DNA of 25,566 bases from a virus (taxonomy: Duplodnaviria; Heunggongvirae; Uroviricota; Caudoviricetes): IMG/VR virus record IMGVR_UViG_3300042340_000144; one strand, 5' to 3'. The position numbers were made by a program, and so were the translations under genes. Every line of letters starts with the position of its first letter. Position 1 is the stretch's first letter. Shown one piece after another: positions 1 to 25,566 of this stretch. Below the pieces are notes generated by a model that saw only the letters and a list, made by a program, of their open reading frames with translations, was not told the DNA's origin and searched no databases.

Positions 1-22
1 TTTTAATTTAAATAATATTATT

Positions 23-838
23 TTATCTATATAATGGATTAAATTTAAAAATCTTACTAAATGTTTTTTGAATCCAAGTTCTTTTTAATAATATAGATTG
101 CAGACAATCTTCTAATTCATTAGATATTTTATAAACTCTTTTTGTTAATGATTTATTGCATAAAAAGTCTTCAGAAGATTTATTTATTAAATGTATTTCT
201 AATATTCCATATATATCTTTATTAACAGCTAATAATTTATAGTATTTAGTAGTTAAATCAACTTTATCAATATACGAGTTAACTGTATATTCTAAATCTG
301 TCTCATTAAATTTTTTATAAGATACAGTAGAACCCAATTCTATTTCTTTTTTTATACTTTTTAAAGGTATATTTTGAATCTCTTTTTTATTAGATTTAGT
401 ACCATTACTAAGAACTTCATAAATCATACTTAGTTTCATTTGATGAGAATTTGTATGATCAAAAGTTCCATTATGTATCTTAGCTATAGTAATCCTATCT
501 GCATCTAAAACTCCTAGTAATTGATTCATTAAGTCATCAATTCTATCTTGAATAATTAAATCTTCTTTTGTAATATAATGATAAGTATCTATTACTTGTT
601 TAGGTAATATAATTACATCATTTATAATTGTAACTATATCTTTTGTTTTTTGAATTATAAATACAATTAAAAAGAAATATAGTATAAAACTACCATCAGA
701 ATAATTTTCTAATCCTACTGCTTCTTTAACGTCATAAAATTTACTAGGAGGTACATTACTTTTTATTTCTGTCTTATTTGTATTATTAGTATTAGTAGTA
801 ATAATATTATTTATGGGTATATCTTCTTTTTTAGACAT
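23..838 (-). CDS. Single-TM protein with GAF-like C-terminal domain; possible T4 T-type holin-like protein
   Basis: 271 aa. Asn-rich N-terminus, one hydrophobic stretch (FILYFFLIVFII), then LDADRITIAKIHNG...KLSMIYEV resembling the start of a GAF fold. The holin call is inferred from topology only. Confidence 0.4.
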   Translation of the reverse strand: MSKKEDIPINNIITTNTNNTNKTEIKSNVPPSKFYDVKEAVGLENYSDGSFILYFFLIVFIIQKTKDIVTIINDVIILPKQVIDTYHYITKEDLIIQDRIDDLMNQLLGVLDADRITIAKIHNGTFDHTNSHQMKLSMIYEVLSNGTKSNKKEIQNIPLKSIKKEIELGSTVSYKKFNETDLEYTVNSYIDKVDLTTKYYKLLAVNKDIYGILEIHLINKSSEDFLCNKSLTKRVYKISNELEDCLQSILLKRTWIQKTFSKIFKFNPLYR

Positions 839-988
839 ATAATTATTATTATTTTAGATAATTTATTAGCTATAATAAACATTATTTATATGAATATACT
901 AAGACAAATAAATAATTAATAGACTACATTTTGATTAAATAATATATAATAATAAACATTATTAACAGTATATAAAACAATTAAAATA

Positions 989-1108
989 ATGGCAGCTAAA
1001 CAACCAGCAAAGAAGACTTACTCATCAACTGCTAAGAAAGTAACTGCAAAGAAATCTACAACTAAGATGAGTTCTAAAATGATTAAACCAAGTATGGGTT
1101 GTAAATAA
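989..1108 (+). CDS. 39-aa Lys/Ala/Ser/Thr-rich basic peptide (histone H1-like composition), not in ORF track
   Basis: ATG at 989, TAA at 1106-1108. MAAKQPAKKTYSSTAKKVTAKKSTTKMSSKMIKPSMGCK has 11 Lys and no acidic residue, and is followed by a terminator. Confidence 0.6.
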   Translation: MAAKQPAKKTYSSTAKKVTAKKSTTKMSSKMIKPSMGCK

Positions 1109-1121
1109 ATAATAATAATAA

Positions 1122-1162
1122 ATAAAAAGAAGGTCTAGTTATAATATTAGACCTTTTTTTAT
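1122..1162. terminator. Bidirectional intrinsic terminator
   Basis: Stem AAGGTCTA (1130-1137) / TAGACCTT (1148-1155), flanked by A-rich and T-rich runs, between convergent genes. Confidence 0.75.
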
Positions 1163-1182
1163 TGTTTATATTTAATTAATAA

Positions 1183-1761
1183 CTACTTACTGTTTTTATC
1201 AACAATATATGTAACATCTTCAATAACAAAAGAAATAAGCTTTCTCAATTCAACTGTTCTAATGTTACTACCATCAATACCATCTGGTAATTCCATATCA
1301 TATACAAGCATAATACCTAAACCATTATTAGGAGTATATACAGTGCCTGTGATAGTTCTAAGACTGCCATCATGCTTAATAAATGTGGCAGTAATGTCCT
1401 CATTCTTTTTTAGTTCACTAATAAGTTTAATAGAGTCCCATACATTTAAACTAATTGTTTTAACTTCATCATCTTCTTGTTCATCAAATTCAACTGTATT
1501 TAAATAATAAGTTCTAAAAGTACCATTATCACTATAACTAAAATAACTATTATCAGCTAAAATAATCATTGCATCAGATACAATATTCTGAGTAAGGTTA
1601 GGTCTAAATGTAATAGGTCCAACATCAATAGTTGCATGTCTAATTCTCAATTCATTCTTAATATCAAGAGTAGTAGTAGAACCCTTTTGTTTAATTAATC
1701 TAATTGCTGTAGCTAAGACTAAATCATTATAAAACTCTGTTGTTGCGTCATTATTATTCAT
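1183..1761 (-). CDS. N-terminal HTH-like domain plus C-terminal phage WYL_2/SH3-like domain
   Basis: C-terminal ITATFIKHDGSLRTITGT...VYDME...IRTVELRKLISF matches the phage F-x-K-x-DG-x-x-R SH3-like pattern. AGGA Shine-Dalgarno upstream. Confidence 0.55.
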   Translation of the reverse strand: MNNNDATTEFYNDLVLATAIRLIKQKGSTTTLDIKNELRIRHATIDVGPITFRPNLTQNIVSDAMIILADNSYFSYSDNGTFRTYYLNTVEFDEQEDDEVKTISLNVWDSIKLISELKKNEDITATFIKHDGSLRTITGTVYTPNNGLGIMLVYDMELPDGIDGSNIRTVELRKLISFVIEDVTYIVDKNSK

Positions 1762-1780
1762 TATATTTATCCTTTATTAA

Positions 1781-2965
1781 TTACAACCAAACTATATATT
1801 CTAAGTAACATTGTTCTTCTCTATAAACAATGATTTCACTGTTTAATAAACCATTACCAGCTTCAACAAAAGTACTATCATATCCTCTTTGCTTTAACTG
1901 GTCATAAGTTAATTCAAAAGAATTACCTCTATACCAGCCCTTATAAACATAAGGATTACCAACAAATACTTTATATATTAGTAACACCTTATCATTATCA
2001 TAACCAGTATATCCTAATGATTTACTAGTAACTTCAGAGAAGTAGTTTCCATCTCCGTAAATTTTCCCAGAAAAGTTAAAGTTACCACTGGGTCTTATCT
2101 TTAAACCTTGTTCAATAATAGGTATAACAGAACTACATCTAGTCCCATGTATTAAATGTCTATGACCTTTTGTAATGTCTTTATTATTACTTTCTAAGTA
2201 GTTATAATACTTTTGTTTATGTTTATCAATATCAACTTTAAACAGGCCTTTAATCCTACTTCCAAGTTGTTTAGTTATATAACTAATATCATTTGGATAG
2301 TCTTTAATAACTTGTATAGATATATTTAAAGTAGATGCAATAGTATTAACAATAGGTTGTTTATCACAAGTCTCAATATCACTATTAACATCTTCTATAA
2401 CTTGTGATGCTAAAGCATCTAACTTATCTTGTTCTTGTTCTACAAGTTTATTTAAAGATATATTAGGCAATAAGTAATCTTGTACTTTCCTCATATATCT
2501 AGGAATAACTGTATATAACTTTAACAGTAAATCATTAACATATTGTATATCATATTCCTCACCAACTTGGGCCAAATCATTAATATAAAGTTGAGCCTGT
2601 TCTAGCTGTCTTCTAGTAACTTGAGTAGCTTTAACACTATAAGTAGTAGATACAAGACCGTCTCTATAATCCATCATCTTCTTTAAAAAGATATCATATA
2701 GTTCTTGTGTATATACAATGTTATTAGTTACATTATTAATATCCTTAACAACTGCTACAAACTCAGTAACATCTTTATAACCCTTCTTTAACTTACTTTT
2801 AATTAAAGAATTCCATTGATGTAAGGGTTTAGTTATCTCAATACATGAACTATCAACTCTACCATATTTAACCTGTATACATTCACTTGTTTCTTGCATC
2901 TCATAGTACTTATTATGATTATCTTCAGTTGTCATAACAAGTCTACAAAATCTATAATTAGTCAT
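1781..2965 (-). CDS. Poly(ADP-ribose) polymerase-like protein (WGR + helical regulatory + catalytic domains)
   Basis: WGR-like NHNKYYEMQ...VKYGRV. Regulatory-domain-like LEQAQLYINDL...LYTVIP...EQEQDKLDAL. Catalytic H-Y-E triad in LIHGT, GKIYGDGNYF...SKSLGY and NSEIIVY. Confidence 0.9.
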   Translation of the reverse strand: MTNYRFCRLVMTTEDNHNKYYEMQETSECIQVKYGRVDSSCIEITKPLHQWNSLIKSKLKKGYKDVTEFVAVVKDINNVTNNIVYTQELYDIFLKKMMDYRDGLVSTTYSVKATQVTRRQLEQAQLYINDLAQVGEEYDIQYVNDLLLKLYTVIPRYMRKVQDYLLPNISLNKLVEQEQDKLDALASQVIEDVNSDIETCDKQPIVNTIASTLNISIQVIKDYPNDISYITKQLGSRIKGLFKVDIDKHKQKYYNYLESNNKDITKGHRHLIHGTRCSSVIPIIEQGLKIRPSGNFNFSGKIYGDGNYFSEVTSKSLGYTGYDNDKVLLIYKVFVGNPYVYKGWYRGNSFELTYDQLKQRGYDSTFVEAGNGLLNSEIIVYREEQCYLEYIVWL

Positions 2966-2982
2966 ATTAATACACTTTATAA

Positions 2983-3375
2983 TTATTTAAATAAGCTTGT
3001 ATTAACATTACAAACATTAGTTGCTAATACAAAAGATAAAGGATGTAATTCCTGTTCTGTTACACTCTTTAAAATATCTACAGCAGTATAAAAATCAGCA
3101 CTATTATACTTACTAAAATTCAAAGGATCTAGCCAAATAATATTAACTTTAATATTAACACTATCTTCTATAAAACTAAACTCTTTACTCTTCCAACTAT
3201 TAATTGTAGTTACATCATTTAAACAATCTTTTAATACATCCCAAGTATTTTCAAAGTCATCTGAAATCTTTAATAGGCCCTTAATTTGAGCCAAAAAAGA
3301 AGCTTTATCAAATGTCTTTGCACCATCCAATACAAGATAAATGTTATTAGAATCTTCTGTATTTATCCCTGTCAT
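2983..3375 (-). CDS. Barstar-family (RNase inhibitor fold) protein
   Basis: YLVLDGAKTFDKASFLAQIKGLLKISDDFENTWDVLKDCLND follows the barstar pattern. Start moved to ATG 3375 (MTGINT), which removes the overlap with the upstream ORF. Confidence 0.7.
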   Translation of the reverse strand: MTGINTEDSNNIYLVLDGAKTFDKASFLAQIKGLLKISDDFENTWDVLKDCLNDVTTINSWKSKEFSFIEDSVNIKVNIIWLDPLNFSKYNSADFYTAVDILKSVTEQELHPLSFVLATNVCNVNTSLFK

Positions 3376-3376
3376 A

Positions 3377-3589
3377 TTATGCCTTTTGTTTCTTTTTCCT
3401 AATATAGGTTCTAGTTTCAATAAGATCCAGTTGTTGCAATTCTGCAATAGCTTTATTAGCTTCATTAGGAGTAAGCCTACAACTTACAGCTTGATTAATT
3501 ACATCAATATACTTGCTTGTACTATAAAGACTGTAGTATAAAATAGCAGCCTCTTTACTTAGTAATTGATCAGTTAGTGTTATTCCCAA
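3377..3589 (-). CDS. Small hypothetical protein, possible winged-HTH
   Basis: 70 aa with TTG start (uncertain). LTPNEANKAIAELQQLDLI resembles a wHTH recognition helix. Confidence 0.4.
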   Translation of the reverse strand: MGITLTDQLLSKEAAILYYSLYSTSKYIDVINQAVSCRLTPNEANKAIAELQQLDLIETRTYIRKKKQKA

Positions 3590-3756
3590 TATTTTACTAC
3601 CCTATCAATCCAAATATAAAATCTAGTCTTCCACGACTTAAACTTTATTGTTTTATTAACTATATATTCTTCAATTAAACTGCCAATAGCAATAAGAATA
3701 AATGGATTTATAAAAACACAAACTATTATTAATAGTGCAATAAATAGATCTAAAAT
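3580..3756 (-). CDS. 58-codon membrane-protein-like reading frame lacking an ATG (ATT start or mutated start)
   Basis: Open frame ILDLFIALLIIVCVFINPFILIAIGSLIEEYIVNKTIKFKSWKTRFYIWIDRVVKYWE* fills the gap right after the thyX stop. Confidence 0.4.
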   Translation of the reverse strand: MLDLFIALLIIVCVFINPFILIAIGSLIEEYIVNKTIKFKSWKTRFYIWIDRVVKYWE

Positions 3757-3758
3757 AT

Positions 3759-4460
3759 TTAATAACCCCAGGCTTTAATAGTATGTTCAAAAGGATTACC
3801 TTCTATATTTTTAACTAGTTCAAGCATTTGCCTAGCAATATCATGTATTTCTAATTGAGCATGATCTTCATTTCTAAGTTGTAAGAAGTTATTAAAACTA
3901 CTCATATTAAACATAACATCAGCTTGTATTTGATTAGCATAGGTTTTAAAATATCTACAACTTTCTTTAGCCCTTTTTCTATTTTTAGCTTTAGTAACAT
4001 CTTTTAATGATTTATGATAAAGAAGATCTCCAAGATTAACGTACTGTTTCATTATATCTAGCCATTCAGTCTCCTCATCACATTCTAAATCTAAATAGTC
4101 TAAATGAAGATCTAAGCCACTTGACACTTTAATGCCTTGCCAATCTTGAGGTAAGTAATACTTATCTTCTTTTAATTCTTTATACCTTGCTGATTCAGCA
4201 TTTATGCTTGCTAATCTGTGTTTTAATAAATGTATATGTGAGGCTAAATCACAGTTAATTAAAAAATGAACCACACCTTTTTCAAATGGTGACTTATGCT
4301 TATTAGGTTCTGCATTCCATAGTTGATTAATAAGTGCTGGAACTCTGTCTAATTTATCTTGTGTTAATTCTCTAGATGTAGAACTCCAAGCGCTCAAAGC
4401 TATAGTTAGGTCACTACCATAGTATCCTAATAATTCTACACTGTTTGGTAATTCACTCAT
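3759..4460 (-). CDS. thyX: FAD-dependent thymidylate synthase
   Basis: Signature variant KHRLASINAESARY, N-terminal VELLGYYGSD...ALSAW, C-terminal NFLQLRNEDHAQLEI. Confidence 0.92.
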   Translation of the reverse strand: MSELPNSVELLGYYGSDLTIALSAWSSTSRELTQDKLDRVPALINQLWNAEPNKHKSPFEKGVVHFLINCDLASHIHLLKHRLASINAESARYKELKEDKYYLPQDWQGIKVSSGLDLHLDYLDLECDEETEWLDIMKQYVNLGDLLYHKSLKDVTKAKNRKRAKESCRYFKTYANQIQADVMFNMSSFNNFLQLRNEDHAQLEIHDIARQMLELVKNIEGNPFEHTIKAWGY

Positions 4461-4462
4461 TA

Positions 4463-5431
4463 TTATTTAATTTCCTCATATTTAAATATTAGTCCGTTAT
4501 GTTCTTTATTTTTATGTATGTATTTATGAAGAGTTCTATAATCTAAATTATATTTATCCCCACAAGGTTTTAATCCATAAACACTATCAATTTTATTATC
4601 AGTATTTACTTCAAAAACATTTATTAATTTCATTCCTTTATTAATAGGAATTTTAAAGTCTTTTATATAACTAATATAAATTCTATTTTCAATTAAACTT
4701 CCCTTCTTTATATATGTTGTTGCAAAGCCTTTAGGTATATTATAAAAATCAGCAGCCTCTGTTATACTTTTATGCTCAGAAAGAAAAATACCCTCTTTAT
4801 TAAAAACATAACAATGTACCTTATTGCCTGCCTGATTTGGGCTATAAGAATCTAATCTATCTTCTAGATCTTTACTAAACATATAACCATTTCTTTGTCT
4901 AGCATTTTTACTTTTACAGCATCTAACTATATCTGAATTATAAATATTAAGATCTCTTCCTGCTTCACTTAAAGAGTTATATATTTTAATTAAATCTCCT
5001 TCTAAGTTATAACAAGCTACTTTCTTTTTTGTATTATTACCCATTATTTTATGTTCAGTAATTTCTGGAGTTATTCTAAAATTAAATTTTCCTCCTTCAG
5101 TTAAATTATATCCTACATCTTTATTACTAGAATCAAATAAGGAAATATAATGTATTTCTCTATCATTTAGTTCATCTTGAGTACATAGCTCTAAAACACT
5201 AAATATAACTTGTTCTAGTGAATATTTTCTAATAGCTTTTATAACAAATCTATTATCTTTTTTATATAATCCAATATAAGACTTTATTCTTTTAGTGATA
5301 TTTTTAGACTGTCCAATATATACTTTTCCATTTGGGAATAATAATTTATATATTAAAGGCTTATTTTCTAAACTTTTAAATGCATAATCAAATTGATTAT
5401 TTATCTTTAGATCTGATAGTTTCCAGTTCAT
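4463..5431 (-). CDS. Free-standing GIY-YIG homing endonuclease with NUMOD1-type DNA-binding repeats
   Basis: LIYKL...KVYIGQS...R...LNDREIHYI...GYNLTEGG, followed by repeats such as KKVACYNLEGDLIKIYNSLSEAGRDL. Confidence 0.9.
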   Translation of the reverse strand: MNWKLSDLKINNQFDYAFKSLENKPLIYKLLFPNGKVYIGQSKNITKRIKSYIGLYKKDNRFVIKAIRKYSLEQVIFSVLELCTQDELNDREIHYISLFDSSNKDVGYNLTEGGKFNFRITPEITEHKIMGNNTKKKVACYNLEGDLIKIYNSLSEAGRDLNIYNSDIVRCCKSKNARQRNGYMFSKDLEDRLDSYSPNQAGNKVHCYVFNKEGIFLSEHKSITEAADFYNIPKGFATTYIKKGSLIENRIYISYIKDFKIPINKGMKLINVFEVNTDNKIDSVYGLKPCGDKYNLDYRTLHKYIHKNKEHNGLIFKYEEIK

Positions 5432-5436
5432 TTTAA

Positions 5437-5467
5437 TTATAATTACATTGTTTAGATGTAATTATAA
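5437..5467. promoter_or_regulatory. 12-bp perfect hairpin 5 nt upstream of the GIY-YIG start codon
   Basis: TTATAATTACAT / ATGTAATTATAA with a 7-nt loop. Confidence 0.6.
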
Positions 5468-5476
5468 CATAGCTAG

Positions 5477-5527
5477 CTAACTAAGTAAAGTATCACCACC
5501 AAAGTAATTTAATAGTTCAACTTGCAT
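5477..5527 (-). pseudogene. 16-codon remnant resembling a ThyX N-terminus
   Basis: MQVELLNYFGGDTLLS* aligns with SVELLGYYGSDLTIA of the intact thyX. It overlaps the end of the 5517..5837 ORF. Confidence 0.55.
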
Positions 5528-5837
5528 TATCTACTCCAATTGTACTTTCAGACCCATCATTAGCAACCTTATAATTGAACTTAATAGACTTAATATTAAA
5601 TCTATTATCACTATTAACCTTATTTCTTACTTCATTTAATAGCTGTTTACTATTATAAGTTTGCAACACTTGTCTAGCAACATTCAATGAACTATATACA
5701 ACATTATTATTAGAACCAACAGAATCTAACACTACAACATTTAATTCATTAGTAATGTATTCTGTGCTATGTCTATTTTGTCTTGTAAGTACAAACTGAT
5801 CCGTACTAATTTGATGTATTTTAAACTTATTATTCAT
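5517..5837 (-). CDS. Hypothetical protein
   Basis: 106-aa ORF tiling between dut and the GIY-YIG gene. Confidence 0.6.
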   Translation of the reverse strand: MNNKFKIHQISTDQFVLTRQNRHSTEYITNELNVVVLDSVGSNNNVVYSSLNVARQVLQTYNSKQLLNEVRNKVNSDNRFNIKSIKFNYKVANDGSESTIGVDNAS

Positions 5838-5851
5838 TATTTAATTATTAC

Positions 5852-6406
5852 TTAAACTCCACTACTACCAAAGCCATTATTACCTCTTTCAGTTGGAGGC
5901 AGTTCATCAACAAATTCAACCTTACAACCATAACCATTAGGATTAACAAGTTGTACTAATCTACTACCTTTAGTAATAATAATGTATTCTAAACCTCTAT
6001 TCATATCCAGATGTCTTTCTTCTGAATAAACATAACCATTATCATTAAATAAAACATGATCTACAAGAGCAATAATATTACCTCTATAAAGATCAATAGT
6101 ACCTGGTGTATTACTAATTCTAAGTCTAGTTTTAGCACCTGTTCCTGATCTTGGTCTTAAATCATAACCAACTTCATGTTCATATTGAAACTGTGTGCCT
6201 TCTTCATATACATAATAACCAGCAACTTGAACTTTATGATCAATCTTATTACTACCACTACCAATATAGATCTTAATATCCTCTGGAACAATAAGATCAA
6301 CACCTCTATCACCAAACTTGTAGTTACTCTTATAACTATCAATGTAAGCTTGCTTTAGTTCTAGATCTTTAACAACAATTCTAAATGTAATATCTTGTCT
6401 TTGCAT
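5852..6406 (-). CDS. dut: Trimeric-type dUTPase
   Basis: Motifs I-V: RGVDL, RPRSG, PGTIDLYRG, RLVQLV, ERGNNGFGSSG. Confidence 0.9.
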   Translation of the reverse strand: MQRQDITFRIVVKDLELKQAYIDSYKSNYKFGDRGVDLIVPEDIKIYIGSGSNKIDHKVQVAGYYVYEEGTQFQYEHEVGYDLRPRSGTGAKTRLRISNTPGTIDLYRGNIIALVDHVLFNDNGYVYSEERHLDMNRGLEYIIITKGSRLVQLVNPNGYGCKVEFVDELPPTERGNNGFGSSGV

Positions 6407-6456
6407 AATGTTTATAATTTATCTAATATGTTTTTTATTGCTTTAATGATACAAAC

Positions 6457-6708
6457 TTAACTAATAATCATTGGTGGTTTACCTTGAGCATCTAATACTG
6501 CTTGTATTATGTTAATAGAAGGCTCTAAGTCAGAAATATTAAATAATCCATACTCTTTACCATTACTAAACATCTTTTTAATAACAACAGATTCATCTTC
6601 TTTACAAGGACATTCAATAGGCCAATCCATAAACTCATAAACATGTCCTGCTAATTCTACTTCAACCTGTTTATAACAAATAGTACAATAAACTCTATGT
6701 AAACTCAT
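6457..6708 (-). CDS. Small Cys-containing protein (possible Zn binding)
   Basis: 83 aa with CTIC...ECPC. Confidence 0.55.
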   Translation of the reverse strand: MSLHRVYCTICYKQVEVELAGHVYEFMDWPIECPCKEDESVVIKKMFSNGKEYGLFNISDLEPSINIIQAVLDAQGKPPMIIS

Positions 6709-6766
6709 ATTTATTATTATTATTTATCCTATCTTTTATACTTTAAGTTGTGCTTTAATAGTTGTT

Positions 6767-6899
6767 GTCTCTTGTAATATCTTATGTTTATAACTGATGA
6801 AATTCAACACTTTATCTCTAATAATGATCCCAACACATGTAAAAGATTTTATACAAAATTATGTAAGTTATTGTTTAAGAATAAGATACTACAAGAGAC
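6767..6899. repeat. 19-bp inverted repeat (1 mismatch) whose left arm covers the HNH start codon
   Basis: GTCTCTTGTAATATCTTAT (6767-6785) versus ATAAGATACTACAAGAGAC (6881-6899). Confidence 0.75.
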
Positions 6900-7119
6900 T
6901 AATTATAGATGTATATACTGTAATGGTTTAGCTACAACATTAGATCATATTATAGCTGGTGGTCAGACTCTTCAAAGTAACTTAGTTGGTGCTTGTGAAA
7001 CATGTAATAAGAGTAAAGGAACTACTTATTGGAGAGTATGGTTTAAAGCTCAACCTAGTTACAATGAAGCTAGTGAGAAGTATATTTGCAGTAAGTTAAA
7101 TACTAATAAAATACTTTAA
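6784..7119 (+). CDS. HNH endonuclease (McrA-like, Zn-binding)
   Basis: CIYC...TLDHII...NLVGACETCNKSKG. Antisense to its neighbours. Confidence 0.88.
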   Translation: MFITDEIQHFISNNDPNTCKRFYTKLCKLLFKNKILQETNYRCIYCNGLATTLDHIIAGGQTLQSNLVGACETCNKSKGTTYWRVWFKAQPSYNEASEKYICSKLNTNKIL

Positions 7120-8114
7120 TTCTTATCCACAAAATCAACAACACCCAGCCCTTTACAATGAGGACAATCAACTAAAGGCTTGTTTATTTCTGTTATTAAA
7201 TCATTCAAATATTTATCAATGTTATCCTTTAAATCCTGCAAAGAATTACCTTTAAAAGGAGTTACAACTGTGTGTTTCTCATAAGGTTTAGGGCAACATT
7301 CAAACACAGTAACAGTTCTTTTATCTCTATACTTAGTAACAGTTTTAGGTTTAGTTTTCCTCTTACTAAAGAGATTAGATTCAGTAAATTGATATGACTG
7401 AGGAGCCTCAAGCATTATATTCTTTGTAACTCTTAAACAGAAGTTATAGTCAGTTAGAGTGGCCCATTTACCATTAATATGTTGCTTAATATAAGATCTA
7501 ATAATACCATATGTATGCTCAGCAGATAAGCAACAAGGAGTGTTATCAATAAACATGTCAGGCGTTGTTAGTTCATTAATTAGTTGATATTCAACTGACT
7601 TATCTGTTATTCTAATTGTTCTTGTATCATATGATCCAGCTTCTAAACAAGCATAATTAAAACTACTTACATCATTAGGTTCAACTAAATCACAATCATA
7701 CTTAGCTATTACATCTAAATGAAACTTAATGTCTTCTAACTGTGCAGGTTCTACATCCCAATTTTCTTTGTATAAACTAAACACATCTTCAAACTCAGGT
7801 CTAGCAACCCAACCTTCTCCATCATTAGGATAGTATGCAAATTCATCCCTACTATATACTTTAGGTAAATCAAAAGTAACAGTTTCTTTTAATTCATATC
7901 TATGATTAATAGTCTTTACATAACCTTGCTGACTAATAGTAGTTGGCACCTTATCTAACTTATACCAATCCTTCTTACAAGATGGCTGAGCTTTTACACC
8001 ATCAAAGAATAGATTAGCTACATAATGACTATGACTAACATAAACATAGGACTCTGCATTTGCTATAAAACAACCATCATTAAACACCACAACTTTAAAC
8101 TTAATAGCGCTCAT
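7116..8114 (-). CDS. Hypothetical phage protein with C-terminal CxxCxGxG motif
   Basis: 332 aa ending CPHCKGLG. Confidence 0.75.
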   Translation of the reverse strand: MSAIKFKVVVFNDGCFIANAESYVYVSHSHYVANLFFDGVKAQPSCKKDWYKLDKVPTTISQQGYVKTINHRYELKETVTFDLPKVYSRDEFAYYPNDGEGWVARPEFEDVFSLYKENWDVEPAQLEDIKFHLDVIAKYDCDLVEPNDVSSFNYACLEAGSYDTRTIRITDKSVEYQLINELTTPDMFIDNTPCCLSAEHTYGIIRSYIKQHINGKWATLTDYNFCLRVTKNIMLEAPQSYQFTESNLFSKRKTKPKTVTKYRDKRTVTVFECCPKPYEKHTVVTPFKGNSLQDLKDNIDKYLNDLITEINKPLVDCPHCKGLGVVDFVDKN

Positions 8115-8124
8115 ATTATTTTAA

Positions 8125-8319
8125 TTATTCCCAATATCCTAAATTTACTTTACCATCATGCATCCATATCTCAAGCTGAGAGTTATCTTTAAAAGTAATA
8201 ACACATGATTCAATCTTTGCTATAGGTCTATTATTAGTAGTATTCATAGCATCAAAAGTTTGAACTTCCTTTATAATCTTACCCTTTAAAGTTTCTTTAA
8301 TCATCTTGCCAAATACCAT
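8125..8319 (-). CDS. Small hypothetical protein
   Basis: 64 aa. The true start may be the second Met (MIKETL). Confidence 0.5.
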   Translation of the reverse strand: MVFGKMIKETLKGKIIKEVQTFDAMNTTNNRPIAKIESCVITFKDNSQLEIWMHDGKVNLGYWE

Positions 8320-8827
8320 CTACAATACCTTTACTAATAAGATCATCAGCAAATAGATAAACATCTTCTTTGGCCCAATTACATTTAAAACCTTTACTTA
8401 AATAAACATCATTAACACTTTTAGTTAGATGTTTATATAACTTGTTTTTTGCTTCAACTGCTTGTTGATTATCATTACATTCAAAGTTCATTGGATGAAA
8501 CAATGCATATATGTTAGGATAAACAAAAGTATCACATTTAGTAAATAAGAAGTAGGTAGCACTACTACAAATCCTGCCAGTACCTATAACATTAATATGT
8601 TTATAGTTTAAATTTAAATAGTTATGAAACACCATTGCTGGTGAAATGGAACCACCAGGACTGCTAATAAATAGATTAATTTTACTATCAACATGCTTGT
8701 TATTTAAACATTGTTGTACCTCTTTAATAAGATCATTTATACCTATTAAAGTTATATCTCCTGTGAACCATATATCATTCTTAATAACATTGATATGTGG
8801 CTGCCAATCTTCTTTTACATTACTCAT
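8297..8827 (-). CDS. ClpP-family serine protease
   Basis: LFISSPGGS, ICSSAT (catalytic Ser), LFHP (His) and EDVYLFADDLISKGIVD. Start moved to ATG 8827 (MSNVKE). Confidence 0.85.
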   Translation of the reverse strand: MSNVKEDWQPHINVIKNDIWFTGDITLIGINDLIKEVQQCLNNKHVDSKINLFISSPGGSISPAMVFHNYLNLNYKHINVIGTGRICSSATYFLFTKCDTFVYPNIYALFHPMNFECNDNQQAVEAKNKLYKHLTKSVNDVYLSKGFKCNWAKEDVYLFADDLISKGIVDGIWQDD

Positions 8828-9138
8828 ATTATTACTTGTATTACATTGCATAACTTGGTATTTGATCTAAACCTGGAACACCTCTTAGATCTATACAACT
8901 AGTAGCAAATATTGGAGATGGTGGTAATTCTTGCCAATAAGTATTAACCGGATATTTTTCATGTATGCTATACCAACAACTACTATTAGGAGATGTTATA
9001 TGCCAATACTGTTTCTCATACTCTTCATACCAAGCTACATATACCTCACCTTGATACCATAATAAAATACGACTGCCTTCTTCAGGAGCATTATCAACTG
9101 TTTTCCAACCATTCAAATCTTTTACATTACTCATATTA
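8811..9138. repeat. Perfect 21-bp direct repeat spanning the start codons of two adjacent genes
   Basis: TCTTTTACATTACTCATATTA at 8811-8831 and 9118-9138. Both genes begin MSNVK. Confidence 0.85.
8841..9134 (-). CDS. DUF551-like phage protein
   Basis: GWKTVDNAPEEG.RILLW...TYWQELPPSP. Start moved to ATG 9134. Confidence 0.7.
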   Translation of the reverse strand: MSNVKDLNGWKTVDNAPEEGSRILLWYQGEVYVAWYEEYEKQYWHITSPNSSCWYSIHEKYPVNTYWQELPPSPIFATSCIDLRGVPGLDQIPSYAM

Positions 9139-9148
9139 CTTAAAACAA

Positions 9149-9622
9149 ATGATACCTTATTATAAAACAAAACAATTTAGAAACTATTTAAACATATTCT
9201 TATTAGTAGTTTACTCACATCTATTTGAACATGTAGCACAGATGTTTGAGTTACATGTATTACATTGGACAAGACCACAATCATTAGGCTTATTGGGTCT
9301 TATATGGCCTTGGGTTATACATAGTGAATACTTACATTATGGACATGCTTTATTTATGTTAGTTGGTATATACTATTTAAATAAAAACATGCATAATAGA
9401 AGCTCTTATTTCTGGATGAATATAACTTTAGTATTAGCTTTTTATCATCACTTTGAACATTTTTTATTATTAATACAATCAATTAGTCATGTTTACTTCT
9501 TTGATAAAACAATACCAACAAGCATAGGACAACTGTTTATTCCTAGAATAGAACTGCACTTTATATATAACTTTATGGTCGGTATACCTATGATGATTGC
9601 ATTAAATAAAAACAAAAGTTAG
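9149..9622 (+). CDS. Four-TM membrane protein with duplicated HxxEH / ExLH motifs (DUF6008-like, tentative)
   Basis: SHLFEHVAQ...HSEYLH...YHHFEH...RIELHFIYN. Start moved from 8993 to ATG 9149 to avoid overlap with the DUF551 gene. Confidence 0.7.
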   Translation: MIPYYKTKQFRNYLNIFLLVVYSHLFEHVAQMFELHVLHWTRPQSLGLLGLIWPWVIHSEYLHYGHALFMLVGIYYLNKNMHNRSSYFWMNITLVLAFYHHFEHFLLLIQSISHVYFFDKTIPTSIGQLFIPRIELHFIYNFMVGIPMMIALNKNKS

Positions 9623-10158
9623 GAGCCATATTCAACTACCTCTGTATAAACAAACTCATCACACATCTTATTAGCAACTCTAGTAGCTACAAACTTATTA
9701 TCAAATAATATTACGTTATCTGTAATCTCATCTGTATAAAACTCTCTAGATACCTCTTGGCCCAACATAACAGTTATAACTTGTATTGCATATTTAGTCT
9801 TTTGACTAATAGCCAATTCTATGTTATTAGCTTTACAAAACTGTTTTATTAAGTGTTGTTGATCTCTAAAACCACTCTTATCATAGGTTGGGTCCCAAGT
9901 ACCATCAAGGGCCATTTGAGCATCACTATATAAACTAGTTAAGAGATTAATTAAAGTATCTTTATTAAATAAACATGCTGATATAAATTCATTCTCACTA
10001 CCTTCTGAGTTGTCATCACTATCAACCCATTCTATTGCTTTACAAGCTTCAGCTACTAAGTCTAAATGCTGTTTAAATGCTAATCTTTCAGGAGTATTTA
10101 ATTCAAACTCAGCATCTTGTATATGTGAATATAGGTAATTCATTGAGCCGCCAGACAT
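9619..10158 (-). CDS. Hypothetical phage protein
   Basis: 179 aa. The MSGGSMNYLY...AIEWVDS N-terminus resembles a recurrent phage hypothetical family (from recall). Confidence 0.7.
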   Translation of the reverse strand: MSGGSMNYLYSHIQDAEFELNTPERLAFKQHLDLVAEACKAIEWVDSDDNSEGSENEFISACLFNKDTLINLLTSLYSDAQMALDGTWDPTYDKSGFRDQQHLIKQFCKANNIELAISQKTKYAIQVITVMLGQEVSREFYTDEITDNVILFDNKFVATRVANKMCDEFVYTEVVEYGS

Positions 10159-10162
10159 GCTA

Positions 10163-10372
10163 TTAATCCTCTTCTCTGTTATAGGTATCTTTTAAGTATT
10201 CATTAACTACATCTTCTAACTTAATAATTGGTTTTTTATTAGAACCACCCTCAGCAAGTAATAGATGCTTTATAATCTTGCCACATCTTTTCCATTTTCT
10301 ACCAGCTTTGTGACTATTAGGTTTTTTAGATAAGGGCATAATATTATTTTCTAAATAGTATAATAATATCAA
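10163..10372 (-). CDS. Small basic hypothetical protein
   Basis: 69 aa. The start may be the internal Met (MPLSKK). Confidence 0.45.
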   Translation of the reverse strand: MILLYYLENNIMPLSKKPNSHKAGRKWKRCGKIIKHLLLAEGGSNKKPIIKLEDVVNEYLKDTYNREED

Positions 10373-10544
10373 TTATAAAATCTAAAAGCTTAGAAATTAT
10401 ATAAAAAGGTGCAAGAATCCATAAAACAAAAAATAAACTCCATATAAAATATAGCTCTTTCTTATTTTTTGCATATTTATTTGATATTAAATAACTAATA
10501 AATATGTATAAGGAGAAACCAACAAGCACTAATAAAAAATCCAT
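10344..10544 (-). CDS. Small two-TM membrane protein
   Basis: 66 aa with two hydrophobic segments. Its start overlaps the ligase stop. Confidence 0.6.
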   Translation of the reverse strand: MDFLLVLVGFSLYIFISYLISNKYAKNKKELYFIWSLFFVLWILAPFYIISKLLDFIIDIIILFRK

Positions 10545-11749
10545 TAAATCTTTCTATCTAACTCTTTAACCTTACCAAATCTAGGAGCACCATCTTCTGT
10601 TAGTTCAAAGTACTTAATAGTTGTTGGTTTGCCAATATATAAATCCTTATTCTTTAACCATTCAGCACATTGTTCATATGTACCAACAATGTCTGCATTA
10701 AAGCCATCAAACACTGCAATTCTTGCTTTGCCACTCCAATTACCTTCCCCTTCTAACATGTCAACAAGTGTATATTCAGAGTCTATCCATTCCTTTCTTT
10801 TAAGTAAATACTTAGTTCTTTTATTAATATAAGAAGTGTTAAACTTAATCATTTGACCCTCATAACCCTCTTCTAAACATTGTTTATAATGTTTATCAAT
10901 AGTAGTTAAATCATGTGTATTAGTTTCTAATTGTTCTACTAAAGTTATATAAGGTCTAAAGAACAACCCTTTATACTTCCATTCTAAAAGTTGTTTATAT
11001 CTATCTTTATAGACATTATCACTTATATAATCATAAACATAAAAGTTAATTAATTTAGAGTTTAGTTTATCTACTAACTTACTATCTTTTGGCTGCTTTC
11101 TATTATATAGAGTATTTAATTCTTTATCAGTATTATAATCTCTTCTAACAATTGACATAATATTGTTAAAGCCAATATCCTCATTATATAACTCACCATG
11201 TAATATTACATTTGGATAATCTCTAAAAAAACCCATTAAGTTTAGCGATTCAAGTATGTGATCACAAGACTTAATTACTTCGCCAGTTCTAGTAAACAAA
11301 CCATCTTTAGTTATTAAACAACAACTACCATCATACTTCTTACTTAGAAACACAACTTGTGGTACTTCTTTTGCCAACTTATCCTTATAATCTTTCCAAT
11401 CATAAGCTAACATTGGCTTAATATAAGTTTGTTTATCTACATCATCAATAGACTCAAAGTAACCTTCTTTTAACTTTTTACTATAGTTATTATCTACTTC
11501 ATATTTAGCTTGTTCTGGTTCTAATCTTTGGTTAGCTTTACCTATGTTTTTAGGCTTTGCAGTAGTCCAATCACTTACTTGTAGCTTACCTTCTAGTTGT
11601 CCTAAAACACTCCTATACTTATTTTGTAGCAACTGTTGACCCCATATTTGAATGGCACCAGTACTAGTTCTTTTATATAGAAACTTAATAATATCAACAT
11701 CAATGTTGTAATCTTTAAGTGTTTGTAAATCCCTAATTTGAATATTCAT
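10544..11749 (-). CDS. ATP-dependent DNA ligase
   Basis: KPMLA, motif I SKKYDG, LHGELY, FYVYD, EGQMIK, LLKRK, and an OB-domain-like C-terminus (GAPRF). Confidence 0.92.
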   Translation of the reverse strand: MNIQIRDLQTLKDYNIDVDIIKFLYKRTSTGAIQIWGQQLLQNKYRSVLGQLEGKLQVSDWTTAKPKNIGKANQRLEPEQAKYEVDNNYSKKLKEGYFESIDDVDKQTYIKPMLAYDWKDYKDKLAKEVPQVVFLSKKYDGSCCLITKDGLFTRTGEVIKSCDHILESLNLMGFFRDYPNVILHGELYNEDIGFNNIMSIVRRDYNTDKELNTLYNRKQPKDSKLVDKLNSKLINFYVYDYISDNVYKDRYKQLLEWKYKGLFFRPYITLVEQLETNTHDLTTIDKHYKQCLEEGYEGQMIKFNTSYINKRTKYLLKRKEWIDSEYTLVDMLEGEGNWSGKARIAVFDGFNADIVGTYEQCAEWLKNKDLYIGKPTTIKYFELTEDGAPRFGKVKELDRKI

Positions 11750-12170
11750 TTATTGTCAACTTATCTGTTATTAATATATTCTTTTCTTTATACTTCTTTA
11801 TAAATCTTTTACCATTAAAAGTATGAGTACAACACTTACAACTAGGTTCTAATGTAGTATGATCAATTGTTTTATCAACATACTGTAATAAACCTTTATC
11901 ATCTACATATAAAGAACTATAATAAGTACTTTGACCAACTCTTATATAACCTAATAAGTCTTCTTTATTCTTATATCTATTAACCATCCAATAAATAGGA
12001 ATAACACTATTTAATCTAGATTTAACATCTTTATAAACATCATTCCAAGGTTGGCCCACTTTACTTAATAAGTACTTGAATAAAGGTGTATAATCCCATC
12101 CAAGTTGAGCGCCATGACAAGTGTTGTTATTCTTCCTATATAGCTTAGATTTAAACATATTAGGCTTCAT
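11733..12170 (-). CDS. Conserved hypothetical protein
   Basis: DYTPLFKYLLSKVGQPW...IYWMV...CKCCTHTFNG resembles a bacterial hypothetical family (from recall). Confidence 0.7.
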   Translation of the reverse strand: MKPNMFKSKLYRKNNNTCHGAQLGWDYTPLFKYLLSKVGQPWNDVYKDVKSRLNSVIPIYWMVNRYKNKEDLLGYIRVGQSTYYSSLYVDDKGLLQYVDKTIDHTTLEPSCKCCTHTFNGKRFIKKYKEKNILITDKLTINEYSN

Positions 12171-12180
12171 TTATTAAATA

Positions 12181-12477
12181 TTAAATCTCATTACTAGCAT
12201 TATAAATGTCCAAACTATCCATTATTTTAAGACCTTCATCACAAGTAATCTTGCCATGTAATATATCTTGATTAGTTAATAATTCTTTTAATAAGTAACT
12301 ACATTCTTTATCATCAATAGTATATTCTGGTACTAAGTTATATAACATTTCTATACCAGTTGCAAAGTGTTGATAAGCAGAACAAGGTGCATCTTCTTCT
12401 CTAACATTAGACATTAATAAGTTATTTAATGCATATGTTATTTGTTGTTTAAAATAACTATTAGTTTCTTTATTCAT
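12181..12477 (-). CDS. Hypothetical protein
   Basis: 98-aa ORF tiling the operon. Confidence 0.6.
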   Translation of the reverse strand: MNKETNSYFKQQITYALNNLLMSNVREEDAPCSAYQHFATGIEMLYNLVPEYTIDDKECSYLLKELLTNQDILHGKITCDEGLKIMDSLDIYNASNEI

Positions 12478-12480
12478 ATA

Positions 12481-13245
12481 TTAAACTCCTATTAAAAACA
12501 CTTCTAAATCATCTTTACTAATAAATTGATAAGGGTTGTAAATCAATCTATGTTTGGTTCCTTCCATTTGAATTCTTTGTTCTCTCAGCCTTTTCTTTTC
12601 CCACAGTTGTAATACTTTTAAATAATCACAACTATTAATTAAAACCCAACATTTATTAGTTTTAATAACAACATTTAACTCTTTAGCTTCCTCTATAAAA
12701 TGACACCAAAGAGTAGGTTTATTATAGTTAATAGTAATATACTTCTTAGCTCTTCTTCTATAAGATTCATTCTCTTTACCAACATTACAATGTTTAATAT
12801 TAAACTTATTATCATCCCAATGTGTTAAAAATGTTTCTAATCTATACTGAGGAAAAGCATATAAACCTCTAGTTTGAGGTGGACTATGATAACTATTATT
12901 ACTAAAGCCAACATATCTTCTATATCTTTTAAAAGCTTCTAATAATTCTTCATTATTATCCTTCCAAGCATCAATAAAAGCTTCTTGGTTATCTTTAAAA
13001 TCTATTAAATGTTGTGGTGCAATTATACCTTTATAATATTCAATGCCCTTCTTATAAGACCAATGTTTATCATATATAGAATTGTTCCAGGAGATAACAT
13101 CATATTCAATGCCAAACTCTTTCCAACTAGTATTAATCTTATTACAAATGGTTTTAAAAGCTTTTAATAACTTTTTGTTAACAGTGTATTTGTGAGAATT
13201 AGCATTACCAATTCTCACAAATGTTAATGATTTTAAAGGTTGCAT
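12481..13245 (-). CDS. Hypothetical protein, possibly a divergent ADP-ribosyltransferase fold
   Basis: 254 aa. FVRIG...RGLYAFP...DLEVF spacing is reminiscent of the ART beta1/beta2/beta5 elements. The fold call is weak. Confidence 0.6.
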   Translation of the reverse strand: MQPLKSLTFVRIGNANSHKYTVNKKLLKAFKTICNKINTSWKEFGIEYDVISWNNSIYDKHWSYKKGIEYYKGIIAPQHLIDFKDNQEAFIDAWKDNNEELLEAFKRYRRYVGFSNNSYHSPPQTRGLYAFPQYRLETFLTHWDDNKFNIKHCNVGKENESYRRRAKKYITINYNKPTLWCHFIEEAKELNVVIKTNKCWVLINSCDYLKVLQLWEKKRLREQRIQMEGTKHRLIYNPYQFISKDDLEVFLIGV

Positions 13246-13571
13246 ATATTAAATAGATTTAACTTTTTAACTTTTACATCAACTTTAACTAAATGTTCAA
13301 ATGGATTGCTTAAAAAATCAATGTCATCATCTTTAAGTAGTATTTCATATATAGTTGGTAAGTCAAAGGGTATACATTCCTCTTTAAAGTAAGGACTATT
13401 TATAAAATTATAAGGCTTTATTAAATCACTATCAGACCAAGTTTTACCAGTGTTTATATGATATCTGCCAAATGCTATAGCTAGATATAAATATGAAGTT
13501 ATATAAGTGTTAATAACTAAATATGTTAAATCAGATTTAGGACTACCATGATAGTATATTTTGTTTCTCAA
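13233..13571 (-). CDS. Small ADP-ribosyltransferase-fold protein (H-Y-E-like)
   Basis: N-terminal IYYHGSP, then TYIT and a late PFEHL. Confidence 0.55.
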   Translation of the reverse strand: MRNKIYYHGSPKSDLTYLVINTYITSYLYLAIAFGRYHINTGKTWSDSDLIKPYNFINSPYFKEECIPFDLPTIYEILLKDDDIDFLSNPFEHLVKVDVKVKKLNLFNICNL

Positions 13572-13575
13572 TTAT

Positions 13576-14091
13576 TTAAAGTTCTTTTCTTCTTTGATTT
13601 AATATATCTTCTAAAAGTACAGGAGTATAATTTATTTGTTCTACAGATACATTTATATATCTTCTATCAGAAAGACAGTTAGAATGAAGGTGACCTGAAA
13701 CATTTATCCAGCCTTCTTTTAAGCATTCAGAATGAATAGGTATATGAGTTAGTATAACCTTTAAACCTGGAAATGCTCTAGCTCCACATACTTTATCAAA
13801 GCCAGCTTCCAAGTATAACCTAGTATCAAATATGTCATGATTTCCAGATACCAAGCGCTTATGACCATTAAGTTGTTTTACTAACTCTAAATACTCCTTC
13901 TTAATAACTACATCACCTAGATGATATACATGATCTTCTGGTTTAACCGTGTTATTCCAATTAGTAATCATAGTATTGTTTAACTCTTCTACAGTGTTAA
14001 ATGGTCTTAGTTTATTACCTTCACTATCTGTCCACTTTAAACTATTTTCATGACCAAAATGAGTGTCACTAATTACATATATCTTAACCAT
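13576..14091 (-). CDS. Calcineurin-like metallophosphoesterase
   Basis: SDTHFGH, HLGDV, SGNHD, THIP, GHLH. AGGA Shine-Dalgarno. Confidence 0.92.
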   Translation of the reverse strand: MVKIYVISDTHFGHENSLKWTDSEGNKLRPFNTVEELNNTMITNWNNTVKPEDHVYHLGDVVIKKEYLELVKQLNGHKRLVSGNHDIFDTRLYLEAGFDKVCGARAFPGLKVILTHIPIHSECLKEGWINVSGHLHSNCLSDRRYINVSVEQINYTPVLLEDILNQRRKEL

Positions 14092-14113
14092 TTTATTTAA
14101 TCCTTATATTATC

Positions 14114-14151
14114 TACTACTGTTATAACAAGACATAATTATAACAGTAGTA
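14114..14151. promoter_or_regulatory. 14-bp palindrome containing a minus-strand extended -10 (TGTTATAAT)
   Basis: TACTACTGTTATAA / TTATAACAGTAGTA with a 10-nt loop. The extended -10 is at 14137-14145. No U-tract. Confidence 0.55.
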
Positions 14152-14160
14152 AAAACTTAT

Positions 14161-15327
14161 TTATAATACATGAGCAAAGGATAAAAACTTATTATTAAAC
14201 TTTGATAATGAATAATACAGAGTTTCTTTTAACAAATATAAAGTAATTGGCTCTTCAGATGTAAGTTTTTGTTTACTCTCTAAAGAAGTATATTGATAAT
14301 TAACAGTAATACTAAGTTTGTTCTTGTTAATGATTTTAACATTAAGATTAGTATAAGCTAGATCAAAATAAACATCTTCTGCTTTATTAATATCCTCATT
14401 TATTAGTGCCAATTTTTCAACAAAAGTATTATTAAACAATGTATACATGTCACCATTTTTAAACAGCACTTTATCCTTCTTAACAGATATAGAATATGTA
14501 TCACAATCATCTTCAACTTGATTATTATGCTCATCACAAACATAGAATTCATCATATAAATTAAACTCAATGTTTAACATATTAATAAGTTCTTCTACGT
14601 TGGTATCGCTAAACAAGTTGGTAGTTTTAATAATTTGAAGAGTGTTATCAAGAGACAAAACAGGAATACCAACAATAGTATCAATCAAATCTTCTTTGTC
14701 TTCTCTAGTAGATAACTTATAAACAAGTTGTCTTACTTCAACTTCTTCTAAGGAGCCAAAAGTCTTTCTCCACAATACTCTAGACAATCTATCAATGAGA
14801 GGATTACTAAATTTGTTATTGGCCTTCTCATTACCAATAAGTATAAACAATTGTTTGTTGTTAGTAGAACCATCTAACCACTCTAATAAAGCAACACTAG
14901 TCTCATCCTCTAACTTCTTTTCATACTCATCAATGAATATAACAAAGTTGTTGAATACATCACTACCAATAACATCTTTCCAAGCTGGCTTATTAATAAT
15001 GTTTAGATCTTGTATATACAAAATAGGTAAACCACTATCAAGTGCTAACTTATGGGCTCTTTTAGTTTTGCCACTACCTTTTAAACCTAAATACAAAACA
15101 CCTAAACTTTTAGTACTATTGTTAAATGATTTAAGTACATAATCCTCAAATTTGTCTAACAAATAATACTCATCTAAGTATTTAAAGTCATTAGTTCTAG
15201 TTAAATATATACCTCTCATATCACTATATTTAGGTATATAAACACCAATAGGAACAGAAGATACAGTATGAACCGCAGAATTAAAATCAATACTATTATC
15301 TGAATTAATGTAAGTTTGTAATGTCAT
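14161..15327 (-). CDS. AAA+ ATPase
   Basis: Walker A GLKGSGKT, Walker B FVIFIDE and LIDRLSR. The start abuts the Hen1 stop (TAAATG). Confidence 0.88.
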   Translation of the reverse strand: MTLQTYINSDNSIDFNSAVHTVSSVPIGVYIPKYSDMRGIYLTRTNDFKYLDEYYLLDKFEDYVLKSFNNSTKSLGVLYLGLKGSGKTKRAHKLALDSGLPILYIQDLNIINKPAWKDVIGSDVFNNFVIFIDEYEKKLEDETSVALLEWLDGSTNNKQLFILIGNEKANNKFSNPLIDRLSRVLWRKTFGSLEEVEVRQLVYKLSTREDKEDLIDTIVGIPVLSLDNTLQIIKTTNLFSDTNVEELINMLNIEFNLYDEFYVCDEHNNQVEDDCDTYSISVKKDKVLFKNGDMYTLFNNTFVEKLALINEDINKAEDVYFDLAYTNLNVKIINKNKLSITVNYQYTSLESKQKLTSEEPITLYLLKETLYYSLSKFNNKFLSFAHVL

Positions 15328-16527
15328 TTATAAATCCTTAAATTCTATATTTTTATATAATGTCATAGGGCAGTTATTAACTGAATCACCCCAATTAATA
15401 CTATCTCCTGGTAATGTATTAAATTCATTTTGTGTAAATTCATATAGATGATCTTCGTATCTAACATCATTTGGCCCTAAATTAAAATACATATTAAAGT
15501 CTTTATTTGGAGTACTAATAAGTATTTGTTTAACATGCTTATTTAATACTAATGTTTCTAGCAATAACATTGCTACATCTTTTTCAATATGTTCTATAAA
15601 CTCTATTAAAAGCACCGTTGTAGGCTCTGTTAGTTGTTCTAATGCAGTATTCCAATTACTATAAAAAGAAGCTTCTACACCTAAATACTCAGTCTTAGAT
15701 TTAGCTTTTGCTAATACATTCTCATCAACATCAATACCAATGTATTTAATAGCTTTACTAACTTTAATATACTTACCAGGACCACAGCCAATGTCTATTA
15801 CACTATTTCTATACTTAATATGAGTAGACACAAACGCAAATCTTTGCTGTTCATTTCTACCAATATTACTTAGGTTAATGCTCTCATTGTTTAATAATGG
15901 CACCACTTTTTTAGACATATTATCTTCAAGAATGCCTCTAAATCTATGCCTTACTATAAAAGGAATATTGTCATTCTTATTAATAATATTTGCATAAACA
16001 TTAACTTGATCAAGAGTTAGATAACTTACATTATCTTTAATAAGTTGCATAAATAGGATTAAAGCTGTATATCTTAAAGCATCAATTAAACTACCATTAT
16101 TAGTAACATTTAACTGTACTAAGTTACAGTTATCAGCTATTAAATAATATGTAATGTTAAAGTTTTCTGTATTAAAAATACTTAAATGCTTTACATCAAC
16201 ATCTAAACATTCAATGGTTATAGTATTTAAAGAAGGTCCTTTTTCATATTTATTATTACTATCTTTTTTAATACAATCAAATAAGGTTGTTAGTACTGTT
16301 AAAGCTGATTCAGCAGAGCAATAACCTCTATATACTAAATAATTACCTTCTTTCTCAAATGAGTCTTGACCAACTCCTTCTTCAAAGATAGCCATATATG
16401 TTAAAGGTGTAACATACTTACCTACCACAAAACCTTTTCTACAATCTCTAATAAGAAGTCCACTATTAGGGTTCTTATTAAGAATGTAACTTAAATTAGA
16501 ATCACTAGAATTAACTTTAATTATCAT
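15328..16527 (-). CDS. hen1: Hen1-type RNA 3'-terminal 2'-O-methyltransferase
   Basis: SAM motif VIDIGCGPG, metal motif IEFIEH, STPNKDFN and RYEDHLYEFT. The N-terminal NLSYILNKNP resembles the bacterial Hen1 ligase-activating domain. Confidence 0.85.
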   Translation of the reverse strand: MIIKVNSSDSNLSYILNKNPNSGLLIRDCRKGFVVGKYVTPLTYMAIFEEGVGQDSFEKEGNYLVYRGYCSAESALTVLTTLFDCIKKDSNNKYEKGPSLNTITIECLDVDVKHLSIFNTENFNITYYLIADNCNLVQLNVTNNGSLIDALRYTALILFMQLIKDNVSYLTLDQVNVYANIINKNDNIPFIVRHRFRGILEDNMSKKVVPLLNNESINLSNIGRNEQQRFAFVSTHIKYRNSVIDIGCGPGKYIKVSKAIKYIGIDVDENVLAKAKSKTEYLGVEASFYSNWNTALEQLTEPTTVLLIEFIEHIEKDVAMLLLETLVLNKHVKQILISTPNKDFNMYFNLGPNDVRYEDHLYEFTQNEFNTLPGDSINWGDSVNNCPMTLYKNIEFKDL

Positions 16528-16564
16528 ATTAATACTTGTTTATTAATTATAAAAACATACTTAT

Positions 16565-16622
16565 AAATATAAGTTAATTATAATTACAACCTTATGTGTA
16601 TAACTATAATTAACTTATATTT
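16565..16622. promoter_or_regulatory. 18-bp perfect intergenic palindrome upstream of hen1
   Basis: AAATATAAGTTAATTATA (16565-16582) / TATAATTAACTTATATTT (16605-16622). Contains minus-strand TATAAT. Confidence 0.6.
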
Positions 16623-16631
16623 ATTTACTTA

Positions 16632-16871
16632 TTATTTACCAAATAAGTTACTAATCCAACCACCTGATTTATTAGCTGTATCATCATCAATTTGTTCTAA
16701 ATCTACATTAGGCACTTCATCTATTCCTTCATGTAAATCACTGCTTAAACTATGAACATCATATGTAGTAAGTACAGCTTCTAATTTATCTGGTTCTGAC
16801 ACATAATACACAGACTCAGACTCTCTACCTTCTTTATCATGATCAATTACTTTTGCTTTCCAAAATGGCAT
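16632..16871 (-). CDS. 79-aa acidic protein with C-terminal amphipathic tail, between pnkp and hen1
   Basis: AGGAG Shine-Dalgarno, 18 Asp/Glu, ends SGGWISNLFGK. Confidence 0.7.
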   Translation of the reverse strand: MPFWKAKVIDHDKEGRESESVYYVSEPDKLEAVLTTYDVHSLSSDLHEGIDEVPNVDLEQIDDDTANKSGGWISNLFGK

Positions 16872-16896
16872 AACTTTATTTCTCCTTTATTATTAT

Positions 16897-19359
16897 TTAT
16901 AATCTTGGATCTAGTCCTTGTTCTTTCTTCAATTCAAACATGAGTTTAATTAAAGTATTAGCATACTCTTTATTAGTATCATTAAAGTCAGATGAGTGAA
17001 TGTCTAATAAAGAATTACCTAATTGCCATTCATTAATACTCACTTTAAGTTTACCTTTAATACTTTTTTTATCAATAAACTTATGTAGTATAGAAGTATA
17101 ATCATGACCATATACTAGTCTTAAATAATCTACATTTCTAACTTTAATGTAAGGGGCTTGTCCTTCAACATTGTAGTAGGGTTTAACAACAACACCTTCT
17201 AAATGACTGTATAGATTTTGTACCCTAATAGCTTCTGTTAAGTCATTAACATTAACTACATGTAAGGGTGTATTTAATAAACTTAATAACTCATAGTTAT
17301 TAAACTTGTTAAACTCACTATTACTATAAAGAATCTTATCTTCAGACTCAACTTTAAGTATGTTAAAAGGCATAAAATAGGGTACTTCATTAGAACTATA
17401 TTTATCTAGTTCTAAACCAAATGTATTTAGATTATTTAAATTATTAGTGTTCTTCCAATGATTAAAATTATTAACTTGTTTATTAGGTAAACTAAATTTA
17501 TTAATATAATCATCACTAACTTTAAAGGCTTCTAAATCATTATAAAAACCATGTTTAATCATAGTTTCAATGTGTAACTTATGACTATAATAATAAGCTT
17601 CAAAAGTGTTTTGAATTAATCCTTTACCAAGATATGACCAGGGCATTAACTCACAATCTAACAACACTGAAGTATATGATCCTAATGAATTAATCCAAGC
17701 TATCAACTCATCAGATACACTATTTTCTAACACATCTATAGCAGCATCTAATTCAGGTGTTTGTTTAAGTTTAAAACCATTTCTAGTAAATACTTTATAA
17801 CCCTCCCTAGATACTTCTACTTGTGCTCTGCTTCCCATATATTTAGGCTGTATTAGTACTTGAGTTTGACCCATAGCTGCATAATAGGATAAAACAGTTT
17901 TAATGTCTTCTAAAGTACTTTCAGTCTTATCAGCAGGACACATAGTACCACTAATATAAGGCACTTTATTTCTGATAAAACTATTTAATTTTCTAGTATC
18001 CTCATCATCCAACTTAACTTCTAAATCCTCTACTGGATACTTAAACTTAGTAATATGTTCAAGTTGTTTAAGATTATCATCTAATAAAGACTTAACAGTA
18101 ATAAACTTTTTACTACTAACATTATAACCAGTTAATACATTACCATAGCCAACACCAGTATCTAAACCAATAGAATATTTAGTTTTGATATGCCTGTCAA
18201 AAGTTAAATGACCATACAAGTGAAGAGGCCAACAACTATTATAATGTTTATCATTATAAATACTATTAATTAGATCACACTTTTCTTCAGTCTTATAATA
18301 CAAGTTAGTCATCTTATCAAGACTAGTTAACAAGTACTTACTCTTACAGGGTGCATGAGTAACAATAAATCCTTGACCTCTAATACTAGAATAACTTCTA
18401 TTATAGAGTTCAATAAACTTATCTCTATAACTAAGAGAAATATTTACTAAAAATCTAGAATTAAAGTATTTATTATTCTCCATAAAAGAACTAAATTCAA
18501 TAGCTTCTAGTTCTTCTTGAGGAATGTTTTCAATCTTACTTATATACTTAAATAAATTCTCCTCGTGGTTACCTTTAAGAAGCAAGATTTGAGGATTAGC
18601 AAGTAAATAATCAATAATTCTTTCATTGTAATGTGCTGATTTATTAAGCATTGGATCTTTAACATCAATCCAATCACCAACTAAAATTGGCACATTATGT
18701 TCATCTTTAATGTTATTAATAAGCTGCTTTAACTCATTAACACAACCATGAACATCACCAATAACAGTATAATTATTACCTTCTACAATTAAGTTATTCT
18801 TATTTTCAATATAAGTAACATTAACACTATCAATCCTTTCAGTTATAGTTATAACTTTATGATAATCACTTCTTCTAAGATTACTTAATACATGCTTCTT
18901 AAGCTTATCAATATGCTTAGTAATAACATATTTATCACCACCATCATTAGCAAACCAATCTTGTCTATTCTTATAATCAAATAAAATACAAACAACCTTA
19001 TAATTATGATCTCTACAAATATTTATAATATCAGTTCTAAATTGATCATTTAAACCAGTACTATCAATGATTACATGAGGTACATTTACAGGATAACTGA
19101 TGTAATTCCTAAGTTTAGCATAAAGGAGATTAAAAGCTTGTTGTGAAACTTCCAACATCCTAGAACTGTACTTATCTGCATCAATGTCAGATATTAAATC
19201 TCTTCTAATACCATCACTTGATAATACCCTACAATCAACATTAGACTTAAGTAATTGGTAATGTAATTGTTTAGCTAATGTGGATTTCCCAGCATTAGAG
19301 GGTGCAATTAACAGATAAACAGTATAATCTTCGCATACAATATTAAATGACTTGGTCAT
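16897..19359 (-). CDS. pnkp: Polynucleotide kinase-phosphatase-ligase (bacterial Pnkp architecture)
   Basis: Kinase APSNAGKST. Phosphoesterase GDVHGC, GDWID, GNHE, YGH, LDTG. Ligase QPKYMGSR, DCELMPW, EGVVVKP, IKVR and C-terminal DPRL. Confidence 0.92.
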   Translation of the reverse strand: MTKSFNIVCEDYTVYLLIAPSNAGKSTLAKQLHYQLLKSNVDCRVLSSDGIRRDLISDIDADKYSSRMLEVSQQAFNLLYAKLRNYISYPVNVPHVIIDSTGLNDQFRTDIINICRDHNYKVVCILFDYKNRQDWFANDGGDKYVITKHIDKLKKHVLSNLRRSDYHKVITITERIDSVNVTYIENKNNLIVEGNNYTVIGDVHGCVNELKQLINNIKDEHNVPILVGDWIDVKDPMLNKSAHYNERIIDYLLANPQILLLKGNHEENLFKYISKIENIPQEELEAIEFSSFMENNKYFNSRFLVNISLSYRDKFIELYNRSYSSIRGQGFIVTHAPCKSKYLLTSLDKMTNLYYKTEEKCDLINSIYNDKHYNSCWPLHLYGHLTFDRHIKTKYSIGLDTGVGYGNVLTGYNVSSKKFITVKSLLDDNLKQLEHITKFKYPVEDLEVKLDDEDTRKLNSFIRNKVPYISGTMCPADKTESTLEDIKTVLSYYAAMGQTQVLIQPKYMGSRAQVEVSREGYKVFTRNGFKLKQTPELDAAIDVLENSVSDELIAWINSLGSYTSVLLDCELMPWSYLGKGLIQNTFEAYYYSHKLHIETMIKHGFYNDLEAFKVSDDYINKFSLPNKQVNNFNHWKNTNNLNNLNTFGLELDKYSSNEVPYFMPFNILKVESEDKILYSNSEFNKFNNYELLSLLNTPLHVVNVNDLTEAIRVQNLYSHLEGVVVKPYYNVEGQAPYIKVRNVDYLRLVYGHDYTSILHKFIDKKSIKGKLKVSINEWQLGNSLLDIHSSDFNDTNKEYANTLIKLMFELKKEQGLDPRL

Positions 19360-19394
19360 ATTAAAACATCTTATAACAACAACATTATTAAATA

Positions 19395-19442
19395 ATAAAC
19401 AAAAGGACTAAATAATGTAATATACTTAGTCCTTTTGTTTAT
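19395..19442. terminator. Likely bidirectional terminator hairpin
   Basis: 17-bp perfect inverted repeat ATAAACAAAAGGACTAA / TTAGTCCTTTTGTTTAT with a 14-nt loop. Confidence 0.7.
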
Positions 19443-19465
19443 ACAAGTATTACTACAAACTAATA

Positions 19466-19870
19466 CTATTTAAGCATAGCAAGCAATTCTTCTTCAGATA
19501 GATCATCAAGTTTAGCTTCTTGTTTCTTAGCAAGGCGGGTTAGAATACCTTCATTAAAAGCTTTCTTAGCAGCAGCATCTTTAGCTTCTTGTGCTTCTTT
19601 ATCTTTAACATCAAGAATATAACTAACTACTGCCAACTTAAGCATAGTTTCTTCTTGAGCAACAGTTCTAGCAGCACTTGTTCTTCTTGTAAAAGTGCCA
19701 AACTTAGCTACTTCTTCTTGTAGTTGAGCCTCATAATCAGCCAATATATCAACAACTTCACCAGCCCGTTTAATAGGCTTAAGTTGCCACAATTGTTCAA
19801 CTGACAACTCACCTTGAGGCAATTGAAATCTAGTACCTTTTCTTGTAACCTGTTCAAATAAATCAGACAT
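19466..19870 (-). CDS. Conserved phage helical protein of unknown function
   Basis: MSDLFEQVTRKGTRF...GELSVEQLWQL resembles a phage family I recall co-occurring with the 738-aa protein. AGGA Shine-Dalgarno. Confidence 0.75.
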   Translation of the reverse strand: MSDLFEQVTRKGTRFQLPQGELSVEQLWQLKPIKRAGEVVDILADYEAQLQEEVAKFGTFTRRTSAARTVAQEETMLKLAVVSYILDVKDKEAQEAKDAAAKKAFNEGILTRLAKKQEAKLDDLSEEELLAMLK

Positions 19871-19900
19871 TTGTTTTGTTTCCTTTTTGTTTTAATTATT

Positions 19901-19919
19901 GTTTTGTTTTGTTTTGTTT
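19901..19919. repeat. (GTTTT)n short tandem repeat in a gene leader
   Basis: GTTTTGTTTTGTTTTGTTT. Confidence 0.6.
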
Positions 19920-19930
19920 ATAATTACAAT

Positions 19931-20296
19931 CTAATTAGATTGTAGTTTTAGCAATTCATCTTCTTTGAATACAGCAGTGTATAAAGTTCTACCTTCATCA
20001 TCACAGAATTCAACTTCATATACATTATTATCCTTACCAAGTAGTTCAACCACAGTACCAATATGTCCTGCTTTAATACCACTAATAACAACAACTGTAT
20101 CAGTGATTTCATACTTACTTGTGACTTCAAATAGATCCATAATCTTATTAACAATAGGAATATCAAACCCATCTTTAACAATTTGAAGTTGGCCAAAGTT
20201 AGCCATATTCTGATACTTTTGGCCCTTTTCTAAACCAAATGCTTTATAGTCTTCTTTGACTACAACCCAACAATCTTTACTAAATCCAATAGTCAT
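19931..20296 (-). CDS. DUF4926-like SH3-fold protein, paralogue 2
   Basis: GHIGTVVELL...YEVEFCDDEGRT. Confidence 0.7.
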   Translation of the reverse strand: MTIGFSKDCWVVVKEDYKAFGLEKGQKYQNMANFGQLQIVKDGFDIPIVNKIMDLFEVTSKYEITDTVVVISGIKAGHIGTVVELLGKDNNVYEVEFCDDEGRTLYTAVFKEDELLKLQSN

Positions 20297-20338
20297 AATA
20301 TTTGTAATACCCTATTTGTTTTTATTTGTAGTTATACT

Positions 20339-20743
20339 TTAGTTAAAGCGTAATTTTAATAAATAAGTTTCTTCAATAGTATCTTGATATAAAGTTTTAC
20401 CCTCTTCATCGCAGAACTCTACTTTATAGTTAGCATAAGTATGATCTTGATTAGGAAGTACTTCAACTATTGTACCAACCTGCCCAATAGGTATAATTTT
20501 ACCATTAGCATCAGTCCAATCACCAACTGTAATTGTTACTACATCAGTAATCTCATACTTACTACTAAGTTCAAAGAAGTCTTTATTTAGACCTAGTATT
20601 TCACCAGCATAGTAAATTTGAATCTGATTATTCCAACTCCAACCAGCAGTGCTATGAACCTTGTACTTTTGGCCCAATTTAAGCCAATAACCATCTTCTT
20701 TTACAACTTTAACTATGCAATCTTTTACTATTTGTTTATCCAT
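20339..20743 (-). CDS. DUF4926-like SH3-fold protein, paralogue 1
   Basis: GQVGTIVEVL...YKVEFCDEEGKT. Shares GQKY and SKYEITD with the neighbour. Confidence 0.7.
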   Translation of the reverse strand: MDKQIVKDCIVKVVKEDGYWLKLGQKYKVHSTAGWSWNNQIQIYYAGEILGLNKDFFELSSKYEITDVVTITVGDWTDANGKIIPIGQVGTIVEVLPNQDHTYANYKVEFCDEEGKTLYQDTIEETYLLKLRFN

Positions 20744-20785
20744 AAATTACCTATTTGTTTATGTATTTAATAAGCTTTAAATGTA

Positions 20786-20824
20786 AATGTAGTAGTTATA
20801 AACATAATCTATAACTACTACATT
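20786..20824. promoter_or_regulatory. 15-bp perfect intergenic palindrome (terminator, processing site or operator)
   Basis: AATGTAGTAGTTATA / TATAACTACTACATT with loop AACATAATC. Confidence 0.6.
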
Positions 20825-20829
20825 ATAAC

Positions 20830-23046
20830 TTAAAACTTAACTCTTACAGTCCTTTTAAAGCTACCCTCAACTTTAACAATAAGAGTTTCTTTACTATCAT
20901 CAGTAAAGCCTAGACCTGCTAGTTGTTTAGTAGTTGGTTCTAACTTATCAGTCATACCATAAATCTCTAACACCTTTCTATGTGCCAGAAGCTCACCATT
21001 CAAGTTCTCAATGTGAAAAGATCTCATTGGACTATCTGAATGACATCCTTCTAAGAAGAAGAAATAGTGCTTATTACCAATCTTATTATCTCCCCAATAA
21101 TTAGGAGATAGTGAGATTAGATTTACTTTGTGGAATTGATTAGAATCAAGACCCCACATAGTATTACTAGTAGCACCAACAGGTTCTAAGCGATGTTCAA
21201 TTGACCATTGACCATCACTTAGAGTAACAGTAGCAACATCAACCCATTCTTTATGACCAGTAGCAGGATAAATGTATTCATACAACTCGCCATTAAAAGC
21301 AATCTCAGCTTTACCTCTACCCCAACTATGTCTCTTATTCCAGTTGTGAATCATACATCTATATTTACCATCTTTTAATTTATTCATAGATGGAAATGTA
21401 ATATTCTCAACAGGGATATAGCCAGCAGGAGCAGCGCTTGTATAATCTACATCTTGCACACCACCACTTGTAGGATCATTTCTTCTATTCCAACCAACTC
21501 TATTACCACTAGTACTATAAGTGTCACAAAATTTACTAGTACCATAAGTGTCACAAAATTTACTAGTTGGTCCACTATTACCAGGCATAAACACATGCAA
21601 ATCCATAAGACTATCATTAGGTTCTAGTTCATTCCAACTATGTGTAAATCTAAAGACACCATCAACTCTACCACCTTTACTAATAACTGCTTGTGTTAGA
21701 TTACTCTTACCAGCTAAGTTACCATTATAAGTCCAACTGAACATATTATCATTCCACTTAAAAGGATTTTTACAAGTAGGATCAATTGCAGTTGTTAGAG
21801 TTACTAGATTATTGCCAAAGCCATTTTCTAAGAACACTTGAATAGACTTACTATTAGGTAAGATGTCTTTAATAAAAGTTTGTATATCAACAGTTTGGAT
21901 CTCATCAAACTCTGCTTTCTTATGTCTACTTAAAGTGCCACCATTACTACTCTTTACATTAGCAAATAGATTAGAAGCAGGAGCCTTCTTCTTACTAATA
22001 TTAGTATGAATCCTTTCATTAATATCAATATCATTTAAAGTTGCAAAGCGTCTTTTAAATGAATCTTCATAACCTAATTCAACAATCTTCTTAGCAGCAT
22101 TATTAATTTGTGACTGAGTAATTGGTGCTTTTGCTTTAGCATAATTAGCAGGATCAACTCTCTTATTAAACTCTTTACAAACAGTATTAATGTCTTTACC
22201 TTGAGCAAGATCAATACAAGTAGTGCCAATTAACTCATTAGCAAAACCAGCAAAAGGAATATCACTAAACCTCTTCCAAGTCCAGTTATTTTTGCTTAAA
22301 GTAGAACCTTGTAACTCATCATATTCTTGTTTAATATTAATAAACTCATCTACTTTATACTTGTACAAATCAGCTCTTAATAAAGAACCTTGTGCCATCA
22401 ATTCACTAACAACTTGTAGTGTTTCTAGTGGAATGTTTAAACCCTTAACAAACACTTGATGAGTAGCATTCCTTTTACTTAGATAAGTGCCAATAGACTC
22501 ACTCCCAGTTAATACATATTGCTTAGGCAAATTAACATAAAAGTGATGGAAGGTATATACTTTATTTGTAGTTACCACACCATACTTAGCAACTTCTTCT
22601 GGTGTATAAACCTTAGTAGATAATTTATAACCAAGTTGATAAAGCTCAGCATTCTTTTTAATCTTTTCATAAGGTTGTTTTACTAAATTGTTATATTCAA
22701 TAGCAAATACACTAGTAATTGGTGCTACTTTTAAAGCATTGTTTACAGCAGTAACAGAATTATAATAAGAGCTACCTTCAACATCAATATCAAACATTGT
22801 AACAATGTTATTATCATCATCTACAGCAACAATATTGCCATAAGTTTTAATAAAGTGCTTATCCCTATTACAATTGTTACTACTACTATTAGGATCTCTA
22901 AAGATAGGATTATCTTGTGGTGCAAATGAATTTAAATATAAATCCCACAAAGTATCACCACTAACAGATGATACAAATAGTTTTCCATTCTTACACATTA
23001 GAGCAAATTGCTCTTTAATTAAACTTGCAAATTCTTCAAATAACAT
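20830..23046 (-). CDS. Large conserved phage protein of unknown function
   Basis: 738 aa. LWDLYLNSF, VDPANY, FSWTYNG, DLHV...DVD...PVENI resemble a widespread phage hypothetical family (from recall). Confidence 0.8.
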   Translation of the reverse strand: MLFEEFASLIKEQFALMCKNGKLFVSSVSGDTLWDLYLNSFAPQDNPIFRDPNSSSNNCNRDKHFIKTYGNIVAVDDDNNIVTMFDIDVEGSSYYNSVTAVNNALKVAPITSVFAIEYNNLVKQPYEKIKKNAELYQLGYKLSTKVYTPEEVAKYGVVTTNKVYTFHHFYVNLPKQYVLTGSESIGTYLSKRNATHQVFVKGLNIPLETLQVVSELMAQGSLLRADLYKYKVDEFINIKQEYDELQGSTLSKNNWTWKRFSDIPFAGFANELIGTTCIDLAQGKDINTVCKEFNKRVDPANYAKAKAPITQSQINNAAKKIVELGYEDSFKRRFATLNDIDINERIHTNISKKKAPASNLFANVKSSNGGTLSRHKKAEFDEIQTVDIQTFIKDILPNSKSIQVFLENGFGNNLVTLTTAIDPTCKNPFKWNDNMFSWTYNGNLAGKSNLTQAVISKGGRVDGVFRFTHSWNELEPNDSLMDLHVFMPGNSGPTSKFCDTYGTSKFCDTYSTSGNRVGWNRRNDPTSGGVQDVDYTSAAPAGYIPVENITFPSMNKLKDGKYRCMIHNWNKRHSWGRGKAEIAFNGELYEYIYPATGHKEWVDVATVTLSDGQWSIEHRLEPVGATSNTMWGLDSNQFHKVNLISLSPNYWGDNKIGNKHYFFFLEGCHSDSPMRSFHIENLNGELLAHRKVLEIYGMTDKLEPTTKQLAGLGFTDDSKETLIVKVEGSFKRTVRVKF
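21508..21567. repeat. In-frame 27-bp tandem duplication
   Basis: ACTAGTAC(T/C)ATAAGTGTCACAAAATTT x2 plus ACTAGT, encoding TSKFCDTYG TSKFCDTYS. Confidence 0.9.
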
Positions 23047-23102
23047 ATTAATACTCTCTTTTTTTATATTTTATATTTTATATACTTAACTTTTGACTAC
23101 AT

Positions 23103-23285
23103 TTAATACCAGAGTATAAATGCAATAATAAAACAAACAATAAAGAAAGGCCAAAATGAAAATACTAAGTTAAATATATTACTAGCAATCCATAAAATAC
23201 AATAAGCTATTACACTAGCAGTTAAAGCTCTTCCTAAAATTTGACCTAAATTATACACTAACTTAATTTTCCTACATCTACACAA
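23103..23285 (-). CDS. Small two-TM membrane protein
   Basis: 60 aa, hydrophobic. Confidence 0.55.
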   Translation of the reverse strand: MCRCRKIKLVYNLGQILGRALTASVIAYCILWIASNIFNLVFSFWPFFIVCFIIAFILWY

Positions 23286-23449
23286 TAATAATCAACATTA
23301 ACCCAACCTTTATATTTAATCTTTTCAACAACTTTATTGCAGTAGTTTTCATCTTGAACAGGAATAACTCCTATTGCTCTACCATCTATTCCTAGTAATT
23401 GAATAATTAAAAACCAAGCAAACAAACAACTAATTAAAATCTTTTTCAT
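23258..23449 (-). CDS. Small signal-peptide/TM protein
   Basis: Start moved to ATG 23449 (MKKILISCLFAWFLIIQLLG). Confidence 0.55.
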   Translation of the reverse strand: MKKILISCLFAWFLIIQLLGIDGRAIGVIPVQDENYCNKVVEKIKYKGWVNVDYYCVDVGKLS

Positions 23450-23453
23450 AACC

Positions 23454-23666
23454 TTATTTAATTTGTGTATGACATTCACAACCACTCTTATCATTATGCA
23501 TAAATATAGCTAGTTTATTATCTTCTTTAAATAGTAGACAAACATAGCCTAACTTATCATTCATACTACCTTTACCAATACTTTTATTCCAAGGATGACA
23601 TCTTACTTCTAAACAATATTGACAAGAGGCACAAGTTGGATATTGGCTACTATTTATATTATTCAT
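23454..23666 (-). CDS. Small Cys-rich protein
   Basis: CASCQYC...C...C...CECH. Confidence 0.55.
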   Translation of the reverse strand: MNNINSSQYPTCASCQYCLEVRCHPWNKSIGKGSMNDKLGYVCLLFKEDNKLAIFMHNDKSGCECHTQIK

Positions 23667-24003
23667 TAGTGTATGTATTTAACTTATCTTGTAACTCTTT
23701 AATAGTATTATTTGTTTTATTTTGTAATACTTTTAACTTTAAAATAGAACTTATATTAGTTTCAATTGCTAAAACTAAAGCTTTATTTACAACATTATTA
23801 CTATCTAAATTACTATAAAATCTAACATCATTAATGCCAAACTTAACCTTAATTTGATGATATTCAAAGCCTTCAATTTTAGTTAAATAATGTTCAAATA
23901 AGTTATCAAGGAAACTAATAACTTCTTCATTATCAATGTCTAGTCCATACCAACGCTTACCTAAATAAGCTTTATACTTCTCATTAAATTCAACTGTTGT
24001 CAT
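23659..24003 (-). CDS. Hypothetical phage protein (QIKxKFG..RFY motif)
   Basis: HQIKVKFGINDVRFY. Start moved to ATG 24003 (MTTVEF). Confidence 0.65.
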   Translation of the reverse strand: MTTVEFNEKYKAYLGKRWYGLDIDNEEVISFLDNLFEHYLTKIEGFEYHQIKVKFGINDVRFYSNLDSNNVVNKALVLAIETNISSILKLKVLQNKTNNTIKELQDKLNTYTNE

Positions 24004-24007
24004 ATAT

Positions 24008-24490
24008 TTATTTACCACTATCTTGCCAACAATGAATAGCCCATCTATTAGAGCTTGGAATAGCACAATGTAACTGCTTACAGTTAAATGTAATAACCTC
24101 ACCACCTTTCATATCAAGCCATTGTTCTTCCTTATTAGTATTAACTAAACCAAATTTACATGGGCCTAAATTAATAGTTGCTGCAATAGGTGCAGCATAT
24201 GTTGAATCTCTATGCCAGTTAATACCATTTGCATTATTACCAGAGTATGTAACTAATATATAGTCCACTTTAAAGTTAAGTAAACCTTCACATAAAAAAG
24301 GTATTAAACTATCTTTATGTGAGGGTTTACTTAACTTTAAACAGTCTCTTTTTATATATAACAATGGCTCTTTATTAATCCAACATAGTAATCTACCTTT
24401 ACTATAAGTACTAGGATCTTGTTTAAGTGGTAGCTGTTGTAAGTAATTAATTATAGTGTTGATGTTAGTAATAGTGTTTGTAATTTGCAT
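24008..24490 (-). CDS. AlkB-like 2OG-Fe(II) dioxygenase
   Basis: HxD motif (INWHRD), TINLG, distal His (QLHC) and Arg (NRWAI). Confidence 0.8.
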   Translation of the reverse strand: MQITNTITNINTIINYLQQLPLKQDPSTYSKGRLLCWINKEPLLYIKRDCLKLSKPSHKDSLIPFLCEGLLNFKVDYILVTYSGNNANGINWHRDSTYAAPIAATINLGPCKFGLVNTNKEEQWLDMKGGEVITFNCKQLHCAIPSSNRWAIHCWQDSGK

Positions 24491-24498
24491 ACTACTTA

Positions 24499-24768
24499 TT
24501 ATTCTTCTAACTCTTTTAAATAATCATTTAACTTGTTTAAATCAATAATAGATTCAGCTAAATTAACATACTTTTCAACAAAACACATATCACAAGCCCA
24601 AGGCTTATTAGTACAATCACCATCATGTTTAAGTTCATTGTAAGTATTGTACAAATTAGTAAAATAATTAATGTGCCACTCTTGTCCTTTACCTTCATAA
24701 TCATTTGTAAGACTATACAAATAACCAGCAGTAAATAGAATTAAATCTAATTGTTTAGTATTTTTCAT
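24499..24768 (-). CDS. Hypothetical protein with H-x-x-x-C...CxxC
   Basis: KHDGDCTNKPWACDMC. Confidence 0.6.
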   Translation of the reverse strand: MKNTKQLDLILFTAGYLYSLTNDYEGKGQEWHINYFTNLYNTYNELKHDGDCTNKPWACDMCFVEKYVNLAESIIDLNKLNDYLKELEE

Positions 24769-24774
24769 TTATTG

Positions 24775-24783
24775 TGTTATAAT
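24775..24783 (+). promoter_or_regulatory. Extended -10 promoter element
   Basis: TGTTATAAT, about 7 nt upstream of a GC-rich segment. Confidence 0.5.
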
Positions 24784-24789
24784 TAATTA

Positions 24790-25076
24790 TAGAGCGATCC
24801 TTTAGAGTAGGGCGGCCCTTTGGGTGTGTGAGATGTACTATAAAATACTACCTCTATAAAACTGCCTCATTGTCCCTAGTATGGTGAAAACTAAGCTAGT
24901 GGGTTTAATTCTTTCTACTTGATAAACGTAAGTATTTTGTATCATAAGAGTAAAAGTAGAAATATAGAATTAAATGATCTTCCTGCTCTAACAGAATCAC
25001 TCTGTTTAAAATTAATTCTACTCTAAATATCACTCTAAATTTAAACACTTGGAAATAAAACTCTAAGTGTTTTTTA
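24790..25076 (+). ncRNA. Candidate structured non-coding RNA (or origin-like element)
   Basis: No ORF. GC-rich 5' part (23/40 GC at 24791-24830), several by-eye stems and a final hairpin with a T6 run. Confidence 0.35.
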
Positions 25077-25109
25077 CTGTCTTAAATTTAAACATAATAA
25101 AGTAAACAT

Positions 25110-25566
25110 ATGAAATATAAACAACTTAAAGAGTTTCTTGACTCTAAATGTACTTGCTTTCACATTGGCTCATATCCTCATAGATATAAAGCCTTTAACT
25201 TAAATAAAAATCCAGAGCTAAAACAAATGCTAACTGAAGCTGGCTTTTTCCAATTTCATTTGTCTAACTCTGGTGTTACAGTATATGAACATCAAATTGT
25301 AGCATTCTTTTATTGTGGGGGTCAAGAAGCCCTTAAAAGAGGCCTAACATGTATTAAAGGTGTACATGAGATTCACCATTTATCAGGAGAAACTTGGGAC
25401 TCAAGACCTTCTAATTTAGTCTACATAACAGAAGAAGGACATAATCTTGTAACTAAACATCAAAGAGCTTTTAACAAATACATTAGAAGAATTAAAAAGG
25501 CTTCTTTAATTAATTATTGGACTGGCACTATCTGGAACAAACAAGGTAGAGTTGTTAAGAACTTTG
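25110..25566 (+). CDS. HNH homing-type endonuclease, truncated by window end (not in ORF track)
   Basis: ATG at 25110, open to the end. VYEHQIVAF...EIHHLSGETWDSRPSNLVYITEEGHN. Confidence 0.75.
   Translation, partial: MKYKQLKEFLDSKCTCFHIGSYPHRYKAFNLNKNPELKQMLTEAGFFQFHLSNSGVTVYEHQIVAFFYCGGQEALKRGLTCIKGVHEIHHLSGETWDSRPSNLVYITEEGHNLVTKHQRAFNKYIRRIKKASLINYWTGTIWNKQGRVVKNF

Follow-up and report, generated by a model that had tools for sequence, protein, structure and literature searches.

We asked whether an open reading frame of an environmental phage encodes a complete poly(ADP-ribose) polymerase (PARP), as well as what such an enzyme might do for the virus. The window, the whole 25,566-nucleotide stretch of IMG/VR record IMGVR_UViG_3300042340_000144, carries the frame at positions 1781-2965 on the minus strand, stop codon included. 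The frame is intact from its ATG start to its stop, with exact ends, and yields a product of 394 amino acids. A sequence-only reading of this DNA had proposed that the product combines a WGR domain, a helical regulatory domain (HD) and a catalytic ADP-ribosyltransferase domain (ART) with an intact H-Y-E triad. The gene was assessed by ORF calling, Pfam, PHROG, a family profile, AlphaFold2 modelling and Foldseek.

The ART domain covers approximately residues 214-394 (positions 1784-2326, minus strand), as assigned from Pfam and conservation. Pfam PF00644 (PARP), whose cut-off is 26.7 bits, matched residues 222-392 at 61.1 bits (E=1.3e-16). The domain holds H273 within LIHGTR, Y308 within GNYF, K315, Y319, and E377 within NSEIIVY (residues 375-381), and in both the phmmer and the profile alignments H273, Y308 and E377 fall on the PARP1/PARP2 triad (His, Tyr, Glu). 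Homology extended over the whole protein. The PHROG 23333 profile aligned residues 9-394 with its positions 8-382 of 383 (E=1.7e-61), and a family profile of 99 sequences gave a single match to human PARP2 that spans all three domains (E=7.7e-37). The AlphaFold2 model (pLDDT 90.4, pTM 0.87) found its best Foldseek matches in the WGR-HD-ART parts of PARP2 (6x0l_P, E=3.9e-18) and PARP1 (4dqy_C and 4opx_C, each with TM 0.69 on the query), and the ART domain also matched the catalytic domains of PARP1, PARP2, PARP3 and PARP4.

The WGR domain, at approximately residues 5-67 (positions 2765-2953, minus strand), was placed by PARP2 alignment, the AlphaFold2 model and conservation, and includes N18, K19, Y21, Y34-G35-R36 and G62-Y63. 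Pfam PF05406 (WGR) scored 18.7 bits on the phage protein, under its cut-off of 22 (E=0.0019); some homologues have a precomputed PF05406 match. Inside the PARP2 match, the NNNKYY and (W/Y)GRVG motifs of the family profile align with the human WGR domain, and residues 6-60 of the model form a four-strand sheet (strands 6-46) and a helix (48-60). Judged by these alignments and the model, the WGR domain is real despite its sub-threshold Pfam score. The helical regulatory, PARP_reg-like domain, at approximately residues 88-213 (positions 2327-2704, minus strand), was located by phmmer, the AlphaFold2 helices and conservation. Pfam PARP_reg (PF02877) gave no match on the 394-residue protein. phmmer aligned residues 112-342 with a helical and catalytic fragment of PARP1 (E about 1e-9), the profile alignment with PARP2 continues through the helical domain, and the model places this domain at residues 89-212. 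The sequence-only reading had named the lack of a PARP_reg or WGR hit as grounds for rejecting its assignment. Such a lack exists only in the narrow Pfam sense, with PARP above cut-off, WGR sub-threshold and PARP_reg absent, and is overturned by the profile and fold evidence, which supplies both domains. Taken together, the Pfam PARP match, the PARP2 profile alignment and the fold matches confirmed that positions 1781-2965 encode a genuine three-domain PARP with WGR, helical regulatory and catalytic domains.

Human PARP2, PARP3 and the core of PARP1 carry the three domains in identical order. The phage protein is approximately 17-20% identical to them and is without an N-terminal extension, zinc fingers and a BRCT domain, and it has in common with them the H-Y-E triad, NNNKYY, (W/Y)GR and the acidic residues D180 and D183 of helix alphaF. 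It differs in its WGR domain, which is shorter than that of PARP1/2 and lacks the post-helix insert of PARP2, and in the WGR motif itself, where Y34 stands in place of the Trp of human PARPs. Bacterial Clade 1 PARPs resemble the phage protein in their compact WGR-(HD)-ART form and in reading YGR for WGR, and they have no Pfam PARP_reg match though modelled structures show a helical domain (Garcia-Saura 2018, PMC5966428). The earlier comparison with PARP3 and the Herpetosiphon enzyme was sound, as published work assigns one and the same architecture to human PARP3 and HaPARP. HaPARP requires DNA and makes poly(ADP-ribose) in vitro, and CdPARP is active too.

Conservation was assessed across 84 non-redundant PARPs whose overall identity is only ~30%. 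The WGR residues N18, K19, Y21, G35, R36, G62 and Y63 are invariant (84/84), as are Y308, K315, Y319 and E377, and 83 of the 84 retain H273; the Glu within NSEIIVY, picked out from the letters alone, stood in every homologue. S316 is counted with K315 and Y319 among the kept NAD+-site positions. In the helical domain, P155 is invariant and R156, E178, L182 and D183 are nearly so in the family alignment. This pattern suggests strong purifying conservation of the WGR and catalytic residues. DNA-end sensing by the phage PARP is plausible, because the WGR residues are invariant and a complete helical domain is kept. The sub-threshold Pfam WGR score, together with clade-specific changes near the active site, could also point to an inactive relic or pseudo-enzyme retained for binding only; with an intact frame, the triad and NAD+-site residues kept to this degree and a high-confidence model, such a relic is highly improbable.

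The changes concerned lie near the donor/acceptor loop, where the window's clade differs at several positions that PARP1/2 and every other clade conserve. Within the 84-PARP set, Met at residue 302 is replaced by V/A/I, Phe by Y303 and Ala by S310. We take residue 302 to be the position of PARP1 M890; at what is presumably the PARP1 Y986 position, the phage and bacterial set mostly has N throughout. Chain elongation, and even the type of acceptor, may therefore differ in the window's clade. The H-Y-E triad is necessary, not sufficient, for poly(ADP-ribose) formation: PARP3, which also carries it, is regarded as a mono-transferase.

The architecture had been implied to be rare, and this did not hold. 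Phage PARPs with WGR-HD-ART are already catalogued and common, and are not new. They are listed in Perina 2014 and Iyer 2021/2022, with the phi4:1 PARP on the list of Perina et al. 2014 and XacN1 cited by Iyer 2021; the GenBank note on the Klebsiella phage FBKp34 PARP names all three domains; PHROG 23333 ('polymerase') is the phage PARP family; and a single peptide pattern found at least 193 IMG/VR contigs with a phage PARP. The family is large, forming 190 clusters (50% identity; E<1e-30), almost all of them 370-430 amino acids long. No functional study of, or experiment on, any phage PARP was found in the literature.

The nearest cultured relatives are gp031 of Cellulophaga phage phi17:2 and the phi4:1 PARP, with 34.7% identity over 96% of the protein. 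These are annotated 'poly (ADP-ribose) polymerase', belong to PHROG 23333 and have the length class and WGR-HD-ART architecture of the window PARP. A second window protein (20830-23046) is also closest to phi17:2/phi4:1, at 47% identity, and the window comes from a large phage related to the Cellulophaga phages. Compared as nucleotides with cultured phages, the whole window gave no match, so the phage is uncultured. Other annotated phage PARPs are 22-25% identical: Klebsiella phage vB_KpM_FBKp34 gp111 and those of Xanthomonas phage XacN1, Stenotrophomonas phages CM1 and RAS14 and Aeromonas phage Aeh1. In a genome scan with a 29-row PARP alignment, the cellular relatives closest to it, at ~28-33% identity, belonged to Cytophagales (Bernardetia, Microscilla, Flexibacter) and to Clostridium MAGs.

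The PARP gene has a neighbour that the sequence-only reading passed over, a conserved winged-helix gene directly on its 3' side. This partner (positions 1183-1761, minus strand; 192 amino acids), defined by HMM, neighbour clustering and fold, starts 19 nt past the PARP stop codon on the same strand. It is homologous to gp030 of phi17:2 (BLASTP E=1e-9), which likewise follows a PARP; tblastn with the partner against cultured phages gave no match. Gene neighbourhoods were read at IMG/VR and GTDB loci. Iterated HMM searching found the partner adjoining PARP at 44 of 86 loci, and in unbiased neighbour clustering it was the commonest PARP neighbour (38/83 loci). The adjacency holds throughout a well-supported 26-row tree clade that includes the window PARP and those of phi17:2 and phi4:1. 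It extends to cells: the N-domain matches genes 3' of chromosomal PARPs in Cytophagales (E about 1e-20), where a gene with this winged-helix domain lies downstream of PARP as in the window. The C-terminal part differs, being a beta-barrel in the window phage and a 290-aa protein in Cytophagales. In FBKp34 no partner is detectable, and a macro-like gene lies 2.4 kb upstream of its PARP; the gene downstream of that PARP was considered as a partner homologue and rejected on comparison.

The fold of the partner was read from an AlphaFold2 model with pLDDT 81. The winged helix at its N-terminus, approximately residues 2-95 (nt 1477-1758, minus strand), was assigned by fold match: VIA-align gave Z 9.6-8.0 with many winged-helix domains, among them AlkX/YcaQ on DNA, Zalpha, Fur and DpnI, and Foldseek gave local TM 0.6-0.76 to BlaI, cullin WHB and KAT6A WH. 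The conserved N-domain, ~80 aa, has the pattern TTTLEIKNELR ... Q..VS ... DNGTYRTY with invariant K35, Q58 and Y85. With the whole partner model, Foldseek returned no match at E<=0.001. The beta-barrel, residues about 100-190 (nt 1192-1464, minus strand), comes from the model. The C-terminal half scored 17.2 bits against WYL_2 (PF10902; E=0.0063) and did not reach the cut-off of 26.7, and weak PF10902 matches occur in only 5 of 26 partner-family members; the model shows a small beta-barrel whose fold was barely probed. The likeliest role of the partner is as a cofactor that binds nucleic acid, or as a dedicated substrate, targeting or reading the reaction, and it could be a mere transcription factor. 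HPF1 is absent from the phage, and the winged-helix partner occurs instead.

Elsewhere in the window are genes for Gad1, Pnkp/Hen1, an ATP-dependent DNA ligase, a barstar-like protein, ThyX and dUTPase. In phi17:2, a DNA ligase directly follows the PARP-partner pair and a CCA-adding enzyme precedes it; the window is arranged differently, with its ligase 7.6 kb from the pair and the barstar-like gene preceding it. PARP has a DNA ligase no more than 3 kb away at 18 of 83 loci, and the same survey ruled out the barstar-like gene as a constant PARP neighbour. A terminator-like hairpin between an A-run and a T-run (positions 1125-1160), 23 nt past the partner stop codon, was found by a consensus scan that returned 2 sites in the window against 0.6 expected; its symmetry suggests that it would act on the minus strand. 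Sigma-70-type promoter matches were at chance level (46 against 45 expected). We put at roughly 55% the reading that the frame encodes a PARP1/2/3-type ADP-ribosyltransferase in minimal WGR-HD-ART form, predicted to be catalytically competent, which appears to be co-transcribed with the small winged-helix gene at the end of an early/repair/counter-defence block of a large phage with a Bacteroidota-type host.

The location among early-type genes would also suit an enzyme that modifies host proteins independently of DNA, RNA polymerase or components of translation for instance, and takes over the host in the manner of T4 Alt, ModA and ModB, with the WGR and HD as a mere scaffold, and Iyer et al. 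read jumbo-phage PARPs in this way. We regard this as rather unlikely. WGR invariance and a full autoinhibitory HD in every clade favour regulated over constitutive activity, and the genes linked to PARP encode the winged-helix protein, DNA ligase and a TARG1-like eraser rather than proteins of the head or of injection.

Erasers of ADP-ribosylation were found in relatives. In a sister clade, PARP has a TARG1-like macrodomain (E=3.5e-35 against human TARG1) immediately upstream, and one complete genome of the partner type carries a TARG1-like macrodomain elsewhere, away from PARP. These macrodomains are signs of a reversible ADP-ribosylation system in the PARP family. They are a separate family from the partner, a relationship between the two having been ruled out (hhalign probability 0.2%), and at about a third of PARP loci neither partner nor macrodomain was detected. 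The window showed no eraser, and neither did its two closest relatives, whose genomes are 51-59% complete. Pfam Macro and ARH had no match in five related phage records, a weak negative in that Pfam Macro missed one TARG1-like copy, which a custom TARG1-like profile found. HaPARP and CdPARP come with cognate PARGs; Pfam PARG had no match in the five phage records, and the search's own control was equally silent.

TARG1 removes phosphate-linked ADP-ribose at DNA/RNA ends as well as Glu/Asp-linked ADP-ribose, and PARP3, PARP2 and PARP1 can ADP-ribosylate terminal phosphates in vitro. The phage enzyme might mainly modify nucleic-acid ends rather than proteins, capping phage or host DNA/RNA ends. 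Such caps would keep host exonucleases off phage genome ends or replication intermediates, or would stop repair by the host, and TARG1-like macrodomains would remove them. The PARP3 architecture, the invariant, putatively end-binding WGR residues, the recurrent TARG1-like eraser, the altered acceptor-loop residues of the window's clade and the DNA ligase and Pnkp/Hen1 end-processing genes in the same block would all fit. Yet TARG1-like enzymes work on proteins too, the winged-helix partner is no better explained, and we know of nucleic-acid modification by PARPs solely in vitro or from eukaryotic systems; we hold end capping as the main activity to be doubtful.

For the three-domain PARP, the architecture, the conserved catalytic and WGR residues and the gene linkage are what was observed. 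By analogy with PARP2, PARP3 and HaPARP we infer a mechanism, and along with it a dependence on DNA, the targets and the part played in infection. The WGR domain would bind a nucleic-acid end or nick, and this binding would unfold or displace the autoinhibitory helical domain, opening the NAD+ site. The ART domain would then transfer ADP-ribose, as single units or chains, to itself, to the partner, to further proteins bound to DNA, or to DNA ends. The sequence-only reading had guessed at three roles, in which the enzyme might shield the phage's own breaks, disable host defence nucleases or drain NAD+. An NAD+ sink could be an abortive or toxin-like NADase or could starve host NAD+-dependent enzymes, and hyperactivated PARP does drain NAD+ in eukaryotes. 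Many host defences, however, deplete NAD+ to kill phage, which leaves little gain for a lytic phage; transfer rather than hydrolysis is favoured by the partner, by the eraser and by conservation on the acceptor side; and no immunity gene pattern was seen. We consider an NAD+ sink very unlikely.

As a tentative proposal, the PARP and the winged-helix protein may form a dedicated two-component module, undescribed in the literature, that senses and marks nucleic-acid ends and is common to many large phages and Cytophagales. In other clades it could be reversed by TARG1-like macrodomains. In this phage clade, a retuned acceptor loop might send ADP-ribose to the partner or to DNA ends, protecting replicating phage DNA or blunting end-dependent host defences such as RecBCD-like and Gabija-type nucleases.

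Outside eukaryotes, two bacterial PARPs have been shown to be active in vitro. The window PARP is one more intact phage example and by itself leaves the picture unchanged. Together with its relatives it offers a testable handle, as the winged-helix gene is the most constant PARP neighbour in phages and Cytophagales, followed by TARG1-like erasers and DNA ligases. The Cellulophaga phages phi4:1 and phi17:2 are cultured and carry the same gene pair (gp031 and gp030), and may provide an experimental system.

The window carries a conserved, intact PARP of WGR-HD-ART layout (WGR, helical regulatory and catalytic domains), its gene tightly paired with that of a winged-helix protein; elsewhere, members of this PARP family pair with a TARG1-like hydrolase, and a DNA ligase is often nearby. 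The PARP is encoded on the minus strand (1781-2965) by an exact ATG-to-stop reading frame of 394 aa, in AT-rich DNA (~27% GC) where nearly all genes lie on that strand. Pfam detected the catalytic domain well above threshold (PF00644, 61 bits, E=1.3e-16, residues 222-392), scored WGR below threshold (18.7 bits, cut-off 22) and found no match for PARP_reg. Taken literally, such a lack of WGR and PARP_reg hits would refute the three-domain enzyme that the sequence-only reading had proposed, but this outcome was overturned by stronger evidence from phmmer, a profile and a structural model. In phmmer against PDB sequences, residues 112-342 aligned without interruption to a PARP1 fragment that spans the helical and catalytic domains (E about 1e-9). 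Furthermore, a profile of 99 homologues matched human PARP2 (E=7.7e-37) in a single stretch extending from the WGR NNNKYY motif across the helical domain as far as the catalytic Glu. An AlphaFold2 model based on the same alignment (pLDDT 90.4, pTM 0.87) showed a four-strand sheet with a helix (6-60), a helical domain (89-212) and an ART domain (216-393), and its top Foldseek matches were PARP2 6x0l_P (E=3.9e-18) and PARP1 4dqy_C and 4opx_C (TM 0.69), the only solved chains in which WGR, HD and ART occur together. The proposed H-Y-E triad was located at H273, Y308 and E377, with the Glu in NSEIIVY (375-381), and the WGR motif reads Y34-G35-R36. The same combination, YGR in the motif and a helical domain seen in models but missed by Pfam, has been described for bacterial PARPs (Garcia-Saura et al. 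2018, PMC5966428). The start at 2965, giving the longer ORF, is preferable to the internal Met11 of some gene callers (P0001), since at least 90% of homologues retain M1 and L9, and the fold includes strand 6-13.

Conservation was assessed in a non-redundant set of 84 PARPs, drawn from phage contigs and bacterial genomes as well as the window, with pairwise identities of about 30%. N18, K19, Y21, G35, R36, G62 and Y63 of the WGR domain were invariant, as were Y308, K315, Y319 and E377 of the catalytic site, with H273 present in 83/84. The profile alignment places N18-K19 on PARP2 NNNK and Y34-G35-R36 on the PARP2 WGR motif; in PARP2, these two motifs hold the residues that contact DNA ends and signal to the HD. 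The strongest argument at hand for these enzymes being active and WGR-regulated comes from this conservation, which makes DNA dependence no more than plausible; it largely excludes the alternative that the PARP is an inactive relic. In the loop before the catalytic Tyr, the window clade differs from PARP1/2 and all other clades: these read GxMFGxGxYFA, whereas the window reads G300-K-I-Y-G-D-G-N-Y308-F-S-E. All 26 members of the clade have V, A or I at residue 302 in place of Met. Two further changes are F to Y303 and A to S310. By our numbering, residue 302 is equivalent to M890 of PARP1, an acceptor-side position in the active site.

The implied rarity of this architecture in phages proved wrong. 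PARP genes of Aeromonas phage Aeh1 and Cellulophaga phage phi4:1 were already listed by Perina et al. (2014), jumbo phages such as XacN1 have PARPs (Iyer et al. 2021), and the PART/PARP family is among the most frequent viral ARTs (Iyer et al. 2022). In GenBank, gp111 of Klebsiella phage FBKp34 is annotated with WGR, regulatory and catalytic domains, and PHROG 23333 corresponds to this family. The family is large as well. An exhaustive phmmer search gave 1,423 cluster representatives at E<=0.001, 190 of them at E<1e-30 and nearly all of these 370-430 aa long, and a single peptide pattern retrieved 193 IMG/VR contigs, many of 100-500 kb. WGR-HD-ART is thus no rarity in phages and has been described there before, and the window PARP is a further example of an already catalogued kind. 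Literature searches turned up no experiments on phage PARPs. Four loci from Microscillaceae and relatives (L088, L089, L093, L098) encode bacterial PARPs of ~765 aa with a long N-terminal extension, matching the 764-aa Microscilla PARP (Garcia-Saura 2018, PMC5966428); neither partner nor macrodomain was detected near them.

The partner gene (1183-1761, minus, 192 aa) starts 19 nt past the PARP stop codon and is followed by a terminator-like hairpin (1125-1160). Cellulophaga phage phi17:2 has a homologue, gp030, whose gene also comes after PARP. With an HMM iterated on the fetched loci, the family adjoined PARP in 44/86 loci, usually 0-30 nt downstream or with an overlap of a few bases, and sometimes directly upstream. 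When every ORF on the PARP strand within 3 kb was clustered without bias across 83 non-redundant loci, the partner ranked first (38/83), ahead of the macrodomain (23/83), DNA ligase (18/83, third commonest) and GIY-YIG homing endonucleases (11/83), the last presumably mobile insertions. The partner HMM, built without any bacterial sequences, also matched the gene that immediately follows PARP on Cytophagales chromosomes (Bernardetia, Flexibacter and MAGs; E about 1e-20), in the N-terminal 75 residues only; the N-domain is the constant element of the family. In the model (pLDDT 81 overall) its fold is that of a winged helix, and matches to DNA-bound winged helices, Zalpha, Fur and DpnI reach Z scores as high as 9.6. 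The C-terminal half, modelled as a small beta-barrel with weak WYL_2 similarity, varies between lineages. No Pfam family covers the protein, and no paper describing it was found.

A separate sister clade of PARPs (20 rows) lacks the winged-helix partner and has a macrodomain gene (135-213 aa) directly upstream of PARP, as in L047 (5558-5983), L056 (5526-5990), L071 (5553-5990), L082 (5548-5967) and others, and in the Clostridium MAG L087 (3540-3965). Its profile matched the human macrodomain eraser TARG1/OARD1 (E=3.5e-35); Pfam Macro detected these genes weakly and some members not at all. A homologue lies 2.4 kb upstream of the FBKp34 PARP, annotated 'putative phosphatase'. TARG1-like genes also occur 1.5-3 kb upstream of PARP in four partner-type loci and, at another site, in a partner-type genome that is 99% complete; searches of the window and its two closest relatives (only 51-59% complete) yielded none. 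In the IMG/VR contig L004, the PARP frame is split into pieces of 312 aa (9986-10924) and 73 aa (10998-11219), a break that reflects a frameshift, stop codon or assembly error, and the macrodomain gene upstream is intact. On the maximum-likelihood tree, neighbour type tracked PARP phylogeny (11 changes versus 40.5 in shuffles), and the window belonged to a 21-member clade with good support, nested in a 26-row clade whose members all have the partner.

The window as a whole has no nucleotide match among cultured phages, and its proteins are clearly phage-like, both in their PHROG matches and in the gene content given below. Among cultured phages, its nearest kin are the Cellulophaga phages phi17:2 and phi4:1 (about 145 kb), both for PARP (34.7% identity) and for a 738-aa protein (20830-23046; 47%). 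Nearer are three uncultured viral contigs, L001-L003 (107-128 kb), with the same gene order and 68-81% PARP identity. Besides dUTPase and a ClpP-like protease, the window encodes ThyX with an adjacent GIY-YIG/NUMOD1 gene (4463-5431, minus) and, on the other strand, an HNH gene (6784-7119, plus), both of homing-endonuclease type and within the nucleotide-metabolism block. DUF4926 paralogues stand in tandem (19931-20296 and 20339-20743, minus; E=5e-13 and 2.3e-9), one also with a KOW-like motif. A barstar-like (barnase inhibitor) gene lies just upstream of PARP (2983-3465, minus; PF01337, E=1e-7) as a 160-aa ORF. Its true start is probably an internal Met near residue 30, since the 70-aa ORF that it overlaps (3377-3589, minus) is conserved in L001 (75% identity), directly before a barstar-like gene of 135 aa. 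In L001 this pair sits downstream of the partner, so its position relative to PARP is not fixed.

A strong homologue of the Gabija anti-defence protein Gad1 (7116-8114, minus; PF25705, E=4.3e-73; phrog_20113, E=7.7e-69) marks the gene block as carrying counter-defence genes. Furthermore, a bacterial-type RNA-repair pair is formed by Hen1 (15328-16527, minus; N-domain E=1.2e-26, plus methyltransferase) and the 820-aa Pnkp (16897-19359, minus; combining a kinase, a phosphatase and a ligase, PNKP_ligase E=3.7e-23), followed by an AAA ATPase (14161-15327) and a metallophosphatase (13576-14091); this Pnkp/Hen1 pair likely mends tRNAs cleaved by host anticodon nucleases. The ATP-dependent DNA ligase (10544-11749, minus) is 7.6 kb from PARP, and that of phi17:2 (L005 9581-10993) comes directly after PARP and partner. 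Through guilt by association alone, the surrounding Gad1, Pnkp/Hen1, ligase and barstar-like genes suggest that the PARP may help to protect or repair phage nucleic acids against host attack.

The most likely mechanism is drawn by analogy with PARP1/2/3 and the Herpetosiphon enzyme HaPARP: WGR would bind a nucleic-acid end or nick, the helical domain's block on NAD+ binding would be relieved, and ADP-ribose would be moved to protein carboxylates, other side chains or DNA terminal phosphates. The partner could be a DNA-binding cofactor, a target or a reader. Less likely rivals are end-capping of nucleic acids as the main activity and modification of host proteins independently of DNA, akin to T4 Alt/Mod; a role as an NAD+ sink is unlikely. 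The interest of the finding rests on two points. One is the complete lack of functional data on phage PARPs; the other is the conservation of partner and eraser, through which phage PARP function becomes testable, most directly in the cultured Cellulophaga phages that carry the same gene pair.

What the first reader, a model, noticed from the sequence alone, without database searches (positions are those of the whole stretch)
15328..19359. Phage-borne Pnkp-Hen1 RNA repair-and-immunise system
Seen: complete kinase, phosphatase and ligase motifs in Pnkp, and SAM, metal and FN motifs in Hen1. Established: bacterial Pnkp-Hen1 heals and religates ribotoxin-cut RNA and 2'-O-methylates the junction so it cannot be recut, whereas T4 Pnk/Rnl1 repair without methylation. 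Inference: a phage counter-defence that permanently protects tRNA or rRNA from host anticodon nucleases and RNase toxins (PrrC/RloC, PARIS, HEPN or TA types). This is the best-supported system-level signal in the window.
Basis: partly seen in the sequence, partly recalled or inferred. Interest (0 to 1): 0.8.

Follow-up and report, generated by a model that had tools for sequence, protein, structure and literature searches.

The report
Lake phage RNA repair-and-methylate gene pair
A large lake phage, probably of cyanobacteria, carries two intact genes predicted to rejoin cut RNAs such as tRNAs and methylate the joint against re-cutting; this is a divergent version of a known bacterial system, already noted once in a phage, and its end-cleaning enzyme lacks one residue the studied version needs.

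Summary
The gene pair is real: pnkp (16897-19359, minus strand, kinase-metallophosphoesterase-ligase) and hen1 (15328-16527), intact and under purifying selection. The window is phage DNA: 21 of 34 genes are collinear with an IMG/VR contig that carries a terminase; it and a sister contig carry tail genes, and their closest cultured phages are Microcystis/Microcoleus cyanomyoviruses.

It is not the classical Clostridium/Anabaena system. Ligase and Hen1 belong to the Capnocytophaga Rnl-Hen1 branch, fused here to a Clostridium-type kinase-phosphoesterase. The same layout occurs in 19 other viral contigs and 11 Bacillota genomes.

'Complete motifs' is overstated. The phosphoesterase lacks Arg237 (present in 74/74 classical copies, 0/31 in this lineage), whose loss abolishes monoesterase activity in CthPnkp. 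The kinase lacks the lid arginines. So the step that frees the 2'-OH for methylation is uncertain.

Counter-defence is plausible but untested; RloC and PARIS fit poorly as targets. A phage Pnkp/Hen1 was noted in XacN1 (2018), and this scan has found such pairs repeatedly on other DNA. Verdict: new variant of a known kind, moderate interest.

The parts
16897..19359 (-). pnkp, 820 aa: 5' kinase, metallophosphoesterase and RNA ligase in one chain
18835..19359 (-). Polynucleotide 5'-kinase domain (aa 1-175); P-loop APSNAGKST, D49, R52, D99, T101 kept; lid arginines absent
   Evidence: dN/dS 0.26-0.35
19279..19305 (-). P-loop codons. Relatives L001 and L189 have a group I-like intron with a LAGLIDADG ORF between G24 and K25 (window 19288|19287); the window has no intron
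18085..18777 (-). Binuclear metallophosphoesterase domain (aa 195-425); 8 of 9 CthPnkp-essential residues; Val233 (18661-18663) at the Arg237 position, invariant Lys234 next to it
   Evidence: (top fold match 4j6o)
16897..18015 (-). RNA ligase domain (aa 449-820), Capnocytophaga Rnl type; adenylated lysine K506; insertion region about aa 583-638 predicted to bind Hen1
15328..16527 (-). hen1, 399 aa: ligase-activating N-terminal domain (Hen1_N) plus 3'-terminal 2'-O-methyltransferase
15883..16527 (-). Hen1 N-terminal ligase-activating domain, Capnocytophaga type; the most conserved part with the ligase (dN/dS 0.14-0.15)
15328..15864 (-). Hen1 methyltransferase domain; SAM loop, E309/E312/H313/H360, R229, R356, FNxxF; Tyr357 lineage-specific
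16632..16871 (-). 79-aa acidic ORF between the genes; not part of the system (two in-frame stops in L001, deleted in L003)
16563..16624 (.). 24-bp inverted repeat (96%) just before hen1, kept in L001 and L003; one of several intergenic hairpins, probably a transcription signal
19395..19442 (-). 20-bp terminator-like hairpin upstream of pnkp, also present in L001; probably ends the upstream transcription unit

Best explanation
A phage-encoded two-protein RNA repair complex that works like bacterial Pnkp-Hen1 but belongs to its sister (Rnl-Hen1) branch. Inferred mechanism, none of it assayed: a host metal-independent RNase (HEPN/PrrC-type, Csx1/Csm6-type, toxin-antitoxin or colicin-like) cuts a tRNA or other RNA to 5'-OH and 2',3'-cyclic phosphate. 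The kinase phosphorylates the 5' end. The metallophosphoesterase opens the cyclic phosphate to a 2'-phosphate and removes it, using the conserved lysine or other clade-specific residues in place of Arg237, perhaps slowly or with help from another phosphatase. Hen1's N-domain clamps the ligase insertion region and switches the ligase on; its methyltransferase 2'-O-methylates the 3' nucleotide before sealing, so the joint resists the same nuclease. This keeps translation running during infection, most likely of a freshwater cyanobacterium. Shown here: genes, domains, residues, phylogenetic placement, purifying selection, phage context. Predicted: the ligase-Hen1 interface. Inferred: activities, substrate, host and the counter-defence role.
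For: Domain and residue conservation. Best PDB matches are CgiRnl (E 8e-41, against 9e-12 for the Cth ligase) and CgiHen1 over the full length (E 4e-20); that complex ligates and methylates colicin D-cut tRNA in vitro. The phosphoesterase model (pLDDT 92) has the CthPnkp phosphatase 4j6o as top fold match. Ligase plus Hen1-N complex prediction: score 0.85, best of 3 controls 0.00; the mark was reached by 58 of 80 solved complexes and 2 of 110 mismatched pairs; runs agree in at least 86% of contacts, partner pLDDT at least 83. A like complex is solved (4XRP/4XRU), so this shows likeness, not binding. The modelled contacts fall at the insertion region and the C-terminus, the two sites described for CgiRnl-Hen1. 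All five domains have dN/dS 0.14-0.42 against two relatives. pnkp then hen1 is kept in every relative opened, while flanking genes come and go. Intact Hen1 methyltransferases sit beside Arg237-lacking phosphoesterases in 15 of 19 viral and 10 of 11 bacterial sister loci, which argues that a free 2'-OH is produced somehow. Relatives carry tRNA genes; the window also encodes Gad1 and a barstar-like protein.
Against: Arg237 is absent; in CthPnkp, R237A/K/Q abolish the Mn-dependent monoesterase step, and the intermediate is a 2'-phosphate that would block Hen1. No HAD_PNKP or Tpt1 was found to supply that step in two partial relatives (genomes 51-64% complete, and the HAD search had no positive control). 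Kinase lid arginines are missing by alignment. In vivo substrates of even the bacterial complexes are unknown. No host is assigned; the cyanophage link rests on 28-34% identities. A hairpin separates the two genes, so co-transcription is not shown.
Confidence: 0.66

Rival explanations
1. Rerouted repair: the phosphoesterase is a cyclic phosphodiesterase only. It leaves 3'-OH/2'-phosphate ends, which are either sealed with the 2'-phosphate in place (itself blocking re-cleavage) or cleaned by a host or unlinked enzyme before Hen1 acts.
For: At the Arg237 column, classical copies have R in 74/74, the sister clade K in 93%, and the window lineage S/T/V/I/Y in all 31. R237K also loses monoesterase activity while raising cyclic phosphodiesterase kcat 3-fold. 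Diesterase-only relatives such as MJ0936 and Mre11 lack this arginine. His265, the cyclic-phosphodiesterase determinant, is invariant. CthPnkp-H189D shows one substitution can reroute repair to 2'-phosphate ends.
Against: The Hen1 methyltransferase keeps its whole catalytic set under purifying selection and needs a 2'-OH. The ligase is closest to CgiRnl, which seals 2'-OH/2'-OMe ends. The sister clade has its own conserved residues near the metal site (P337/C338, H380, invariant K234 and R302 in this lineage) that could compensate. Mutant data from one enzyme need not transfer to a domain with under 20% structural-alignment identity.
Confidence: 0.14
2. Housekeeping for the phage, not counter-defence: the pair processes or protects phage RNAs (phage tRNAs, intron products, 3' ends) or repairs stress-damaged RNA in a light-exposed host.
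For: Relatives carry several tRNAs, introns and a photolyase. The in vivo substrate of Pnkp-Hen1 is unknown and specificity is broad. The pair looks fixed in this lineage rather than patchy.
Against: Cultured Ma-LMM01-like relatives have no match to either gene (only 5 of 50,697 phage records match the ligase), so it is not needed for this kind of phage. Methylation at the joint is most simply explained by repeated nuclease attack. T4 Pnkp/Rnl1 sets the counter-defence precedent.
Confidence: 0.13
3. Partly decayed module: kinase and/or phosphoesterase have lost activity and only ligase-Hen1 works, relying on other enzymes for end healing.
For: Lid arginines and Arg237 are missing. Kinase and phosphoesterase evolve about twice as fast as the ligase. 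XacN1 and RAS14 keep kinase, Hen1 and Rnl with no adjacent phosphatase, and L034 has a degenerate phosphoesterase.
Against: The substitutions are shared by about 125 sister-clade proteins from phages, giant viruses and Bacillota, and all metal ligands and essential kinase residues are 96-100% conserved. dN/dS is 0.26-0.35. A mobile intron targets the P-loop in two lineages, which is typical of conserved functional sites (own knowledge).
Confidence: 0.05
4. The window is a bacterial chromosome segment or prophage-free host DNA carrying an ordinary Pnkp-Hen1.
For: The sister clade does occur on Paenibacillus, Brevibacillus, Cohnella and Listeria contigs. The window itself has no clear virion gene.
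Against: 21 of 34 window genes map in order onto IMG/VR contig G001. G001 carries a terminase large subunit, and its near-identical sister G002 carries portal, tail sheath and baseplate wedge. Relatives sit on contigs of 170-243 kb. The best bacterial matches are only 28-32% identical.
Confidence: 0.02

Closest known systems
Capnocytophaga gingivalis Pnkp1-Rnl-Hen1 (Wang, Selvadurai, Huang 2015, PMC4411300; PDB 4XRP/4XRU)
   Same: Ligase and Hen1, including the Hen1_N activating domain, are of this branch (E 8e-41 and 4e-20); same predicted ligase-Hen1 interface.
   Different: Here the ligase is fused behind a kinase and a metallophosphoesterase; there is no T4-like HAD Pnkp1; two proteins rather than three; genes are adjacent; carried by a phage.
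Classical bacterial Pnkp-Hen1 (Clostridium thermocellum, Anabaena variabilis; TIGR04075/TIGR04074)
   Same: Same three-domain Pnkp layout and four activities; kinase and phosphoesterase best match CthPnkp structures.
   Different: Scores far below the equivalog cut-offs (151/750; 59.5/340). Ligase and Hen1 fall outside the classical clade (SH-aLRT 100 in quick trees). Arg237 and lid arginines absent. Gene order is pnkp then hen1; most classical loci fetched have hen1 first.
Xanthomonas phage XacN1 ORF197/198 'PNKP and Hen1' (Yoshikawa et al. 2018, PMC5852040), with Stenotrophomonas phages CM1/RAS14 and Vibrio phages RYC and sm033
   Same: Phage-borne Rnl-type ligase plus Hen1 of the same branch (24-33% identity).
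   Different: XacN1 and RAS14 have separate kinase, Hen1 and ligase genes with no adjacent phosphatase. The Vibrio phages have a ligase plus a Hen1-kinase-HAD fusion. None has the fused kinase-phosphoesterase-ligase. None was shown to function in the papers found.
Phage T4 Pnkp/Rnl1 tRNA repair
   Same: Phage-encoded heal-and-seal logic against host RNases; RNA repair is common in jumbo phages (PMC7824862).
   Different: T4 uses a HAD phosphatase and Rnl1 and has no methyltransferase; the jumbo-phage survey does not mention Hen1.
Putative Pnkp1-Rnl-Hen1 clusters in Borg elements (PMC11208441)
   Same: The same branch carried by a large mobile element.
   Different: Archaeal extrachromosomal elements; annotation only.

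Membership tests
Classical bacterial Pnkp-Hen1 (Cth/Ava) | One polypeptide with kinase, metallophosphoesterase and ligase in that order | tested here: met
Classical bacterial Pnkp-Hen1 (Cth/Ava) | Passes equivalog models TIGR04075 and TIGR04074 | tested here: not met
   151 vs 750 bits; 59.5 vs 340 bits
Classical bacterial Pnkp-Hen1 (Cth/Ava) | Kinase residues essential per se (Lys21, Ser22, Asp38, Arg41) | tested here: met
   K25, S26, D49, R52
Classical bacterial Pnkp-Hen1 (Cth/Ava) | Kinase lid arginines (Arg120/Arg123, redundant gamma-phosphate contacts; Arg116) | tested here: not met
   R in 91-98% of classical copies; absent in the window lineage by alignment; no structure-level check of a substitute such as R132
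Classical bacterial Pnkp-Hen1 (Cth/Ava) | Phosphoesterase metal ligands and His264 (D187, H189, D233, N263, H264, H323, H376, D392) | tested here: met
   D202, H204, D229, N264, H265, H335, H384, D400
Classical bacterial Pnkp-Hen1 (Cth/Ava) | Arg237, required for the monoesterase step | tested here: not met
   Val233; 0/31 R in this lineage, 74/74 in classical copies
Classical bacterial Pnkp-Hen1 (Cth/Ava) | Ligase and Hen1 belong to the classical clade | tested here: not met
   Separated by branches of SH-aLRT 100 in quick trees, midpoint-drawn, no bootstrap
Classical bacterial Pnkp-Hen1 (Cth/Ava) | pnkp and hen1 in one operon | tested here: inconclusive
   Same strand, 369 bases apart, with a dispensable ORF and a hairpin between; contigs cannot show a transcript
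Pnkp-Hen1 / Rnl-Hen1 systems in general | Ligase nucleotidyltransferase motifs I, III, IIIa, IV, V | tested here: met
   K506 in KYMGSR, ELMPW, FNILK, EGVVVKP, KVRN; core residues invariant in 32 sequences
Pnkp-Hen1 / Rnl-Hen1 systems in general | Hen1 SAM motifs and metal site (E-x-x-E-H ... H) | tested here: met
   DIGCGPG, GIDV, E309/E312/H313/H360, matching Arabidopsis E796/E799/H800/H860
Pnkp-Hen1 / Rnl-Hen1 systems in general | Hen1-dependent ligation with 2'-O-methylation and resistance to re-cleavage | not testable with these tools
   Needs biochemistry
Capnocytophaga Pnkp1-Rnl-Hen1 | Rnl-type ligase and Hen1_N-type Hen1 | tested here: met
   Best PDB hits 4xru_B and 4xrp_C; Pfam Hen1_N 94 bits vs cut-off 27. 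The Capnocytophaga sequences themselves could not be put in the trees.
Capnocytophaga Pnkp1-Rnl-Hen1 | Ligase-Hen1 N-domain interface | tested here: inconclusive
   Model supports it (0.85 vs best control 0.00; 58/80 solved, 2/110 mismatched), but a like complex is solved, so it shows likeness only
Capnocytophaga Pnkp1-Rnl-Hen1 | Stand-alone Rnl and a separate T4-like kinase-HAD phosphatase (Pnkp1) | tested here: not met
   Ligase is fused; the phosphatase is a metallophosphoesterase
T4 Pnkp/Rnl1 | HAD phosphatase and Rnl1 ligase, no methyltransferase | tested here: not met

The most novel reading that the evidence does not exclude
The whole sister branch of fused Pnkp (phages, giant viruses, some Bacillota) has a phosphoesterase that only opens cyclic phosphates. 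Its Hen1-activated ligase would then either seal 2'-phosphate ends, protecting the joint with a phosphate instead of a methyl group, or work with a still unknown 2'-phosphatase. That would be a third chemistry of prokaryotic repair-with-immunity, used by cyanophages against host RNase defences.
Probability: 0.14. Interest if true: 0.7.

Novelty: new variant of a known kind. Interest (0 to 1): 0.4.

Why it matters
The in vivo purpose of Pnkp-Hen1 has stayed unknown since its discovery. A phage-borne copy gives a direct test: does methylating repair beat RNase-based anti-phage defence better than T4-type repair? The fused sister branch has not been characterised in the papers found, and its clade-wide loss of Arg237 asks how the 2'-phosphate is removed before methylation. 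Against this, the concept is known, a phage example was annotated in 2018, and this scan has met the pair many times, so this copy is one more example and not a discovery of the system.

Tried and rejected
No whole genome is held for the window, so phage status was shown through collinear relatives. Terminase_6N search of G001/G002 was blank; PHROG scans of their ORFs then found terminase, portal, sheath and baseplate.

Rfam found nothing in the window or relatives, including the intron of L001. The intron call rests on the frame-restoring splice (U before the 5' site, terminal G), the LAGLIDADG ORF and the same site in two loci.

Searches for a 2'-phosphate-removing helper (Tpt1, HAD_PNKP) in partial relatives were blank but uninformative.

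The 79-aa ORF, the AAA ATPase (14161-15327) and the stand-alone phosphoesterase (13576-14091) were considered as components and rejected as obligatory parts. The ORF is broken or deleted in relatives. The ATPase and phosphoesterase are both missing in L003 and L190, and the ATPase is deleted in a strain in run X17. The stand-alone phosphoesterase also lacks the arginine (GDVVIK).

Promoter scan: no excess over shuffles (38 vs 50). RNA runs X16 and X17 hold patchy contigs over pnkp and hen1, but contigs cannot show transcription; not counted as expression. The careful ligase tree did not finish; quick trees only. Burroughs and Aravind 2016 and Jain and Shuman 2011 could not be fetched, so an earlier description of this fused branch, and the role of the His replaced by Tyr357, could not be checked.


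Full report
What is there. The finding's coordinates cover two minus-strand genes: an 820-aa ORF at 16897-19359 and a 399-aa ORF at 15328-16527, separated by 369 bases that hold a 79-aa ORF and a 24-bp inverted repeat. The first has a P-loop kinase, a metallophosphoesterase and a PNKP_ligase domain. The second has a Hen1_N domain and a class I methyltransferase. Contigs of lake run X5, which was not flagged as the source, match 14000-19068 with three differences; 14 lake or freshwater-type DNA runs hold at least 90% of the words. The sequence is therefore not an assembly artefact.

It is phage DNA. No genome is held for the window. Of 34 window genes tested, 21 map in order onto IMG/VR contig G001 at 33-90% identity. 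G001 encodes a terminase large subunit, DNA polymerase and ribonucleotide reductase; its near-identical sister G002 encodes portal, tail sheath and baseplate wedge. Hen1 and Pnkp relatives lie on contigs of up to 170-243 kb. Among cultured phages the tail sheath matches only cyanophages (Microcoleus phage My-WqHQDG and Microcystis Ma-LMM01-like phages, 32-34%), and the polymerase has the same best hits at about 28%. A freshwater cyanobacterial host is likely but inferred. G001 carries five tRNA genes (Trp, Pro, Gln, Gly, Ser); the window has none.

Which kind of Pnkp-Hen1. The ligase matches Capnocytophaga gingivalis Rnl at E 8e-41 but the Clostridium ligase at only 9e-12; Hen1 matches CgiHen1 over its whole length at 4e-20, and Clostridium/Anabaena Hen1 only in the methyltransferase. 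Both proteins fall far below the classical equivalog cut-offs. In quick trees of the ligase (70 rows) and the methyltransferase (50 rows), the classical sequences form one side of a long branch with SH-aLRT 100. The window's lineage lies on the other side, with stand-alone Rnl proteins, phage proteins and a Bacillota group. The healing half is of the Clostridium type: the kinase best matches CthPnk, and a confident model of the phosphoesterase (pLDDT 92) has 4j6o as its top fold match. So the layout is a hybrid: Clostridium-type kinase-phosphoesterase fused to a Capnocytophaga-type ligase, with a Capnocytophaga-type Hen1. The phage copy was thus not taken from the classical cyanobacterial system.

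How widespread. The fused layout was found in 19 other IMG/VR loci (15 with hen1 within 6 kb; some are near-duplicates) and in 11 Bacillota genomes (Paenibacillus, Brevibacillus, Cohnella, Listeria and others; 10 with hen1), and in a Barrevirus protein. Five of 50,697 cultured-phage records carry the same ligase-Hen1 branch in other layouts: XacN1 and RAS14 have separate kinase, Hen1 and ligase, CM1 has the same ligase and Hen1 matches (unannotated record, not opened), and Vibrio phages RYC and sm033 have a ligase plus a Hen1-kinase-HAD fusion. Within the window's lineage the order pnkp then hen1 holds in every locus opened, while the genes between and after them vary.

Active sites. Kinase: K25, S26, D49, R52, D99 and T101 correspond to CthPnk Lys21, Ser22, Asp38, Arg41, Asp78 and Thr80. 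The lid arginines, 91-98% conserved in classical copies, have no counterpart by alignment in this lineage or the sister clade. Ligase: all motifs are present and invariant or nearly so. Hen1: the SAM loop, E309/E312/H313/H360, R229, R356 and FNxxF are kept; position 357 is Tyr/Phe in this lineage but His in 98-100% of the others compared, of unknown consequence. Phosphoesterase: eight of the nine residues essential in CthPnkp are kept. The Arg237 column has R in 74/74 classical proteins, K in 93% of 95 sister proteins, and S/T/V/I/Y in all 31 of this lineage, followed by an invariant lysine. In CthPnkp, R237A, R237K and R237Q abolish the Mn-dependent monoesterase and leave the diesterase intact, and the intermediate is a 2'-phosphate. 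A retained 2'-phosphate would block Hen1. This is the main open point, and it is why 'complete motifs' is only partly right.

Is it functional. dN/dS against two relatives is 0.26-0.35 (kinase), 0.29-0.32 (phosphoesterase), 0.15-0.18 (ligase), 0.14-0.15 (Hen1-N) and 0.33-0.42 (methyltransferase). The apparent N-terminal truncations of some relatives are caused by a group I-like intron with a LAGLIDADG ORF, inserted between Gly and Lys of the P-loop at the same site in L001 (1313 nt) and L189 (1172 nt). Removing it restores GPSNCGKS. A complex prediction of the ligase with Hen1-N scored 0.85 against 0.00 for the best of three controls (mark reached by 58 of 80 solved complexes and 2 of 110 mismatched pairs; runs agree in at least 86% of contacts; partner pLDDT at least 83). 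The contacts lie at the insertion region and the C-terminal DPR, as described for CgiRnl-Hen1. Because a like complex is solved, this shows likeness and not binding.

Mechanism. Most likely (0.66) the complex phosphorylates the 5'-OH, clears the cyclic phosphate, methylates the 2'-OH and seals, with ligation gated by Hen1, as shown in vitro for the Capnocytophaga and classical systems. The persistent coupling of an intact methyltransferase to arginine-less phosphoesterases suggests the missing step is compensated. The rivals are a diesterase-only rerouting (0.14), housekeeping RNA processing (0.13), partial decay (0.05) and a chromosomal origin (0.02). The counter-defence role is inferred from the T4 precedent, from RNA repair being common in large phages, and from the Gad1 and barstar-like genes in the same window; nothing here tests it. 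Methylation should protect only against nucleases that use the 2'-OH.

Novelty. XacN1's PNKP and Hen1 were named as a tRNA repair pair in 2018, and Borgs carry putative Pnkp1-Rnl-Hen1 clusters. I found no paper that characterises the fused sister branch or any phage copy, but the 2016 survey of RNA repair systems could not be read. This scan has reported phage Hen1-Pnkp pairs on several other genomes, including an intron-split one of what appears to be this lineage. Verdict: new variant of a known kind; interest 0.4, carried mostly by the testable counter-defence hypothesis and the Arg237 question.

Noticed in passing
L001:5777-7089 and L189:4832-6003: Group I-like intron with a LAGLIDADG ORF at the same site in the pnkp P-loop (G|K); it explains the 770-780 aa 'truncated' Pnkp entries. 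Rfam gave no match.
   Followed up: yes
window 7116-8114 (-): Gabija anti-defence protein Gad1 (Pfam 247 bits vs cut-off 27); present in L003 as a shorter ORF, absent from G001.
   Followed up: partly
window 1781-2965 (-): WGR plus PARP catalytic domain protein, conserved in relatives at 68%; a phage PARP-like ADP-ribosyltransferase.
   Followed up: partly
window 2983-3465 (-): Barstar-like protein (Pfam above cut-off) directly upstream of the PARP gene; a possible RNase inhibitor; present in L003, absent from G001.
   Followed up: no
window 14114-14151, 16563-16624, 19395-19442, 20771-20839: Long AT-rich intergenic inverted repeats at gene-block boundaries; those before pnkp and hen1 are kept in relatives.
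   Followed up: partly
window 14161-15327 (-): AAA ATPase (phrog_2376) whose start codon abuts the hen1 stop; cleanly deleted in some strains (L003, L190, run X17).
   Followed up: yes
window 13576-14091 (-): Stand-alone metallophosphoesterase (phrog_547) two genes after hen1; lacks the monoesterase arginine; missing in L003 and L190.
   Followed up: partly
window 20830-23046 (-): 738-aa phrog_1735/DUF8224 protein, with matches in 527 cultured phage records and followed by phrog_2018; function unknown; has a short tandem duplication near aa 500.
   Followed up: no
window 19931-20296 and 20339-20743 (-): Two paralogous DUF4926 proteins in tandem, variable among relatives.
   Followed up: no
window 8993-9622 (+) and 6784-7119 (+): The two long plus-strand ORFs in otherwise minus-strand DNA: a hydrophobic His-rich protein with no Pfam hit, and a small HNH-like protein; opposite-strand ORFs of similar position occur in relatives.
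   Followed up: no
L006:5992-8145 and L007:6001-8181: Vibrio phages RYC and sm033 encode a Hen1-kinase-HAD phosphatase fusion next to a stand-alone Rnl, annotated only as polynucleotide kinase: a further arrangement of the same four activities.
   Followed up: partly
L033 and L034: Giant-virus MAG contigs carry Hen1 next to an Rnl-type ligase, one with a kinase and a degenerate phosphoesterase.
   Followed up: no
L032:5971-9927: One viral contig carries a classical (DRG-type) pnkp-hen1 pair, so phages have picked up both branches.
   Followed up: partly
contig of P0069: A second RNA ligase (PF09414) lies directly upstream of pnkp in the most divergent member of this lineage.
   Followed up: no
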